A stretch of DNA of 64,000 bases, taken from positions 686,624 to 750,623 of the forward strand of contig CAVPHB010000006.1 in the NCBI GenBank assembly GCA_963704145.1. Direction: 5' to 3'. This DNA comes from an uncultured Chloroflexia bacterium. Its GTDB lineage: Bacteria > Chloroflexota > Limnocylindria > Limnocylindrales > CSP1-4. How positions within the stretch are numbered: position 1 is the stretch's first letter; each line of letters starts with the position of its first letter. Both the position numbers and the translations under genes were made by a program. The notes below the pieces were generated by a model that was not told where the DNA came from, ran no database searches, and saw nothing but the letters and a program-made list of their open reading frames with translations. Shown here in pieces: positions 1-64,000 of the stretch.

Positions 1-892
1 CCGGGTCAGTGTGCAGCACGACCCGATTGGCCGTGTACTCGAAGCCGCCCAGCGCGTGCTGCTCATGCTCGTCGGCATCGGTCAGCAGGCCAAGAGCGTC
101 GTCGGCATGCGTGGCCATGACAACCGCGTCGAAAGCTTCGACTGTTCCGTCCTGCGTTCGGACGGTCGCTCCCGCGCTGTCGCGCGACACGCCCACGACT
201 CGATTTCCGGCGCGGACGGTGCCGTGCGGCAGTGCCTCGACGATGCGCTCCACGTAAACCTTCGAGCCGCCCGTGATCGTCCGCCACTGCAGCGAGCGAC
301 GCAGGCCGATCAGGCCGTGATTGTCGAGGAAGCGGAGCAGGTAGCCGACCGGGAAGTCCAGGATCAGATCGGGGGCGCTAGACCAGACAGCGGACACGAT
401 CGGGATGAGGAAGTGCTCACGGAACGCACGGCTGTAACGACGCTCCTCCAGCCACGCCCCGAGCGTCGCCATCGTCGCCACGGGCTCGTCGAGCGTGGCG
501 CGCGCCTCGCGATAGAAGCGCGCGACGTCGGCGAACATGCGAACGTGAGATGGGCGCAGGAAGAGAGTCGGGTCGCCCAGGAAACCCGCCGCCCCGCGTG
601 AACTGAATGCCAGCCCGCAGGCACGGCACATGGAACCGAGCGACATGTCGCTCGGTTGGGTCGCGACGTCGAGCTCGCGCAGCAGGCCTACGAAGCGCGG
701 ATAGGTCGTCTCGTTGTAGACGATGAAGCCGGTGTCCACGGGCGTCGCGCCACCCGGCCCGTCGACCATCACGGTCGCGACGTGTCCGCCAAGCTCACGC
801 TCCATCTCGTACAGCGCAACCTGGTGTTGGTGGCGCAGGCCGTACGCCGCCGTCAGTCCGCTGACGCCGGCGCCGATGATGGCGACTTTCAC
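1..892 (-). CDS. FAD-dependent oxidoreductase (amine oxidase/NAD(P)-binding family, type usually linked to cfa/DUF1365), 3' end outside window
   Basis: Read manually on the minus strand from GTG 892: [16 protein letters not shown] (GxGxxG) ... GGHVAT ... [14 protein letters not shown]. Start overlaps the stop of the upstream gene (GTGA). Confidence 0.85.
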
Positions 893-1353
893 GCGCTCCG
901 CTCCGGCGCAGGTTGCTCGGCCAACTCGTCGAGGGTCTTGAGCATGCCGGCGCGAGCATTGCGGGCGATGGCGGCGAAGGCTCGGCCGGTGAACGGCGCC
1001 ACCAGCCGCAGCCAGCCGCGAAGACGAATGTCAGCCATGTAGGTGACGCGCGTTCCGGTGGCGCTCGGATCAAACCTGATGTCGTCAGTTGCCTCGACCC
1101 CGGAGCCCATGCCCTCGAGCACGACCCGGCGACCAGGCTCGAGCGTGGTGATCCGGTACTCCATTGGAGTCACTCGCGAACCCATCCGCACTCCGAGCCG
1201 ATACGCTGACCCGACCCTCGTCGGACCATCGGTCAATCCCTCGGCCCAGGCCACGCCTGGATCCCAGCGCGCGGAGTTAGCGAAGTCGGCGATGAAGGGG
1301 AACGCCCTGTCAGGGGCGAGCGTGGTTTCGAGCGACTCGTGCAGTCGGGCCAT
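889..1353 (-). CDS. SRPBCC / polyketide cyclase-dehydratase family protein
   Basis: [11 protein letters not shown]...[15 protein letters not shown]...; ATG at 1353 preceded by GGAGGAG. Confidence 0.8.
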
Positions 1354-1459
1354 GTTGTGCTCCTCCGGGATCCAGGGCCAGCGGCCCGTTGGGCGGCTGT
1401 TGACTGTTTGTGGTATGTTGATGCAGACAGTAGGCGAAAACGGAGAGGATGTCAAGCGT

Positions 1460-2446
1460 TTGTCAAACGTAGCGAGCGACCTGATCGATACCGCGCTGGA
1501 GGTGGCGATCGTGCCCAGCTTCAGTCGGATCGGGCCGGCCATCAGGCGCCGGATGTATCACTGGGAGTCGCCCTCCGTCAGCGCCCTCGTCGGCCGAACC
1601 GCGCTCGTGACCGGTCCAACATCGGGGCTCGGGCGGGAAACCGCGCGGCAACTTGCACGGCTCGGTGCGCGGGTGATTCTGGCCGGCCGGAACGCGGAGC
1701 GACTGGGGGGTTTGCGCGACGAGTTGGTGCTGGCGGCGGGCGAGGATCGTTTCCCGATCGTCGTGGTTGACATGTCGTCGCTTGAAGCTGTTCGTGCGGC
1801 GGTCAAGGCGATCCTTGCCACCGAGCCGCGACTGGACATCCTCGTCGACAACGCCGGCGCGATCTACGCCGAGCGAGGGGAAAGCGCAGATAGAATGGAG
1901 CGCACCCTGGCCGTGCTGGTCGTCGGTCCCTTTGTGCTGGCGTCCGGGCTGTTGCCGCTGCTCAGGGAATCGGCCGACGCCCGGGTCATCGCCGTCACGT
2001 CGGGCGGGATGTACACGCAGGCGGTGCACTTCGACGACCTGCAATGGCGGGTTCGGCCGTTCTCCGGGCCGCGCGCATACGCGCAGGCCAAGCGGATCCA
2101 GACTGCGCTCATGCGCGAGTGGTCGCGGCGCATGGATGGATCGTCGATCTCGTTCAACGCCATGCATCCGGGGTGGGCCGCCACGCCGGGAATGGCTGAA
2201 TCCCTGCCTGGCTTCTATGGTCTCATGGGACCGCTGCTGCGATCAGTCGACGAAGGCGCCGACACCATCATCTGGCTGGTCACCAGCCCAGCGATCAAGC
2301 CACCCGGGGGACGCCTTTATCTGGATCGTCGGCCGCGCCCGTTCGACCGACTGCCCCAGACGCGTCTGAGCAAGGCTGAGCGAGCGGAGATCTGGGCAAC
2401 GATCTCGGCGCTGGCTGGCCTGACCGAGAGCGCCACCAGCCCCTGA
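1460..2446 (+). CDS. Short-chain dehydrogenase/reductase (DHRS12-like)
   Basis: TGPTSGLG, DNAG, SGGMY, YAQAK, MHPGWAATPG motifs. Start approximate (TTG after GGAGAGG). Confidence 0.85.
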   Translation: MSNVASDLIDTALEVAIVPSFSRIGPAIRRRMYHWESPSVSALVGRTALVTGPTSGLGRETARQLARLGARVILAGRNAERLGGLRDELVLAAGEDRFPIVVVDMSSLEAVRAAVKAILATEPRLDILVDNAGAIYAERGESADRMERTLAVLVVGPFVLASGLLPLLRESADARVIAVTSGGMYTQAVHFDDLQWRVRPFSGPRAYAQAKRIQTALMREWSRRMDGSSISFNAMHPGWAATPGMAESLPGFYGLMGPLLRSVDEGADTIIWLVTSPAIKPPGGRLYLDRRPRPFDRLPQTRLSKAERAEIWATISALAGLTESATSP

Positions 2447-2448
2447 CG

Positions 2449-3646
2449 TCAGGCGCGCTTGCGCGGCGGATCGAAGAACGGCAGCGGCACGACCGTCGCC
2501 GCGGCTCGGCCACGGCGGCCTTCGACCGTCCACTCCAGTGTTACGGACGTCCCGACGGCCTCGTAACGCGGTCTCGACCGACGCCAGCGCGATGTGCTGC
2601 TTCAGGATTGGGACTCCACGTGCCGCTCGTCGCCCGGCCGATCTGTCGGCGCCCGCGTAGATCGGGATGCAGCTCGCGCCACGGGTCGCCCGAGACGCCG
2701 ACCGATAGCCCCTGGGCGGCGTAGAGCGGCTCGAGCGACGGCCAGTCGACGGCCAGCCCAACCAGCCGCCGCGCCGGCCCGCCGTGCTCCGCCTCAGCGG
2801 CCAGGGCACGCTTGCCTACGAACTCGGCCGCCTTGTTCAGGTTGACCAGCCGGCCCAGGCCCATCTCGAAGGGCGAGTAGTTCTGGGCCGGGATGAGCGC
2901 GTGCTGGGCCGAGGTGTAGTCGACCTCGGCCAGGATCAGGCCGGCCTCGAGGCGCGTCATGTCGAGCGCCAGCATGCCCGCCGGGCGGATTGCGTACGGC
3001 GCGCCCGACCTCGACCAGCCGATCCCAGAGCGCCACGGCCTGCGCCAGCACTGACCCACAGCTCGTAGCCCAGGTCGCCGGTGTAGCCGGTGCGGCTGAC
3101 GTCGAGCTCGATGCCGGCGATGCGCCCGTGGCGGCGGTGGTGGTAGGCCAGGTCGGTCCACGGTTCGCCTGTTGCCGCTTCGAGCACCGCGCGCGCGAGC
3201 GGCCCCTGGAGGGCGATCGCGGCGATCTGCTCGCTGACGTCCTCGATCTCGACGTCCAGTCCGCGCGCGTTCAGTCCGAACCAGCGCAGGTGCGCCTCGG
3301 CCGTCGTCCAGCGGAACGAATCGTCATCGAGTCGCGCGACCGTGCCGTCGTCGATGACCTTGCCGTGCTCGTCGCACCACGGCGTGTAGATCACCTGGCC
3401 GCGCTTGATCTTGGTCGCGTCGCGGGTGATCACGCGGTCGACCAGGCTGACCGCGTCCGGCCCGCGGACGACGTACTTGTAGAGCGGCGAAACGTCGATC
3501 AGGGCCGCCGAGTTGCGGATCGCGGTGTACTCGTGAATGTGGACGTGGTCGTACGCGCTGGCAGCGAAGTAACCCGACCACTCGCGCCACTGCTGCTTGA
3601 CGTTGAGTGGCGCGGTCCGCTCGTGGAACGGAGTTCCAATACTCAT
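2449..3646 (-). CDS. Aminomethyltransferase (GcvT-like, folate-binding) family protein, frameshifted near 3050 and 2620
   Basis: TPFHER, ALIDVSPLYK, DDGTV, ALQGP, SRTGYTGDLGYE, RLEAG motifs across ORFs 2957-3775, 2541-3161 and 2243-2809. Confidence 0.85.
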
Positions 3647-3829
3647 CTCGCCGATGCTAACGGGGCGAGGCGTCCACGCAAGTCGCGAACGTGCAGGGGC
3701 TATCCTGCCCCACGCTAGCCCGCGTTCCATGCCAACCGCTGCCTTGCGCAGGTCCGCCATCGGCGTGCACGGCATCAGGCGGCCGAATCCGCACGCCGCA
3801 ACGTCATGGGAGCCCTAGATCCGTCAACT

Positions 3830-4005
3830 TTCCACTGTCAGTGAACGAGTCGCGATCCTGAGCTGCCTCGCGGGCCTAGATTGGGTCACATACGGAACCA
3901 GATGGGCGGATGTGATGCTCGAGCGAGCGTCAGGACCGACCGTCAACGTCGCAGGCTGGGCACGACAAGCAACAAAACCGGCTTCGGCGTTCACTGACAG
4001 TGGAA
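3830..4005. repeat. 176-bp element bounded by perfect 18-bp inverted repeats (MITE/REP-like)
   Basis: TTCCACTGTCAGTGAACG (3830-3847) and CGTTCACTGACAGTGGAA (3988-4005). Confidence 0.75.
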
Positions 4006-4078
4006 TCACGTCAGTCGGCGTCGGCCGGACCCGTAAGCGAGGCGCGCTTGAGGTGCGCGGGCCGATACAGTTACGCAC

Positions 4079-5683
4079 GTGGCGGAGGGACGAGGGACTC
4101 GAGGGTACGACGCGGTCATCATCGGCGGCGGCCACAACGGGCTGATCAGCGCCGCCTATCTCGCCCGCGCTGGCCTGCGCACGCTGGTCCTAGAACGGCG
4201 CCACGTGCTGGGCGGAGCGGCGGTGACCGAGGAGATCGTGCCCGGCTTCCGCTTCAGCGTCGCCTCGTACGTGGTCAGCCTGCTGCGGCCGGAGATCGTG
4301 CGCGAGCTGGACCTGCCCCGCCATGGGCTGCATATCCTGCCGCTCGACGGGACATTCACGCCGCTCGCCGACGGCTACCTGTGGCGCACCGACGACCACG
4401 CCGCGACTGTGCGCGAGCTGCGCCGCTGGTCGCTCTCCGACGCCGAGGCGTACGAGGAGTACGCGTTGCTGATGGTCGAGATGGCGCGCTTCATCAAGCC
4501 CATCCTGTCGATGGTGCCGCTCGATCCGACGCGGCCCTACCCGCGCGAGGCTTTGCCGCTGGCCGGCCTGGCGCGTGCCTTCGGCCGCCTGCCGCGCGTC
4601 CAGCAGCAGACGTTCATCCGGCTGATGACCATGAGCGCCGCCGACTTCCTCGACCGCTGGTTCGAGACCGACCCGCTCAAGGCGACGATGTCCGCCTCGG
4701 GCATCATCGGTACGTTCCTGGGCGTCCGCTCGCCGGGCACCGCCTATGTGCTGCTGCACCATTACATCGGCGAGGTCGACGGCGCTTTCAGAGCGTGGGG
4801 CATCCCCAAAGGCGGCACTGGCGGGGTGAGTGCGGCGATCGCCGCCGCTGCGCGCGAGAAGGGCGCCGAGATCCGCGTCGAGGCGCCCGTCGCGCGCATC
4901 ACCACGCGCAACGGCCGGACCACCGGCGTGCTGCTCGAGAGCGGCGAGGAGATCTCGGCGCGCATCGTGCTCTCGAGCCTGGACGCCAACCAGACGTTCC
5001 TGCGCCTGATCGAGCCGGGCACTCTCGAGCCCGATTTCGAGGCCGGCGTCCGGCGCTACCGCTACCGCGGGTCGTCGGGCAAGGTCAACCTCGCCCTTGA
5101 TGGGCTGCCCGACTTCTCGTGCCTGCCCGGACCGGGCGCGCACCTGCGCGGCGCGATCAGCTACTCGCCGTCGGTCGACTACATGGAGCAGGCCTACATC
5201 GACGCGCGCGAGGGCCGCTTCAGCCGCCGGCCGTACATCGACACGATCATCCCGACGCTGGTCGACCCGACCATGGCGCCGCCGGGCAAGCACGTCATGA
5301 GCTGCTTCGTCCAGTACGCGCCGTACGATCTTGACCCGGCCCTGGGCGGCTGGGACGCCCAGCGCGAAGCGTTCGGCGACACCGTCATCGACACGATCGC
5401 CGAGCGCGCGCCCAACATCCGCAAGCTGATCGTGGGCCGCCAGGTACTCACCCCGCTCGACATGGAGCGCACGCTCGGCCTGACCGAGGGCAACATCTTC
5501 CAGGGCGAGCTCTCGCTGTCGCAGCTCTTCTTCAACCGTCCCATCCCCGGCCACGCCCGCTACCGCACGCCCATCGCCGGACTCTGGCAGTGCGGCTCCT
5601 CGACCCATCCGGGCGGCGGGATCATGGGCGCCAATGGCCGCATCGCGGCGCTGCAGGTGCTGCGCTCGGAGCGACGCGCGTGA
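4079..5683 (+). CDS. NAD(P)/FAD-dependent oxidoreductase, phytoene dehydrogenase/PYROXD2-like
   Basis: IIGGGHNGL, PKGGTGG, TPLDME, GNIFQG, GSSTHPGGG motifs; uninterrupted 534 aa. Confidence 0.9.
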   Translation: MAEGRGTRGYDAVIIGGGHNGLISAAYLARAGLRTLVLERRHVLGGAAVTEEIVPGFRFSVASYVVSLLRPEIVRELDLPRHGLHILPLDGTFTPLADGYLWRTDDHAATVRELRRWSLSDAEAYEEYALLMVEMARFIKPILSMVPLDPTRPYPREALPLAGLARAFGRLPRVQQQTFIRLMTMSAADFLDRWFETDPLKATMSASGIIGTFLGVRSPGTAYVLLHHYIGEVDGAFRAWGIPKGGTGGVSAAIAAAAREKGAEIRVEAPVARITTRNGRTTGVLLESGEEISARIVLSSLDANQTFLRLIEPGTLEPDFEAGVRRYRYRGSSGKVNLALDGLPDFSCLPGPGAHLRGAISYSPSVDYMEQAYIDAREGRFSRRPYIDTIIPTLVDPTMAPPGKHVMSCFVQYAPYDLDPALGGWDAQREAFGDTVIDTIAERAPNIRKLIVGRQVLTPLDMERTLGLTEGNIFQGELSLSQLFFNRPIPGHARYRTPIAGLWQCGSSTHPGGGIMGANGRIAALQVLRSERRA

Positions 5684-7308
5684 CCACGCCGGGTCAGGCG
5701 CGCGCTGGCCGACCGTGGGATGTCATCGTCATCGGCGGCGGCCACAACGGCCTCGTCTGCGCGGCCTACCTCGCCCGCGCGGGTAGGCGTGTCCTCGTCC
5801 TGGAGCGTCGGGCCGAAGTCGGTGGCGTGGCCCACACGGTCGAGGTGATGCCCGGCGTGCGCGCGCCCGCGGCGGTCAATTCGATCGGTCGCCTGTCGGC
5901 GCGCGTGGTGCGCGACCTGCGCCTAGAGAGCATGGCCTGCGCCTCCTGAGCCCCGACGTGCGGCTGACGGCGCTCTCCCCGGACGGAGGCTCGCTGACGC
6001 TGTGGGCCGACGCCGGGCGGACGGCCGACGAGCTGCGCCGCTTCTCGGCCGCCGACGCCGAGGCATACCCGAAGTTCGACGCCGACACGCGCGCGTTTGG
6101 GGCCATGCTGGCACGTATCAACAGCTTGGCGCCACCGGACGTTGCGCGTCTGCGGCTCTCCGACCTGTTCTCGTCGGCCGGGCTGTGGTGGGGCTATCGC
6201 GGCCTGGGCAGGCGGCGCGCCGGCGAGCTGATGCGCGTGCTGCCGCTGGCGGTCGGTGACCACGTCACCGACCACTTCCAGACCGAGCTCCTGCAGGCCG
6301 CGCTGGCCTGGCGCGGGGTGCGCTATTCGTCTCTCGCGCCGACCGATGCCGGGTCGACGCAGACCTTCCTGTCCGATGCCGCCGGTACAGCCGACGGCGC
6401 CGCGGGCGAGTTCGCCGTCGCGATCGGCGGACCGGGTGCGCTGGCCGCCGCGCTTGCCGCTGGGGCTTCATCGAGCGGCGTCGAGATCCGGACCGGCGCC
6501 GAAGTGGCCCGGATCATCGTTCGTGATGGGCGGGTGGGCGGCGTCGTGCTGGCCGGCGGCGAGGAGATCGAAGCGCCGGTCGTCGTCTCGGGCGCCGACC
6601 CCAAGCGCACGCTGCTCGGGCTGATCGACCCGGCACAGCTCGGTCCGACCATCGGCTGGGAAGCCGGCAACCTGCGCCTGGGCGGCTCGGTCGCCGCCGT
6701 TCAGCTCGCTCTGGCAGGCATGCCCGTCTTCAGCGGCGTCCCAGCTGACGAAGCAGGCCAGCGCCTGGCGGGCCGCATCCTGATCGCTCCCACACTGCGC
6801 GCGCTGGACCGGGCCTCGGACGCCGTGAAGGGCCGGCGCATCGCTGACGAACTGGTGCTCGAGGCGACGATCCCGACGCTGCTCGATCCGGGTCTCGTGA
6901 CCGATGGTGCGCCAGCCGCCCAGATCATGAACGTGCTGGTCCAGGGCACGGCCTACCACCTCCGCGCGGGCAGCTGGGAGAGCCAGCGGGAAACACTTGG
7001 CGATCAAGTCATCGCCCAGCTCGATGGGGTCGCCCCGGCCTCGCGGCGCTGGTCGTCGGCCGCCGGATCCTCACGCCGCTCGATCTCGAGCGCGACTACG
7101 GCCTGACCGAAGGCCATCCGCTGCACGGCGAGCCGTCGCTCGATCAATGGTTCGCCTGGCGGCCCCTGCTCGGCTCGGCGCGCTACCGGATGCCCATCGA
7201 CGGGCTGTACCTGTGCGGCTCAGGCGTCCACCCCGGCGGCGGCGTGACCGGCGCACCCGGCCGCCTGGCTGCCCGCGAAGTGCTGGCTGGGACCCGGCCG
7301 CGCCGTAA
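5680..7308 (+). CDS. Second phytoene dehydrogenase/PYROXD2-like flavoprotein, frameshifted near 5935 and 7045
   Basis: IGGGHNGLVCAAYLA; C-terminal TPLDLE...GSGVHPGGG; GTGA coupling to the first copy. Confidence 0.85.
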
Positions 7309-7317
7309 GGTACGCGG

Positions 7318-10300
7318 ATGACCTGCGCCAACTGCGGCACCGAGAACGCGCCCGGCGCCAAGTTCTGCAACGACTGCGGGGCAGCACTCAGAGCCGGCTG
7401 CCCAAGTTGCGGAGCGACCAACAAGGCGGGCGCCAAGTTCTGCAACGAATGCGGCACCGTGCTCGCGGCGACGCAGGCTCCCGCAACGGCCCCGTTGAGC
7501 GCGAGCCCGGTTGCCGAGCGGCGCGTGGTGACGGTTCTCTTCGCGGACCTGGTCGGCTTCACGCCCTTTGCCGAGGAGCGCGACGCAGAAGATGTGCGCG
7601 ACACCCTGTCGCGCTATTTCGACCTCTGCGCCGAGGTGGTCACGCGCTACGGCGGCACGGTCGAGAAGTTCATCGGCGACGCGGTCATGGCCGTGTGGGG
7701 CGCGCCGGTCGCCCATGAGGACGATGCGGAGCGCGCGGTCCGCGCCGCGCTCGACCTGCTCGATGCGGTCGGCACGCTGGGGCCCAACATCCAGGCCCGG
7801 GTGGGCGTGCTGACCGGCGAGGCGGCCGTGACCATCGGCGCCACCAACCAGGGCATGGTTGCCGGCGACCTGGTCAACACCGCCGCCCGGCTGCAGTCGG
7901 TGCGCACCACCGGGCACGGTGCTCGTCGGGGAGGCGACCTTTCGCGCTGCGTCCGGCTCGATCGCCTTCGAGGAGGCCGGCGAGCAGACGCTGAAGGGCA
8001 AGCACAGCCCGGTGCCGGCGTGGCGTGCGCTGCGCGTCGTGGCCGAGCGCGGTGGGCGCAATCGGAGCGAGGGTCTCGAAGCACCGTTTGTCGGCCGCAA
8101 CGACGAACTGCGCCTGCTCAAGGACCTGTTCCACGCCACAGGTCGCGAGCGCCGGGCACGGCTGGTGTCGGTCATGGGCCCGGCGGGCATCGGCAAGTCG
8201 CGTCTCGCCTGGGAGTTCCTGAAGTACGTCGACGGGCTGGTCGAGACCACCTACTGGCACAGCGGCCGGTCGCCCGCCTATGGCGAGGGCGTCACCTTCT
8301 GGGCCCTGGGCGAGATGATCCGTGGCCGCTGTGGTCTGCTCGAGAACGACGACGAGCCAACCACCCGGCGCAAGCTGTCCGAGGCGATCGCACAGTGGGT
8401 TCCGGACGAGGGCGAGCGGGCATGGATCGAGCCGGCCCTGCTGACCCTGCTCGGGATCGAGTCGGGCATGGGCGCCGAGCAGCTGTTCGGCGCCTGGCGC
8501 ACGTTCTTCGAGCGCATCGCCAGCGCCGGCACGGTCACCCTCGTCTTCGAGGACATGCATTTTGCGGACGCCGGCCTGCTCGACTTCGTCGACCACATTC
8601 TCGAGTGGAGCCGCGGCCAGCCGATCTACATCGTCTCGCTGTCGCGACCCGAATCTGCTCGAGCGGCGGCCCGACTGGGGTGCCGGCAAGCGCAGCTTCA
8701 CCTCGCTCTACCTGGAGCCACTGCCCGAGTCGGACATGCGCGAACTGCTGGCCGGCCTGGTGCCCGGACTGCCCGACGGCGCCGTGACGCGCATCGTTGA
8801 ACGCGCCGACGGCATCCCGCTGTACGCCGTCGAGACGGTGCGCATGTTGCTCGCCGAGGGCCGCCTGAGGGAGGAGGGTGGCATCTACGTGCCCGTCGGG
8901 GACCTAGCCACCATGGCCGTGCCGGAGACGTTAACCGCGCTGATCGCGTCGCGACTCGACGCTCTGGAGGCCCCCGATCGGGCGCTGCTCCACGCCGCGG
9001 CTGTGCTCGGTCAGTCGTTCTCGGTTGGTGCGCTGGCGGTCGTGACGGGGAATGCCAGCGATGGTGCTCGAGGCGCAGCTCAAGGGCCTCGCCCGGCGTG
9101 AGCTGCTGACGCGCGACGTCGACCCGCGCTCGGCCGAATTCGGCCAATGGGTGTTCGTCCAGGCGCTGATCCGCGAGGTTGCCTACAACACGCTGTCGCG
9201 CAAGGATCGCAAGGCGCGCCACCTCGGCCGCAGCGCGTTACTTCGAGCAGCTCGGCTGCGACGAGCTGGCCAGCCTGCGCGCCGGCCACTACCTTGCCGC
9301 CCACGCCAATGCTGCCGAAGGACCGGAGGCAGATGCGCTCGCCGCACAGGCCCGCGTCGCGCTGCGCGCCGCAGCCGAGCGCGCCATCGCTCTTGGTGCC
9401 TACGAACAGGCGACCACGTTCCTTGAGCAGGCGGTGACGGTCACGAGCGACCCCGACAGAGCAGGCCGAGTTGCTGGAGAAGGCCGGCCGCGCCGACGTC
9501 ATCCTGCCCCGCCACGAGCAAGGCGGCTGGGCTATTTCGTCGTTCGCTCGACGGTACGTCGGGGCCGGTGACCGCGTCGGGGTGGCCCGGGCAACCGCTG
9601 GCATCGGGTGGGACCTGCTGACCGACCGTCACGAACCAGGCCGCGCTGAACCTGTTGGAGGAGGCCGCGCAGGAGTATGCCGACTTGTGGCCGGACCCGG
9701 CGGCGATCGAACTGAAGCTCAACCTGCTGCGCGCCCTGAACCAGGCGGACCAGCCAGAGCGCGCGCTCGAAGTTGCCGACGCCGTGCTCGAGGTGGCGGA
9801 GCACGGCGACCTGATCCCATTCGTGGCGCGTGGACTCGTCGGCAGGGGCGCAGCACTGGGTTCCCTTGGGCGACTGCGTGAGGGGATCGCCCTGATCCGG
9901 GCCGGTGCCGACATTGCCCGCGACAACGAGTTCATCACGGAACTTCGGCATCGCCCTGAACGTCGAGGGCTTCCACCTGGGTGAGATTGACAACGCCCAG
10001 GCGCTGGAGTGCTACCGCGAGGGACGGCCTTAGCGCTGGCCCGCGAGTGGGTCATCTCGCGCTTGCTGCGCCGTTCGTCGAACAACCTTGGCTATACCGG
10101 CCTTCTTGGTCGGCGACTGGGATGTCGGCACTGGCCGAGTTGGACGCCGTCCTGGCGCAGAGCGTCTGGACGCCATCCGGACGCAGGTATGGCTGACGAG
10201 CAACGCCGATGATCATCCGCGCGTCGCGCGGCGAACCGAGCCGAGGATGGCGGTCCTGAGCTGGATCGCTTGGTCGCGACGCTCGGTGACCCGAAACTGG

Positions 10301-10800
10301 TCTGCCCACCTCGACTTCAAGGCCAATGCCGCCCAGGCCGCGGGTAAGACGGCGAGGACGCCCAGCGACACTGGCTTCGGCGGCTGCACATGGTCGGGCG
10401 CAGGAGCCGGCGGCGTACTACCAGGCCGCCCGGCCGGCACTCTGGGCGGGGACCTGGCCGGTCAGCGAGGACATGGCAGGGCTCGACGCGACCGGCGTTC
10501 ACGGGCGGGTTGTCGAGGCGCGACGACGCGACGCTCGCGCGGCTCATCGCTGCGCTCGACGGTCGGATCCGCGAGGCGCTGCGCTCTACAGGGAGGCACT
10601 TGTCGAGTGGCGCGACCTCAAGGTCGTGTGGGAGGAGGCACTCACGGGGCTGGACATGGCCACCGTCCTCGACCAGTCTGACCCGGTCGTGCAGGCCGCG
10701 ATCCGCTCAACGCGCGAGATATTCAGCCGACTGGGCGCGCAGCCTTACCTCGCGCGGCTCGAGGCCGTCGTTGTCGCGCGCCGGGCATCCAGGTCCCACG
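7318..10800 (+). CDS. Double zinc ribbon + class III adenylate/guanylate cyclase + AAA (STAND) ATPase + TPR protein, multiple frameshifts, end approximate
   Basis: CANCG..FCNDCG..CPSCG..FCNECG; FADLVGFT, EKFIGDAVMA, GDLVNTAARLQ; Walker A GPAGIGKS; FEDMHFAD; GIPLYA; helical C-terminus. Confidence 0.85.
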
Positions 10801-11753
10801 ACCACGAGCGGAGCCGGCTCAGCAGCCGCCGCGCCGTCAGATCGAGTTGGATCGGCGTGATCGCGACGCGCTTGTTGACCGACCGCGTCAAAGTCCGTAC
10901 CGGGCTCGGCCAGACCGGTCGGCGGCGGGCCGCCCATCCAGTAGTAGGGCGTGCCGCGCGGGTCGATCCGCGCGATCGAGCTCGTCCTGGTAGACGCGCT
11001 TGCCAAGGCGCGTCACCTCGACCCCCTGGCACTCCGTGACCGTGATGCCGGGCACGTTGATGTTGATCAGCTCGCCCGGAGCGAGGCCGTTCTCGAGGAT
11101 GTTGACTGCGGCGACGGCGCGCGATCAGTGCCGGCGAGCGTGAAGTCGGGATGCTCGTAGTACTCCTGCGAGATGGCGAAGGCAGGCACGGCCGAGAGCA
11201 CCGCCTCCATCGCGCCGCTGACCGTGCCCGAGTAGGTGATGTCGTCGCCCAGGTTGGCGCCGTAGTTGATGCCCGGCCGCGACCAGGTCGAAGCCGATCG
11301 TCGAAGTAGCCCAGCAGGGCGAGGCTGACCGCGTCGGTCGGCGAGCCGTCGACCGAGTAGCCGCGCGTCCCGTCGGCCAGGGTCCGCTCGCGCACGCGTA
11401 ATGGGCGCATGAAGGTCTTGGTGTGGCCGACCGCCGACTGGTTGGTGTCGGGCGCCAGCACGTAGACGTCACCCAGCGGCTCGAGCGCCTGCTTGAGCGT
11501 GAGCAGTCCGCGTGATTCGATGCCGTCGTCGTTGGTCACCAGGATGCGCGGCCGCGTCTGCCACTCGGCCAGCGGCCGGGCCATGTGTGGCTGGGCGCGC
11601 GGCGGGGCCAGGTGCCGGTCGCGGACCGGGACCGGCTCACCGCGCCAGATCGACATCGCGTCGCTCGACGCGCGTCGGCGTCGCGGGCGACTTCCCTGCT
11701 CCGTTGCCCAGGTCTTCCGCTCGGGTCGGGTCGTTCGCGCTCTGATCGCTCAC
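10745..11753 (-). CDS. surE: 5'/3'-nucleotidase SurE, frameshifted; start either 11753 (GTG, with N-terminal extension) or 11584
   Basis: [38 protein letters not shown]...[23 protein letters not shown]. Confidence 0.9.
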
Positions 11754-13016
11754 GAGTCCGATTCGGCGGGTTCGGGCGCGGGCGGTGCGTCGGGCGTGGG
11801 ATCCCGCCCGGCGGTCGTTTCGGGTGCCGGCTCGGCGGGCACGCCGGCACCACCGACGGCGACCGAGGGCGGGGTCGGATGCGTACTGCGCGGCCCTCAC
11901 GTTCGCCCACCCGACGTGCGGCACGCGAGGTGACGTCGCGCGGCAGCTTCGGCGTTGCGCGTCAGGAAGTGCTGGAAGAAGGCGGCCATGATCGCGGCGA
12001 ACGGCAGGGCGAAGATCGCGCCGGCGATGCCGGCCAGCTTCAGGCCGAGCAGGACCGCGATCAGCACCACCACCGGGTGGATGCCGACAGCGTGGCCATC
12101 ACGCTCGGCACGACGAGGTTGGTCACCACGAACCAGCCGATGCCCATCACGATCAGCGTCGGGACGACCATCGTCGGTCTCGGTCAGGACCGCCACCACG
12201 ACCGGCGGCGCCCACGAGAAGAACGGGCCGAAGAACGGGATCGCCTGGAGCACGCCCGACCAGGGCCGTCGAGGCGGGCAGGAAATCGAGCCCAAAGGCG
12301 AAGTGCGCCACCGCCGCGATCATCGCCATGAGCAGGGCCTGGATGGCCTGGCCGCGGATGAAACCGCCGAACGATGTCGAGACGCTGGTCTCGAACAGCC
12401 GCGCGGTTTCGTTGTAACGCGGCGGTACGAGCCGGTTGATGTAGGCCAGCAGGCGGTCCTTGTCGAGCACGATGAACAGCGACAGGAAGATGATGATCAG
12501 CAGGTTGCCGACGATGCCCAGGCTGAACAGGGCCAGATCCCTGAGCGGCCCGACGAGCTTGTCGCCCAGGTCGCCCAGGTTGTCCAGGACGTCTCGTGCG
12601 GCCGCAACGAGGTCGATCTGGAAGCCCAGGCCCTGCAGGGCGCCCTGCACGCCGGAGAGGATTTCCGGCAGACGCGCCTGGAGGCTGGGCAGGTCGCGCA
12701 CGAAGTTGCCGATCGAGTTGGCCAGGCTGCCGGCGACGACGAGCGTGACCCAGCTCAAGCCGAGGAACAGCGCGAGATAGATCAATGCGACCACTGCGAC
12801 CCGCGGCAGCCTGGGAAAGGCGCGCATGACGAGGCCGATCAGCGGCGACAGGATGAACGCCAGCAGCCATGCCAGCAGCAGTACGAGCAGGATGTCGCTG
12901 AAGTAGACGAGGATGACGCTGACCTGGGCGACCAGGACGAGCGCCAGCACCAGCGTGCCGAGCACCAGCGCGGCGTGAAGCCAGCGGCGCTCAGACTCGG
13001 GCAGCTGGATCTCCAT
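11750..13016 (-). CDS. AI-2E (PerM/UPF0118) family transporter, frameshifted
   Basis: Hydrophobic helices; AFILSP, FIRGQ, IPFFGP, GIHPVVVLIAVLLG..LAGIAGAIFALP. Confidence 0.85.
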
Positions 13017-13086
13017 CAGGGGTTGAGTCTAGAGGAGGACGGGGAGCCATACCGGAGCGCTGGCGCCGCCACCGGAGACACAGCTG

Positions 13087-13222
13087 GCGGCAGAAGTCGC
13101 CATGTGGGACCTGGTTGCGCGCGCCGAGCCGCACCATGTGCCAGGCGTGCGGGTTGAGCGACATGTGGCTCAAGATGGCGCGGGTCGGGCGACAGCAGGT
13201 CGCTATATCGGACATTTGGCGC
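13087..13222. repeat. Orphan copy of the 135-bp three-module palindromic element
   Basis: GTN-N9/10-GAC cores at 13096, 13147 and 13199; about 80% identical (manual alignment) to the reverse complement of 53420-53572. Confidence 0.85.
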
Positions 13223-13235
13223 GAAGAAGTAGAGC

Positions 13236-14216
13236 CTAGCGCGGGCCGAGGCCCATCCGATGGTGGACTTCGCGCATCGTCTCGGCCGCTAACGGGGCCA
13301 GCCTGTCGGCACCGGCGCGCAGCACGTCCTCGACGTAATCGGGGCGTGCCTCCAGGTCGCGGCGGTGCTCGCGTGCCTCGGCGAAGAAAGCGATGATCCG
13401 GTCGGCCAGCAGCTTCTTGGTGTCGACGCAGCCGGTCCGTGCCGTGCGCTCGCCCTCCCAGGTGTGCTCGTAGTCGTCGCCGAAGAAGCGGTGCAGCTGG
13501 CACACGTTGCACACCTCGGGCCGGCCGGGCTGGGTGCGCAGGATGCGCTGCGTGTCGGTGACCATGCTCGTGACCTGCTTGCGGATGGTGTCCTGGTCGG
13601 CCAGGATCTCGATCGCGTTGCCGAGCGACTTGGACATCTTCTGCCCCCCGTCGGTGCCCAGGATGACCGGCGAATTGGTGAACACCGCCGCGGGCTCGAC
13701 GAAGTATTCGCCGTAGCGCCGATTCCAGGCGCGGACAATCTCGCGCGCCAGTTCGAGATGGGCGGCCTGGTCCTTGCCGACCGGCACGCGCCGGGCATGG
13801 TAGATGGCAATGTCGGCCGTCTGCAGCACGGGGTAGGTGAGCAGGGCGTGGTTGATGTCATCCGGCTGGTCGCGCTTCTTTTCCTTGAAGCTCGGCGTGC
13901 GCTCGACCCAGCTGACCGGCACAACCGTCGAGAAGAGGTAGGCCAGCTCGGCGTGCTCGGGCCGATCCGACTGGCGGAACAGGATGGCTCGCTCGGGGTC
14001 AAGTCCCAGGGCGAGCAGAGTGACCGCCATCTCGTGCGTGTTGCGCCGGATGCTCTCGGCCTCGTGGGTCGAGGTCAGCGCGTGGTAGTCGACGATGCAA
14101 TAGATCGCGTCGCCGCCTTCCTGGAGCGCGATGTAGTTACGGATCGCGCCCAGGTAGTTGCCCAGGTGCGGCAAGCCGGAAGGCTGGATGCCCGAGAAGA
14201 CTCGATCGGCTGTCAT
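13236..14216 (-). CDS. trpS: Tryptophan--tRNA ligase
   Basis: FSGIQPSG, HLGNY, YPVLQTADI, VPVGKDQ, KMSKS. Confidence 0.95.
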   Translation of the reverse strand: MTADRVFSGIQPSGLPHLGNYLGAIRNYIALQEGGDAIYCIVDYHALTSTHEAESIRRNTHEMAVTLLALGLDPERAILFRQSDRPEHAELAYLFSTVVPVSWVERTPSFKEKKRDQPDDINHALLTYPVLQTADIAIYHARRVPVGKDQAAHLELAREIVRAWNRRYGEYFVEPAAVFTNSPVILGTDGGQKMSKSLGNAIEILADQDTIRKQVTSMVTDTQRILRTQPGRPEVCNVCQLHRFFGDDYEHTWEGERTARTGCVDTKKLLADRIIAFFAEAREHRRDLEARPDYVEDVLRAGADRLAPLAAETMREVHHRMGLGPR

Positions 14217-14282
14217 CGCCGGCCGAGTGTAGCCGCGCCTGCGGGCCCAGGCAGCCCGCCTGTCACAATCTTGGCCATGCGC

Positions 14283-15397
14283 ATGAGTGACGTCCTGCGC
14301 CAGCTCCGCCAGCAGCGCACGACCGCCGACGCGCGGCCGCGGCTGATGGAGCGCTACGCAGCGTTCCTGCCGGTCAGCGGCCAGACGCCGAACATCTCGC
14401 TGGGCGAGGGCTACACGCCGCTCGTCCATGCGCGCAACCTGGGCCGGCTGATCGGCTGCCCGTTGCTCCATCTGAAGGTCGAGGGCGCCAACCCGACCGG
14501 CTCGTTCAAGGACCGCGGCATGGTCGTCGCGGTGGCCAAGGCGCTCGAGGCGGGCGCGCGCGCGATCGTGTGCGCCTCGACCGGCAACACCGCCGCCTCG
14601 GCCGCGGCCTACGGCGCCGCCGCCGGGCTGGAGGTCGTCGTCGTGTTGCCCGGGGGCCAGATCGCGGCGGGCAAGCTGCTCCAGGCGCAGATCTGCGGCG
14701 CGCGCGTGGTCGCGGTCGACGGCAACTTCGACCAGGCGCTGGCGGCCGTGCGCGAGCTGGTCGAGGGCGCCGACTCGACCGACCGCCGGTGACGCTCGTC
14801 AACTCGGTCAACCCGCACCGCCTGGCCGGCCAGAAGACGGCGGCGTTCGAGGTCTGCGAGGACCTCGGCGGCGCGCCCGACTACCTCGCCATCCCGGTGG
14901 GCAACGCGGGCAACATCAGCGCCTACTGGCAGGGCTTCACCGACTACCGCGACGCGGGCCTGGTCGAGACGCGACCCGCGATGCTCGGCTTCCAGGCGGC
15001 CGGCGCGGCGCCGCTCGTCGTCGGCACCCCGGTTGAGGAGCCGCAGACTGTGGCCACGGCGATTCGCATCGGCAATCCGGCCAGTGCGGCGCAAGGCGCT
15101 CCGGGCGCGCGACGAATCGGGCGGCGTGATCGAGGCCGTCACCGACGACGAGATCCTGGCCGCCTACCGTGACCTGGCCCGCTACGAGGGCATCTTCTGT
15201 GAGCCGGCCTCGGCTGCGTCGGTCGCCGGCGTGCGCAAGATGGCCGCCGCCGGCCGAATTGATCCGGGCACGACAATCGTGTGCGTGCTGACCGGTCACG
15301 GCCTGAAGGATCCCGACACGGCCGCTGCGCACGGTCGTGCCGACGCTCCAAGCCGCCCCGAAGCGCGGCCGGCGTTCGCGAGGCCCTGGGCTGGTGA
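14283..15397 (+). CDS. thrC: Threonine synthase, frameshifted near 14785, 15090 and 15340
   Basis: [53 protein letters not shown]. Confidence 0.93.
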
Positions 15398-16349
15398 GCA
15401 AACCGCGGCTGCGCTTCCGGCCCATCCGAGTCGAGGCGCCCGCCTCGAGCGGCCAATCTCGGCCCAGGCTTCGACAGCCTCGCCCTCGCGCTCGATCTGC
15501 AGCTGCGCGTGACGGTCACCCCGCTCGAAGCCGGCGCCGAGCAGCTCATCGTCGAAGGGGAGGGCGCCGACGAGATCGGCCTCGATGCCGGAAACCGATT
15601 CCTGATCGGGCTCGAGCACGGCCTGCAGGAGTTCGGCCTCGAGCCGCCGGTGATGCGCATCGAGATGGACAACCAGATCCCGCTCGCGCGCGGCCTCGGC
15701 TCGTCGGCCGCGGCCTGCGTCGCCGGGTTGCTGGCGGCCCAGGCAATGGCCGGCGCTGCCCTGGGCGCGGACCGGCTGCACGCGCATCGCAGCCGAGATC
15801 GACGGCCACCCCGACAACGTCGGGGCGGCGCTGCTGGGCGGTTTCGTCGTCGTTGCGCGCGATGCCGCGGGCATGCCCAGCGCGACGCGCTTCGACCCGC
15901 CCGGCTCGCTCGAGGCGGCCCTGTTCATCCCCGATCTAGCGCTGCGCACGGCCGAGATGCGCGCCGCACTGCCCGCGCACGTGCCGCATGCGCGACGCCG
16001 CGCACAACGTTGGCCGAGCGGCGCTGGTCGTCGCGGCGCTGACCGCCGATCGGACTCGAGCTGCTCGGCGCCATGGGCGAGGACCGGCTGCACGAGCCCT
16101 ACCGCACGGCGCACTTCCCTGCAGCTGCCCGCGCTCGTCGCGGCGGCCGCGGGCCGCCGGTGCGCGCGGGGCGGCACTGTCCGGTGCCGGCTCGACCGTG
16201 CTCGCCCTGTGCGACGACGCCGAGGTGGCCGAAGAGGTCGGCCGCGCCATGGCCGCGCGCGGCCGAGCGGCTTGGACTCGGCCGGCCGCGCGGCCGTGGT
16301 CCGCCCGGCCGTCCACGGCGCGCGCGAGCTCGCCGCGGCCGCGCGGTGA
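15394..16349 (+). CDS. thrB: Homoserine kinase, frameshifted
   Basis: PASSANLGPGFD, IPLARGLGSSAA, GHPDN, DRLHEPYR, LSGAGST across frames. Confidence 0.9.
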
Positions 16350-17148
16350 CGTTCCCCGCCCGGCTCGAGCGATTTCGCGCGAGGTCGACTCGACCCAGCG
16401 CGTGGTGCGCGAGTGGCTGGCCGCCGGGCAGGCCGAGGTGGCCGTCGCCGTCGCCGACGCACCAGACCGCGCGGCCGCGGCCGACAGGGCCGGAATGGCT
16501 CGCGCCGCCCGGCGCAGGTCTGCTGCTGTCGGTGGGCTTCCGGCCCGGTGAGCCTGGCCGCCGCGCCACGCCTGGCGCCTGGCGGCCATCGTGGCGCTGG
16601 CGATGCGCGATGCGGCGGAGGAGGCAGCCGGGCTTGCCGGACGGGCACGCTGTGGCTCAAGTGGCCCAACGACCTGGTCGCCGAGGCGGGGGGCCACGGC
16701 AGGGGGGCGCCTGCTCAAGGTCGGCGGCGTGCTGGGCGAATCGGTCCATGTCGGGCGAGCGTGTCGAATCCGCCGCGGTCGGGCATCGGCATCAACAGCG
16801 ACTGGCAGGCGGCCGACTTCCCGTCGGGCTCTGGCACGCGCCGATGACCAGCCTGCACGAGCTTTCCGGCGGCCGGCCGATCGACAACGACTGAGCTGCT
16901 CGACGCCTTCCTGGCCCGCCTCGAGCCGCGCTACGAGGCGCTGCACCGCGGGCCTGTTCGACGCCGGCGGCTGGTCCGTGGCGCAGATCACGACCGGCCG
17001 CCAGGTGGACGTCGATCTGGGCGGCGAGTCGGTTCGAGGGATAGCTGCCGGCGTCGATCCGGAGAGCGGTGCTCTGCTGCTGACCGGCGACGACGGCGTC
17101 GAGCGGGGGATCGACAGCGGTGAGGTCATTCGCTGCCGGCTGGCCTGA
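16346..17148 (+). CDS. birA: Biotin--[acetyl-CoA-carboxylase] ligase, frameshifted
   Basis: VDSTQ, QT.GRGR.GR.W, LKWPNDL, KVGGVL, GIGIN, GVDPESGALLL. Confidence 0.88.
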
Positions 17149-17243
17149 CCGCGCCCAGGCGCTGTTGGCATCCATGGATGGCGATCGGGCGGGCTTGGTG
17201 TAACGGGTAGACTTCGACCGGTGTTGAGGAGAGGGAAGGACCG

Positions 17244-17850
17244 TGTGCCGGTCTGGTCAATGACGTCGACCGCTCCGCCGTGGAGGCGGCTCGACGCGAT
17301 CCGCGCGCCTTCGAGGCGCTTTATCGGAAGTACGTCGCCCAGGTGTACAACTTCGCGCTCTACGAGCTCCGTGACCAGCACGCCGCCGAGGACCTGACCG
17401 CCCAGGTCTTCCTGCGCGCGCTGGCCGGCCTGCGCCACTTCCACGAGCAGGCGAGCCGGCCCCTGACAGCAGCTTCCGCGTCTGGCTCTTCCAGATCGCG
17501 CGCAACGCGCTGGCGAACGAGCGCCGACGGATGCGTCGCCATCCCCAGGCGGTCACTCGACGCTGCCCTTCGAGATGCCCGCCGCGGACGATGTCCAGGC
17601 CACCGTGCGCCGAGCGCGCCGAGGTGCGCGCGGCGCTGGCGGCGATTGATCGTTGCCGGCCGATCGGCGCCGCGCGCTGGTCCTGCGCTTCGTGAACGAG
17701 ATGAGCACGCGCGAGATCGGCCAGGTGCTGGGCCGCTCGGAGGGCGCCACGCGCGTGCTGATCCATCGCTCCCTGCAGGCCGTGGCGCGGTCAACTTGGC
17801 CGCGGCCGCGCGCGCGAAGACGCGGCGGAGCGCAGGCGCGCGCGAATTGA
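17244..17850 (+). CDS. ECF-family RNA polymerase sigma factor, frameshifted
   Basis: [57 protein letters not shown]. Confidence 0.88.
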
Positions 17851-18209
17851 TGTTCCGCGAAGCCGAAGAGGGGCCGATCCAGAGCGACGCGTACATCGAC
17901 GCGCTGCTCAGCGGCCACGCGCGCCTGCCGGTCCCGCTGCCGGCGCTCCGGAGCGCGCCATCGCCCAGCGTGCGCGCACGTCATCCGGCTGCTCGAGCGT
18001 GGGCATGCCGCGTTTCCATCCGTCGTTCCTGTTCGAGGAGCGCCTGGCCGAGCAGCTGCGCGAGGCCCGACCTAGGACGGTCCGTGTCAGCGCCGCGAGC
18101 GTCATCGACCGGCGCGTCGCTGATCAGGCGGCGCGATCGCGTCCGGCGTGTCGACTCGCCGGCGCGGCGATGTGGGCCTGGCGCGCAGCCGGCGCGACGG
18201 CTCGAGTAG
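17850..18209 (+). CDS. Small membrane-anchored hypothetical protein, candidate anti-sigma factor, frameshifted
   Basis: TGATG coupling to the sigma gene; [17 protein letters not shown] followed by a C-terminal hydrophobic segment ending AGAAMWAWR. Confidence 0.5.
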
Positions 18210-18221
18210 GGCAGGCCAGAC

Positions 18222-19138
18222 ATGCCCATCAAGCTGCCCTTCGGTGGTCGTCGCGAGTCTACCCGACCAACCTGTGGACGCGCTGTCCCGATTGCCAGGA
18301 GATGCTCTACAACAAGCAGCTCGACAAGAACCAGCGCATCTGCCCGCGCTGCGGCCATCACTTCCGGCTGCGCGTCGACGCGCGCATTGCGCTGCTGCTC
18401 GACCGCGACAGCTTCCGCGAGCAGGACGCCGGGCTCGAGTCGGTCGACATGCTCGGGCTTCGTCGACCAGAAGCCGTACCCGGAACGTCTCGCGGCGGCG
18501 CGCAGGTCGGCGACCGGCATCCGCGACGCGGCGGTGTGGGGCACGGGCACCATCGCCGGCACGCGCGTCGCGCGTGTGCGTCATGGACTTCGCCTTCATG
18601 GGCGGTTCGATGGGCACGGTCGTCGGCGAGAAGGTCACCCGCGCCGCCGAGCACGCCTCGAGCCGAGCGGCTGCCGTTGATCATCGTTTCCGCGTCGGGC
18701 GGTGCGCGGATGCAGGAGGGCACGCTGTCGCTGATGCAGCTGGCCAAGACGTGCGCCGCCCTGGGCCGGCTGGCCGACGCCGGCGTGCCGTACATCAGCT
18801 TGTTGACCGACCCGACCACCGGCGGCGTCTTCGCGTCGTTCGCCGCGCTGGGCGACATCAACATCGCCGAGCCGCAAGGCGCTCATCGGCTTCGCCGGCG
18901 CACGGGTGGCGGCCGGCACTATCGCCGAGAGTTGCCCGAGGGCTTCCAGCGCGCCGAGTTCCTGTTCGAGCACGGCTTCGTCGACCTGGTCGTGCCGCGC
19001 GCCCGAGCTGCGCGAGACGCTTGCTCGGGCTGCTGCGCTACATGCGCCCGGCGCCGCGAGGTCGGCGGCAACGGCGTATCGCCGCTCGGCCGCTCGCCGG
19101 CGCTTGAAGCAGCTCCCGGCGAGCCGATCCGTGGCTGA
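18222..19138 (+). CDS. accD: Acetyl-CoA carboxylase carboxyltransferase beta subunit, frameshifted
   Basis: [48 protein letters not shown]. Confidence 0.93.
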
Positions 19139-20128
19139 GCAGCCCGTGGCCGCCGAGGAGACTGCGAGGCGGCCGTCTGGCTGCGCGTCCAGCAGGCGCG
19201 CAACGTCAAGCGCCCGCACACGCTCGAGCTGGTCCGCGCTGATGGCGACCGAGGTCATCGAGCTGCATGGCGACCGGCTGTTCCGCGACGACCCGGCGAT
19301 CGTCGGTGGCTTCTGCCGCATCGACGGCCGGCGCGCCGTCTTCGTCGGCCACCAGAAGGGCGCCGAGACCGACGAGAACATCCGGCGCAACTTCGGCATG
19401 CCCCACCCCGAGGGCTACCGCAAGGCGATCCGGCTGTTCCGGCTGGCCGAGCGCCTGCAGCTGCCGGTGGTGACCTTCGTCGACACGCCGGGCGCCTTCC
19501 CCGGGCCCGCCTCAGAGGAGCGCGGCGTGGCCGAGGCGATCGCCCGCTCGATCATGGTCATGACTGGCCTGCGGACGCCGATCGTGACTGTCATCACCGG
19601 CGAGGGCGGTTCGGGCGGCGCGCTGGCGCTGGCCGTCGGCGACGTCGTCCTCGCGCTCGAGAACTCGATCTACTCGGTCATCAGCCCGGAGGGCGCCGCG
19701 AGCATCCTGTGGCGCTCGGCCGAGTTCTCGCAGCAGGCGGCGGTGGCCATGCGCCTGACTGCCGCCGAGCAGCTCGCGCTGGGCGTGATCGACGAGGTCG
19801 TGCCCGAGCCGGCCGGCGGCGCGCACGTTCATCCCGACGAGACCGCCAAGCGCTGCGCACTCGGATCGCCGCACACCTCGACACTCTCGCCGGACGCGAC
19901 CGGCAAGCTGCTGCTCGACGCGCGCTACGCGCGCTATCGCCAGATGGGCGAGTTCGCCACGGTGACGCCACACGGGCGAGCCGCGGCCCGACCGGCCGGG
20001 CCTGGTCGATCGCATCCGCCAGATGCTCGATAGCGGTCGCGCCGCGCTGGTCGGCGAGGCCGTGCTGCCGTCAGAGTGCGGCCGATCAGCGGATGACTGA
20101 AGTCCGCACCCTGCGCGAGGACGTCTAG
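19131..20128 (+). CDS. accA: Acetyl-CoA carboxylase carboxyltransferase alpha subunit, frameshifted
   Basis: [48 protein letters not shown]. Confidence 0.93.
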
Positions 20129-20131
20129 GCG

Positions 20132-20661
20132 ATGGCGACACGAAGACACCGACCGCGCGCACCATCGCTCGGCTGGCCGACGAGATGGTGCCGACGCTGA
20201 TCGAGCGGCTGGCCGGCAGCGAGCTGGGCGAGCTCGAGGTGCGCGAGGACGGCTGGCGCGATCAGGCTGCGCCGACCGACCCTGTTGCCGACGTCAGCGA
20301 CGCCGACGTGATGGCCACGGCGCGGTCGGTGCGAGCGGGGCGGGCAGGACTCGCCGCGGACGCCGGCACACGCCCGCGAGTCACCAGCCAGCCTGCGAGC
20401 GACGCCGGGCGCACGGAGCCGGCGCGCGGCCTGATCACCTCACCGGCGGTCGGCTACTTCGCCCCGCGCGACGGCGTGGCCGTTGGCGGCCGGTTGCGCA
20501 GCGGCGACGCGATCGGCCATGTCGACATGCTGGGCGTGCGCCACGAGGTCGTCAGCCCGATCGACGGGATGCTCCGGACGATCGAGGTCGAGGCCGGCCA
20601 GGCGGTCGAATACGGCCAGCCGATCGCGCGCCTGGTAGCCCGATGTTTAGCCAGATCCTGA
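20132..20661 (+). CDS. BCCP-like biotinyl-domain protein lacking the biotinylation lysine (BADC-like)
   Basis: [14 protein letters not shown]-terminus, [25 protein letters not shown] (DMLG in place of EAMK), VEYGQP. Confidence 0.8.
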
Positions 20662-22011
20662 TCGCCAACCGGGGCGAGATCGCGCTGCGCATCGTGCGCG
20701 CCTGCCGGCGCATGGGGATCACCTCGGTCGTCGCCTACAGCGAGGCCGATCGCGACTCGCGCGCCGTGCAGCTGGCCGACGAGGCAATCTGCATCGGACC
20801 GGCCGAGTCACGGCGCAGCTACCTGTCCGCGCCGGCGCTGCTGTCGGCCGCGCTGGTCTCCGGCTGCGACGCGATCCATCCCGGGTTACGGCTTCCTGTC
20901 CGAGGACGACACGTTCGCCGAGATGACGCGCGCCCATGGCCTGGACTTCATCGGCCCGCCGCCCGAGGTGCTCGAGCGCTTCGCCTCAAAGGCCGGCACA
21001 CGCACGCTTCTGGCCAAGCACGGCCTGCCCACGATACCCGGCTCGGGCATGCTGCGCGACGACGGCCACGCCCTGACCGAGGCGGACAAGATCGGCTACC
21101 CGGTGCTGCTCAAGCCGTCGGCCGGCGGCGGCGGCAAGGGAATGCGCATGGTCCGCTCGCCGCGCGAGCTGCAGCAGGCCATCACCGTGTGTCGATCCGA
21201 AGCCCAGGCGGCCTTCGGTGACGACTCGCTCTACCTCGAGAAGTGGCTCGAGGAGAACCGCCACGTCGAGGTCCAGGTCATCGTCGACCGCTACGGCAAC
21301 GGCGTCCACGTCGGCGAGCGCGACTGCTCGGTCCAGCGCCGCCACCAGAAGCTGGTCGAGGAGGCGCCCAGCCCGGCGCTCGACGACGGCCGGCGCGAGG
21401 CGCTGGCCGAGGAGGCCCTGCGGGCCGTCGTCGCCGCCGGCTACGAGAACCTGGGCACGCTCGAGTTCCTGCTCGACCGAGACGGCAACTACTACTTCAT
21501 CGAGATCAACTGCCGCATCCAGGTTGAGCACCCGGTGACCGAGATGCTGTCCGGGCTCGATCTCGTCGCCGAGCAGATCCGCATCGCCGCCGGCGAGCCG
21601 CTCGGCTACAGCCAGGTCGACGTCGTTCGGCGCGGCCATGCGATCGAGTTCCGCATCAACGCTGAAGACACCGAGAACGACTTCCGGCCACAGGCCGGGC
21701 TGATCGAAAGCTATCTGCCGCCGGGTGGGCCGGGCGTGCGCATGGACAGCCACCTGTACAGCGGCTACGACGTGCCGCCGTACTACGATTCGCTGCTCGG
21801 CAAGCTCATCGTCTGGGGACCAGATCGGGCGGCGGCGATCGCCCGCTCGCGCCAGGCGCTGGACGAGCTGATCGTCGACGGCGTGGTAACCAACGTGCCG
21901 CTGCACAAGGCGCTATTGCAGCACCGTGCCTTCCTTGACGGTGAGTTCACCACCAACCTGCTCGATCGCGTCGGCAGCGCCGCCTTTCTGGCCGCCGCCC
22001 GCGCCGCCTGA
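20643..22011 (+). CDS. accC: Biotin carboxylase, frameshifted near 20885
   Basis: [58 protein letters not shown]. Confidence 0.95.
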
Positions 22012-22036
22012 GCCCGCGTGAGACAGGAGAATCGCA

Positions 22037-22520
22037 TTGACCGACGCCACTGACGCCCTGCGCCGCGAGGGCGTGGTGCTGAGCGCCAGCCAGATCCAGA
22101 AGCTGATCCCGCACCGCTGGCCGTTCCTGCTCGTCGACCGCATCGTCGAGTACGACCCGCAGCGCTCATACATCCGCGGCGAAAAGGCAGTGACCGTCGA
22201 GCGAGTGGTTCTTCCAGGGCCACTTCCCGGGCTTGCCGGTGATGCCCGGCGTCCTGCAGGTCGAGGCGCTGGCCCAGACGATGGCCGTCTACGTCGCGCA
22301 GCAGGAAGGCTTCGGCGATCGGATCGGGCTGTTCGCGGGCATCGACGAGTGCCGCTTCAAGCGCGTCGTCCAACCCGGCGACCGGCTGACGCTCGAAGTG
22401 ACCATGGACAAGCTCGGCCGGCGCTTTGGGCGAGGTCGGGCGGTGGCCAGTGTCGATGGCGAGGTGTGCTGCGAGGCGACCATCTCGTTCGTCATCCCGG
22501 GCGAAGGGGCGCTCGGCTGA
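22037..22520 (+). CDS. fabZ: 3-hydroxyacyl-ACP dehydratase, frameshifted near 22200
   Basis: IPHRWPFLLVDR, GHFPG.PVMPGVLQVEALAQ, FKRVVQPGD. Confidence 0.93.
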
Positions 22521-23272
22521 TGGCACTCCGGCTGGCTGTGCTGGGTGACATCCACGGCAACCTTCTTGCACTTGAGGCGGCCCTGGCCGACATCAAGCGC
22601 CACAAGCCCGACCGGCTGCTGATCACGGGCGACCTGCTGCTCAACGGTCCGCGGCCGGCGGAGGTGCTCGACCGGGTGCGCGCGCTGGATGCCAAAGGCG
22701 CGTTCGTGGTGATGGGCAACACCGACGTGGCCGTGGCCGACTTCGACTACGCCGCCGCCTTTCCGTGGTTCGATGAGGTGCCGGCGAGTCAAAGCGCGGC
22801 CGCCGAGTGGGCCCACGCACAGCTGTCTGACGAGCAGCTCGACTACCTGAGCCGGCTGCCGTCCGAACGGCGGCTGTGGGCCGGCCAGCAGCTGGTGCTG
22901 GTCTGCCATGGCTCGCCGGGCAGCATGACCGCCGGCCTGTCCACGGACCTCGACCCGACCGTCACCGTCGAGCGCGCCACGCGCACCGACGCACGGGTCA
23001 TCGCCTGCGGTCACACCCACATCGCCGATGTGCGCGAGCTGGGACGCAAGCTGATCGTCAATCCCGGCTCGTGCGGCTACGCCTTCGACGGCGACGCGGC
23101 CGCCTGCTGGGCGTTGCTGACGCTGCCCGACGACGAGGACGGTGCCCCGACGGCCGAGCTGTTTCGGCCGCCCTACGACGCACACGCCGCGGCCGAGGAG
23201 GTCGGCGCGCGCGGCTTGCCGGGCGACGTGTATCGCGCAGCGACCATTCGCACCGGCAGACACGTGCGATGA
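22520..23272 (+). CDS. Calcineurin-like metallophosphoesterase (YfcE-like)
   Basis: DIHGN, GDLL, GNTD, HG, GHTH, NPGS motifs. Confidence 0.88.
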   Translation: MALRLAVLGDIHGNLLALEAALADIKRHKPDRLLITGDLLLNGPRPAEVLDRVRALDAKGAFVVMGNTDVAVADFDYAAAFPWFDEVPASQSAAAEWAHAQLSDEQLDYLSRLPSERRLWAGQQLVLVCHGSPGSMTAGLSTDLDPTVTVERATRTDARVIACGHTHIADVRELGRKLIVNPGSCGYAFDGDAAACWALLTLPDDEDGAPTAELFRPPYDAHAAAEEVGARGLPGDVYRAATIRTGRHVR

Positions 23273-24543
23273 CGTCGCCGCAGCTTGCGCCGCGCAGGCG
23301 TGTAGTGGTCACCGGCATGGGCACCGTTACGCCGCTCGGCAACGACGTGGCCACGTTCTGGTCGCGTCTCGTGGCCGGCGGATCGGGCGTGCGCACGACC
23401 ACGGGCTTCGATCCGGCGCGCGTGGCAAGCAGGATGGCCGGGGAGGTGCAGGACTTCGACCCGTCGGCCGTCCTCGATCGCAAGGACACCCGGCGCGCCG
23501 ACCGCTTCACGCAGCTGGCGCTCGTGGCCGTGCGCGAGGCGATGATCGAGGCCGGACTGCCCGATCGCCTCGAGGGCGAGCTGGCCGATCGCACCGGGGT
23601 GATGATCGGCTCCGGCCTCGGCGGATCGGCCACGCTCATCGAGCAGATCTCGATCAACGCCACGCGCGGCCCCGATCGGCTGTCGCCGTTCTTCATCCCG
23701 ATGGCCATCGCCAACCTTGCCGCGGGCCAGTCCGCAATCAGCTTCGGTGCGCGCGGGCCGAACTTCGCCACGGTCAGCGCGTGCGCCTCGGCCGGCCATG
23801 CGCTCGGCGAGGCGGCCGAGACGATCATCCGCGGCGACGCCGACGTGATGCTGGCGGGCGGCTCGGAGGCACCCGTGGTCGAGGCACTGGTCGGCGGCTT
23901 CGCCGCGATGCGCGCCCTGTCGACGCGCAACGACGACCCGCCGGGAGCAAGCCGGCCGTTCGACCAGGCCCGTGACGGCTTCGTCGTCGCCGAGGGCGCC
24001 GGCGTGGTCGTGCTCGAGGAGCTCGGCCACGCCCGACAGCGCGGCGCCCGGATCCTGGCCGAGCTGTGCGGCTACGGCGCCACGGCCGACGCCAACCACA
24101 TCACCCTGCCCGGACCGGGCGGCGAAGGCGGCGTGCGCGCCGCGCGCCGGGCGCTTGAGAAGGCGGGCATGGCGCCGAGCGACATCGACCACATCAGCGC
24201 CCACGCCACGTCGACGCCGGAGGGCGACCCAGCCGAGCTACGCGGCTTCTTGACTCTGCTCGGCGACCATGCCGCGAACGTGTCGATCGCCGCCATCAAG
24301 GGCGCCATCGGCCACACGCTCGGCGCGGCCGGCGCGATCGGTGCCGTGGCTGCGATCTGCGCCATGCGTGACGGCGTCGTGCCACCCACGCTCAACCTGG
24401 TCGACCCGGCACCCGAGACGGACGGACTCGATTGCACTCCCCTGAGCTCGCGCACGCGCGAGGTGCGCGTCGCGCTGGTCAACGCGTTCGGCTTCGGCGG
24501 CCAGAATTCGGCCCTCGTCTTCCGCCGCTGGGACGAAGGCTGA
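23269..24543 (+). CDS. fabF: Beta-ketoacyl-ACP synthase II
   Basis: VVVTGMG, SACAS (Cys), RPFDQARDGF, AHATST (His), KGAIGH (His), NAFGFGG. Confidence 0.93.
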   Translation: MTSPQLAPRRRVVVTGMGTVTPLGNDVATFWSRLVAGGSGVRTTTGFDPARVASRMAGEVQDFDPSAVLDRKDTRRADRFTQLALVAVREAMIEAGLPDRLEGELADRTGVMIGSGLGGSATLIEQISINATRGPDRLSPFFIPMAIANLAAGQSAISFGARGPNFATVSACASAGHALGEAAETIIRGDADVMLAGGSEAPVVEALVGGFAAMRALSTRNDDPPGASRPFDQARDGFVVAEGAGVVVLEELGHARQRGARILAELCGYGATADANHITLPGPGGEGGVRAARRALEKAGMAPSDIDHISAHATSTPEGDPAELRGFLTLLGDHAANVSIAAIKGAIGHTLGAAGAIGAVAAICAMRDGVVPPTLNLVDPAPETDGLDCTPLSSRTREVRVALVNAFGFGGQNSALVFRRWDEG

Positions 24544-25037
24544 TGAGCCGTCCGCGGGCCGTCAGCTCTGCGCCAGGCTTGATCGAGCTGATCGATCGGC
24601 TCGAGGCGCTGCTCAACGCGTCCGAGCTGTCCGAGATCGAGATCGAGGCCGGCGGGACGACGCTGGTGCTGCGCAAGCCGGTCGCGTTCGGGCCCCCCGA
24701 TCCGCTCGCGGCGGGATCGACGGCCGCGGCTGCGCCGTCCGCAGCGACCGACCCAGCACCCAAGACCGAAAGCGCCACGGCGCCGGCCGGCCAGGTCAGC
24801 GCCAACGCGATCGTCGCTCCGCTGACGGGGCTCTACTACTCGTCGCCTTCGCCGGGGGCGGAACCGTACGTGCGCGAAGGCAGCCAGGTGATGGTCGGCC
24901 AGGTGATCGGGCTGATCGAGGCGATGAAGTTGTTCAACGAGATCAAGAGCGACCGGGCCGGCCGGGTGACGCGCATCCATGCCGAGAGCGGTGCGCTGGT
25001 CAAGGCCAAGCAGCCCCTGATTGAGGTGGAGCCATGA
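24543..25037 (+). CDS. accB: Biotin carboxyl carrier protein (canonical)
   Basis: APLTGLYYSSPSPG, IEAMKLFNEI with biotin-accepting Lys. Confidence 0.93.
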   Translation: MSRPRAVSSAPGLIELIDRLEALLNASELSEIEIEAGGTTLVLRKPVAFGPPDPLAAGSTAAAAPSAATDPAPKTESATAPAGQVSANAIVAPLTGLYYSSPSPGAEPYVREGSQVMVGQVIGLIEAMKLFNEIKSDRAGRVTRIHAESGALVKAKQPLIEVEP

Positions 25038-26215
25038 ACCAGCGCAGTGTGCGCGTCACCGGTTGGGGCATGTACGCGCCGGAGCGCGTGCTGACCAATG
25101 CCGAGCTGGAGCGCGTGGTCGATACGTCAGACGAATGGATCCGCTCGCGGACCGGGATTCGCGAGCGGCGCATCGCCGCGGCGCACGAGACAACGGCAAC
25201 GCTGGCGGCGATTGCCGGCAAGCGCGCCGTCGCCGTCGCCGGGCTGCAGCCGGACGACATCGACGTGATCCTGGTCGCCACCCTGACGCCCGACTACTGG
25301 ATGCCTTCGACCGGCGCGCTGGTCAAGGAAGCCATCGGCAACACCCGGGCGCCGGCGATGGACGTGGCCGCCGCGTGCTCCGGTTTCGTCTATGCCTACT
25401 CGATCGGCGACGCCTACCTGCGCTCGGGCGCCTTCCGCCACGCGCTGGTGATCGGCTCCGAGACCTTGTCGCGCTTCCTCGATTTCTCTGACCGGGGGAC
25501 GTGCATCCTGTTTGGCGATGGCGCCGGGGCGGTGGTGCTTTCGGCGTCCGACGAGGCGGGCGGCGGCATGCAGGGGCTGGAGATGACCACCGACCCGGAC
25601 GGCGCGTACATGATCTGGCTGCCGTCGGGCGGATCGCGCAGTCCGGCGTCGGGCCAGACCCTCGCCCGCGGTGAGCACTACGTGCGCATGGAGGGCAAGG
25701 AGACCTACCGTTTCGCAACCAAGACGATGGCCACCACCGCGCTCAAGGCGATCGAGCGAGCCGGCTGGCAGCCCGACGAGATTGACCTGTTCATCCCCCA
25801 CCAGGCCAACGTGCGGATCATCGAATCGGTGGCCAAGGGCCTCAACCTGTCGATGGACAAGATGTTCGTCAACCTCGACCGCTACGGCAACACCTCGGCG
25901 GCGTCGGTCCCCATCGCCCTGGCCGAGGCGGTCGACTCGGGGCGCATCCAGATTGGCGACAAGATCGTGCTGGTCGCCTTCGGCGCCGGCCTGACCAGCG
26001 GTGGCATCGCGCTCGAGTGGACGGCCGATCCGGCGTGGGGCAAGCGCGCCGCCTCGGTTGATCCGGCAGCCACGGTGCGCGAGCCGCTCGACTGGGGCTC
26101 GGTCGACCCGATCCCCGAGCGACTGCGCCAGATTCTCGACGGCGGCCCGCCGGTGCCGCTCGACGACGTCGTGCCCGGTGAGCCGGAACATGCCAACCGG
26201 GAGGTGCTCGCGTGA
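25034..26215 (+). CDS. fabH: Beta-ketoacyl-ACP synthase III
   Basis: DTSDEWIRSRTGI, AACSGF, FGDGAGA, PHQAN, YGNTSAAS. Confidence 0.95.
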   Translation: MNQRSVRVTGWGMYAPERVLTNAELERVVDTSDEWIRSRTGIRERRIAAAHETTATLAAIAGKRAVAVAGLQPDDIDVILVATLTPDYWMPSTGALVKEAIGNTRAPAMDVAAACSGFVYAYSIGDAYLRSGAFRHALVIGSETLSRFLDFSDRGTCILFGDGAGAVVLSASDEAGGGMQGLEMTTDPDGAYMIWLPSGGSRSPASGQTLARGEHYVRMEGKETYRFATKTMATTALKAIERAGWQPDEIDLFIPHQANVRIIESVAKGLNLSMDKMFVNLDRYGNTSAASVPIALAEAVDSGRIQIGDKIVLVAFGAGLTSGGIALEWTADPAWGKRAASVDPAATVREPLDWGSVDPIPERLRQILDGGPPVPLDDVVPGEPEHANREVLA

Positions 26216-26961
26216 TCGACCTTACCGGCAAGGCCGCCGTGATCACCGGCGGTGGGCGCGGGATCGGCCGAGCGATCGCTCTGCGCCTGGCCGCGCAGGG
26301 CGCGGATATCTGCTTCTCCTATCGCGGCAACGCGGCCGCGGCCGCGGCGACCGTCGCCGATCTGGAACAGCTCGGCCGGCGCGCCCTGGCCGTACAGGCC
26401 GATGTGACCCAGGCCGAGGCGGCCGAGGCGCTGATCAAGGCGGCCATCGACGCCTTGGGCAAGGTCGACATCCTGGTCAACAACGCCGGCATCACTCGTG
26501 ACGACCTGATCATGCGCATGACGCCCGAGGCGTGGCGTGACGTGCTCGAGACCAACCTGTTCGGGGCGTTCTACACGCTCAAGGCGGTCACCCGGCCGAT
26601 GCTCCGCGCCAAGAGCGGCCGGATCATCAACATCACCTCGGTCTCGGGTCAGGCCGGCCAGATGGGCCAGGCCAACTACTCGTCCGCCAAGGCCGGCCTG
26701 ATCGGGCTGACCAAGGCCGCCGCGCGCGAGCTCGGCTCACGCGGGATAACGGTCAATGCCGTGGCGCCCGGCTTCGTGCTGACCGAGCTGACCGCCGGGT
26801 TGTCCGACGAGTGGAAGCAGCGCATCAACGAGCAGACGCCGTTGGGCCGCTTCGGCACGGTCGAGGAGGTTGCCTACGCGGTCGCGTTCCTGGCTTCCGA
26901 CGAGGCGGCGTATATCACCGGTCAGGTGCTCGCCGTCGACGGCGGCCTGGTGATGATGTAG
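26212..26961 (+). CDS. fabG: 3-oxoacyl-ACP reductase
   Basis: TGGGRGIG, NNAGITRD, GQANYSSAKAG, NAVAPGF. Confidence 0.95.
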   Translation: MIDLTGKAAVITGGGRGIGRAIALRLAAQGADICFSYRGNAAAAAATVADLEQLGRRALAVQADVTQAEAAEALIKAAIDALGKVDILVNNAGITRDDLIMRMTPEAWRDVLETNLFGAFYTLKAVTRPMLRAKSGRIINITSVSGQAGQMGQANYSSAKAGLIGLTKAAARELGSRGITVNAVAPGFVLTELTAGLSDEWKQRINEQTPLGRFGTVEEVAYAVAFLASDEAAYITGQVLAVDGGLVMM

Positions 26962-26988
26962 CTCGGTCCACGGGTGGCGGCGTCCGCA

Positions 26989-27009
26989 GGTCGGGACGCG
27001 GTCCCGACC
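26989..27009. other. Perfect GC-rich hairpin after fabG (terminator- or REP-like)
   Basis: GGTCGGGAC-GCG-GTCCCGACC; no U-tract. Confidence 0.45.
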
Positions 27010-27014
27010 GCTGA

Positions 27015-27080
27015 TGAGTCGGTTAGGCAGATCACTCCGGGCGTCATCGGCTTAGCCTGTTGATCCGCGAAACCGACTCA
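27015..27080. repeat. TGAGTCGGTT...AACCGACTCA palindromic element, copy 1
   Basis: 10-bp perfect terminal inverted repeats; first 20 nt are 19/20 identical to 46114-46133. Confidence 0.75.
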
Positions 27081-27189
27081 CGGGCAGATCCTTGCCCGCC
27101 AGGCCGGCGCTGGCCGCTGGCAGACGCCGATGACCACTCGCCCACAGCGACCTCTGCCCGCCGCCTGCGAACGAGGCGCCCCGTGCCGG

Positions 27190-27735
27190 CTAGTCGATGA
27201 GGCCGCGCGCAGCAAGGTACGAGATGACCTCGACTGCGTTCTGGCCGACGGCCCGGCCGACAGTCTCAAGGCGCAGCTCAGGCGTCAGGGGCGGCTCGTA
27301 GGGGTCGCCCACGCCGGTCATCTGTGCCACCTCGCCGCGCTGCGTTGCAGCGTACAGGCCCTTCACGTCGCGTTGCATTACCACGGCGAGCGGCGTGTCC
27401 ACGAACACCTCGACGAACGAGCCGCTGCCGCCCGCGACGTCGACCATCGCGCGCACCTCGTCGCGCGTGGAACGGTACGGGCTGACCAGGGCGCAGACCA
27501 CGATGCCGCCGTGGCGCACGATCTCGGCAGCAACGAAGCCGACCCGGCGCACGTTCTCGTCGCGGTCCTCACGTGAAAAGCCCAGCCCGCGCGACAGATG
27601 GGTGCGCACCACGTCGCCGTCGAGGACGGTCACAGCCCGGCCGCGCTCCTCGAGCAGCGGCACGATGCGCTCGGCGGTGGTCGTCTTGCCCGACCCGGAC
27701 AGGCCCGTGAACCACAGGCAGACGCCGCGCGTCAC
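27190..27735 (-). CDS. cysC: Adenylyl-sulfate (APS) kinase
   Basis: WFTGLSGSGKTT, LDGDVVR, LGFSREDRDENVRR, RDVKGLY, DPYEPP. Confidence 0.93.
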   Translation of the reverse strand: MTRGVCLWFTGLSGSGKTTTAERIVPLLEERGRAVTVLDGDVVRTHLSRGLGFSREDRDENVRRVGFVAAEIVRHGGIVVCALVSPYRSTRDEVRAMVDVAGGSGSFVEVFVDTPLAVVMQRDVKGLYAATQRGEVAQMTGVGDPYEPPLTPELRLETVGRAVGQNAVEVISYLAARGLID

Positions 27736-28712
27736 GGGGCGCTGACAGCCTCCGTCGCCGACGCCGTGGCCGCCGCGGCCGGATGGCGGAACCACAGTTG
27801 GCCCAGGTCGCGCCCGAGCAGCTCGGACAGGCGCGCGACGTCGGGCGCGAACTCGTCCTCCAGCCGATGGCGAAGCTCCGGCGCCGGCGCGCCTTTCTGG
27901 ATCGGCCGACGATGGAACCACGAGTGGCGGAAGCGGCGCACCAGGCCGCGCGTGCGGGTGTCGCCGATCACCTTGGGCAGCAGCCCCCACACCATCCACT
28001 GCGGGATGCGGCCGTTGAGCAGGCGCCGGATGAACATGCTCCGCGCGCCGTGAGCGGTGTTGTAGGCCGCGAAGGACTCGGGCTTGTAGGTGCCCTCCAC
28101 GCCCAGGAACTCGAGCAGCCGACGGAACTCGACCTCGGGCTGGCGGACCATGTCCTCGAAGATGATCACGTGGACGCCGCTGCGACCGAAGGCGTCGAAC
28201 CAGCGCGGCAGCTGCTCGCCGAAGCGGGCCCGGTCGCGGTACGTCGCCAGCAGCGGGTTGGAGTGGGCCGGCAGTCGCCGGCCGGCGTGGCGGTCTTCCT
28301 CGGCCGCCAGAGCCTGCTCGAACTCGTCGATGTCTTCCGTCGCCGCGGCGAGCTTGTGGGCGTGTAGCGAGTGGATCATGTCGACCGGGTTGCGCAGCAT
28401 GGCCACGATGCGCGCATCGGGTGACGCCTCACGGATCAGCGCCGGCGCCTCCTTTGAGTACAGGTAGCGCGTCGAGCCCTCGCCCAGCCGCAGCGCGTCG
28501 CCGGCGTCCTTGAAGAGGTCGAAGTACAGCTTCTTGTCGCGGCCGTACACGAGGAAGTTGCCCAAATCGTCCTTGGCCAGGTCGCGCGCAAAGTAGCACG
28601 GCTCCTTGACCACGCTCATGAACACCTCGGGGTGGCCCTTGAGGTACTCGTACAGCGAGGTGGTGCCGCTCTTCGGGGCGCCAACGATGAACAAATTCGG
28701 GACGCGGGTCAC
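27732..28712 (-). CDS. PAPS-dependent sulfotransferase
   Basis: PNLFIVGAPKSGTT (5'-PSB loop), KEPCYF, GEGST.Y, LRNPVD..HS. Confidence 0.9.
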   Translation of the reverse strand: MTRVPNLFIVGAPKSGTTSLYEYLKGHPEVFMSVVKEPCYFARDLAKDDLGNFLVYGRDKKLYFDLFKDAGDALRLGEGSTRYLYSKEAPALIREASPDARIVAMLRNPVDMIHSLHAHKLAAATEDIDEFEQALAAEEDRHAGRRLPAHSNPLLATYRDRARFGEQLPRWFDAFGRSGVHVIIFEDMVRQPEVEFRRLLEFLGVEGTYKPESFAAYNTAHGARSMFIRRLLNGRIPQWMVWGLLPKVIGDTRTRGLVRRFRHSWFHRRPIQKGAPAPELRHRLEDEFAPDVARLSELLGRDLGQLWFRHPAAAATASATEAVSAP

Positions 28713-28881
28713 GTCCGTAGTCTATCGGCCGAGCTTTCGCACGCCCGGCACGCGCGCTGGCGCGACGGCGCCGAACGGTGCTCCCGGTACGGACGCCTCG
28801 CCGTGCGGAGCGGGCCGGCGAAGCCAGTGCCTGCCGGGCAGGCGCGGTCTTCGTCGCCAGCCCTGCGATATCCTGCGCTCG

Positions 28882-29850
28882 ATGTCCCATCCTGTCGTGG
28901 AGCCCGATTCGCCGCGTCCCGACTTCTTCATCGTCGGCGCGTTCAAGAGCGGCAGCACGGCTCTCTATGAGCAGCTCCGCCGCCACCCCCAGATCTTCAT
29001 GCCCTTCCACAAGGAGCCGCTCTTTTTCGGCGACGATCTGACCCGGCGCTATGGGCGAATGAGCCTCGATGACTACCTGCGCCTGTTCCGCGCAGCCAAG
29101 CCCGGCCAGCGGATCGGCGAAGCGTCGACCTGGTACCTCTACTCGATATCAGCCGCGCGCGCGATCAAGGAGTTCGCGCCCGACGCGCGGATCGTGGTCG
29201 TGTTGCGCAACCCGGTTGACGTGATGTACGCCCAGCACAACCAGCTCATCTTCAACGTGATCGAGGAGATCCCCGATTTTGAGACGGCGCTCAACGCGGA
29301 GGACGATCGACGCCAGCGCCGGCGCATCCCGCCCGGCCCGATCAACGTCGAGAACCTGTTCTATCGCCACAGCGTCCGCTTCGCCGAACAGCTCGAGCGC
29401 TATTTCGAGGTGTTCGGGCGCGACCGGGTCCACGTGATGCTGTACGACGATCTGCGCCGCGACGGCGCCGCCGTCGTGCGCGAGTGCCTCGAGTTCCTGG
29501 GGGTCGACCCGTCACTGGCCGCCGCGCCGCCAAGGGCCAACGAGAACCGCCGCGTCCGCTCACCGCTCGTGCAGCGGCTCATCTTTGCACCCCGGCTGCT
29601 GCTGCCCCTGGCGCCGCTGCTGCGCCGCTTCCCGCTCGTCCGCGCGCTGCGCACGAGGATGCTCAACATGAACAGCGAGGCCAGGCCGCGCGCGCCGATG
29701 GATCCGGCGCTGCGCCGCCGGCTGCTCGACGAGCAGGCGCCGGGGATCGAGCGCCTGGGCGCGCTGATCGACCGGGATCTGTCGGCCTGGCTGGAGCGGC
29801 CCTCCGAGCATCCGGACGCCGAGCGGACACCCCAAACGACAACCGCGTGA
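28882..29850 (+). CDS. PAPS-dependent sulfotransferase
   Basis: PDFFIVGAFKSGST, KEPLFF, GEASTWY, LRNPVD. Confidence 0.9.
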   Translation: MSHPVVEPDSPRPDFFIVGAFKSGSTALYEQLRRHPQIFMPFHKEPLFFGDDLTRRYGRMSLDDYLRLFRAAKPGQRIGEASTWYLYSISAARAIKEFAPDARIVVVLRNPVDVMYAQHNQLIFNVIEEIPDFETALNAEDDRRQRRRIPPGPINVENLFYRHSVRFAEQLERYFEVFGRDRVHVMLYDDLRRDGAAVVRECLEFLGVDPSLAAAPPRANENRRVRSPLVQRLIFAPRLLLPLAPLLRRFPLVRALRTRMLNMNSEARPRAPMDPALRRRLLDEQAPGIERLGALIDRDLSAWLERPSEHPDAERTPQTTTA

Positions 29851-30745
29851 AGCGGCCCGACGTCTTCATCGTCGGCGCCTTCAAGGCCGGCACCACCGCG
29901 TTGTACGAGTATCTGCGCGCCCATCCGCAGATATTCATGAGCGTGCCCAAGGAGCCGATGTACTTCGGCGCAGGACCTGACGCCGCGCTACCGGCGCATG
30001 ACCGAGGAGGAGTACCTGGGCCTGTTCCGATCTGCGCGGCCGGACCAGCGTGCCGGCGAGGCATCGCCGTGGTACCTGTACTCGACCGAGGCAGCGGCTG
30101 AGATCAACGCGTTCGCACCCGCCGGCGCAGGTGCTCATCATGCTCCGCAACCCGGTCGACGTGATGTACGCCCAGCACAGCCAGCTGGTCTTCAACCAGC
30201 GCGAGGATCTGACCGACTTCGCCGCCGCGCTGGACGCTGAGGCGGACCGCCGGGGCGGCGAGCGCATCCCCGCCGATACCCTCCGGCCCGAGGCGCTGTA
30301 CTACCGCCACAGCGTCCAGTTCCCCGAGCAGGTGCGGCGCTACCTCGATGTCTTCGGTCGCCAGCGGGTGCACTTCGTGGTCTTCGACGACCTGGTCGCC
30401 GATCCGCGCGCCGTCTACCGATCGACGCTCGAGTTCCTGGGCGTCGATGCCACGCACGAGGTCAACCTCTCGGTCTATAACCCCAACAAGCGACCGCGCT
30501 CGGGTCGCATCCAGCGCGCGATCTTTGCGCCACCGCCCGCACTGCGCGGGGCTTTCGGGCGCTTGCGCCGGCTGTCGTTCGCCCATCGGTTGCGCGACGC
30601 GCTGGTGTCGGCCAACAGCAGCCGTGCGGCGCGACAGCGGATGGAGCCCGACCTGCGCCGCAGCCTGACGACTGAGTTCGCAGCGCAGGTCTCCGAGCTG
30701 GGCGAGCTGATCGGGCGCGACCTGTCGCCGTGGAGTGCGCCATGA
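29847..30745 (+). CDS. PAPS-dependent sulfotransferase, frameshifted near 29970 and 30120
   Basis: PDVFIVGAFKAGTT, KEPMYF, GEASPWY, LRNPVD. Confidence 0.88.
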
Positions 30746-31554
30746 GCGAGCAGGCCGGCCCGCCGCTGCCGCGCGAGATACCGATCGCCAGCGTGGGGGT
30801 CACGGTGCACGACGTTTCCTTTGCCGAAGCCGTGCGGCTGATCGTTCACTGGGCCCGCGAAGGGTCGGGCGGCTACGTGTCAACGCCCAATGTCGATCAC
30901 CTGGTGCGCGCCAAGCGCGACCCAGGTTTCCGCGAGCTGATGATGGGCGCGCGACTGCGCGTGCCCGACGGCATGGGCCTGATCTACGGCTCGCGCCTGG
31001 CCGGGGCACCGTTTCGCGGCGCCGTCACCGGACGGTTGCTGCCCGAGGCGATCATTCGGGCCACGCCCGGCGAAGCGATCCCGATCGCGATCATCGGCGG
31101 ACGGGGTGAGGCGCCCCAGAAGGCCGCCCAGCGGCTCCGCGCGCTGGGCGGCAATGTCGTGGCTGCGGTCGGACCGCAGATGGGTTTCGCGGTCGGCAGC
31201 CCCGAGGACGCCGAGATCGTGGCCCAGTTTCAGGCCGTCAAGCCGCGCATCGTGCTGGTTGGCTTCGGTGCGCCGAAACAGGAAACGTGGATGGCCCGCC
31301 ACCAGGCGCAGCTGCCCGATGCGGTGATGCTCGGCATCGGCCAGACGATCGACATCTTGGGCGGGCTGATCCCGGCCGCACCGCCGTGGATGACCCGCGT
31401 CGGGCTGGAGTGGGCCTTCCGCATGCTGCGCGACCCGCGCCGGATCGGGCGCCGCGTGTTCGTCGACGATCCGCCGTTCTTCTGGTGGATGCTCCGCGCG
31501 CGGCTGGGTCGCCGCGGCACCCAGCGCGACGACGACAGCGGGGCAGCATCGTGA
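30742..31554 (+). CDS. WecB/TagA/CpsF family glycosyltransferase (GT26)
   Basis: TPNVDH, PDGMG, GFGAPKQE, AAPPWM..VGLEWAFRM..DPRR. Confidence 0.9.
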   Translation: MSEQAGPPLPREIPIASVGVTVHDVSFAEAVRLIVHWAREGSGGYVSTPNVDHLVRAKRDPGFRELMMGARLRVPDGMGLIYGSRLAGAPFRGAVTGRLLPEAIIRATPGEAIPIAIIGGRGEAPQKAAQRLRALGGNVVAAVGPQMGFAVGSPEDAEIVAQFQAVKPRIVLVGFGAPKQETWMARHQAQLPDAVMLGIGQTIDILGGLIPAAPPWMTRVGLEWAFRMLRDPRRIGRRVFVDDPPFFWWMLRARLGRRGTQRDDDSGAAS

Positions 31555-31615
31555 CTTGCCGGGCCAGCCGTCCGAGCGTATCGTCAGACGTCCGCGATCC
31601 CGCACTCGAGGGGGC

Positions 31616-32719
31616 ATGATGACCGTCCGTCGGCCGCGCCTGCCGCTGATCGGCGTATCTCTCGCGCTGGTCATGGCCGGCTCGGGCAGCCTGGCCGGAC
31701 CCGTCTCGGCCGCCGAGTTCCACTTCAATCCGGGGCCGTGGGTGCAGATGTTCCTGACGGTGGGCGAGATGGTCGGCGGCGGGACGCCGCTGATCGAGAC
31801 GATCACCGGCCCGACCACGATCGGCAAGGGCTCGGACAGCAGGCTGACCGTGCTGCTCGTTGGATCGGACTACCGGCCCCGGCTCGTCGGCACCGGCGAG
31901 CGGATGGACTCGCTGATGGTCCTGACGATCAACCACTCGCGCCAGATCTCGGCCGTCAGCATCCCGCGTGATGTGGGCAACGTGCCCATCGCGCCGGGCC
32001 AGATCTACAAGCCCAAGATCAGCGGCCTGTTCAAGTCGTTCAAGAAGCAGTACGGCACGCGTGAGCTGGCCCTCGAGCACCTGCGCCGGGCGCTGGCCTA
32101 TGCGCTGCAGATCCAGATCGACTACGTAGCCTACCTGCGCTTCACCGGTTTCGAACGGCTGGTCGGACAGGTCGGCGGCGTGCCTGTGGCGGTGCCCTAC
32201 AGCATCTACGACAGCGGCATCACCGACGATCGGACGACCAAGCCAAAAGGCGCCAAGTTTCTGCAGGCCGTCAGCACGCTCATGAAGGGCAGCAACGCGC
32301 CGCTGTGCTACGCGACGCCCAAGCCGATCGACTGGAGCAAGGTGCCCAACTGCACTCGAGCGCTGTTGTACGTGCGCAGCCGGCACGGTCCAGGGAATAA
32401 CGACTGGCGCCGCGCAAGGCGCCAGCAGAGCTTCCTGATGGCCGCCATCCGACGCGTCATTGCGCGCGGCAGCGGCGCAAACCTGACCGCGTTGCGCACG
32501 TCGGCGCTGAGCAACTCGACCGATTTCTATACCACCATGCCGCTCGGCCTGAGCGACGTCAGCTACCTGTACGGGCTGTTCAGCTTCTCGTCGATGCCCA
32601 ACCAGGCTGTCCTCTCGCCGCCGACCTATGCCTTCACCGTGCCCGGGACCTCGAAGCAGGAGCTCAGGCTGGATGCGGTCAGGAGCCTGACCAGGGCCTG
32701 GTTCGGCCCGCTCAGCTGA
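31616..32719 (+). CDS. LCP (LytR-CpsA-Psr) family glycopolymer transferase
   Basis: N-terminal signal/TM segment; LLVGSD, RMDSLM, SIPRD, YVRSRH..NDWRRARRQQ. Confidence 0.88.
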   Translation: MMTVRRPRLPLIGVSLALVMAGSGSLAGPVSAAEFHFNPGPWVQMFLTVGEMVGGGTPLIETITGPTTIGKGSDSRLTVLLVGSDYRPRLVGTGERMDSLMVLTINHSRQISAVSIPRDVGNVPIAPGQIYKPKISGLFKSFKKQYGTRELALEHLRRALAYALQIQIDYVAYLRFTGFERLVGQVGGVPVAVPYSIYDSGITDDRTTKPKGAKFLQAVSTLMKGSNAPLCYATPKPIDWSKVPNCTRALLYVRSRHGPGNNDWRRARRQQSFLMAAIRRVIARGSGANLTALRTSALSNSTDFYTTMPLGLSDVSYLYGLFSFSSMPNQAVLSPPTYAFTVPGTSKQELRLDAVRSLTRAWFGPLS

Positions 32720-32770
32720 GCGTCGCGGCCGGCCTTTTCCTCGCTCGCCGGGTGCGGAGACCCGGGCGGC

Positions 32771-34267
32771 TCAATCGGTGCCTGGCCTGAGGTCCCGGAC
32801 GGCGTCGTAGCGTGGGCGGATCACCTCGACCGCCCAACGAAGGAGCAGCGAGCCGGGCTCGGGCGCGAAGTGCATCAGGGAGCGACGATGCTGCTCGAGG
32901 CGGCGCACCAGGCGCGGCACTCCCAGTCGGTGCGCAGCGTGGATCACGGCCCGCTCGCGCCGGGCCAGCCGGGGGCGGGGTCGGAGATGCAGCTGCCGCC
33001 CGTGCGCGGTGGCGAAGTCAGTGGCCGCGGCCAGACTGGCCGGCGCCATCAGCGCGGGGCCAACCAGATGGATGACCGAGGTGGCCGTGCGCTTGACGGT
33101 CGCAAACGAGCCGCGCGGGATGCCGCCCTCTTCGGCGATGCGGCGCGGCACGGGCTGGTCGTAGTAGCCGGGCACCGAGAACTGGGCCATCTCGGGCGAC
33201 ACGGCGATGGCCTGCACGCTCGGTTGCTCGGTCATGCCGAACACGGGCAGGGGCAGGTACACGAAGTTGACGCGCAGCCGGAACTCGGCCAATGAACAAC
33301 CCGACAGGTCGCCCCGCATCAGATCGCTTCGCGCGACGCGTCCCTTGCGCCACAGGGCGCCGCCGACCATGCCGTTGATCAGAACGCGGCCGTCAAGATA
33401 CGGCTCCAGGGCGAGCAGCGTGACGTCCTCGCCGCTCATGCCGCTGGCCAGGAACTCGGCCTCGGGCAGGTCAGTACGTTCTAGGTACGAGAGCCGGTCG
33501 AGCACCGCCACGCTCATGCCCAGGCGTGTGGCGCTGGCCGCGCCGCTATCGTCGTTGGTCGCGATGCCGGGCAGCGGCCGGCCCTCGGCGAAAGTCACCG
33601 CGTGCCGGCAACTGTGCCGCCCCGCGAGGACTGCCACGGCGGTGCTGTCGTAGCCCGACGAGACGGCCATCAGCGGTTCGTAGCTCGCGGCGTTGACGAG
33701 TGCCGAGGCCAGCGCCTCATCCAGCCGGCCGACGTAGTTGGAGTACGAGGTGAAAGGCGCTTCGCGCAGTTTGCGGTCCACCGTCAGCGACGTGTCAGGC
33801 GCGACCAGGAGGTTCTCGAAGAAGGCAAAGTGGACCGGCCGGCCGGAGGTCGGCACCTCGATCGGCGACCTGTCCAGGCCATCCGCCCCGGCCCGAAAGC
33901 GCGTCGGATAGTCGATTTCGTCGGCCAGCTCGAGGCCGGTCGCGCTGAGCAGCGCGACGAGCGAGTTGCACACGACCAGTTCGTCCCGCTGCCGGGCGTA
34001 GTAGATGCCCTCCAGGTTGTGCGCAGGCGGGACGATGTGCAGCCCGTCGGCGTCGGCAACCATGCCCGAGCCGAACACCGTCGTCGAATAGATGATCGAT
34101 TCGATCCCCGGCGCCCCGACCCACGTGCCCTCGAAGAACGCCGTGTCGGAGCACCTGACGGCCGCCCCGCAACGGACCTCGACCAGCGCCGGCCGGACGC
34201 GCGCGATCCACGCCAGCGGCGGCAGCGCTGGCGTGGGCAGGAATGCGAACCTCCAACTGGCTGTCAC
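32771..34267 (-). CDS. Hypothetical protein with asparagine synthetase-like PP-loop
   Basis: 498-aa ORF; VSSGYDSTAV resembles the SGGxDS PP-loop; YDQPVPRRI near the C-terminus. Confidence 0.6.
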   Translation of the reverse strand: MTASWRFAFLPTPALPPLAWIARVRPALVEVRCGAAVRCSDTAFFEGTWVGAPGIESIIYSTTVFGSGMVADADGLHIVPPAHNLEGIYYARQRDELVVCNSLVALLSATGLELADEIDYPTRFRAGADGLDRSPIEVPTSGRPVHFAFFENLLVAPDTSLTVDRKLREAPFTSYSNYVGRLDEALASALVNAASYEPLMAVSSGYDSTAVAVLAGRHSCRHAVTFAEGRPLPGIATNDDSGAASATRLGMSVAVLDRLSYLERTDLPEAEFLASGMSGEDVTLLALEPYLDGRVLINGMVGGALWRKGRVARSDLMRGDLSGCSLAEFRLRVNFVYLPLPVFGMTEQPSVQAIAVSPEMAQFSVPGYYDQPVPRRIAEEGGIPRGSFATVKRTATSVIHLVGPALMAPASLAAATDFATAHGRQLHLRPRPRLARRERAVIHAAHRLGVPRLVRRLEQHRRSLMHFAPEPGSLLLRWAVEVIRPRYDAVRDLRPGTD

Positions 34268-34335
34268 GGACGGCGATGATATGGCCGGCGGCTAGACTCG
34301 GCCGCAATGAGCTTCTCCTCGGCCGACGATCGCTG

Positions 34336-35211
34336 ATGCCGGCGAAGCTGCCGATCTACCGCTTGCTGCCTGATCCCTGGCGCGGCAGGATCGGCCTGCG
34401 GCGCGGGCGGCGCTGGCTGCAGGCGCTCAGTTTCGAGCGCCGTCACAACGCGCGTCAGCCGGCCCGTGCGCCGACGGTCAACTTCTACCCCATGCGTCCC
34501 GGGCCCAACTCGTCGATGGCCTACATCCTGGCCCGGCTTGGGGCGCGGATCGGTCATCAGCCGCGCGCCGACCAGTTGACCCTGGCCTGGGACACCGGCA
34601 CCTACTTCTCACCCGCCGCGGAGCGCCGCCTGCCGGGTGACACGATCAATCGGCGCTGCCTGGACATCTCGAAGGGCACCGTCGATCGGTTGTGGGAGCA
34701 GGTCGCGGGCTACTCGATCACCGTCGACCCGCTCACGACCAGCGGCCCGATCGTGGTCAAGCCGCAACTGAATGGCCAGCACGCCGGCCGCGTGGTCGAC
34801 GGACCACTGGCCCGGCTCGAACCCGGCCTGGTCCACCAGCGCCTGGTCGACAGCCGAGACGAGTCCGGCCGCATCCTCCACCTTCGGCTGGTCTTGATCG
34901 GCGGCCAGATCGTGCTCACCTATGCCAAGTGGCGTGACTATCCGCACTGGTTTCAGGGCGTCGAGCTGACGCTGCCGCGGGCGACCGACGAGTTCCTGTC
35001 GCCCGCCGAGCAGCGACTGCTGCGGCGCTTCGCGGACGCGCTCGGGCTTGAATACGGTGAGATCGACGCGCTGCGCGATCGCGAGTCCGGCCTGGTCTAC
35101 CCAGTCGATGCCAACCGGACGCCGGTGCGGCCGAAGGGCCTGCCGGTCGAGAGCGTCGCCGAGGCTTTCGGCCCGCAGGCAGAGGCGTTCGCCGCGCTCA
35201 TTGTTCGCTGA
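34336..35211 (+). CDS. Hypothetical protein, ATP-grasp-like
   Basis: IVVKPQLNGQHAG, HQRLVD, YGEIDALRDRESGLVYPVDANRTP resemble RimK/GSH-synthetase ATP-grasp motifs; start uncertain. Confidence 0.6.
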   Translation: MPAKLPIYRLLPDPWRGRIGLRRGRRWLQALSFERRHNARQPARAPTVNFYPMRPGPNSSMAYILARLGARIGHQPRADQLTLAWDTGTYFSPAAERRLPGDTINRRCLDISKGTVDRLWEQVAGYSITVDPLTTSGPIVVKPQLNGQHAGRVVDGPLARLEPGLVHQRLVDSRDESGRILHLRLVLIGGQIVLTYAKWRDYPHWFQGVELTLPRATDEFLSPAEQRLLRRFADALGLEYGEIDALRDRESGLVYPVDANRTPVRPKGLPVESVAEAFGPQAEAFAALIVR

Positions 35212-35223
35212 CGCTGGCGACGC

Positions 35224-36153
35224 TCAGCTGGCGGGGAGTCCTTGCGTCGAGGAGGTGATGTCGAGCCAGACGTCGCGCAGCGTGTCCGAGAGCGGCACCT
35301 GCGGCTGCCAGCCGGTGATCTCGCTGAGCAGCGCGTGATCGCCGCGGATCTCGAGCGCATCGTGCGGGCGGACCAGCGCCTCGTCGACCCGGACAACCGG
35401 ATAGACGCCGGCCAGCCCGGCCAGCTCGTCGATGATCGTGCGGATGGAGAAGGAATTGCCGGAGCAGACGTTGACCACCGCGCCGCCCGAAGCGAGGCGG
35501 CCGGCGGCGCCGGCTTCGAGCAGCAGGCGATATGCGCGCACGACGTCGCGCACGTCGGCGAAATCGCGCCGGACGTCAACGTTGCCGACCGCGATGTCCG
35601 CGCTTCGGCCGTTGGCGAAGTCGTGGACCCGCCGACACAGAGCGGGCACGACGAAGTCAGGCCGCTGGCCGGGGCCGAAATGGTTGAACGAGCGCGTCAC
35701 CACGGCGCGCAGGCCGAACCGAGCCGCGTATGCCAGCGCGACCGCTTCCTGCGCCGCCTTTGACAGGGCATACGGCGTCCGCGGCCGCAGCAGGCTCGTC
35801 TCGCGCAGCGGCAGGTCGGCCGGATCGGGCGTGCCGTAGACCTCGGCCGAGCCGGTCACCAGCAGCACCGGCGGGGCTGTCAGCCGGCGCAGGCCCTCGA
35901 TGACGTTGATTGTCCCGCCCACGGCGACGTCGAAGCTGCGCACCGGATCGGCGGCCGCGTCGGGGGCGAAGGCGACCGCGGCTAGGTGGGCGACGGCATC
36001 AGGGCGCGCCGCGGCGATGGCCGGGGCGAGCGCATCCGCATCGACCACGTCGATCTCGAGCGGCAGCTCGATCAGCGTGTGCCCGCCACGGCCCAGTTCG
36101 GCGGCCAGCCAGCGGCCCACGAAGCCGGAGGCGCCGATCAGCAGGACGCGCAT
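35224..36153 (-). CDS. GDP-4-keto-6-deoxymannose reductase-like NAD-dependent epimerase (Rmd-like)
   Basis: GASGFVG, HLAA, SAEVYG, YALSK, RSFNHFGPGQ, GNVDVRRDFADVRD; adjacent to gmd. Confidence 0.82.
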   Translation of the reverse strand: MRVLLIGASGFVGRWLAAELGRGGHTLIELPLEIDVVDADALAPAIAAARPDAVAHLAAVAFAPDAAADPVRSFDVAVGGTINVIEGLRRLTAPPVLLVTGSAEVYGTPDPADLPLRETSLLRPRTPYALSKAAQEAVALAYAARFGLRAVVTRSFNHFGPGQRPDFVVPALCRRVHDFANGRSADIAVGNVDVRRDFADVRDVVRAYRLLLEAGAAGRLASGGAVVNVCSGNSFSIRTIIDELAGLAGVYPVVRVDEALVRPHDALEIRGDHALLSEITGWQPQVPLSDTLRDVWLDITSSTQGLPAS

Positions 36154-36174
36154 GGGACCGTGCCGCAGGGCAGC

Positions 36175-37200
<1,026 letters not shown>

Positions 37201-37240
37201 CTAGATCGACACGCCGCCGGAGCACGACCATGCTGGGGCG

Positions 37241-38584
37241 GTGAGTCAGCCGGTTCTGCCGCCCAACGGTGCGCCGACGCGCGAGGCGGTAACTGATCCG
37301 GTGCCCGACCGGGCGCAGCACGGCCCGCTCGACGTGAGCAATGGCGGCGAGGCCCATCCGAACGCCTCGCCTGATGCTCGCGATCGGCTGGTGCTGGACC
37401 GCATCCGCAATGCCACCTACGCCCTGTTGGCCTTGCTTGGGGCGACGGTGGCCATCTCCATCTGGCGCGCACCGGCCGATGCACTGGCGATCGCACAGCT
37501 CTTGGCCACTCTTGCGCTGGCCGGCCTTGTCGCCGCGCAGTTCGAGCTCGGCCGGCGTCTCGGCCGGCGGCGCGAGGCGCGCGACGCTGGCATCACGCGC
37601 ATGTTGCAGGGCATGTCGCGCTCTGTCTCGCCCGATGCGATCGTACAGACAATCGTCGACGAGTTGCGCGGCGCAGCTGACGCAGACCACATCCTCGTTG
37701 CCCGACTGCGGCCAGTCGACCGGGTCGTCGAGGCGACGCTCGTGTCGAGCCGCGCGCGCGTCCCGCCATCGCGCTCAACGCTGCCCGCCGGCGTCCTCGA
37801 CCCGGCCCGCCTGCCCGGCGCTCAGCGGAGCGGGCGCGGGCCATCCCTGCTCGGCCCACCGGCCGAGCAGCTCGTGGCCGACGATCTCGCGCGCCGGCTG
37901 GCCGAGTCGTACGCGTTGGCCAACACGCTGGCCATGCCGCTCGTGGCCGAAGATCGGATCCTGGGGGCGCTGATCCTCTCGCGCCGCGAGCCGCGCGACT
38001 GGACGACCGGCGATCGCCGGCTGCTGTCCTGGGCGGCGCAGGAGATGTCAGCCGCCCTGAGCCGCGCGTTCGCCTTCGAGGAGGTCGAGAACCAGGCCAA
38101 CATCGACGCGCTCACCGGTCTGCCCAACCGGCGCTACCTCGAAGAGCTGCTGGCAACCGTCGGCCCGCGCCGCCGCTCGGTCGACCGGCTGGGTGTGCTG
38201 ATGATCGACCTTGATAACTTCAAGCGGCTCAACGACCGCTACGGCCAGGCCGTCGGCGACCGCGTGCTGCGTGCGGTCGGCGAACGGATCTTGGGTGCGG
38301 TGCGCGCGGACGACACGCCGGCGCGCTACGGGGGCGAGGAGTTTGCGGTCGTTCTGCGCCGGGCCAGCCCGGCGCAGGCGATCGAAGTGGCCGAGCGCAT
38401 CCGCGCCCAGGTCGAGGCCATCGAGCCCGGCCAGCTCGGAATCACCGAGCGGATCACCGTCTCGGTCGGCGTTGCCGTGGCCGACATTCGAGCCGGCGAA
38501 GTGCCCATCCTGCTCGAGGCTGCCGACGACGCGCTGTACCGCGCCAAACGCGAGGGTCGCAACCGCGTCGTCCTCGCGTCGTAA
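37241..38584 (+). CDS. Membrane GAF-GGDEF diguanylate cyclase
   Basis: Two TM helices, GAF-like region, DALTGLPNRR, DLDNFK, RADD I-site, RYGGEEF. Confidence 0.92.
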   Translation: MSQPVLPPNGAPTREAVTDPVPDRAQHGPLDVSNGGEAHPNASPDARDRLVLDRIRNATYALLALLGATVAISIWRAPADALAIAQLLATLALAGLVAAQFELGRRLGRRREARDAGITRMLQGMSRSVSPDAIVQTIVDELRGAADADHILVARLRPVDRVVEATLVSSRARVPPSRSTLPAGVLDPARLPGAQRSGRGPSLLGPPAEQLVADDLARRLAESYALANTLAMPLVAEDRILGALILSRREPRDWTTGDRRLLSWAAQEMSAALSRAFAFEEVENQANIDALTGLPNRRYLEELLATVGPRRRSVDRLGVLMIDLDNFKRLNDRYGQAVGDRVLRAVGERILGAVRADDTPARYGGEEFAVVLRRASPAQAIEVAERIRAQVEAIEPGQLGITERITVSVGVAVADIRAGEVPILLEAADDALYRAKREGRNRVVLAS

Positions 38585-38585
38585 C

Positions 38586-38683
38586 GCACGCTGGCACGCT
38601 GGCACGCTGGCACGCTGGAGCCGCTTGGGCGCTGGAGCGCTGTCACGCTGGCACGCTGGAGCCGCTGGGGCGCTGGAGCGCTG
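38586..38683. repeat. Tandem 8-9-bp repeats (GCACGCTG / GCGCTGGA)
   Basis: gcacgctg x4 followed by degenerate units up to about 38683. Confidence 0.85.
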
Positions 38684-38716
38684 CGGTCGTCTGCCGCCCG
38701 GCGGCCGGGTCAGTTC

Positions 38717-38851
38717 GCGCCCGGTGTTCGGTACGCGGACCTCGTCGAGGTGTTTCGATGCCATCTCGTGCCAGGTGTGCCACGACGGGACAGGTGGCAC
38801 GGCCGGCGGCCGTCATCCGCGGACGAGGTTCGTATCCGGCACTGCTGACAC
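38717..38851. repeat. 135-bp three-module palindromic element downstream of the HTH-nuclease gene, overlapping its stop codon
   Basis: GTN-N9-NAC cores at 38726, 38777 and 38828; central module GTGCCA-GGT-GTG-N9-GAC-AGG-TGGCAC. Confidence 0.8.
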
Positions 38852-39510
38852 AAACCAGATCCCGCGCAGCGGAGCCGCGGGTTGCCGCAGCCACGCGCGC
38901 ACCTCGCGGCTGCGGGCCGGATAGGCGGCCGCCATCGTTGCCGGATGCGCGGCCACGATCCGTCGGATCGCGTTGTCACGCGGCACGATGAGCAGACGGC
39001 CGACGATGTTTGGCCACCAACCGAAGCGGGCGTGGGCCAGCTTGGGTGCAAGTCGCTCCTTGACGTCGAGCGTCCTGTTCAGCTCCTCGAGTGAGCCGAA
39101 CTCGCTCTTGACCTCGCATACCGCTATGGCGAGCCGGGCCCCGTGCGCGGCGAAGATGTCGATCGAGCCACGCTCGCCGAACTCGGCGAAGGACAGCTCC
39201 ACCGCCGTCTGCCATCCGCGTGCCCGGAACACTCGTGCGGCGCGTTCCACCAGTGCCGCGTGTCGCTCATCGAGCAATCGGTCCGCCGCCGCGCCATTCC
39301 ACCACGGCACGAGTCGGCCGCGCCCGCCCGCTGCCTCGAGGATCCGCCTGACGCGGCCGAGCTTGACGTCTGCGGCGCGGCCGGCCTCGATGCGAATCAC
39401 GTCGATGCGCGGCACGCCGGCCCAGACCGCGAGCTCGTTCTGTGTATGGCCGGTCTTCCTGCGGATGAGCCGTAGCAGGTGAGCAAGCGCTCGTCGTCGT
39501 TGGTCGCCAC
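38813..39510 (-). CDS. XRE-type HTH + PD-(D/E)XK restriction-endonuclease-like protein
   Basis: LRLIRRKTGHTQNELA...IRIEAG (HTH); LLDERHAALVE; GSIDIF...VCEVKS (D...ExK). Likely start GTG 39510 (MATNDDERL) with a 1-nt frame break near 39485. Confidence 0.8.
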
Positions 39511-39592
39511 GGGGAACAAGTCTGGGCCGGCCCGCTTGCCGCGGACCTACCCCGGCCTCCTCTGCCAATTGCGCTTGGACGCCCACTGCCTT

Positions 39593-39727
39593 GCTCCGAA
39601 TGTCCCGATGTCGTACTCCGTCCCAAATCCGACGGCCCAAGAAGTGCCAGGGGTGCGAGCGCGAGACATCTGGCGCAATCCGGAGCCGTCTGGCGCGGAT
39701 GGAGTCCCTATCCGGGACATCTGCCAC
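39593..39727. repeat. 135-bp three-module palindromic element upstream of the HTH-nuclease gene
   Basis: Cores at 39602, 39653 and 39704; central module GTGCCA-GGG-GTG-N9-GAC-ATC-TGGCGC. Confidence 0.8.
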
Positions 39728-39770
39728 AAGAACGAACAACGAACCGTGTGGGAGCTTGCGCCCGATTTGA

Positions 39771-39810
39771 CCGACCACGGCCAACCCACGGCCACCACGG
39801 CCGACCACCG
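39771..39810. repeat. Short tandem repeat (about 4 x CC(G/A)ACCACGG)
   Basis: ccgaccacgg ccaacccacgg ccaccacgg ccgaccaccg. Confidence 0.7.
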
Positions 39811-39818
39811 TCGCGACG

Positions 39819-41198
39819 TTGAGCGCCTCGGATAGTCTGCTGCTCGTGGACACCAGTGTGGCGATCATCGGGCTTGGCTATGTCGGGCTGCCACTTGGGC
39901 TTGCCTTCGTCGAGGCCGGGTGCCGGGTCGTCGGCTACGACGACAACGCCGCCCGCCTGGAGTTGTTGCGCGCCGGCCACTCACCGGTCGATGACGTTTC
40001 GGACGCCCGGCTGGCCGACGGGCTGGCGCGTGGCTTGCTGCTTCGCTCGCCGGCCGACGCTGGCTTGGCCGACGCTGGCTTGGCCGACGCTGATGCAATC
40101 TTCGTGTGTGTCTCGACGCCGATCAACGCCGCGCGCGAGCCCGACCTCGGCGCCGTCCTTGGTGCCGCCGCCACGATTGCCGCGACGCTGCGCGCCGGCC
40201 AGCTGGTAGTGCTCCAGTCGACGACCTGGCCGGGCACAACCGGCGGTCCGTTCCGGACCGAGCTCGAGCGCTCCGGGCTGGCGGCCGGGCGCGACTTCGC
40301 GCTCGCCTTTGCGCCCGAGCGGATCAGCCCGGGCGACGGCCAGCGGGCCAGCGAGTCGCTGCCCCGTCTGGTCGGCGGCTTGACGCCGGCTGACACCGAG
40401 CGCGCCGCCGCGCTCCTGCGCCGGCTGGGCGGCGAAGTCCACGAACTGTCGTCGGCCGACGCGGCCGAGATGGCCAAGCTGCTCGAGAACGTGTTCCGCA
40501 ACGTCAACATCGCCCTGGTCAACCAGCTCGCCCTGCTGTGCGAGCGGATGGGGCTGGACGTGTGGGAGGTGATCGACGGCGCCGCGACCAAGCCGTTCGG
40601 CTTCATGCCCTTCCGGCCCGGCCCGGGGGTGGGTGGGCACTGCATCCCGGTCGATCCCTACTACCTCGCCTGGCGGGCGCGCCAATTCGGGCTCAACGAC
40701 CCATTCGTCGAGCTGGCCGGTGACATCAACGCGTCGATGCCGGGCCACGTCGCCGATCTAGTCGGCGACGCACTCGACGATCGCGGCCGGTCGACCAGCG
40801 CTGCGCGGGTGGGCATCCTCGGGGTGGCCTTCAAGCCCAACATCCGTGATGCGCGCAACGCACCGGCCGCGCAGGTCATGGCTGAGCTCGCACGTCGCGG
40901 CGCGCACGTCCGTTATCACGATCCACACGTGCTCGGCTTCACGGACGCCGCCGGCAGCGAATACCGGTCCGTCGCCCTGGACGAGCTGCTGGGCGAGAGC
41001 GACCTGATCGTGGCGCTGGTCGGCCACGAGGCCATCGACTGGCAGCGCGTCTACGCGAAAGCGCCGCTGATCGTGGATACCGTCAACACCTGTCGCGGTC
41101 AGCCGGTCAGGGCGCGCCAGGTCCTTCGTCTCGGCGCCGGCTGGGCGCAAGAGACGCGTAGCGCGACCGCACGACCGAGACCGCCCAACGGAAGATGA
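39819..41198 (+). CDS. Nucleotide-sugar dehydrogenase (UDP-GlcNAc/ManNAc dehydrogenase family)
   Basis: IGLGYVGLP, STTWPGTT, PERISPG, AEMAKLLENVFRNVNIA, PGVGGHC, FKPNIRDARN. Confidence 0.92.
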   Translation: MSASDSLLLVDTSVAIIGLGYVGLPLGLAFVEAGCRVVGYDDNAARLELLRAGHSPVDDVSDARLADGLARGLLLRSPADAGLADAGLADADAIFVCVSTPINAAREPDLGAVLGAAATIAATLRAGQLVVLQSTTWPGTTGGPFRTELERSGLAAGRDFALAFAPERISPGDGQRASESLPRLVGGLTPADTERAAALLRRLGGEVHELSSADAAEMAKLLENVFRNVNIALVNQLALLCERMGLDVWEVIDGAATKPFGFMPFRPGPGVGGHCIPVDPYYLAWRARQFGLNDPFVELAGDINASMPGHVADLVGDALDDRGRSTSAARVGILGVAFKPNIRDARNAPAAQVMAELARRGAHVRYHDPHVLGFTDAAGSEYRSVALDELLGESDLIVALVGHEAIDWQRVYAKAPLIVDTVNTCRGQPVRARQVLRLGAGWAQETRSATARPRPPNGR

Positions 41199-41232
41199 GC
41201 GTGCCACGACCCCGCCCGTGACATGCGCCCGC

Positions 41233-42489
41233 CTATTGCGGCGGCCGTCCGGCACGCGGCGCGGCCAGGCTGCGGTACGTGTCGTAGACGAGCGGCAGGA
41301 TGCGCCGCGCGGCGAACGGTTCGGCCGCCGCCGCGGCGGCCGCGGCCAGGCGATCGCGCGGCTGCTCGAGCACCCAGCGCAACGCGTCACCCAGCAGCAG
41401 CGCATCGCGTTCCTCGACGATCCGACCGTTGTCCCCAGGAACCACGGTGCTTTCGACTTCGCCGACGAGCGTCGTCACCACCGGCAGCCCACTGCCCAGC
41501 GCCTCGAGCACGACGCGTGGCCCGCCGCCCTCTGAGCGCGAGGTGACCAGCAGCGCGTCGCCCGCGTGCAACAGCCGGGCGACATGCTCCCTCGGCTGCT
41601 CGCCGACGAGATGGACGCGCCCGGCCAATCCCCGCTCGTGCGCGCGCCGTTCGACGGCCGGCCGCAGTTCGCCTTCGCCGGCCACGATCAGGCGCGTCGG
41701 CTGGTCGATCGAACCGGCCAGCTCGGCAAACGAATCGATTGCCAGCACCGGGTCCTTGACTTCCTCGAGCCGGCCCACGAACAGCACCAGCCGATCACCC
41801 GCCGCACTCGGCGGCAGGCGCAGCTGGGCCCGCACCGCGGCCCGCGCCGCGACACGCTCAGGCTCGGTCGGCGGCCGGAAGACGTCGTCGTCGTACCAGC
41901 CGGACAGGAACTGGATCCTTTCGGCCAGTTGCGGGTGATCGGCGCGCAGCAGGCGGACGCCGGTCTGGTTGGCCACGAAGACCCGCTCCATGCGCGCCAG
42001 GCCGACATCCGAGAATGGACGGTAGAGCCGGCTCAGCCGACGCCAGCCGGACGGTCCCGGCCAGGCGTCGATGTCCATGTGCACGAACTGGACGCGCGGT
42101 CCGCGATGCGCGGCGAAGAGGAAAGAGCGGTACGGCCGGTGCAGCTGCAGGATTGTGCCCGGCTGACGGGCCCGGCGCAGGAAGCGCAGCATGCCCAGGC
42201 CGGCGCGCGGCAGCCCAAGCGGAGCAGCGATCGACGCGCCTTCGCGGACGAGGGGCAGGAACAGCGCCGCGCGGGCACCGATCTCAACGACCGCCCAGCG
42301 GCCCACCGGCCGCCGGACCGGATCACTCGTCACACCGGCCATGGCGATCTGGAAATCGGGCGGCGAGTGCTTGACGAAGTCGCGCAGGAAAGTCTGGATT
42401 CCGCCGCTGGTGGGCGCGCCGAGATCGCGCGGATGGACGATCAACACTCGAACGGGATGCGCGGGCCGCACGGGATGCACGGGCCGCAC
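41233..42489 (-). CDS. Glycosyltransferase family 4
   Basis: GGIQT, LFVGRLEEVKD, SRSEGGGPRVVLEALGSGLPVV; start approximate. Confidence 0.88.
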   Translation of the reverse strand: MRPVHPVRPAHPVRVLIVHPRDLGAPTSGGIQTFLRDFVKHSPPDFQIAMAGVTSDPVRRPVGRWAVVEIGARAALFLPLVREGASIAAPLGLPRAGLGMLRFLRRARQPGTILQLHRPYRSFLFAAHRGPRVQFVHMDIDAWPGPSGWRRLSRLYRPFSDVGLARMERVFVANQTGVRLLRADHPQLAERIQFLSGWYDDDVFRPPTEPERVAARAAVRAQLRLPPSAAGDRLVLFVGRLEEVKDPVLAIDSFAELAGSIDQPTRLIVAGEGELRPAVERRAHERGLAGRVHLVGEQPREHVARLLHAGDALLVTSRSEGGGPRVVLEALGSGLPVVTTLVGEVESTVVPGDNGRIVEERDALLLGDALRWVLEQPRDRLAAAAAAAAEPFAARRILPLVYDTYRSLAAPRAGRPPQ

Positions 42490-42533
42490 CTTATAGGTCT
42501 GCGCTAGGATCGTTCGGTAATGGACGACGGTTG

Positions 42534-43826
42534 ATGCGTCAACAAATCCGTCGTGTCGGTCTGCTGCTCGCCCTCGCGGGCCTGTCCAGCGTGGCTCTGC
42601 CGTCGAGCGTCGCGGCGACGACGGTCAACAGCCTCAGTCTCCAGGCGACCTATGACGTCAGCGCGAGCTTCTCGTGGTCCACCCGATCGGTCGTGGTCGC
42701 GACGACGGCCCAGGTGAGCAACCCGACCGGAAGCTCGGTTGGCCAGCTTGCCTTCAACCTCGCCCCGCTCAGGATCGGCAAGGCGCACCTGGGCGCGGTC
42801 AAGGTCAACGGTCAGCCCGCCCAGGCGGGGGTCGAGGACCAGACCATCCTGGTCACGTTGCCGTCGCCGCTGGCCCCAGGAGCCAGCAAGACCGTCGACA
42901 TCGCCTACACGGCACGCCTGTCGTCCAGGTCGGGCGGCGATCGCTGGCAGTTCGCCCGTCTGAGCGGGGTCATGACCGCCTATCGCTGGATCCCCTGGCT
43001 GAGCCGGACGGTCAAGTTCGATCGTCCCAGCGTTGGCGAGCCGTGGGTCACGCCGACCAGCAAACTGGTGCGCGTCGCGATCACCACTGACCGACCGCTG
43101 ATCTTTGCCACCAGCGGCCGGCGCGTCGCGGTCAACGGCCTGACCCAAACCTTCATCGCCACCAACGTGCGCGACTTCAACTTCAGCGCCAGCCCGTACT
43201 ACCAGGCCAAGTCTCGGACCGTCCTGGGCACGAGGATCACGGTCTACTACCGAAGCCAGCCGGCGACCGAGATCCTGGATTGGGCCGAACGTGCATTTCG
43301 CGATTACAGCGCCAAGGTCGGCCCGTATCCCTACCCGCAGTTCACGATCGGCGAGGTCGGCCCGTGGGCGGCAATCGAGTCGCCATCGCTGGTCTGGATC
43401 CCGAGCAATCTGCCCGCGCGCCTGAGGTCGTGGAGCGTCACCCACGAGATCGCCCACCAATGGTTCTACTCGGTCGTCGGCAACGACCAGGCATCGGAGC
43501 CGTTCGCCGACGAGGCCCTGTCGGACTTCATGTCGCGCAACCTCATCTCGCGCTTCGTCAACTCGAAATGCGCCCCGGACGACCTGGACCAGTCGATCTA
43601 CGACCTCGGTTCGTGCTACCCGTGGGTGATCTACGTCCAGGGCAACCAGTATCTGCGCGCCTACCGCGATCAGGTCGGCAACACCAGGTTCTGGCGCGGG
43701 GTGGCCAACTACTACGCCGTGTACCGCCATCGCATTGGCGGAACCCGGCAGCTGCTCGACATGCTTGATGCCGCGGCGGGCATCAGCTACCCGCACTACA
43801 AGAGGTTCCCCTCGCTGTACCCATAG
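42534..43826 (+). CDS. Secreted M1-like (gluzincin) zinc metallopeptidase
   Basis: Signal peptide; GPYPY, AIESPSLV, HEIAHQWF...VGND...DEALSDF, IYVQG. Confidence 0.82.
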   Translation: MRQQIRRVGLLLALAGLSSVALPSSVAATTVNSLSLQATYDVSASFSWSTRSVVVATTAQVSNPTGSSVGQLAFNLAPLRIGKAHLGAVKVNGQPAQAGVEDQTILVTLPSPLAPGASKTVDIAYTARLSSRSGGDRWQFARLSGVMTAYRWIPWLSRTVKFDRPSVGEPWVTPTSKLVRVAITTDRPLIFATSGRRVAVNGLTQTFIATNVRDFNFSASPYYQAKSRTVLGTRITVYYRSQPATEILDWAERAFRDYSAKVGPYPYPQFTIGEVGPWAAIESPSLVWIPSNLPARLRSWSVTHEIAHQWFYSVVGNDQASEPFADEALSDFMSRNLISRFVNSKCAPDDLDQSIYDLGSCYPWVIYVQGNQYLRAYRDQVGNTRFWRGVANYYAVYRHRIGGTRQLLDMLDAAAGISYPHYKRFPSLYP

Positions 43827-43839
43827 AGTTGGCAGCAAC

Positions 43840-45774
43840 GTGAGCCCCGCCCGCCGTTCTGCCCCGCCGCGACCGAAGCGCGTCGACGTCCCGGCGCCGA
43901 CCGAGGCGGACAGCCAGGCGCCGGCGTTGGCCGAGCAGGTGGTGGTCGATCCCGACCAGCCGCCGTATGAGGTCCGGCCTCGTGCATCGCGTGGCGACGA
44001 CGTGGCGCTGCTCGGCAACGACGAGCTGGCGCGCATCTTCTACGAGATCGGCGACATGCTCGAGATCGGTGGCGAGCTGCCGTTCAAGGTCGGCGCCTAT
44101 CGCCGGGCGGCCGAGTCGATCGCCCACTGCCTCGGTTGACGTGGCACGTGCCTACCGGGACGGCACTCCACCTCGGCTGCCCGGCGTGGGCAGGGCCATC
44201 GACGAGAAGCTGGCCGAGCTGGCCGACACCGGTCGGCTGCGCTACTACGAACGGCTGCGCGAGGACGTGCCGCCGTCGGTGGTGACGCTGCTCCAGGTGC
44301 CCGGCCTGGGACCGCGCACCGCCGGCGACCTGTGGCGCCAGGCGGGCATCGCCTCGCTCGAACAGCTCGAGTCGGCGGCGGCCGGCGGCATGCTGCGCGA
44401 GCTCAAGGGCATGACCGCGCGAGACTGAAGCGCGGCTGCTTGAGGGCTGAAGGCGCTTCGCCGCCGACCGCCCGAGCGCATCCGCCTGGGTCCCGGCACG
44501 GGAGATCGTCGAGCGTGTCGTCGGCTCGCTGGAGAGCGTGCCGGGCGTCGTAGTCGGTCGTGCCCGCCGGCTCATTCCGTCGCCGGCGCGAGACGATCGC
44601 CGACATCGACATGCTGGTCGAGACAGACGGACCCAGCCGCGGTCACTGAGTACGTGCTCCGCGCGCCGTGGGTCGAGCAGGGCGACGGCCAGGGCGGGCA
44701 CACCAGGGGTCATCGGACGACGGTGCAGCTGATGCACGGTCCGCAGGTGGACCTGATGACGATGCCCGTCGGCGCCGCCGGGACATACCTCGTCCACTTC
44801 ACGGGCTCGGCCGAGCACAACGTGCGCCTGCGCGCAATGGCCCGCGATCGCGGCTGGTCGCTCTCCGAACATGGCTTCACCCGATCGGACGATCCGAACG
44901 AGCGCAAGACCTTCGCCACCGAAGACGAGGTCTACCGTTTCCTCGGCCTGCCGTTGATCGAGGTCCGAGCTGCGCGAGGATCGCGGCGAGATCGAGGCGG
45001 CGCAGGCCGGCCGCCTGCCGACGCTGGTGACGCGAGCCGATCTGCAGGGCGATTGCCACACCCACAGCGAGTGGTCGGACGGCCACTTCACGATCGAGGC
45101 CATGGCGGCCGAGGCGCGCGAGCGCGGTCTGCGCTACCAGGTCCTGACCGACCACAGCGCAGCTCGCTGTCGATCGCGCAACGGCCTGTCGCCCGAGCGC
45201 GTCGAGCAGGAGCGGCGCATCATCGGCGAGCTGAACGAAGGGCTTCGCCCGCGCGGGTACCGACTTCCGGCTGCTGCACGGCTGCGAGCTGGAGATCACG
45301 CCCGACGGGCGGCTCGACTATGACGACGCGCTGCTGGCCCGATTCGACATCGTCGTGGCCTCGCTCCACGTCGGCCGGCGCCAGCCACGGGCGCAGCTCA
45401 TGGCGCGCTATCGCGATCGCGCTGCACAGCCCGCACGTCGACATCATCGCCCACCCGTCGGGACGCAAGCTCGGCCTGCGCGACGACCTCGATCTCGACT
45501 GGGACGCGTTCTACCGCGAGGCGGCGGAGACGCGCACTGTGCTCGAGTTGAACGGCTCAGACGAACGGCTCGACCTCGACGACCGCCGCGCGCGCGCGGC
45601 GAGGACGGCGGGCAACCGCTTCGTGATCGACTCGGACGCGCACTACCTGCACGAGTTCGACAACCTCGAGTGGGGAGTTGGCGCAGGCTCGCCGCGCGTG
45701 GCTCGAAGCCAAGCGACGTGCTCAACACGCTGCCGCTCGACGACTTTCTGGCCGCGGTTACGGATCATGGCTGA
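43840..45774 (+). CDS. polX: DNA polymerase X / PHP domain protein, multiple frameshifts
   Basis: NDELARIF, FKVGAYRRAA, PGLGPR, GSFRRRRETIADIDML, FTGSAEHN, GDCHTHSEWSDG, TDHS, AHPSGR, IDSDAH. Confidence 0.9.
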
Positions 45775-46113
45775 CGGTCAATCGGCACGGGCGCGGCTGA
45801 CTCGCTCGCGACCCGCAGTCGAGGCTCAACCTGGGCCAACTGTCTGGAGTCGACCGTTAACCAGATGCGCCGCGCAAGATCCTTGACCAATTGCGATCCT
45901 GACTGCAATTGGCGCATGAAGAGGGCCGTTTCGGGTGCTGTCGGAGGTTCCGCCCGAGTTCCTATCTGGCCAACGGTTGCGACATTCGAATTGGCACGAG
46001 ACGAACAGCCAGGTCTGGCTGGTCGGACTCCTAGGTGATCCATCGAAGCGAATCGCACCCGGGTGCCGCCGCTCGAGGGCCGGGTGCCGGCGCCGAAAGG
46101 TCAATGCTGGTTG

Positions 46114-46185
46114 TGAGTCGGTTACGCAGATCAGTCGCCGGTCAACGACTGCGCGCCGGCCCGCGCGAGCCACCAAACCGACTCA
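46114..46185. repeat. TGAGTCGGTT...AACCGACTCA palindromic element, copy 2
   Basis: Same 10-bp terminal inverted repeats as 27015-27080. Confidence 0.75.
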
Positions 46186-46220
46186 AGGGGACAGTCGCGC
46201 GCGAGCCGTGGCCCAGCCAA

Positions 46221-47542
46221 TCAGATGCGAGGACCGACCTTGGCGATCATGAAGTAGAGGATCAGCCCGCTGGCGTCGACGAGGGTCGAGATGAACGGTG
46301 CACTCATGACCGCCGGATCAAAGCCCAGTCGCCGAGCAAGGAGCGGCAGTAACGAGCCGACCAGGGTCGCCAACGTGCATACCGCGAGCAGGGTCAGCGA
46401 CACGACGCCGCCATGCGGTAGTCGATGAAAAGCATGTCGGCACGAAGGCGAGCGCGGCGAGCATGGCGCCCAGCAGCAGCCCCAACGCGCGCCTCGCGCA
46501 GCACGACGAGGACGACGTCCGTGGTGCGCAGCTCGCCGACCGCCAGGGCGCGGGTGACCGTCGTGGCCGATTGCGATCCGGCATTGCCGCCGCTGCCGAT
46601 GACGAGCGGAATGAACAGGGTCAGCGTCACGACCTGCGCGAGCGTGCCCTCGAACAGGTGCAGCACGTTGACGGTCAGCGTGGCGGCGACGATCAGCGAC
46701 CAGCAGCCAGATGAACCGGCTGCGGGCCAGGCCGAGCACCGAAACGGACAGGTACGGGTGCTCGAGCGGCTCGGCACCACCGGCCCGGGCGACATCCTCG
46801 GTCTGCTCCTCCTCGAGGATCTGCATGGCGTCGTCGACGGTCACGATGCCCACCAGCCGGCCCTCGGTGTCGACGATCGGCAGGGCGAGCAGGTCGGCCT
46901 CCTGGATCAGTCGAGCAATCTCTTCTTGGTCCTGGTCGACGCGGGCCGAGTAGACCTCGCGATCCATCAGGTCGCCGATCGGGGTCTCGGGGTCGGCCAG
47001 GACCAGGTCGCGCAAACCCAGCGCGCCGACCAGCCGGCGCGCGTCGTCGGTCATCGGCAGCGCATAGATCGTCTCGGCCGATGCGCCGATGCGGCGCAGT
47101 CGGTTGAGCGCCTCGCTCACGGTCTGGTTGGCCTTGAGGTTGACAACCTCGGGCGACATCACTCGGCCGGCCGAGTTCTCGGGGTAGCCCAGCAGCGTTG
47201 CGGTCAGGGTCCGCTCGCGCGGCGACAGGCCGGCCAGCAGCTGCTTGGCGACCTTGGCCGGCATCTCGTCGACCAACCGCGCGCGGTCGTCGGGGTCCAT
47301 GTCCTCGAACAGGTGGCGGACGCTCGTATCGCGCAGCCCCTCGAGCAACTCCTGCTGGACGAGCGGGTCGAGCAGCTCGAATACCTCGAGCGCGCGATCC
47401 TTGGCCAGCAGCCGGAAGGGGATCGCCCGGTCGGACGGCGCGAGGCGTGCCAGCTCGTCGGCGATGTCCAGCGGACCGGCCGCGTTCAGCCACTCGTTCA
47501 GGGCGTTGATGTCGCCGTGGCGACCAGTTCGGGCATCGTCAT
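46221..47542 (-). CDS. mgtE: Magnesium transporter MgtE, frameshifted
   Basis: MDPDDR, YPENSAGRVM, CBS pair, GSGGNAGSQ, DPAVMSAPFISTLVDASG. Confidence 0.93.
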
Positions 47543-47692
47543 CGGTCGACCGCTTTCCTCGCGCCGGTGGCGACAGATTGGCAGCGGGTTGCCACTTGAG
47601 CCCGCTTGGCGTCTGCGCTCAGACCGGATGTTACCCCGCGTGTCCCGCTATCTGCGTAGCGCCGCCAGACAGCTGCCCGGAGCCGCGTCGGG

Positions 47693-47720
47693 TTGACACC
47701 CCCCCGGCCGGTGGTACAAG
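47693..47720 (+). promoter_or_regulatory. Candidate sigma70 promoter for the TPR gene
   Basis: TTGACA-N16 (contains a C homopolymer)-TACAAG with a TG extended -10. Confidence 0.5.
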
Positions 47721-47800
47721 AAGTTGTTGTCCCATGACCACGTCCGGCGCTCGCTATGGCGTGCCCGCCGCGACCCCATCCGAAGGATCCGATAGCACCG

Positions 47801-48674
47801 ATGAGCTTCTCGATCACCGATGGCGGTCCGTCGCCGGCCGTCAATGCCACCCGACTCAAGCGCCAGCTGACCGAGCAGGCCATCGCCGCGGCGACGGCCG
47901 CCGAATGGGAGGCGGCGGCCGATCTGAACCGGCGCATTCTCGAGCTGGGCGCCGACAGCGAGGCCGAGAACCGGCTGGCCAAGGCGCACTGGGAGATGGG
48001 CGAGCTGTCCGAGGCGCGCGAGCACTACCAGGCCGCGCTCGCACTCGATCCCGACCAATCGCATCGCCGAGCGCAACATCAGCCGCCTGCGCATGCTGCT
48101 GGCCGAGGCCGGCAAGAAGACCGTCGCCGCACAGAAGGGCAGCAAGGCGCCGGTGTCGATCTTCGTCGAGGAGACCGGCAAGACCGGCTTCGCGCACCTG
48201 ATCGACCTGGTCGATCCCGAAGCAGCTGGCGCAGGTCAACCCGGGTGACTCGGTCGAGCTCGGCGCCGGACGGTCCGCGCCTCGCGGCGCGCTCGAACGG
48301 CCGGCACATCGGCTTCGTCGAGCCGCGCGTCGCCGCGCGCCTGCTCAAGCTCATCGCCGAGGGCAACAAGTACACCGCCGGCGTGACCAGCCTGGGCGAG
48401 CACGACGTCCGGATCATCATCCGCGAGACCTACCAGGACCCGGCCAACTACGGCAAGGTCTCGTTCCCCACCGCGGCCAAGGTGAGCGACCTGCGCCCGT
48501 ACACCAAGGGCACGCTCGTTCGCGAGGAGATGGATCTCGAGGAGGACCTCGAAGATGGACGAAGACGATGACGATATCGGGGACATCGGTCGTGTCCTGC
48601 CCGCCGACGTGACCGACGACGAGGCGTTCGTCGCCGAGGAAGCGGTCGACGACTCGGACAACTCCGAGGAGTAG
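47801..48674 (+). CDS. TPR protein with a C-terminal beta domain (HIRAN-like) and acidic tail, frameshifted
   Basis: NRLAKAHWEMGELSEAREHYQAALALDP; FVEETGKTG; IGFVEPRVAARLLKLIAEGNKY; D/E-rich end. Confidence 0.75.
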
Positions 48675-48863
48675 GCGCACCGCCCGAACGACATGGCCGC
48701 GCCCGGCCCGGGTCGCAGCGGGTGAGGGTCGTGGCGGGTTGGCTGTGGCACACGATCACTGAACGATCCGCTCTGCCGCCACGGCTGACCCGGCCAGGTC
48801 GGTGCGCCGCTGACCGCCCACCCGTCGCCGCGCCGTGAGCGCCGCCAAGTAGACTCGCAGACG

Positions 48864-51635
48864 ATGGCGGATCCGCTCTCGTCGCTCATTCGGCCCAACC
48901 AGGGACCGCAGTTGCCCGCCTTCGAGCGCTTCGCGCCACCACCGGCGGATAACGTCGTCGCCGCCGAGCTGGCCGCTCGAACGGCACCGGGCGATGTCGT
49001 CATCGATCTGCACGGCCGCGGCGGCTGGATCGCGCGCAGCGCAATCGGGTCGTTGCGTCGCGTCTACTCGTGCGAGTCGACCGGGCTTGACGCGGCTGCT
49101 GGCCGAGATCGTCCTGCGACCGCCCGATCTGCGCCACTTCGATGCCGGCCTGTCGACGCTCGCGACGCATCCGCGCGGCGACGTCGAGTTGCGCCGTGGG
49201 CTCGATCAGCCGTTCACGTCGCGCTGTCCGACGTGCGGCCGACCGGTCGTTGTCGAGGAGTTCATCTGGGAGGCCGGCGCCATCGCCCCGACGCGCAAGG
49301 TCTTCCGCTGCACTTTCTGCCGCGAGCCGGCGCGCGGGATCGAGCCGCGCAGTGCCGCGGTCGACGATGACGACCTGCGCGTGCTGCACGAAACGGACGA
49401 GCAGCCCGGCCGCCTAGGCGGCGCTCCGCGCTCGCTTCCCGGCGCCCGACAGGACGAGCCCGTTGCCCGACGGAGTTGCTGGCCTGTTCACGCCGCGCAC
49501 GCTGGTCGCCCTCGAGGCCATCGTCGCTCGGCTCGAGACCGATCTGCGCGCCGCGCCGGTCAACGCCGGCCTCAAGCTCGGACTGGTCCACGCGCTGCTG
49601 GCGGCCAGCCGGCTCAACGGCTATCCGGGCCGAGTCGCTGCGCTGCGCATCCGCCACGGCCATGTCCAGCAGCCCAACTCGCGCCAGTGGCGCGAGCGTA
49701 ATCCGTGGCTCGCGTTCGAGGAGGGCTGCCGCGAGATGCGCGACTTCATCGCCCGCGTCGAGGCCGGCGCAGGCACCTTCCAGCCCCGGCCGGGCGAGGA
49801 CATCGAGGCACTCATTGATGGCACGGCCAACGTCGTGTTGCGTACCGGGTCGCCGTCGACGGCCGGGCAACGAGCCGCAGTTCTCCTCGCGCCGCCCGGT
49901 GCTGCCTGGCCGGCTCGATCCGCGCTCGCGCGTTCGGCTCGTTCTCAGCCAGCCGCCGCTGCGCTGGTCGGTCGAGAACGCCTCGTTCGCGTACCTGGCC
50001 ACCTCGCTCGTGCTCGGCGCCAGGCGGCGGCGGAACTGCCGCTCGAGTGGATATTCGGACCCGCCGCCACGCAACGACCGCGGACGCGAGGCGACCGCTC
50101 TGCGCCGCTCGCTGCTCGCCGTGCGACCGGTCATGGCCCGCGACGCCAAGGCCGTCGTGCTGCTCGATCGGGGCGGGGCGGCCGGCCTGGTGGCCGGCGT
50201 GCTGGGCGGCGTCGGGGCCGGCTTCCGGCTCAACTCGGCGCCGCTGGCCGAGGTGGGCAACCAGATCGGAGGGGTGCTCGAGTTCGATCTCGGCCACCCG
50301 CTCGACGAGGACGACGGCCATCCCGAGCTGGCCAACCTGCCGCGCGCCGACCCCGACCAGCCGTTCGCGCTGGCCGACGTTGAGCGCGCGGTCAGCCAGG
50401 TGGCGGTGACGGTGCTCCAGTCCCGCGGCGAGCCGGCCAGCGCCGAGCGTCTGCTGGGCGAGGTGCTCATCGGTCTCGACCGCCTGGGCCACCTGCGCCG
50501 TCTGGTCGGCACGCAGACATTCAGCGAGACTGAGGCGGCCACCGAGCCGACCCATTCCGCACCTGCAGACCAACCTGCCCAGCCCGACAGCGCCGAGCCC
50601 GACAGCGCCGCGACGGACGCCGCCGCCGACGCCTCCGCTGCCACTGACAGCCCGGCCGGCCCGGACACTGCGCGGCTCGAGGGCAGCGACGCCCCCAGCG
50701 AATTCGCCCCTGACGGTCCGCCCGGCTGGGCGCTCGGGTCGGGCTCGGCGACCGATCATGTGCGGCTGCTGATGGAGATCGTGCTGGGCGAGCTGCGCCG
50801 GGCCGACCATCCGCAGCTGGTCGAGATCGAGCCCGGTCGCTGGTGGCTGCGTCATCAGCGCGACCTGGCCCAGGCCCGGCCGCCGCTGTCGGATCGGCTG
50901 GAATGGGCGGTCTTCGGCCTGTTGTCGACGTCGCAGGGCATCGACGAGCTGACTTTCTTCGATCGCGTGGCGCGCATGTTCGGCGGCCACGACACGCCCG
51001 ACGCGGAGCTGGTGCGCGCCGTGCTCGACAGCTATCGCGACCCGTCGGCCAGCGTAGTCGCGCTGCGCCCGCAGGACGGCCTCTCCGAGCGCCACGTTGA
51101 GCACGGCGAGCTGGTCGGGCTGCTCGTCGAATACGGGCATCGCCTGGGCCTGCGCTGCCACGTGTCGGCCAAGGAGCGCCGGCGCGCGTTTCGTGGCGGG
51201 ACCGTGGCCGACCTGCTGTCGGAGGAGGAGCAGCGCGCGTACGTGCCGCTGATCGCCGCGGGCGACGCGAACACGCTCGAGGCGCTCGACTGCATCTGGT
51301 ACCTGCGCGGCAAGGCGACCTTCCTGTTCGAGGTCGAGTGGACGGCGATGCTGACCGATGCGTTGCTCCGGCGCGGGCCGCGCATCCCGGCCGACGAGAA
51401 GGTCGTGCGCTTCCTCGTCATCCCGCCTGAACGGGCCGAGCTGGTGCGCTTCAAGTTGGCCCGTTCGCCGCTCCTGCGCCGGGCACTCGACGAGCAGAAC
51501 TGGCATATCCTCAAGTCCGATCACCTGCGCCGCCTGGTGGCCCGCGAGGAGGCCGACCTGGACGACTTGGCGCCGCTGCTTGGGCTCGACCCCGATATCG
51601 AGCGCCAGGCCGAACAGCTCGCGCTCTTTGGCTGA
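48864..51635 (+). CDS. Large DNA methyltransferase-like / PD-(D/E)XK-like protein with degenerate methylase motifs, frameshifted
   Basis: GDVVIDLHGRGG (motif I-like), CPTCG..CTFC zinc ribbon, ERNPW, LVLSQPP (motif IV-like), C-terminal LDCIW...FEVE. Confidence 0.65.
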
Positions 51636-51672
51636 GGCGACATCTGCCCGGCCGACCGGAGGGAGAACAACC

Positions 51673-53352
51673 GTGACCGACCTGATCGTCGAGAGCCCGG
51701 TCATTGATCTGGCCGACCGCTTCTGGCAGTGGTTCCTGGCTCGCCAACCGATGTACGCGACGGTGCTCGGCGACGAGCGTTACGACGATCGCCTGGCCGA
51801 CCCGTCGCCCGAAGGGCGGGCCGAGGAGGTCGCCGGACTGAAGGGCTTCCTGCACGACGCCCGACAGGTCGAGCGTCAGACCCTCGAGCAGGAGGATCTG
51901 ATCACGCTCGACATGCTCGAGGTGGTGGCGCGCATCTGGCTGCGCCAGCACGAGCATCACGTTCACCATTTCGAGGCGATCGACCAGATGTCGGGCCCGC
52001 ACGGCCTGGCCGGCGACCTGTCCCGCTTTCAGCGCGTTGACAGCGTCGAGCGGATCGACCGGCTCGTCCAGCGCCTCGAGGCGTTCCCCCATTTCCTGGC
52101 CGCCCATCGCGCCAACCTGCTCGAGGGCGTCGCCGCCGGCCGAACGGCAGCAGCACCGGTGGTCGCCCGGGTGATCGACCAGGCCCGCCGCGCGATCGAG
52201 ACGCCGATCGATCAATCGCCGTTGCTGGCCGCGCATCCCGAGCTCGATGACGCGTCACGCACCCGGATCCGGGCGGCGATCGAAGAGAACGTCATGCCCG
52301 CGTTGGTCGATCACCTGGCCGCCCTGCGAGGGCTACGCCCCCTATGCGCGCATCAGGGAAGGCGTGTGCGCGCTGCCCGACGGCAACGAGCTGTACAAGA
52401 CGATGATCCTTGCCTCGACGACGCTGGAGGAGACGCCCGAGTCAATTCACCAGTACGGCCTCGAGCAGCTCGAGCTGATCCGCGAGGAGACCGGAGGGAT
52501 CGCCACTGAGCTCGGCTTCGCACGACGTGCCCGAGATGCGCCGCGCGCTGGCCTCCGACGCCTCGAACTACGCCACCAGCGGCAGCCGAGATCGTCGAGC
52601 GCGCGCGGCGTCAGATAGAGAAAGCCAACGCCGCCGCACCGCGCTGGTTCGGCCGCCTGCCGGTGGCCGGCTGCGAGGTGCGCCCGGTCGAGCCGTTCCA
52701 GGAGGCCGAGGCGCCGCCCGCCTTCTACTTCCCGCCCGCCCCCGACGGATCGCGCGGTGGGATCTACTTCGTCAACACCTACCAGCCCGAGAGTCGGCCG
52801 CTGTATCGCCTGGCGACTACGACCTACCACGAGGCAACACCGGGCCATCACTTTCAGATCGCGCTCGAGAGCGAGATGACGGACCAGCCCGACTTCCGCC
52901 GCTTCGGCGCCCGTCTGACGGGCGCCGCCTATCCCGAGGGCTGGGGCCTGTACAGCGAGCGGCTGGCCGACGAGATGGGCCTCTTCGAGAGCGCCTGGGA
53001 GCGGCTGGGCATGCTCGACGCGCAGGCCTGGCGCGCGGCGCGGCTGGTGGTCGACACCGGCATCCACGCCTTCGAATGGAGCCGGGCGCAGTCGGTCGAG
53101 CTGCTCACGACGGTCGGCCTGTCCCGGCTCGAGGCGGAGACCGAGACCGATCGCTACATCGCCTGGCCGGGCCAGGCCCTGGCCTACATGACCGGCATGC
53201 GCGAGATCGTCGCCCTGCGCCGCCAGCTCGAGCAGCGCGACGGCGATCGGTTCGACCTGGTCGGGTTCCACGATGAACTGCTCGGCCACGGCACGCTGCC
53301 GCTGGCCACCATGCGCCGCGTGCTGCCCGGCTGGGTCAAGCCGCGCGCCTAG
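51673..53352 (+). CDS. DUF885 family protein (putative metallopeptidase-like), frameshifted
   Basis: YHEATPGHHFQ, YPEGWGLYSE, WRAARLVVDTGIH, RYIAWPGQALAY. Confidence 0.9.
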
Positions 53353-53422
53353 CTCTGCTGCCGGTCGCGCGGGTCCGTTCAGCGCCCGGTTGTCTTCGCG
53401 CCAAGGGTCCGCCACGCCTTTC

Positions 53423-53557
53423 GCGCCAAGTGTGCGACATAGCAACCTGATGGCGCCCGACCCGCGCCATGTTGCGCCACACGTCCCTCACCCGCACTCT
53501 TGGCACAAACTGAAGCTCGGCGCGCGCCATCAGGTCCCAAATGGCGACTTCTGACGC
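53423..53557. repeat. Orphan copy of the 135-bp three-module palindromic element
   Basis: Cores at 53432, 53483 and 53534 (exact 51-bp steps). Confidence 0.85.
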
Positions 53558-53704
53558 AGCCTGTGTCTTCGGCGGCCGCACCGGGGCGGGTCATTCAGCG
53601 CCCGGTCGTGGGACTGAACGTACCGCGCCGTGTGACTGATGGCCCATGCGTGCCGGCCGGTGCTGCTTACCATCGAACTCACTGCACGTAAAGAGGAGAC
53701 CGCG

Positions 53705-55687
53705 GTGACTGACGCTACCCTGCCCGGTTCGATGAGCCAGCCCGAGATCGACGACCTGATGTCGGAGCGGCACCGCTTCCCGCCGGATCCGCGCTTCGTG
53801 GCCCAGGCCAACGCCGGTTCGGAGCTGTACGAGGAAGCAGAGCGCGACTACGTCGCGTTCTGGGAGCGTCTGGCCCGCGAGCGCCTGAGCTGGGAAACGC
53901 CGTTCGAGACCACTCTCGAATGGGAGCTGCCGTTTGCCAAGTGGTTCGTCGGGGGGCGGCTCAACGTGAGTTACAACTGCGTCGATCGGCACGTCGAGCG
54001 CGGCTTGGGCGACAAGGTCGCCTACCACTGGATCGGTGAGCCGGGTGACGAGCGGAAGCTGACCTACGCTGATCTGCAGCAAGAGGTGGCCAAGGCGGCT
54101 AACGCGCTGCTCGAGCTCGGCGTGAAGACCGGCGACCGGGTTGCGATCTACATGCCGATGATTCCCGAGCTACCCATCGCGATGCTCGCCTGCGCGCGCA
54201 TCGGCGCGCCGCACACGGTCGTGTTCGGCGGCTTCAGCGCCGAGGCCCTGGCCGACCGGATCAATGACGCGCAGGCCAAGCTGCTGATCACCGCCGACGG
54301 CGGCTGGCGGCGGGGCAAGCCGGCCAACCTCAAGACCGCCGCAGACGAAGCCGTGGCGCAGACCACCACGGTCGAGCACGTGCTGGTCGTGCGCCGCGTG
54401 GGCGATGCCGGCGTGGTGCCCATGCAGCCCAGTCGCGACGTGTGGTGGCACGACATCGTCGACCGCCAGAGCGCCGACTGCCCGCCCGTGCCGGTCGATT
54501 CAGAGCACCTGCTCTACGTGCTGTACACGTCGGGCACGACGGCCAAGCCCAAGGGCATCATCCACACCAGCGCCGGCTACCTGCTCGGGGCGAGCGTCAC
54601 CCACGAGATGGTGTTCGACGTCAAGCCAGACGATGTCTACTGGTGCGCCGCCGACATCGGCTGGGTGACCGGGCACTCGTACATCGTGTACGGGCCGCTG
54701 GCCAACGGCGCTACGAGCGTGATCTACGAGGGCACGCCCGATACGCCCGCCTGGGATCGCTGGTGGCAGATCGTCGAGGACCTCAAGGTCACCATCATGT
54801 ACACGGCGCCGACTGCTATCCGCGCGTTCATGAAGCAGGGTGCCGAGCTCCCGGCCAAGCACGATCTGTCCAGCCTGCGCCTGCTCGGCAGCGTCGGCGA
54901 GCCGATCAACCCGGAGGCGTGGCTGTGGTACCACCACAACATCGGCGGCGGGCAGGCGCCGATCGTCGACACGTGGTGGCAGACCGAGACGGGCATGATC
55001 ATGATCACGCCGTTGCCCGGCGTCACGACCACCAAGCCGGGCAGCGCCACGTTCCCCTTCCCGGGCATCGGCGCCGACGTCGTCGATGACGCGGGCAACC
55101 CTGTCCCGCTGGGCGGTGCTGGCTACCTGGTGCTCACTCGGCCGTGGCCGGGGATGCTGCGTGGCATCTACGGCGATCCGGAGCGCTACAGGGACACCTA
55201 TTGGAGCCGTTTCCCGGGCAAGTACTTCGCCGGCGACGGCGCTCGGCGCGACGAGGACGGCTACCTCTGGCTGCTCGGCCGTGTCGACGACGTGATGAAC
55301 GTGTCGGGCCACCGCATCTCGACGATCGAGGTCGAGTCGGCGCTGGTCAGCCATCCGTCGGTCGCCGAGGCGGCCGTGGTCGGCCGGCACGACCCGGTCA
55401 GCGGGCAGGCGATCTTTGCCTTCGTCAGCCTGCGCACGGGCTTCCAGGCGTCGGACGAGCTGGGCAAGGAGCTGCGTGAGCACGTCGCTCGGGTCATCGG
55501 GGCAATCGCCAAGCCGAAGTACCTGCTCTTCACGGCCGACCTGCCCAAGACCCGCTCGGGCAAGATCATGCGCCGCCTGCTGCGCGACATCGGCGAGGGG
55601 CGCGCCCTGGGCGACACGACGACGCTGGCCGACACGGCCGTGATCGAGACGATCCGCGAGCGTTCCGGGGCAGCGACCGAGGAGTAA
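53705..55687 (+). CDS. acs: Acetate--CoA ligase
   Basis: [50 protein letters not shown]. Confidence 0.96.
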
Positions 55688-55867
55688 CCCGACCCGCCGG
55701 GCCGGGCCCGGCCGCCACGCCGTCGGACGGAACGACGTCCGACCGTGGACATTCGGCCCACGGTCACCGCTGCTGACACGAAGCTGAGCCGCCACGGTAC
55801 GAACTCGCCGCGGACTGCGGCCTGAGGTCGCGTTCGCGCTTCGACGCCTGCCGGTTACGATCTGTCA

Positions 55868-56904
55868 ATGACCGAGGGGACAGTCGACCTGCGCGGCCGG
55901 CCGCTGCACGACCTGCGCATCTCGGTCACCGACCGCTGCAACTTCCGCTGCACGTACTGCATGCCGCGCGAGGTCTACGGCCGCGACTACGCCTTCCTAC
56001 CGCGGGCGGAGCTGCTGACGTTCGAGGAGATCCGTCGCCTGGCCGGGCTGTTCGTGCCGCTCGGCGTACGCAAGCTGCGCCTGACCGGCGGCGAGCCGCT
56101 GCTCCGGCGCGACCTGCCCGTGCTGGTCAGGTTGCTGGCCGATCTGCCCGGGGTCGATGACATCACGCTGACCACCAACGGCGCGCTCCTGGCCCGCCAC
56201 GCCCAGGCGCTGGCCGACGCGGGCCTCGACCAGAATCAGCGTCAGCCTCGACTCGCTCAACGACGCCACGTTCGCGCGGATGAACGACGTGGGCTTCCCG
56301 GTCGGCACCGTGCTCGACGGGATACGTGCCGCGGACGAGGCCGGCCTGCGCCCGATCAAGGTCAACATGGTCGTGCGGCGCGGGTTCAACGAGGACGACG
56401 TGCTGCCCATGGCGCGGCACATGCGCGAGCGCGGGCACATCCTGCGCCTGATCGAGTACATGGACGTGGGCCACACCAACGGCTGGCGGATGGACGACGT
56501 GGTGCCCGCCGCCGAGGTCCTGGCCAGCATCGACGCGGCCGATGCCGCTGGCGCCACTGCCGCCTACCTACGCCGGCGAGGTGGCCAACCGCTGGGCCTA
56601 CCGTGACGGGTCGGGCGAGGTCGGCGTGATCGCCTCGGTCACGCAGCCGTTCTGCGCCGACTGCACCCGTGCGCGACTGACGGCCGACGGCCAGCTGTAC
56701 ACGTGCCTGTTCTCCAGCACCGGCCACGATGTGCGTGAGCCGCTGCGCATGGGCGCTTCGGATGCCGAGCTGTCGGCCCGGATTGCCGCCGTCTGGCGCG
56801 CGCGCGACGACCGCTATTCCGAGCTGCGCTCGCTGGCCACGCTCGGTCCCGCGGCCGCGCTGGCCGACCCACAGCGCATCGAGATGTCGCGCATCGGCGG
56901 CTGA
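55868..56904 (+). CDS. moaA: GTP 3',8-cyclase MoaA, frameshifted
   Basis: [35 protein letters not shown]...YTCLF, C-terminal MSRIGG. Confidence 0.94.
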
Positions 56905-57094
56905 TCGCTGCGCGCCCGGCCAATCGGCGGCGCGCCAGTTGCCCGGAGTGCCGAAAATACCTGCCCGCACGTCGCTGCGGCCGCTATGCTGACCACCAGA
57001 CCACCGACCGCAAGCGCGAGAGTGGCAAGTGGCTGGTCGGCTGGTGACCACGCTCGGCTAACGCCGCGCGCGCGAGACCACAGGAGGAGAGAGA

Positions 57095-57778
57095 GTGACG
57101 ACGGAACAACCCGAGCAGGGCGGCCAGACGCCGCCGGCCGGACAGCAGCCGCCTCAGGCCTGGCAGTCGACCCCCCAGCCGCCGCCGCCGGCGGCGCCGC
57201 CGGCCGGCAGCGGGATGCCGTCATGGACGGCGAACATCACCGCGCAGGGGACCATGCCCGGCCCGGGCGGCGTAGCCCTGGCTGATACGCCCAACCGGAT
57301 CATCGCCGCGGTGATCGACTTCATCATCCTGGGCATCGTCGGCTTCGTCGTGAACATGCTCACGACGTCGATCCTGGGCGACAACTGGCTCGGCGGCATC
57401 TTCGGTCTCGGCGGCTACAAGGTGCCGTCGCTGCTCAGCAGCCTGGCCTCGGTCGCGCTGATGCTCGGTGCCAGCGGCGCCTACTTCGTCTACATGTGGA
57501 GCCGCATGGGCGGTGCCACCGTCGGCATGAGGTTCCTCAAGCTGAGCGTCCGCGACGCCTCGAGCGGCGGACCGATCAGCCAGGGCCAGGCGATCAACCG
57601 CTGGCTGCTGCTAGGCGCACCGTACGCCCTCACCTTCATGTACGGCTGGGGCATCGGCTTCATCATCAGCCTGGGCGCGCTGGTGTGGTACATCTACCTG
57701 CTCTACACCATGGCGCAGAGCCCTACCCGCCAGGGTATGCACGACACGTACGCCAAGACGGTCGTCGCCAAGGGCTGA
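57095..57778 (+). CDS. RDD family membrane protein with Pro-rich N-terminus
   Basis: NRIIAAVID, GATVGM, RQGMHD. Confidence 0.85.
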   Translation: MTTEQPEQGGQTPPAGQQPPQAWQSTPQPPPPAAPPAGSGMPSWTANITAQGTMPGPGGVALADTPNRIIAAVIDFIILGIVGFVVNMLTTSILGDNWLGGIFGLGGYKVPSLLSSLASVALMLGASGAYFVYMWSRMGGATVGMRFLKLSVRDASSGGPISQGQAINRWLLLGAPYALTFMYGWGIGFIISLGALVWYIYLLYTMAQSPTRQGMHDTYAKTVVAKG

Positions 57779-57821
57779 CCCAATCCGGCCGCCGATGGTG
57801 CGGCCCAGGACGCTGAACGAG

Positions 57822-57856
57822 AGGGCCCCGTCCGGTTGGACGGGGCCCTTCTCCTT
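57822..57856 (+). terminator. Intrinsic terminator-like hairpin after the RDD gene
   Basis: AGGGCCCCGTCC-GGTT-GGACGGGGCCCT followed by a pyrimidine run. Confidence 0.7.
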
Positions 57857-57978
57857 GCCCGCGCCACCGTTGTGCGCGGATTGCGCGCGGAGGGGACATT
57901 TCCACAACCCGTCCACAGCGGCGGTGGATTCTGTGGACGGCCGAGACCAGGAATTCCTTCATTACGTGGATAAGCACG

Positions 57979-58007
57979 TTGACGCTGTCGGCCGGGGGCC
58001 GTAACGT
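57979..58007 (+). promoter_or_regulatory. Candidate sigma70 promoter
   Basis: TTGACG-N17-TAACGT. Confidence 0.55.
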
Positions 58008-58156
58008 AGTCCTTGCTCGGAGGGGCCCTGGGACACTCGGACGCTGAGATCACATCAACTGCGTAAGGAGGCTCGGCTGGCTTCTCCGGGCGTTTCCTTG
58101 TGTCCGGCGCTTCCGTCTGTCGGGGCGCCCCGCGGTGCTCTATCTTCGGCGGACCC

Positions 58157-59008
58157 ATGACTGCCGCTGACCCCGTCCGCTTCTCTGATCGCCTTGACCA
58201 GCTCGAGGCGGCCGTTCGCGTGCTCAGCCCGCTCGTCCCGCGGCTCGGCATCGTGCTCGGTTCCGGGTTGGGCAGCCTGGCCGACTCCCTTGACGGTGCC
58301 GTCGCGGTGCCCTTCGCGCAGCTGCCCGGCTGGCCGCCGGCCTCCGCGCCGGGCCACGCCGGTCGCTTGTTGCTCGGCCGGCTGGATGGCCTACCGGTCG
58401 TGTGTCTGCAGGGCCGGCTGCACATGTACGAGGGCAACAGCGAGCGGCTGGTGGTCGAGCCGGTACTGCTGATGGGCCGCCTGGGCGCGCGGGCGCTGTT
58501 GCTGACCAATGCTGCGGGCGGCGTGAATGCGGGGTACCCAGCGGGGACACTGATGCTCATCGCCGACCATCTCAACCTGACCGGCCGCAGTCCGCTCATG
58601 GGCCCCAACGATGACCGCCTTGGGCCGCGCTTCCCAGACCTGGTCGATGCCTACAGCCCGCGCCTGCGGGCCCTGATGCGCCGCGCCGCGGCAGAGGAGG
58701 GGCTGATCCTCGAAGAGGGCGTCTACGCCGGCCTGACCGGCCCGACCTTCGAGACGCCGGCCGAGGTGCGCATGCTGCGCACGCTGGGTGCCGACGCGGT
58801 GGGCATGTCGACCGTGCTCGAGGCAATCGCCGCCCGCTGGGCCGGCATCGAGGTATGCGGGGTCTCGCTGGTCACCAATCCCGGCGCCGGAGTCACCGGC
58901 CTGCCGCTCAGCCATGAAGAGGTGCTGGCGGCCGCGGCGGAGGCCGGCCCCCGCTTCAGCGCGCTGGTTCGCCGCTTCGTCCGGCTGCTCGATGCGCCCG
59001 TCAAGTAG
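58157..59008 (+). CDS. Purine-nucleoside phosphorylase (trimeric, inosine/guanosine type)
   Basis: IVLGSGLG, GHAG, QGRLHMYEG, TNAAGG, GPTFETPAE, VGMSTVLE, SLVTN, SHEEV. Confidence 0.93.
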   Translation: MTAADPVRFSDRLDQLEAAVRVLSPLVPRLGIVLGSGLGSLADSLDGAVAVPFAQLPGWPPASAPGHAGRLLLGRLDGLPVVCLQGRLHMYEGNSERLVVEPVLLMGRLGARALLLTNAAGGVNAGYPAGTLMLIADHLNLTGRSPLMGPNDDRLGPRFPDLVDAYSPRLRALMRRAAAEEGLILEEGVYAGLTGPTFETPAEVRMLRTLGADAVGMSTVLEAIAARWAGIEVCGVSLVTNPGAGVTGLPLSHEEVLAAAAEAGPRFSALVRRFVRLLDAPVK

Positions 59009-59051
59009 ATCGCGCCCCGGGCCGGATCTCAGCTCTTACGGGGATGCCGAC

Positions 59052-59642
59052 CTAGCCTAGGTTGCCTGGGGCCCGCCAAGGCGGGTCGGGTGGCCGACGA
59101 GCATACGAAACCTCCAAGACCTCGGTTCCGCCCTGCTGCCTCCATTCCTGCCAGACCGGCTCGTACCCCGCAGCAGCGGCCTTTTGCGCATCCTCGGCGA
59201 ATTGACGCAACGCCTCAGACCGTGTTGGCCCCCAGTACTGAGCTCGCTCAGCGCCGGTCGGTTGGCCAAAGGCAGGCCCGTAGCGGTTATGCCCCGGCGT
59301 GCTCGCCAGCAGCGTGAAGATCAGAACGACGAACGCACCGACGTATGGGAGAAAGATGATCAGCAGCCACCAGCCCGACTTGTCGCTGTCATGCAGACGG
59401 CGCACCGTGACGGCGAGCGTGGGGATTAGCGTGGCGATCCAGAACACCACCAGCGCGATGACAGCGAGTCCGAAGAGGCCGTAGCTCCTGGTGGCTATCG
59501 CCAGGAGGGCAGTAACGAAGTAACCCGCCAGGATGACCAGGATCACGAAGAGCTGAAACCACCAGTACTCAGACCGTGAAGCGCGCCCGTCGAACTTGGC
59601 GTAATTGCGATAGACCGACCGGACTGCCTCGGTGAACGACAC
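59052..59642 (-). CDS. DUF805 family membrane protein
   Basis: FDGRASRSEYWW, VRRLHDSDKSGW, NRYGP. Confidence 0.88.
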   Translation of the reverse strand: MSFTEAVRSVYRNYAKFDGRASRSEYWWFQLFVILVILAGYFVTALLAIATRSYGLFGLAVIALVVFWIATLIPTLAVTVRRLHDSDKSGWWLLIIFLPYVGAFVVLIFTLLASTPGHNRYGPAFGQPTGAERAQYWGPTRSEALRQFAEDAQKAAAAGYEPVWQEWRQQGGTEVLEVSYARRPPDPPWRAPGNLG

Positions 59643-59722
59643 GTCGCCACTCCTTCACGCCCCGCGTGGGGGACACGCGGCTCCGGTGAGCAGTATGAGG
59701 TCCGGGCGACCCGAAGGAACGG

Positions 59723-60613
59723 CTAGAGCGTCGGCAGCTCCCGGCCGGCGGCCTTGGCCGCGGTCTTCTTCTCTGCCCACGCGGCGAGGACGTTGTCCTT
59801 GTGCGGCCGGATGGGGCAGTGCTCGTCGCGGTTGCGGTCCTCGTCGCAGTAGCCGAGGGGCACGCACTTGGGGGCCAGGAACGAGCCCAGGAAGGGCGAG
59901 ACCGAGAAGACCTCGTGCCGGATCAGCTGGAACAGCCGGCGGATTTCCCACTGCGCCATGGTGCACAGGCGCAGCCCGGACATGTGGATCAGCGCGCGCA
60001 GGTTGGTGGTCATGATCAGGTTGGTGCGCGTGGCATTGGGCATCACGAAGCGCGCGTCCTCGCCCGGGATGCCGGCCTCGAGCATCTCGCCGTAGAAGGC
60101 GAGCGAGTCATCCATCTCCGCCACGAACCGCTCGCGCAGCTCGGGTGGCGCATCCTGGAGTGAGCCGGGGACCATGTACGACGGGTGCTTGTAGTTGAGG
60201 TAGCGCTGCGATTGCTGGTCGAAGGCCACACCGGCGCGGTGGCGCACGAGCTGGTGCGACAGGGTGCGCGTGACGCCGCTGATGGCGAACGTGAAGACGA
60301 TGTGCTCGATGGTCGAGCCGTGGCCCGATTCGATCACCCGCCGGATAAGGTCCTGCTGCTTCTCGGTCGCCACCTGGCCGGTCGTGGCACGCTCGAAGAT
60401 GTCCTCTGGCAGCAGCTCGCTGTAGCACGTCCGGCAGGCCGTGTAGATCAACGGCAGGTAGTACTGCTGCGCGATCTCACGCGTTGGGAAGAGCAGCGTC
60501 GCGCGCATGCCCAGCTCGCGCGTGGCCGGGCTGCGCGGGGTCTGTGAGGCGGCCGCGGCAGACGCTTCCTGGGCCGGCGCGGAACCGGGAGCGGACGCGG
60601 GTTGGGCAGCCAT
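59723..60613 (-). CDS. thyX: FAD-dependent thymidylate synthase
   Basis: GHGSTIEH, SHQLVRHR...QQSQRY, EDARFVMPNA, RLC..AQWEIR. Confidence 0.93.
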   Translation of the reverse strand: MAAQPASAPGSAPAQEASAAAASQTPRSPATRELGMRATLLFPTREIAQQYYLPLIYTACRTCYSELLPEDIFERATTGQVATEKQQDLIRRVIESGHGSTIEHIVFTFAISGVTRTLSHQLVRHRAGVAFDQQSQRYLNYKHPSYMVPGSLQDAPPELRERFVAEMDDSLAFYGEMLEAGIPGEDARFVMPNATRTNLIMTTNLRALIHMSGLRLCTMAQWEIRRLFQLIRHEVFSVSPFLGSFLAPKCVPLGYCDEDRNRDEHCPIRPHKDNVLAAWAEKKTAAKAAGRELPTL

Positions 60614-60665
60614 GGGCTGCCTAGATTACGCGGTCCGCCAGATCGACGGATGGGCCGTCAGGGAA

Positions 60666-61478
60666 TCAGCGGATGCCGGTGTCGTATTCGAGGACCAGCC
60701 CGACCGAGTCGCCGCCGACGGCGGCAAACGCCACCGCCTGCGCCGTGCCCATGAGGCCTTCGACCGGCTGGGCCTCGACGTAGTACGCGCCGGCGGGGAC
60801 GCGGAAGCTGACCTTGCCCTGGGCGTCAGATGTCGCGCGCGCCAGCTCGAGCCCGTCGCCATCGCGCAGGACGACTTCGGCGTTGGCCACCGAACGCGGA
60901 GCGCAATCGGGATTGGGCGGGGCCTGCTCGACCGGGCAGATCGGGCCGGCGGTGAGCGTCACGTTGACCGTTACCGGCGTGCCGTCCCCGTTGGGTGCCG
61001 AGATCTCGACGTCGTCGCCCTCGTCGCCGACGAGCGTGATCGTGCCCCCCAGATCGACCTGATACGTCCAGGTATGGCGATCGATGCAGCCCGCCTGGCA
61101 GTCACCCGAGCCCATCGTGATCGCGACCGAGTAGCCACCGTCCGCGGCGAACGCCTCGTACCACGCCGACTGCCCGACCATGTCCGACCGCAGCGGGGTC
61201 ATCCGCGCATAGCGCGGATCGGAGGCGAACACGAGCGCGGCGGCGCGCGCCGGCGAGTCTACGCTGCTCGACGGTCGGGGGGTGGGCGTCGCGGTCGGCG
61301 CCGGTGTGGGCGTGGGCACCGTGGTCGGAACAGGCGCCGGGGTCGGCGTCGGGGTGGGCGTCGAGATCGGGGTCGGGGAGGGTGGTACCGGCGTCGAGCC
61401 GCCTGAGCCACAGGCGATGGCCAGCACGCCGGCCAGAACGAGGAAGGCCGGGGCGGAAAGGCGCATTGATCGGATCAT
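60666..61478 (-). CDS. Pro/Thr-rich lipoprotein with a C-terminal carboxypeptidase-regulatory-like beta domain
   Basis: Lipobox LAIAC, (PT)n linker, GSGDCQAGCID, GPICPVE, TSDAQG..F.VPAGAY. Confidence 0.7.
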   Translation of the reverse strand: MIRSMRLSAPAFLVLAGVLAIACGSGGSTPVPPSPTPISTPTPTPTPAPVPTTVPTPTPAPTATPTPRPSSSVDSPARAAALVFASDPRYARMTPLRSDMVGQSAWYEAFAADGGYSVAITMGSGDCQAGCIDRHTWTYQVDLGGTITLVGDEGDDVEISAPNGDGTPVTVNVTLTAGPICPVEQAPPNPDCAPRSVANAEVVLRDGDGLELARATSDAQGKVSFRVPAGAYYVEAQPVEGLMGTAQAVAFAAVGGDSVGLVLEYDTGIR

Positions 61479-61541
61479 GGTCTGACGACGCTGGGTCGCT
61501 GGCGCGAGTTCCGGTTTGCGGCGCTGTGGCATGCTGGCCCC

Positions 61542-62102
61542 ATGATGATGCGTCGACTCCTTGGCCTGGGCGACGGTCCCGCAGAGCCTAGCGCGGGCAG
61601 CGCCGGAGCCGCCGATGCCGCGGAGACTGAGACTGTCCGCCGCATCGTGCGCGAGCTGGAGCAAGTTGAACCAGAGCGGCGGCGCCACCTGGCCGGCTTC
61701 GCCTACGTCCTGAGTCGGGCCGCGCACGCCGATCTCGACGTCTCCGCCGACGAGACGCGCCTCATGGAGCGCATCGTGACCGACATCGGTGGCCTGCCTG
61801 AGGCCCAGGCCGTGCTGGTGGTCGAGATCGCCAAGAACCAGACCAAGTTGTACGGCGGCACCGAGGATTTCCTGGTCACGCGCGAATTTGCCGCGCGGAC
61901 GACCAACGAGCAGCGCTGCGCGGCGGTCGAGGCGTGTTTCGCGGTGGTCGCGGCAGACCACTCGATCAGCGCCGAGGAGTACGCCGAGCTGACCCAGATC
62001 GCCGATGAGCTGGGCCTGACTCGGGCCGAGCTGAACGTCATCCGGCGCGACTATCGCGATCACCTGGCGGCCATCCAGCAGATGCGCCGCGCGGGCAGCT
62101 GA
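61542..62102 (+). CDS. TerB family (tellurite-resistance-like) protein
   Basis: RAAHADLDVSADE, VVAADHSISAEE...IADELGL. Confidence 0.82.
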   Translation: MMMRRLLGLGDGPAEPSAGSAGAADAAETETVRRIVRELEQVEPERRRHLAGFAYVLSRAAHADLDVSADETRLMERIVTDIGGLPEAQAVLVVEIAKNQTKLYGGTEDFLVTREFAARTTNEQRCAAVEACFAVVAADHSISAEEYAELTQIADELGLTRAELNVIRRDYRDHLAAIQQMRRAGS

Positions 62103-62155
62103 TCGCCGCTGCGGCCTGAGCCCGCGCCACCCCGAACGCCCGCGGCGGCGCCGGG

Positions 62156-62875
62156 TCACGCGCTCGGTTCGGCCGCGCTGCTGTCAGGCTGGAACAGGTA
62201 GCGGTAGGCCAGCGCCGCGATGGCCGCGCCGCCCAGCGGGCCGATGATCCAGACGAAGCCGTTGTCCCACAGTCCGGTCACGGCCGCCGGGCCGAACCAG
62301 CGCGCCGGATTCATCGCTGCCCCGGTCAGCGGTCCACCCATCAGGATGTCGACGGCGACGGCGAAGCCGATCGCCAGCCCGCCGATCTTGGGACCACGCG
62401 GGTCGATCGCCGTCCCGAACACGGCGATGAGCAGGAGAACGGTCAGGACCGCCTCGACCAGGATGCCGGCTAGCGGGTCAATGCCCGAGCCGAGCGCCGG
62501 CGTGCCCAGCGTTGCCGAAACCGTCGTCGGAAAGACCAGCCGGAGCGACCACGCTGCGAGCAGGCCGCCGATGAGCTGGGCGACAACGTATGAGAGGCCG
62601 CGCTGCCCGGGCATCTTGCCGGCCAGCCAGACGCCGAACGTGACCGCCGGGTTGAAGTGGCCGCCGCTGACCGCGCCGAGGGCGCTGACGAGCACTGCCA
62701 GCACGATGCCATGCGCGAGAGCGACGACGAGCAGGCCGGCCGGGTCAGTGCCCGCCACGCCCATCCGGTCGAGGTTGGCCACCGCGCCGATGCCGACAAA
62801 GAAGAACAGGAACGTGCCGGCCATCTCGGCGATGACGGGCGTTGCCGCGCGACGATCCATCCAGCCGCTGAACAT
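62156..62875 (-). CDS. MIP family channel (aquaporin)
   Basis: AEMAGT, SGGHFNPAVT, GAAMNPARWFGP, WIIGPLGG. Confidence 0.93.
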   Translation of the reverse strand: MFSGWMDRRAATPVIAEMAGTFLFFFVGIGAVANLDRMGVAGTDPAGLLVVALAHGIVLAVLVSALGAVSGGHFNPAVTFGVWLAGKMPGQRGLSYVVAQLIGGLLAAWSLRLVFPTTVSATLGTPALGSGIDPLAGILVEAVLTVLLLIAVFGTAIDPRGPKIGGLAIGFAVAVDILMGGPLTGAAMNPARWFGPAAVTGLWDNGFVWIIGPLGGAAIAALAYRYLFQPDSSAAEPSA

Positions 62876-62935
62876 TCTTCTCCCTCCTTGCGATCGCTTG
62901 CCATACTACCCATGGTCAATCGTCACGGAGAGGTC

Positions 62936-63856
62936 ATGGCACTGGTCCGCGCGCCCGCGCGATCCGCGGCGCATCCACATCGCTCGCGCCGGCCGTTGCG
63001 CACCGAGGATCGCATCCTCCGGCTGCGCGACGGGCGTCGGCTGGGCTACGCCGAATCGGGCGATCCCGATGGCCGGCCGGTCTTCTTCCTGCACGGCTTC
63101 GGCACCACGCGCGTCGTATGCCCGTCGGACGAACCGGCACGCGAGCTGGGCATCCGCCTGATCGCGGTCGACCGGCCGGGCATCGGGCTGTCCGAGTCCA
63201 GTCCCGGACGGCAGCTGCTCGACTGGCCGGCCGACCTGGTCCAGCTGGCCGATCGGCTGGAGCTCGAGTCGTTCGCCATGGTCGGTTGGTCGGGCGGCGG
63301 CCCGTCCGCGCTCGCCTGCGCTCACGTGATGCCCGGGCGCGTCAGCGGCGTGGCCCTGGTCAGCTCCCCGGCGCCCCTCGCGGGCATCTCCGAGACCGCC
63401 TATCTGCGGCGATTCGACCGCCACGCGGTCCGCGCCGCCGGCCGCGCCCCGTGGGTCATCCGTCTCGCGCTGTGGCATTGGGGCCGGGGGCAGCGTCGCG
63501 ACGCCGAAGGCTTCTTCGAGCGATCGGTGGCCGAGATGTGCGCCGCCGATCAGGCCGTGCTGGCCGAGCCGGAGCTGCGCGGCCGGATGATCGCCAACTC
63601 GACCGAGCTCTACCGCCAGGGCGGCCGGGGCATGTACGACGAGGCGCTGGTGCTGGCCCGACCGTGGGGCTTCGAGCTGTCCGAGCTGCGCGTGCCGGTC
63701 GACGTCTGGCATGGCTCGCTCGACGAGACCGTGCCGCTGGGTATGGCTACCCACCTGGCCGAGGCGATCCCCACCGCGCGGCTGCGGCTGTTCCCGGACG
63801 AGGGTCACCACTTGCTCTACAGCCACTGGCCAAGGATCCTCGCCGCGCTCGACTAG
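62936..63856 (+). CDS. Alpha/beta hydrolase
   Basis: LHG, DRPGIG.S, GWSGG nucleophile elbow, WHGSLD, EGH. Confidence 0.9.
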   Translation: MALVRAPARSAAHPHRSRRPLRTEDRILRLRDGRRLGYAESGDPDGRPVFFLHGFGTTRVVCPSDEPARELGIRLIAVDRPGIGLSESSPGRQLLDWPADLVQLADRLELESFAMVGWSGGGPSALACAHVMPGRVSGVALVSSPAPLAGISETAYLRRFDRHAVRAAGRAPWVIRLALWHWGRGQRRDAEGFFERSVAEMCAADQAVLAEPELRGRMIANSTELYRQGGRGMYDEALVLARPWGFELSELRVPVDVWHGSLDETVPLGMATHLAEAIPTARLRLFPDEGHHLLYSHWPRILAALD

Positions 63857-63882
63857 TGGACTGACCGCCCTCGCCCGAGCAC

Positions 63883-64000
63883 TCAGCCGATCGGCCCGTT
63901 GTCGAGGGTCGAGGTGGCCCTCACCTCGGTCGCCTTCGATGGGCGATCATCGAACCAGTGGACCTGACCGGCCGGCCACCAATTCCGACCGACACCAACG
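63883..64000 (-). CDS. Possible 3' end of a CDS entering from outside the window
   Basis: Open frame ...VGRNWWPAGQVHWFDD...GPIG* ending at TGA 63883; no family recognised. Confidence 0.3.
   Translation of the reverse strand, partial: VGVGRNWWPAGQVHWFDDRPSKATEVRATSTLDNGPIG

Follow-up and report, generated by a model that had tools for sequence, protein, structure and literature searches.

A palindromic repeat between trpS and an AI-2E transporter gene as a probable relic of an IS481-type miniature element in an uncultured Chloroflexota lineage

The repeat that lies near 13 kb of the DNA analysed here, a stretch of 64,000 nucleotides (the window), is probably the decayed and immobile relic of a transposase-less miniature element, of the kind called a MITE or a mobile insertion cassette, that was built on IS481 ends. 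We put this reading slightly above even odds (about 0.55), and we hold with the same confidence that the element landed behind trpS, at a CTAG, before these strains split, subsequently lost both ends and is now inert. Counted in favour of this reading are the shell of IS481-type ends around five other copies of the same family (59k, 258k, 588k, 834k and C1:96k), the bracketing of the 13-kb copy by CTAG, a contig from a close relative (X3), the star-like tree of the copies and their variable orientation. Counted against it are the lack of an inverted-repeat remnant at the 13-kb and 53-kb copies, the lack of a full transposase in the assembly, the absence of the core sequence from 27 foreign loci with the same ends, and the failure to find an empty site in the relatives compared. 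The cargo is unusual; otherwise the feature is mostly ordinary, an eroded miniature transposon, and the 13-kb copy in itself is a genomic fossil of modest importance. The positions of all features are collected in Table 1.

Table 1. Features of the 13-kb locus, copies of the repeat family and the HTH-nuclease locus. Positions are those of the window unless a contig of the assembly (C1, C4 or C6) is named; reference positions are those of a 341-nt reference copy.
Feature	Position	Strand	Remarks
AI-2E family transporter gene	12153..13016	-	Pfam PF01594, E 4.7e-25; downstream neighbour
Class I Trp/Tyr tRNA synthetase gene (trpS)	13236..14471	-	Pfam PF00579, E 8.4e-64; upstream neighbour
Left CTAG	13029..13032		Proposed left IS481-type target site, 13 nt before the start of the AI-2E gene
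24-nt segment	13033..13056	+	Place of the left inverted repeat and a small hairpin in intact copies
Triad core, 13-kb copy	13057..13232	+	Imperfect palindrome of ~140 bp; reference positions 58-232; inverted repeats unrecognisable
Core, left arm	13096-13123
Core, dyad centre	~13138-13184
Core, right arm	13199-13226
Right CTAG	13236..13239		The trpS stop codon (TAG, minus strand) makes up its first three bases
XRE-type HTH + PD-(D/E)XK nuclease gene (predicted)	38813..39520	-	HTH_31, E 6.5e-7; UPF0102 only at E 0.11
Distantly related triad	38714..38861	-	Overlaps the HTH-nuclease gene at its 3' end; matches profile positions 10-157 in targeted nhmmer (E 0.0081)
Distantly related triad	39638..39723	+	Upstream of the HTH-nuclease gene; nhmmer E 0.23 genome-wide, 5.9e-5 targeted
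Second core copy (53-kb copy)	53412..53590	-	Between the DUF885 gene and acs; reference positions 58-235; inverted repeats unrecognisable
13-kb copy, contig position	C6:699691		Profile search; in the window
53-kb copy, contig position	C6:740040		Profile search; in the window
59k copy	C6:59763		Profile search
258k copy	C6:258526		Profile search
588k copy	C6:588111		Profile search; reference positions 26-235 and 224-332; left end with 3/26 mismatches; homology to right end; tail tandem duplication
834k copy	C6:834041		Profile search; reference positions 56-332; right end kept
C1:96k copy	C1:96126		Profile search; reference positions 65-323; right end kept, degenerate
Divergent eighth copy	C4:490015-490153		nhmmer, E 3e-7
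Family right inverted repeat			Reads ...ACGT..GGGAATCACA

The core element and its copies

An earlier note, made from the letters of the window, had placed a three-module element between trpS and the AI-2E gene and described it as about 80% identical to the reverse complement of a copy at 53 kb, with one extra base. Both statements were borne out. The element fills the 219-nt spacer that separates these two minus-strand genes. Positions 13050-13240 (plus strand) align with 53400-53600 (minus strand) at 87% mean column identity, the extra base of the 13-kb copy lying near 13154, and an independent repeat search returned the adjoining arms 13057-13154/53490-53587 (98 nt, 80%) and 13152-13225/53420-53493 (74 nt, 85%). 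Overall, the 13-kb core matches the reverse complement of the 53-kb core at 80-87% identity, which is far above chance. The repeat has no gene of its own and in this sense is non-autonomous, as the note had it.

Searches of the whole assembly (2.6 Mb in 8 contigs, 51% complete, 69% GC) with BLAST and nhmmer show that both copies belong to a family of about 160 nt, here called the triad, with seven clear copies (E 2e-45 to 7e-50) and a divergent eighth. Pairwise identity of the core among the seven is 75-89%, reaching 99% for the 59k/258k pair. All copies are intergenic, and the genes next to them are unrelated to one another: trpS and the AI-2E transporter gene, DUF885 and acs, fragments of leuS (on the 3' side), a convergent pair of ABC-2 permease and DUF4389 genes, glyoxalase and CopD, and a cyclase-ATPase. 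The orientation of the element relative to these genes is variable, and one copy lies between convergent genes. Because the neighbours are unrelated, the orientation variable and the copies scattered, a regulon operator and a parS-like site were both dropped as candidates. The triad was found by BLAST in 0/100 other genomes of the same family, three congeners included. A metagenome scan gave no match to the left-module pattern and three matches to the right-module pattern, all of them due to chance and located within coding regions. The copies form a star-like tree with shell-bearing copies on every branch, and the closest relative of the 13-kb copy is the 588k copy (88.7%), in which the shell is present. 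The divergent copy on C4 has clearly inverted outer modules, is without CTAG and IS481 ends, and, to judge from one start codon and one stop codon identified by eye, sits between two minus-strand genes.

The IS481-type shell and the history of the 13-kb copy

In most copies the triad is the core of a larger element of ~325 nt, as measured between the CTAGs of intact copies. Two copies, 59k and 258k (C6:59.7k and C6:258.4k), show 96% identity over 328 nt, and both have a CTAG on each side and 26-nt inverted ends, TGTGATTCCCGnnnACGTTGTTGACA; the inverted repeats of the intact form, 26-31 nt long, read TGTGATTCCCG...ACGTTGTTGACA. A shell of terminal inverted repeats, CTAG target sites or both surrounds the triad in 5/7 copies, and CTAG adjoins 8 of the 14 ends of the seven copies (counted by eye on the alignment). 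Terminal inverted repeats that match those of the autonomous insertion sequence are present in the 59k, 258k and 588k copies, while the 834k and C1:96k copies have them at one end; in the 13-kb copy none is recognisable.

The identity of these repeats as IS481 ends comes from other genomes. When one genome per species was scanned, the end pattern appeared at 27 loci in Limnocylindrales and other Chloroflexota MAGs, in which inverted pairs of the end, ~1035 bp apart, close IS481-family insertion sequences of ~1040 bp. One such element (L068) has CTAG on both sides, in the order CTAG, TTGTGATT...AATCACAA, CTAG, and its 331-aa product matches NF033577 (IS481-family transposase) with 310 bits against a cut-off of 224, as well as Pfam LZ_Tnp_IS481 and rve_3. 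None of the 27 foreign loci carries the triad, and in BLAST the 341-nt reference copy aligns with the full insertion sequence at the ends only. This makes the ~325-nt element a miniature of IS481 type with foreign cargo, so far seen in this lineage only. Shortened derivatives of this insertion sequence occur elsewhere too, since the same ends lie only ~580 bp apart, with no triad, in two other MAGs (L078 910-1495 and L090 1947-2526). In the assembly studied here the same end recurs with 0 mismatches in a transposase remnant at C6:14418-14580, where the frame of a DDE transposase stops at the adjoining CTAG. This remnant of an IS481-family transposase gene, which lies outside the window, consists of the last ~53 codons (C6:14422-14580), an intact right inverted repeat and a CTAG, and is the only trace in the assembly of the shell's likely parent; tblastn with the remnant as query, at a loose threshold and with mostly noise among its matches, recovered no complete gene for an IS481-type transposase with such ends from the 51%-complete assembly.

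Mobile insertion cassettes consist of the ends of an insertion sequence around cargo other than a transposase, as in the IS231-derived cassettes of Bacillus cereus, and IS481 of Bordetella is an insertion sequence of the IS481 family. On the evidence of its sequences, the triad family behaves like a MITE or a mobile insertion cassette on IS481 ends, and the intact copies appear to have the defining features of such elements. The family is small, non-coding and multi-copy; the inverted repeats of intact copies are identical to those of the full insertion sequence and have CTAG target-site copies at both ends; old copies are eroded; and the copies are dispersed, some of them, as at 59k and 258k, being near-identical. 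It differs in that its interior is a foreign palindromic core rather than an internally deleted insertion sequence, and the 13-kb copy itself is without the ends and is best called a relic. The excerpted account of ISLxc2, an IS481-family element of Leifsonia xyli, describes ends that begin with TGTG, duplication of NCTAGN and a stop codon within the target (PMC2516522). The likeness to that account lies in these points: the shell ends begin with TGTG, the MAG elements are ~1.04-1.1 kb long, and their transposase of ~330 aa has its stop codon in the duplicated NCTAGN/CTAG. The 13-kb element differs from this family in having no transposase gene, and only the shell of its related copies belongs there. 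In the open-access papers searched we found no bacterial IS481-derived miniature element and no paper on the repeats of this lineage.

At the 13-kb locus, the two CTAGs are separated by 203 nt and are the sole CTAGs between 12000 and 14500, lying 24 nt to the left and 3 nt to the right of the homology. CTAG occurs 1183 times in the 2.6 Mb of the genome (0.455 per kb), whereas base composition predicts 7444, and from the genome frequency we estimate the chance of such bracketing at ~1e-4. Of inverted repeats there is no recognisable trace. When the 24-nt segment inside the left CTAG was compared by Smith-Waterman with end segments taken from the 59k and 588k copies, the scores were at the level of shuffles (472 and 108 of 500 shuffles scored at least as high), and no remnant beside the 13-kb or the 53-kb copy rose above shuffles, the best case, the right end of the 53-kb copy against the 588k copy, being equalled by 20/500.

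Contigs from public sequencing runs were placed on 12400-13900, the best run containing 0.11 of the sampled words. A contig of 1303 nt from run X3, ~89% identical, is colinear with the window over 12421-13225 and 13236-13500, but 155 other letters replace the 10 bases between 13225 and 13236, on the trpS side. The element is thus present at this site in a relative of ~90% identity, where its right part is longer. The family tail measures ~106 nt in the 59k copy and ~156 nt, with duplicated units, in the 588k copy; judged from length alone, the extra 155 letters are presumably the family tail and right end. A short contig from run X1 skips 13018-13277, with just 20 letters on one side of the joint, and for runs X2 and X6 the uncovered parts of the stretch do not count as evidence of absence. 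The closest genome compared (G058) is more distant, with a trpS protein 83% identical and flanking genes 78-83% identical. Similarity to it breaks at both CTAG points, its trpS ends in TGA without a CTAG, and its spacer of 247 nt is unrelated and unique to that genome; the triad profile found nothing there. An impression by eye of similar end motifs in that spacer was dropped, since nhmmer gave no support. Alignments to congeners (~80% identical) yielded no empty site, their spacers being too diverged to align. The comparison of relatives that the earlier note had in mind thus gave the element at the same site in one relative, and an unrelated spacer but no empty site in G058.

If the relic reading is right, an IS481-family DDE transposase made elsewhere would have bound both inverted repeats of the intact element and inserted it at a CTAG, which was duplicated, with the ~160-nt palindromic triad carried along as cargo. 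The transposase presumably acted in trans, and the 13-kb copy presumably once had inverted repeats of its own. It would have retained its two CTAGs and the core, lost both inverted repeats and, at the trpS side, shed at least ~145 nt after the split from the ~90%-identical relative. With both inverted repeats gone, it would no longer be movable. The CTAG beside the 53-kb copy, a single one at 53349, contains the stop codon of the DUF885 gene. As CTAG is rare in this genome of 69% GC and contains a TAG stop in both cases in the window, the choice of target would explain why the element landed just behind genes, here behind trpS. With this family, miniature elements of IS481 type that carry foreign cargo are documented for an uncultured lineage of soil Chloroflexota, and it shows a route by which a CTAG-seeking element comes to lie right behind stop codons in a high-GC genome.

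The HTH-nuclease gene and other readings of the palindrome

The 13-kb and 53-kb copies have nearly the same core limits (reference positions 58 to 232 and 58 to 235) and the copy on C4 is bare, so the triad may be an independent unit, captured only afterwards by the shell. In the leading alternative to the relic, the triad would be a mobile or maintained unit, REPIN-like, and the DNA partner of a paralogue of an XRE-HTH/PD-(D/E)XK nuclease, which would bind the pseudo-palindromic modules; the 13-kb copy would be a solo or orphan member of that system, spread by the nuclease or left behind by loss of a cassette, and the shell would be a secondary capture. We consider this unlikely. The product of the gene at 38.8-39.5 kb is a credible nuclease of this kind: E109, D122, E137 and K139 are invariant across 29 homologues, and its AlphaFold model (mean pLDDT 90.3) resembles, by Foldseek, HipB-type repressors in the N-terminal part and restriction-like endonuclease domains (of R2 retrotransposon proteins, NucS, SduA and BstEII) in the C-terminal part. 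With the HTH_31 match, these results make the label HTH-nuclease a reasonable one for a predicted activity.

Both flanks of this gene match the triad profile in a targeted search (search space 672 nt), one of the matching triads overlapping the 3' end of the gene, and genome-wide only the family and the C4 copy score better than the flank at 39.6 kb, apart from a weak reverse-strand echo of the C4 copy itself (E 0.012). The relation that the earlier note saw between the 13-kb element and the triads at 38.7 and 39.6 kb is thus a distant similarity. The nuclease family is present in 95/100 other genomes of the same family, with 1-11 copies each (a tally that includes G082); in two congeners the nearest homologues are surrounded by other genes and have palindrome modules of their own, ending in GGCRCGAA (by eye). 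In a set of 30 nuclease loci that includes L117 of G082, repeats shared between the two flanks at E <= 1e-4 were found at 3/30 loci, and in 0/121 control pairs. Copies consisting of the triad only, at 13k, 53k and C4:490k, also fit a unit that moves or persists without the shell. Against this reading, none of the eight copies adjoins a nuclease gene, and the triad profiles found nothing at the loci of the 29 homologues in other genomes. At E <= 1e-2, flank-to-flank repeats were no commoner at nuclease loci (6/30) than in controls (22/121), and a generic module pattern (a 5-N-5 palindrome followed by GGCRCGAA) was barely enriched, with 113 matches against 71-94 in shuffles; this pattern is uninformative, because it missed the family's own modules. 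Finally, an IS481-type insertion is favoured by the two bracketing CTAGs and by the shell that the nearest relatives carry.

These results bear on several claims of the earlier note. It was right that no nuclease gene lies near the 13-kb copy: paralogues occur in the assembly only at 38813-39520 and at C1:67209-67877 (41% identical), with a weak match at C1:213860-214393. Nothing was found, however, to support its proposal that the 13-kb copy is the solo remnant of a nuclease cassette, and its subfamilies tied to nuclease paralogues show no tie for this copy. As a finding that would tell against its proposal, it had named an element kept in synteny across taxa and never linked to the nuclease; such conservation was not seen among the 100 genomes, while the copies indeed keep clear of nuclease genes.

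As far as the excerpts of two accounts of REPINs and RAYTs describe them (PMC3116915, PMC3337134), the triad is like a REPIN in being intergenic, a hairpin-forming inverted doublet and lineage-specific in sequence, and related sequences bracket a single gene for a DNA-binding enzyme, here a predicted one. Within the limits of the same excerpts, it differs in that the bracketed gene is predicted to encode an XRE-HTH/PD-(D/E)XK nuclease rather than an HUH (Y1) tyrosine transposase, in its low copy number (8), and in that 5/7 clear copies have parts of an IS481 shell, which is foreign to REPINs. A broader proposal, more doubtful still, is that the triad is the cognate DNA of an undescribed class of XRE-HTH/PD-(D/E)XK nucleases in a REPIN/RAYT-like partnership, with one triad subfamily in this species additionally hitch-hiking on IS481 ends. 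If so, the 13-kb copy would be an orphan array of binding sites still able to recruit or titrate the protein. The distant kinship between the cargo and the flanks of this widespread, multi-copy HTH-nuclease gene may point to lineage-wide partnerships of proteins and repeats.

Several repeats near nuclease genes were noted in passing. The right flank of the paralogue at C1:67209-67877 (C1:67900-68100) has three different palindromes, of the type TACGCG-N-CGCGTA, and one module resembling those of the 13-kb copy, GTCGCCCATTCGGGTC...GGCGCG, lies upstream of it (C1:66980-67010). In the window, tandem repeats of 8 nt and of 33-41 nt (CGCTGGCA-type units) occupy 38589-38678, between the stop codon of the preceding gene and the 38.7-kb triad.

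It is also conceivable that the host, whatever the origin of the element, now uses it as a cis-acting signal between the trpS and AI-2E genes, either as a hairpin in a read-through transcript that stabilises a 3' end or acts as an attenuator, or through modules that act as operators. We regard this as improbable. Both neighbours are on the minus strand with the element occupying the whole spacer, the minus-strand RNA would fold at -72.5 kcal/mol (z -2.3), and the element has been kept at the same site in the ~90% relative. However, a scan for promoter and terminator consensus sequences over 12900-13400 found no sites, the copies lie in both orientations beside unrelated genes, including between convergent ones, and the spacer differs in G058.

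The core is in any case an imperfect palindrome. Its arms are ~67% alike (hand count), and RNAalifold on the seven copies gave 50 consensus pairs, 46 of them in one long imperfect hairpin that spans the core; 90.3% of the cells of the consensus hairpin are paired, against 31-45% with the partners slid. The covariation term was a penalty (+2.88), with compensatory change in 3/50 pairs, and a covariation score of 0.092, compared with 0.082 in shuffles, was equalled by 70 of 500. Folds of single sequences were mildly above shuffles (z -1.8 and -2.3), and Rfam gave 0 matches at gathering thresholds across the whole window. Given the high pairing, covariation at shuffle level, modest folds and empty Rfam search, the three modules of the earlier note, which are real sequence features, are best taken as the arms and the centre of a single long imperfect DNA palindrome. 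A structured non-coding RNA gene, the possibility against which that note had advised a check, is highly improbable: about 90% of the consensus-hairpin cells pair, but covariation offers no evidence of a conserved RNA, and the element was not found in the 100 related genomes and is variable in its orientation to transcription.

The 53-kb site and other repeats in the window

Some further features were observed around the 53-kb copy. It is flanked by a direct repeat of ~24 nt (ACGACCGGGCGCTGAATGACCCGC and ACAACCGGGCGCTGAACGGACCCGC) at 53380-53400 and 53593-53615 (minus-strand view), the 13-nt core of which occurs nowhere else in the assembly. At the DUF885/acs site (53353-53638 compared with L047-L052), three congeners (G015, G058 and G085) have an extra gene of ~0.9-1 kb before acs, and G058 and G085 have an additional HTH gene with its own flanking repeats of ~210 nt. 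This HTH gene was considered as a relative of the window's nuclease and set aside, no relation being detectable. The genome studied here (G000) has neither extra gene at this site, just the 53-kb triad copy, and the difference may reflect an element-associated deletion. Of the 532 positions of the DUF885 profile, the open reading frame at 52663-53352 spans only 314-531, and leuS is broken up (L031 6289-8863); such truncated or split genes suggest frameshift errors or pseudogenes in the assembly. Elsewhere in the window, between 28100 and 30300, pairs of direct and inverted repeats of 100-150 nt with 71-77% identity are probably paralogous genes lying side by side.

Follow-up and report, generated by a model that had tools for sequence, protein, structure and literature searches.

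A conserved BCCP paralog without the biotin-acceptor lysine in the acetyl-CoA carboxylase operon of Limnocylindria

The operon for acetyl-CoA carboxylase (ACC) and fatty acid synthesis (FAS) in bacteria of the class Limnocylindria (Chloroflexota) contains, besides the canonical accB gene for the biotin carboxyl carrier protein (BCCP), a second BCCP-like gene in whose product the biotin-acceptor lysine is replaced by glycine. The comparisons of sequence and gene order presented here support the view that this gene, further called the K-less gene, is a conserved and selected paralog that cannot be biotinylated and coexists with canonical accB in the ACC/FAS operon. We put at about one half the probability that its product is a constitutive non-catalytic ACC subunit docking on the biotin carboxylase (BC, AccC) within the BC-BCCP sub-complex, with AccB carrying the biotin.

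The K-less gene and its operon

The window, i.e. the whole stretch of 64,000 nucleotides of Chloroflexota DNA that was analyzed, carries the ACC/FAS genes as one plus-strand string (about 18.2-27 kb) in the order accD, accA, K-less gene, accC, fabZ, a phosphoesterase (metallophosphoesterase) gene, fabF, accB, fabH and fabG. The features discussed in this work are as follows.

18222-19102, plus strand: accD (carboxyltransferase beta), split here over frames 3, 2 and 3
19022-20100, plus strand: accA (carboxyltransferase alpha), in frames 2, 3 and 1 here
20132-20661, plus strand: K-less BCCP paralog gene, placed from the starts of its orthologs and Pfam PF00364; open reading frame (ORF) as assembled 20185-20661
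20161-20262, plus strand: N-terminal BCCP-type domain (helix and first hairpin strand), from ortholog invariants, the AlphaFold model and the alignment with E. coli BCCP
20263-20439, plus strand: variable linker rich in Ala, Pro and Arg, unalignable and of varying length, modelled with low confidence in the ortholog (residues 43-75, pLDDT below 50)
20440-20640, plus strand: C-terminal biotinyl-like beta-barrel without the acceptor Lys and without six thumb residues; pLDDT about 97, structural matches to BCCPs
20533-20535, plus strand: Gly codon GGC at the biotinyl-Lys position, VDMLGV replacing EAMKM/L
20643-22011, plus strand: accC (biotin carboxylase), starting at an ATG within the last part of the K-less ORF; shift from frame 3 to 1 at about 20881
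22073-22520, plus strand: fabZ, changing from frame 2 to 3 near 22200-22234
23290-24543, plus strand: fabF, start approximate
24543-25037, plus strand: canonical accB, encoding the actual biotin carrier (EAMK), from Pfam and ortholog comparison
25034-26215, plus strand: fabH, from its ORF and ortholog match

The assembled K-less ORF encodes 158 amino acids of BCCP-like sequence and scores 27.8 bits against Pfam PF00364 (Biotin_lipoyl; gathering cut-off 22.1). The original prediction, made from the letters of this DNA, of a Lys-less BCCP between accA and accC was thus confirmed, with the canonical motif GQVIGLIEAMKLFNEI found in the accB product encoded further downstream. Its statement that the Lys to Gly change is not a single-base error also stands, GGC being separated from AAA and AAG by two substitutions or more, and the BCCP N-terminal segment that it described is present. 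The further claim that the ORF is devoid of Lys applies to the segment 20185-20661 but not to the probable N-terminal extension of the gene, which carries a Lys codon (AAG) at 20143-20145; the orthologs have from 0 to 7 Lys residues, and the conserved trait is the loss of the acceptor. In the two K-less alignments used in this work (A1 and A3), Lys does not exceed 50% of rows in any column, so that the family offers no substitute acceptor.

Four Biotin_lipoyl matches and two biotin carboxylases were found in the genome to which the window belongs. The accC adjacent to the K-less ORF is its sole stand-alone BC, the second BC adjoining a biotinyl domain on a different contig. Between positions 17000 and 27500 there were no terminator-like sites on the plus strand, one on the minus strand (no excess over shuffled sequences) and no promoter-like sites; the scan of the whole window with Rfam at gathering thresholds gave no matches. 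Among the sequencing runs compared with words sampled from this DNA, none contained more than 0.10 of them, and no RNA run was listed.

The genome assembly (2.6 Mb in 8 contigs, marker-gene completeness 51%) disrupts the reading frames of this region. Since accD, accA, accC and fabZ all shift frame, while the longest piece of each remains 55-90% identical to an intact ortholog, and since in a clean ortholog locus (L033) these four genes and the K-less gene are each a single intact ORF, the frame changes are attributed to indel errors and not to decay. The K-less gene itself is affected at its 5′ end. The original prediction had the gene start at 20132, an ATG that is out of frame with the ORF that begins at 20185. 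Ortholog proteins begin 14-36 residues before the point equivalent to 20185 and share the conserved segment TIARLADE, which in the window lies in the frame of the ORF with no start codon preceding it; the true start is therefore probably ATG 20132, joined to the 20185 ORF across a 1-base indel at about 20135-20155. The second hairpin strand of the N-terminal domain, the near-invariant IRLRRP, likewise falls into another frame and is readable only there, near 20258. The Gly codon at 20533-20535 is untouched by these disruptions.

Conservation, selection and domain structure

The K-less gene was found in 39 of the 41 genomes of relatives searched (23/24 in the genus and 15/16 in the sister family, a tally that includes the unpublished G003), the two genomes without a match being 68% and 90% complete. 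At the level of the class, a match was present in 45 of 45 Limnocylindria genomes (families f1 23/23, f2 4/4, f3 16/16 and f4 2/2) drawn from a phylum sample of 401 genomes and including the unpublished G182. The gene is kept even in the streamlined genomes of about 1.1 Mb labelled Candidatus Limnocylindrus. Of 80 fetched loci 75 were of the K-less type and the remaining five, all proteobacterial, encode ordinary EAMK BCCPs; the K-less relatives belong to Chloroflexota (Candidatus Limnocylindrales, Limnocylindrus). In 58 of the 75 K-less loci an accB with IEAMKL follows in the same orientation at a distance of 4-5 kb; in 15 of the other 17 the sequence downstream is too short, and the last two gave partial matches.

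The gene order in L033, accD-accA-K-less-accC-fabZ...fabF-accB-fabH, corresponds to that in the window, and in another Limnocylindria family fabD is located between the K-less gene and accC. In several of 25 clean loci the 5′ end of accC overlaps the K-less gene by a few bases, which suggests coupled translation.

The replacement of the acceptor is uniform in the class. The site conforms to x(D/E)x(L/V)G(V/I/M) in every one of the 20 genus loci fetched and of 12 additional loci, and Gly occupies the Lys column in 28 of 28 rows of the ortholog alignment A1, which covers two families. A profile built from A1 and run against 1.84 billion representative proteins gave 13133 matches at E<=1e-3, 2602 at <=1e-10 and 131 at <=1e-30; among the best 150 matches, 147 align at the Lys column and all 147 have Gly, as do 120 of the 120 close homologs listed. 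Among the 28 orthologs the residues P11, L13, R16, L22, E24, E26 and G31 of the N-terminal domain are invariant.

Selection was assessed by NG86 dN/dS over the C-terminal 67-70 codons of close pairs only; distant pairs drift towards omega 1, which is attributed to compressed dS in this GC-rich, codon-biased lineage, and were set aside. The values for the K-less gene were 0.01-0.2 (e.g. 0.06 for L030/L031, 0.05 for L026/L027, 0.06 for L015/L017 and 0.12 for L003/L006), and those for canonical accB in the same genome pairs were similar. The two observations by which the original prediction could have been read as simple decay, orthologs that retain the MK pair and dN/dS near 1, were thus both contradicted by the data. 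The K-less family evolves faster than its partners, with a mean column identity of 44% vs 78% for AccC and a between-family identity of 28-34% vs 49-53% for AccB.

The AlphaFold model of one ortholog (G005; mean pLDDT 80.7) comprises a helix (residues 2-19) and a hairpin (24-37) with pLDDT of 84-92, a disordered linker (43-75) and a barrel (89-158) with pLDDT of about 97. Foldseek matched it to the biotinyl domains of BCCPs, including 1bdo (E 1.3e-6, TMt 0.82), 4hr7_G and Arabidopsis BCCP1 (9a87), the best match being the BCCP of Pyrococcus horikoshii (PDB 2D5D/2EVB/5GU8; TMt 0.85-0.92, 34-36% identity), which also has no thumb but, unlike the K-less protein, carries the biotinyl-Lys and is a true carrier. 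The K-less family shares the three-part architecture of BCCP, i.e. an N-terminal domain, an Ala/Pro linker and a C-terminal biotinyl barrel. Its profile aligns with full-length E. coli BCCP (4HR7_B) at 4.5e-19, profile positions 12-152 corresponding to 28-176 of the chain, with 2+4 residues of the thumb left without a counterpart, and hhalign against the profile of the class's canonical AccB gave a probability of 98.3 at 27% identity, again with a 6-residue gap at the thumb. The thumb insertion is typical of ACC-type BCCP.

The match to the NCBIfam BCCP model TIGR00531 extends over positions 8-155 of 156, and four Gly-type K-less proteins score 39.1-53.5 bits against its cut-off of 115.2; the Ktedonobacteria proteins with Asn in place of Lys reach 103.9 and the class's own canonical AccB 105.7, which is also below the cut-off. 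The K-less family has no dedicated NCBIfam model. It differs from BCCP proper in the acceptor Lys, the thumb and the model score. Compared with canonical AccB of the E. coli type, with which it has in common the architecture, the full-length alignment and the position directly before accC, where accB is classically found, it has DVLGV for EAMKM, six thumb residues fewer, 39-54 bits vs 115.2 with TIGR00531 and a faster evolution.

Distribution in Chloroflexota and putative origin

K-less proteins are a large, unrecognised Chloroflexota family which extends beyond the acc operon and is encoded mostly at an efp locus. Outside Limnocylindria the Lys was absent at 40 and kept at 16 of the 56 loci inspected, which are the top-scoring places of the A1 profile and hence a biased sample. 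The residues replacing it at the 40 loci are Asn (20), Gly (12), Arg (4), Ala (2), Met (1) and Ser (1). One Lys-to-Asn lineage, to which the cultured Ktedonobacteria Thermogemmatispora and Dictyobacter belong, has no Lys at this position in any of its 120 listed homologs (117 Asn, 2 Asp, 1 Ala). When the Gly-type efp-linked protein of family f21 served as query, 19 homologs were obtained. In the ESM Atlas, Chloroflexota clusters and one Armatimonadota cluster were observed.

In most of the families inspected there, no acc gene occurs within about 4 kb of the K-less gene, which occupies the slot between efp and xseA in the arrangement pepP-efp-[ ]-xseA: efp is directly upstream in six of seven loci, itself preceded by pepP, and xseA follows in four of the six loci whose downstream ORF was scanned. 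The same slot holds a Lys-bearing accB (149-170 bits) in five genomes of other families, with xseA adjacent in all five and efp seen in three of the five in short loci, and in L115 and L128 via Pfam. All five genomes with a K-less copy in the efp slot have a second accB with EAMK directly after fabF; this fabF-accB linkage is the same as that in the window. In Limnocylindria efp directly abuts xseA with nothing between them.

A tree of 59 rows and 155 columns (IQ-TREE, LG+C20), in which several branches are long, has one branch that parts all Lys-less rows from all Lys-bearing ones of Chloroflexota and Proteobacteria (UFboot 98, SH-aLRT 88). Of the 21 Limnocylindria K-less rows 20 stand together, nested among the efp-linked Gly-type proteins, the exception being a very long branch. 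A duplication confined to Limnocylindria was rejected: forcing the Lys-bearing and Lys-less proteins of this class into one clade costs 35.7 lnL units with p-AU 0.027, for a group named after the tree had been seen.

The tree and the synteny suggest one old loss of Lys, followed by relocation into the acc operon in Limnocylindria. The ancestral accB would have been located after efp; this copy would have lost its Lys, probably once, in lineages with a second, fabF-linked accB, and would have been retained Lys-less at the efp locus until its relocation to the accA/accC interval in the Limnocylindria ancestor. Such a history would be a clear case of displacement of a paralog with subsequent retention of the displaced copy. 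The acc context, newly acquired and class-wide, is the strongest genomic hint of an ACC-related job; since the paralog elsewhere is unlinked to acc genes, this operon argument holds for Limnocylindria only.

Predicted contact with AccC and the role of the K-less protein

Models of the complex of AccC with the K-less protein, built on alignments prepared by us (A2 for AccC and A3 for the K-less protein, 25 rows each), reached ipSAE values of 0.77, 0.78 and 0.76 in three runs vs 0.00 for the best control, a mark that 58 of 80 solved complexes attain, as do 2 of 110 mismatched pairs. The runs share at least 68% of contacts and the pLDDT of the partner is at least 65. The predicted interface comprises residues 94-97, 121-122, 124, 146 and 148-151 of the K-less protein and residues 34, 49-53, 64-73 and 98 of AccC. 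Of the eight C-domain positions that are invariant in A1, it covers five (A94, V95, G96, E148 and G150); the N-terminal domain is left unplaced. From these models we infer that the K-less protein may bind AccC. Since a like complex, that of E. coli BC with BCCP (4HR7), has been solved, the pass may reflect the predictor's memory of it and indicates likeness rather than binding by this particular copy.

The K-less gene shares an operon with the genes for the ACC subunits, and its end overlaps the accC start. In the role that we favor, its product would dock on AccC by the conserved surface of its barrel, probably also by its N-terminal domain. It would thereby join the BC-BCCP sub-complex or set its stoichiometry, and biotin would be carried by the separate Lys-bearing AccB encoded after fabF. 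We infer a function in assembly or stoichiometry rather than in inhibition.

According to the original prediction, plant BADC has Gly at the biotinyl-Lys position. Decoy inhibition was the role first proposed for BADC. To our knowledge, BADCs have been reported as absent from prokaryotes. In the available text of the plant studies, BADC lacks the biotinylation motif and binds both BC and BCCP, and two views of its action are given, one of a competitor of BCCP or inhibitor of the holoenzyme and the other of a 'glue' for the BC-BCCP sub-complex (PMC11926652; PMC10440990; PMC7712654; PMC11889953). The choice between inhibition and assembly in the plant ACCase is presented there as still debated (PMC11926652; PMC10440990). 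The plant and the Chloroflexota proteins are alike in being BCCP homologs without a biotinylation motif that coexist with a true BCCP, and the latter is predicted to contact BC as well; they are unlike in that the Chloroflexota protein is bacterial, operon-encoded and, by synteny, derived from an efp-linked accB. An independent origin of the two is our expectation and not a result. The original prediction proposed a bacterial BADC analog that regulates fatty acid synthesis. As a functional label, 'BADC-like analog' is fair for a conserved Lys-less paralog under selection for which a complex with AccC is modelled, and the comparison with BADC is a sensible one at the level of function; an effect on fatty acid synthesis is hypothetical.

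A decoy inhibitor, competing with holo-AccB for biotin carboxylase and acting as a negative regulator of the malonyl-CoA supply, would equally be BCCP-like, unable to be carboxylated and seated on AccC by the conserved barrel face as in the models, and BADC itself has been described, in the text available, as a competitor of BCCP for BC (PMC10440990; PMC7712654). We regard this explanation as unlikely, if still worth serious attention, because constitutive co-encoding, the accC overlap and retention in streamlined genomes of 1.1 Mb fit a stoichiometric subunit better, and later BADC work, from what is available of it, favors the assembly role (PMC11926652; PMC10440990). Less probable again is a function outside ACC, in which the barrel and the N-domain have been recruited for another partner, e.g. 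one linked to efp/xseA, or for the control of biotin ligase. The position between efp and xseA in most Chloroflexota families inspected, with no acc gene nearby, speaks for it, as does the variety of residues (G, N, R, A, M, S) that stand in place of the Lys in different lineages. The efp context, however, says little on function, as it is the inherited position of the Lys-bearing accB that other Chloroflexota families still have there; the sole newly acquired context is the acc/fab operon, throughout Limnocylindria, and the BCCP N-terminal domain is retained.

That the gene is a non-functional relic, a duplicated accB in decay, is very improbable. It could be suspected from the missing catalytic Lys and the incomplete thumb, from a score of 45.7 bits, far under the 115.2 of the BCCP model, and from the frame disruptions of the window copy, but the gene is carried by every sampled genome of the class with intact ORFs in clean assemblies, its dN/dS in close pairs is as low as that of canonical accB, its motifs are invariant, and the frame errors are shared with accD, accA, accC and fabZ and are hence a property of the assembly. 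We give practically no credence to the idea that sequencing or assembly errors created the Gly codon in a normal accB. This assembly is indeed rich in indels; a change from Lys to GGC takes at least two substitutions and not an indel, and hundreds of assemblies made independently agree on this Gly, so this candidate was rejected.

We offer tentatively, with somewhat more doubt than belief, the proposal that much of Chloroflexota runs a five-component ACC, in which the ancestral efp-linked BCCP became an obligatory 'dead' carrier once a second, fabF-linked BCCP took over catalysis. This would amount to an independent bacterial invention of the BADC principle; if true, a non-biotinylated BCCP partner would be a recurrent, perhaps mechanistically required, way to build or tune BC-BCCP sub-complexes.

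The actinobacterial acyl-CoA carboxylase epsilon subunits AccE/PccE, which are not known to be akin to BCCP in sequence or fold or to derive from it, resemble the K-less protein in the role proposed for it, that of a small non-catalytic subunit. The text available describes them as small, non-catalytic and acting as 'glue' for holoenzyme assembly (PMC11926652). In Chloroflexota themselves, an mBio study of Chloroflexus ACC covers, in its available text, Lys-bearing BCCPs only (PMC11077971). A full-text literature search, whose coverage leaves out most subscription journals, gave no account of a Lys-less BCCP paralog in bacteria, and as far as found non-biotinylated BCCP-like subunits have been described only for the plant plastid ACCase. 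An operon-encoded bacterial family with the same defect would offer a simpler system in which to study the role of a 'dead' carrier in a multi-subunit carboxylase, and it is present both in 1.1-Mb genomes and in the cultured Ktedonobacteria Thermogemmatispora and Dictyobacter. In the databases K-less proteins are named 'acetyl-CoA carboxylase biotin carboxyl carrier protein' (JGI) or 'biotin/lipoyl-containing protein' (NCBI), and metabolic reconstructions may therefore count a carrier that is unable to carry biotin.

The efp slot and the fabF-accB linkage in Chloroflexota

In Chloroflexota genomes outside Limnocylindria the arrangement pepP-efp-[BCCP or Lys-less BCCP]-xseA is conserved (loci L113-L130 and L191-L195), and the occupant of the slot between efp and xseA depends on the family, being a Lys-bearing accB in some and a Lys-less derivative, in which G, N, R, A, M or S replaces the biotinyl-Lys, in others. 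In all five genomes checked in which the slot is taken by a Lys-less copy (L133, L134, L136, L137 and L139) the fabF-accB linkage is present. This linkage spans distant Chloroflexota families, and its counterpart in the window lies at 23290-25037.

Canonical AccB and additional BCCP-like proteins

The true AccB of Limnocylindria, encoded in a clean ortholog locus (L033:10224-10787), scores 105.7 bits against the BCCP model TIGR00531, below the cut-off of 115.2. The C-terminal end of the canonical Limnocylindria AccB reads VKAKQP, whereas in most BCCPs, as in the Lys-less paralog, this end is VEYGQP. One genome with a Lys-bearing accB in the efp slot, G337, has two extra BCCP-like ORFs with the unusual hairpins EVMKLM and GVMKTF (L196, L200).

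Reading frames and gene content of the acc/fab region

The window genome comprises 8 contigs with a completeness of 51%. Within each of accD, accA, accC and fabZ (window 18222-22520) the reading frame changes, and the longest piece of each gene shows 55-90% identity to intact orthologs. The assembly looks indel-rich, and gene calls throughout this genome will therefore be fragmented. Directly 5′ of accD lies an ORF (17280-18209) whose translation, judged by eye, resembles an ECF-type sigma factor; its frame seems to be disrupted as well.

A gene for a calcineurin-like metallophosphoesterase (22520-23272) is inserted between fabZ and fabF and is kept in the clean ortholog locus (L033:8309-9070). 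In another Limnocylindria family the Lys-less gene and accC are separated by fabD (Acyl_transf_1; L131:4489-5454), with overlapping stop and start.

Related proteins and record labels

Limnocylindria-type loci were also found in two MAG records titled ‘Thermoflexus hugenholtzii’ (L112) and ‘Candidatus Sulfotelmatobacter sp.’ (L059), taxon labels that are probably wrong. In the ESM Atlas one nearby cluster consists of 146-aa ‘biotin-requiring enzyme domain’ proteins, mainly from Armatimonadota, which may represent a Lys-less BCCP outside Chloroflexota.

Follow-up and report, generated by a model that had tools for sequence, protein, structure and literature searches.

Many bacteria carry palindromic repeats dispersed over their genomes. 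ERIC, Correia and similar sequences are MITE-like intergenic repeats, and the res sites of the Tn3 family are built from three subsites. The closest described system to the locus considered here is the association of REP or REPIN repeats with RAYT genes. As far as general accounts and four sources go (PMC2817692, PMC3116915, PMC5581495, 10.1101/2022.05.22.493013), a low-copy gene of the nuclease type is there flanked by palindromic repeats dispersed over the genome, and gene and repeats tend to co-occur and to persist by vertical descent. In the literature retrieved on dispersed palindromic repeats, this is the sole case found of repeats linked to a gene whose product acts upon them.

The 64,000-nucleotide stretch of DNA analysed here, hereafter the window, comes from an uncultured soil member of the Chloroflexota, of the class Limnocylindria, and carries an XRE-HTH gene with a palindromic element on either side. 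This overall observation, made in a first-pass annotation of the sequence, is confirmed, and the evidence points to an undescribed gene-plus-repeat system. A RAYT/REPIN-analogous, repeat-associated nuclease system on a different fold is the best explanation at hand, with chances that we place slightly short of even. The analogy gains support because the flanking elements belong to a dispersed repeat family: as with RAYTs, palindromic repeats of one family, scattered over the genome, stand on either side of a gene of the nuclease type that is low in copy number, with the same tendency to co-occurrence and vertical descent. The two systems differ in the protein, which combines an XRE-HTH with a PD-(D/E)XK-like part whereas RAYTs are HUH/Y1 transposases, and in the repeat, which is a three-dyad array of ~150 bp and not a hairpin of 20-40 bp or a pair of such hairpins. 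They also differ in copy number (1-14 element sites per genome against hundreds of REPs) and in that the 3' end of the window gene itself lies inside an element. The features concerned are the following.

38813-39586, minus strand: XRE-HTH and PD-(D/E)XK-like gene, 257 aa, a member of clade A in a family that has expanded within Limnocylindria
38707-38857, minus strand: 3' copy of the ~150-bp three-module element, placed by family models R1/R2 (C6:725330-725480) and by alignments of family copies
38768-38853, minus strand: core of the 3' copy, 86 nt long and directly repeated at 39644-39729; its central palindrome (33 bp) lies at 38768-38800
39585-39731, minus strand: upstream copy of the element, matched by R1/R2 at C6:726208-726354
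39644-39729, minus strand: core of the upstream copy, 86 nt long and directly repeated at 38768-38853; its central palindrome (33 bp) lies at 39644-39676
53419-53565, plus strand: solo copy of the young subfamily, in an insert of ~350 nt between peptidase-like and acetyl-CoA synthetase genes
13077-13228, minus strand: second solo copy inside the window (C6:699700-699851)

The XRE-HTH gene, its protein and its locus

The gene lies in an open frame of the minus strand that spans 38813-39868 and ends with a TGA at 38813-38815. Its likely start is the GTG at 39586, with a GGAG (39597-39594) 7 nt upstream, and a TTG at 39568 is an alternative in-frame start. The public gene call on the same contig (P0003) is likewise 257 aa long. 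The first-pass annotation had recognised the gene, but its limits of 38813-39510 set the start out of frame. The 5' end is atypical, without the MxxDDER start of the family, and there a related strain carries 131 different letters where the window has 89 nt. GC3 amounts to 0.79, against 0.86-0.91 in three nearby genes.

The HTH_31 domain (PF13560) matches residues 33-91 of the window protein (P0002) with 29.8 bits, above the Pfam gathering cut-off of 27, and was matched in 82 of 84 homologues (Pfam scan, E ≤ 5). By profile, this HTH is similar to HigA2 (E 3.9e-6) and C.BclI (E 1.5e-4), its nearest relatives being HigA/HipB antitoxins and controller proteins of R-M systems. As with these regulators, palindromic sites adjoin the protein's own gene. 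Here, however, the HTH is fused to a nuclease-like half of ~165 aa, and the conserved site of the family stands at the gene 3' end, with dispersed copies as well. A scan of four flanking genes (GAF-GGDEF, UDP-glucose/GDP-mannose dehydrogenase, GDP-mannose dehydratase and glycosyltransferase) turned up no toxin, methyltransferase or restriction-enzyme domain.

The C-terminal half contains the E...D...ExK motif of the PD-(D/E)XK superfamily, and its catalytic-type residues are conserved: E130, D143, E158 and K160 are all invariant in an alignment of 15 homologues, and in one of 84 homologues E130, E158 and K160 remain invariant and D143 is kept in at least 90%. Comparison by hhalign with 14 YraN/UPF0102 domains gave a weak alignment over 48 columns (probability 75.8%, E 2.3e-5), in which GERGSID is paired with GE-ID and CEVK with VEVK. 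The core motifs GE..ID and EVK of YraN (PF02021) are thus aligned, whereas YraN is a protein of ~120 aa with no HTH and the window family adds ~90 conserved residues past the core. Matches to Pfam UPF0102 are weak and below cut-off, in 2 of 84 family members, and no YraN was found in this assembly, which is 51% complete. No Pfam match, and no PDB match by sequence, covers the C-terminal half above threshold; PDB sequence matches to that half were rejected as chance, the real ones being confined to the HTH. An ESM Atlas search returned unnamed Chloroflexota clusters only. PADLOC, PHROGs and NCBIfam scans of the protein retrieved HTH families only, and in these three and Pfam no HUH or catalytic-tyrosine Y1 transposase domain was detected. 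As part of the gene-plus-repeat reading, and with the same reserve, the gene may be taken from its sequence to encode a site-specific DNA-binding protein in which an XRE-HTH is fused to a putative YraN-like PD-(D/E)XK core.

The GAF-GGDEF and UDP-glucose/GDP-mannose dehydrogenase genes are the direct neighbours, within a sugar locus. It had been proposed that a cassette interrupts this locus and that relatives hold an empty allele, an idea that is not supported: the GGDEF and dehydrogenase genes are not neighbours in relatives, where they lie ~8 kb apart in reverse order or 2.2 kb apart with two genes between them, so that an empty or single-element allele is undefinable. The window locus is a synteny breakpoint, and those backbone genes that were tested occur throughout the genus. 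Among sequencing runs that contain this DNA, no RNA run was listed; three soil metagenome runs from one study hold small shares, with contigs from relatives that are 90-95% alike; among these short contigs, none spans the locus or joins both copies.

A dispersed repeat of three modules

The two flanking elements, first described as 135 bp long, are real, diverged copies of a ~150-bp repeat, with limits placed by the family models. End to end, the two copies share 56% identity. Searched against the genome by blastn, they retrieved no further copy, nor each other, and their relation surfaced only by local alignment and profiles. Their cores form an ungapped repeat at an offset of 876, with 59 of 86 positions identical in the local alignment. 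This alignment scores 37, whereas 3000 random genome segments gave at most 36, and there is no similarity between the elements past either end of the 86-nt core. The final 13 codons of the gene and its stop fall within the left module of the 3' copy; this overlap had been noticed from the start and is kept in homologues. The upstream copy has the same orientation, ends at the start codon of the gene and sits in the divergent intergenic region common to the XRE-HTH and dehydrogenase genes. It is also found on a contig of a related strain.

The 33-nt pattern reported for the central modules is exact at 38768 and 39644, and additionally at 53474. Its predicted excess over shuffled DNA was borne out, with 0 matches in 100 shuffles and 4 sites in the 2.6-Mb assembly versus 0 for a reversed-pattern control. 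The same full pattern had been ascribed to the outer modules, where it is absent at up to three mismatches (4-7 mismatches over 16 specified positions, by hand count); alignment with further copies of the family does reveal half-site modules there. The entire repeat family shares the 51-bp spacing and is dyad-symmetric overall.

The genome of the window (G000) contains 14 element sites of this ~150-bp, dyad-symmetric, three-module type, 12 of them solo copies, including the two solos inside the window. Seven copies are 75-89% identical, spacers included, and one pair reaches 99%, which is the mark of a young burst. The flanking copies are only weakly like this solo subfamily (44-57% identity): an HMM made from the 7 solo copies alone found the upstream copy genome-wide at E 0.05 and did not detect the 3' copy. 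Each module consists of a GYGYCA-NNTG half-site and a short palindrome of the GAC/GTC type, and the outer half-sites are inverted to form terminal inverted repeats (helix 11-16/173-178, 76% of cells paired). Covariation across the dyads is clear, as 79.6% of cells are paired versus 67% in shuffles (reached by 0 of 500) and 24-36% when the dyads are slid, with 18 of 24 dyad pairs changed on both sides. Copies match the family models on both strands.

Presence and absence of the repeat are polymorphic. The genes around the solo copy at 53419-53565 overlap (ATGA) in G001 and stand at most 35 nt apart in G018 and G020, and a solo copy on G005:C5 has no counterpart in G021. Another solo copy occupies an orthologous position in G005 and G021; therefore, solo copies can be inherited stably. 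The copies of these two genomes share the modules alone (43-61% identity overall), a pattern that fits binding-site selection as well as mobility.

Like MITE-like repeats of the ERIC and Correia types, the elements are ~150 bp long, dyad-symmetric, intergenic, polymorphic among relatives and recently amplified in one genome. They differ by the conserved 51-bp distance between three modules, by their link to one gene family and by having no DDE transposase partner; among 14 copies, no consistent flanking direct repeat indicates a target-site duplication, and one copy has a 13-nt flank repeat. Three candidate protein-binding dyads within one site of ~130-150 bp also recall the Tn3 res sites, whereas these elements are dispersed as solo copies outside a transposon, and the scan of four flanking genes revealed neither a recombinase domain nor an integrase domain of the kind that an integron attC site would have nearby.

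Gene and element in related genomes

The window protein has more than 500 relatives, mostly in Limnocylindria MAGs (511 gene matches in one search), with up to 9 family matches per genome, some of them with stop codons. Clade A gathers the closest homologues of the window gene (at least 53% identity), present in 1-2 copies per genome. Within one genus, its genes stand in several unlike upstream contexts, shared only by the loci L009 and L015, L010 and L013, and L014 and L016. The dehydrogenase neighbour of the window gene (UGDH) occurs at no other family locus.

Element models were used in two stages, trained on the copies of this genome only and then iterated with gene-linked copies in the training set (R2). 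The genome-only models already found elements at gene 3' ends in G023:C49, G024:C127, G047:C205, L015, L011 and L046, starting 34-40 nt before the stop, and the match in L054 lies at +145 nt after the stop as assigned. The iterated search yielded 16 sites in 12 loci, all with at least 55% identity to the window protein. The expectation that homologues carry the three-module element is thus upheld for 12 of the 20 loci with at least 53% identity after iteration, whereas bracketing on both sides proved to be a minority state. In clade A, the 3' copy is embedded in the gene end, with its start 31-46 nt ahead of the stop. L005, L014 and L016 each have a further copy upstream of the gene, L053 has one of its own type, and 430 kb of flanks contained no further elements beyond these. 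Two-sided bracketing is seen in G000, G005, G015, G021 and L053; the majority of close homologues carry the 3' copy alone. A flanked gene accompanied by dispersed solos is also found in G005 and G021, and G001, G006, G011, G023, G024 and G047 have the 3' copy only.

Across the genus, 14 of 61 sites outside G000 are located at a clade-A gene or pseudogene or next to one, a tally for which R2 is partly circular, as 9 of these gene-linked sites were in its training set and 5 (two in G047, two in G015, one in G002) outside it. Among 24 genomes compared, related MAGs whose counts are not independent, solo copies are present in 9 of the 11 with a clade-A gene, the exceptions G002 and G015 having pseudogenes only, and 7 of the 13 without the gene also lack the element. 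Solo copies are therefore mostly, yet not exclusively, found alongside a clade-A gene. Elements with no clade-A gene detected occur in G004 (4 sites), G020 (2), G017 (1) and G145 (~11), in assemblies that are 75-85% complete.

The module subtype follows the recognition helix of the HTH, as had been predicted: the 7 loci of the TGGAC type have PLxD[VIL]K and the 3 loci of the TGTC type PRxD[VI][IM], a match that could stem from a single phylogenetic split. A second clade of the family has a motif of its own, both gene-linked and dispersed (6 and 7 sites versus 0 in controls), and contig C1 encodes a paralogue, 41% identical, for which this genome shows no separate dispersed repeat. More speculatively, the XRE-HTH/PD-(D/E)XK family might comprise Limnocylindria clades that each recognise and propagate their own three-dyad element of ~150 bp, one copy being a lasting part of the gene 3' end, as an independently arisen RAYT/REPIN-like replicator on a fold of the restriction-endonuclease type; we consider this doubtful, while keeping it in view.

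Competing explanations and meaning

The interpretation first given to the locus is thus partly supported, by linkage, pattern excess and helix tracking, and lacks support as to the empty allele. Under the RAYT-like reading, the cognate cis element would be the dyad-symmetric array with its modules 51 bp, or about five helical turns, apart, one copy of which appears to be built into the gene 3' end in all element-bearing close homologues. Multimers of the protein might occupy the three dyads, the HTH contacting the half-sites while the nuclease core is positioned at the small palindromes. The bound protein would then nick or cut at the element, and cutting would drive the copying, excision or recombination of elements. 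Binding of the element, its cleavage and the resulting mobilisation are all steps that we infer.

Several observations would agree with a regulator: an HTH closest to palindrome-binding repressors such as HigA/HipB antitoxins and R-M controllers, low element copy numbers, an upstream copy within a divergent promoter region, one solo copy held at an orthologous site in two species, and modules retained in G005 and G021 with spacers left free. The protein would be a transcription or architecture factor whose nuclease-like domain serves multimerisation or sensing, and the elements would be operator arrays kept by the host and spread by ordinary duplication. We regard this as unlikely, since the E, D and ExK residues show little or no variation across 84 homologues, copies of the burst resemble each other in their spacers too, one copy has entered between genes whose counterparts in a relative overlap, and presence varies among close genomes. 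Moreover, the conserved copy is located at the 3' end and not in the promoter, and the promoters of homologues bear another conserved motif instead, GATAAG repeats. A lower probability is given to an autonomous cassette, in which element, gene and element move or recombine as a whole and solo copies are leftovers of recombination, like solo LTRs. The direct orientation of the flanking copies, coding tail included, the recurrence of bracketed genes in four genomes and L053, the varied upstream contexts of clade A with a UGDH neighbour unique to the window, the synteny breakpoint amid genus-wide backbone genes and the reduced GC3 all speak for it. It is nonetheless improbable, as most close homologues have the 3' copy alone, the flanking copies are old and diverged, the gene has merely 1-2 copies per genome, no recombinase is encoded beside it, and the short contigs of relatives in the three soil runs include none that joins two copies.

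The most ordinary account would see in the upstream copy the remnant of a partial tandem duplication at the gene 3' end, and in the palindromes terminators, mRNA-stability hairpins or a structured 3' UTR RNA, with only a superficial likeness to other repeats. The repeat does take in 40 nt of coding tail at an offset (876) that preserves the frame, a palindrome lies 12 nt past the stop between convergent genes, and the compensatory changes are compatible with hairpins. A bounded element unit with identical edges nevertheless recurs in L053, matches to the family models fall on both strands, and the 51-bp architecture of three modules is common to the 12 solos. RNAalifold predicts a central hairpin only, weak at -4.5 kcal/mol, which does not favour an RNA reading. 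No U-tract follows the palindrome, Rfam 15 gives 0 gathering-score matches across the whole window, and the family HMM finds no gene remnant upstream of the gene. This account is therefore judged very improbable.

The RAYT-like, repeat-associated nuclease reading accounts for a group of intergenic repeats that lacked annotation in this uncultured soil lineage, and the repeats are flagged as likely sites of rearrangement because the window locus is a synteny breakpoint. If this reading is true, one protein of 257 aa and one site of 150 bp would make a tractable experimental pair, possibly with a new sequence-specific nuclease or DNA-binding module that has a long composite target. A second, unrelated fold would then be tied to a repeat family of its own, which would mean that such partnerships evolve repeatedly.

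Three-module elements in the window and its genome

The gene of the XRE-HTH protein lies between two copies of a three-module, dyad-symmetric element, and further copies stand away from it.

Gene, element copies and nearest neighbours in the window (copies identified with R1, a profile model trained on copies of the window's genome, G000, only, and with R2, the model after iteration)
13077-13228: solo element copy
37241-38584: GAF-GGDEF neighbour
38707-38857: 3' element, flanking the gene
38813-39586, minus strand: gene under study
39585-39731: upstream element, flanking the gene
39819-41198: UDP-glucose/GDP-mannose dehydrogenase neighbour
53419-53565: solo element copy

The 33-nt palindromic pattern described in the first-pass annotation has exact matches at 38768, 39644 and 53474 (0 in 100 shuffles); the 2.6-Mb assembly holds four such sites, and none for the reversed control. 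The two flanking elements are 56% identical over their full length and were not linked by blastn. Local alignment identified an ungapped direct repeat of 86 nt (38768-38853 and 39644-39729, 59/86 identical), extending from 40 nt ahead of the stop through the 33-bp palindrome, with no similarity past either end. Its score of 37 compares with 19.0 on average (sd 2.5) over 300 shuffles, and none of 3000 random genome segments attained it. The left module is also coding, as TCAGATGGACC specifies S-D-G-P in the tail of the protein. A tandem array rich in TGGCAC (38586-38685), made of 8-bp units (CGCTGGCA) within a 41-bp period, lies in the gap that separates the GGDEF stop from the 3' element.

The match at 53474 belongs to a repeat of about 180 bp with seven copies in the assembly. 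An HMM of the two flanking copies gave weak matches at C4:14415 (E 0.009), C7:66407 (E 0.05) and C6:740052 (E 1.6), and one built from the seven solo copies retrieved C4:490014 (E 3e-7) and the upstream copy of the window (E 0.05 genome-wide). Twelve aligned copies have one common plan. The left module consists of GYGYCA-NNTG and, after it, a small GTC..GAC palindrome; the central module, the 33-bp palindrome, lies 51 bp beyond it; and the right module, the mirror image of the left, lies about 51 bp past the central one. The triad proposed from the two flanking copies thus matches a family-wide plan, although in the outer modules the full pattern was unmatched at up to three mismatches.

Together, R1 and R2 mark 14 sites in the assembly, with matches on both strands, two flanking the gene and 12 solo. 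Identity among the seven solo copies is 75-89%, one pair reaching 99%, and the two flanking copies share 44-57% identity with solo ones. No consistent target-site duplication was found at element copies. In the young solo subfamily, 25-bp tandem units (CGCCACGTCTTTCGCGCCAAATGTC) lie on the left (G000:C6:588048-588115, locus L001 1380-1450, and left of other solo copies), and a GACACCGA-TCGCC-GTCGGTGTC hairpin lies on the right side of three copies; amplification thus involves a unit of about 250-280 bp. In the 99% pair (C6:59702-59989 and C6:258457-258744), the flanks are nearly identical too, which suggests a recent segmental duplication and not movement of the element alone.

Association of the element with the gene across genomes

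Linkage between the gene and the element family exceeds what chance would give. R1, whose training used G000 copies only, matched G023:C49:8075-8203, G024:C127:7985-8129 and G047:C205:2131-2270, in each case overlapping a close homologue at its 3' end. Alignment A3, used as an HMM on 95 family loci (429,536 nt), gave significant matches beyond the window locus in L015, L011 and L046, each time from 34-40 nt before the stop, and in L054, 145 nt past the assigned stop. Iteration yielded 16 sites in 12 loci, every one at least 55% identical to the window protein. Nine of the ten 3'-end copies begin 31-46 nt before the stop, the tenth being a partial match at +37 in the L019 pseudogene; in L014 and L054 the distance from a protein anchor equals that of the other 3'-end copies. 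The proposal that homologues are flanked by triads therefore holds for the 3' ends of close homologues, but upstream second copies are few (L014 and L016, 340-400 nt upstream, and the window's own). L053, from a different MAG and 60% identical, has the segment -42 to +41 around the stop repeated at -215 to -133, its own version of the arrangement. Flank-to-flank similarity exceeds z = 6 in 4 of 92 loci (L053, L098, L005, L014; median z 0.43).

A relaxed form of the central palindrome, GYGYCA-N19-24-TGRCRC, occurs six times in 7,789 nt just past stops versus six times in 313,701 nt of background flanks. All six post-stop occurrences are in homologues of at least 57% identity, and four, that of the window included, begin at one common offset past the stop. 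A separate motif, GACAAATGWCRGAAGT, characterises a more distant clade, with two copies 51 bp apart downstream of a G015 pseudogene, one downstream of a G013 gene, and four and six further sites elsewhere in G015 and G013, respectively (controls 0). The recognition helix starts with PLxD[VIL]K in 7/7 loci of the TGGAC type and with PRxD[VI][IM] in 3/3 of the TGTC type, window included. The predicted covariation of module and helix is thus suggestive at the sequence level, the subtype tracking the helix in these seven and three loci but being confounded by descent.

All genomes tallied in this census are related MAGs, so that none of its counts represents independent trials. At E ≤ 1e-4, R2 identified 61 sites, all distinct, spread over 21 of 31 other genomes. 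Fourteen of them coincide with or adjoin a clade-A gene or pseudogene (clade A: close homologues of the window protein, with a cut of at least 53% identity in genome tallies). Nine of these were in the R2 training alignment and match by construction; the five outside it comprise two in G047, two bracketing the G015 pseudogene and one by the G002 pseudogene. Two copies bracket the gene in G000, G005, G015 and G021. Among 24 genomes with protein-level data, solo copies are present in 9 of the 11 having a clade-A gene, the exceptions, G002 and G015, carrying clade-A pseudogenes only; they are also present in 6 of the 13 genomes lacking the gene and absent from seven. Strong solo copies occur in the gene-less G004, G017 and G020 (75-85% complete). 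Wider sampling of the family (121 genomes, 49 genera) gave elements at E ≤ 0.001 in nine genomes, with at least four matches in G000, G005, G011, G015 and G145, and genes of at least 55% identity in G000, G005 and G011 only. G145 (84% complete, 480 contigs) has about 11 sites and no such gene was found in it. The unpublished G003 contributes loci L024 and L126 plus single tally rows, and G127, likewise unpublished, one row; the conclusions are independent of both.

Some solo copies differ between relatives. The copy at 53419-53565 sits in about 350 nt separating a gene pair whose members overlap (ATGA) in G001 and have at most 35 nt between them in G018 and G020. Across orthologous sites of 30 genus genomes, this peptidase-like/acetyl-CoA synthetase gap (window 52700-54300) ranges from overlap to about 1250 nt and looks like a hot spot for insertions. 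The solo copy at G005 C3:12076 has an orthologue in G021 (element 75%, flank 83% identical), and at the equivalent G015 site only the right flank matched, with no element. At the site matching the G005 C5 solo copy, G021 has 482 unrelated nt. Gene-linked or solo, the G005 and G021 copies are 43-61% identical overall and have the modules alone in common (GCGCCAwTTGGAC-n5-GTCC and the like).

The protein, its family and its locus

The open frame spans 38813-39868 on the minus strand. In-frame starts 5' of the HTH are a GTG at 39586, with GGAG ahead at 39597-39594, and a TTG at 39568; the GTG at 39510 chosen in the first-pass annotation is out of frame, and the database gene call for the contig agrees on 257 aa (P0003). 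The HTH (Pfam HTH_31, residues 33-91, 29.8 bits versus a cut-off of 27) has HigA/HipB antitoxins and restriction-modification controller proteins as its nearest profile neighbours. The C-terminal ~165 residues had no named match in any domain, profile or structure-sequence library searched. Alignments of 15 and of 84 homologues show no variation at E130, E158 and K160, and D143 is invariant in the former and kept in at least 90% of the latter; 'GERGSID', 'EVK' and 'GSLEExNR' are the conspicuous motifs. YraN is a member of the PD-(D/E)XK superfamily. UPF0102/YraN gave sub-threshold matches in 2 of 84 family members, and profile-profile comparison with YraN (14 domains from genomes of the window's own class) gave a probability of 75.8% (E 2.3e-5, 48 columns), pairing GERGSID with GE-ID and CEVK with VEVK. 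The C-terminal half is a candidate nuclease of that superfamily.

The 5' end of the window copy is atypical because contigs from a related strain, obtained in two runs of one study, show 131 other letters in place of the 89 nt at 39488-39576, both sides matching at about 90-97%. The protein is without the usual start of the family and has three extra residues there; this unusual N-terminus may be the outcome of local rearrangement. GC3 is 0.79 versus 0.86-0.91 in three nearby genes.

Relatives number more than 500, with 57-70% identity among the matches listed; a separate count in species-representative genomes gave 511 stretches coding for one. The relatives are mostly about 231-235 aa, beginning 'MxxDDERLG', and those named come from Limnocylindria/Chloroflexota MAGs. 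Elsewhere in the window's genus, matches occur in 21 of 24 genomes (up to nine each, some broken by internal stops); in a sister family, whose genomes are small, they occur in 0 of 16. G000 itself encodes one paralogue at 41% identity and two weak ones. Distant paralogue clades have fixed neighbours across genomes and therefore appear stably inherited. By eye, L017, L018, L022, L034 and L036 have a common upstream coding sequence, the end of a pseudouridine-5'-phosphate glycosidase-like gene, and L020, L023 and L035 stand head to head with an apparent short-chain dehydrogenase gene.

Upstream of most homologues, GATAAG(C/T)GGCC direct repeats occur with an 11-bp period, up to six units, 40-100 nt 5' of family genes (L009-L037, L038-L117); they are absent upstream of the window gene. 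CGATAAG was counted in 30/95 upstream regions, 0/91 downstream regions and two background flanks. Genome-wide, GATAAG-N5-GATAAG (at most one mismatch) occurs 6-23 times per genome versus 0-2 in controls (G002, G005, G013, G015, G021), many sites being away from family genes. These arrays are possibly a lineage-specific promoter or regulator site.

Beyond the GGDEF and dehydrogenase genes, the neighbours include a GDP-mannose 4,6-dehydratase and a group-1 glycosyltransferase; no recombinase, methyltransferase or toxin domain was found in the four scanned neighbours. In G002, G007, G016, G019 and G045 the dehydrogenase precedes GGDEF at about 7.5-8.6 kb, and in G018 the orthologues are 2.2 kb apart with two other ORFs between (by eye, sulfotransferase-like and glycosyltransferase-like). 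The window locus is therefore a synteny breakpoint, and with the two genes non-adjacent in these relatives there is no empty allele of the kind envisaged between them.

Symmetry of the element and possible roles

In a MAFFT alignment of 19 copies from several genomes, a structure of outer arms, left and right small palindromes and central palindrome, defined by the analyst, had 79.6% of cells paired versus 67.0% in column shuffles (0/500 reached the observed value) and 24-36% in slid controls. Both sides changed in 18 of 24 pairs. The main switches, UA to GC at 21/33, 83/96 and 156/168, divide two element subtypes, so few events may lie behind them. RNAalifold supported the central hairpin alone (-4.5 kcal/mol), and Rfam returned no match; a duplication relic with terminator hairpins is very improbable. 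Dyad symmetry, as in a protein-binding site, accounts for the covariation no less well than hairpins. That the protein is a regulator or architecture factor and the elements its conserved binding arrays is rather unlikely. That the cassette moves as a whole, leaving solo copies behind, is improbable.

RAYT has a HUH/Y1 domain and none was found in the window protein, so RAYT identity was rejected. In the full-text searches made, nothing was found tying a PD-(D/E)XK or XRE gene to dispersed repeats, nor on repeats in Limnocylindria; the gene-tied dispersed repeats found there were those of RAYT/REPIN papers. The most economical reading, tentatively put forward and quite possible, is a repeat-associated nuclease system analogous to RAYT/REPIN, in which the protein would bind the three dyads of the element and, once bound, would act on them as a nuclease, with putative mobilisation of the element.
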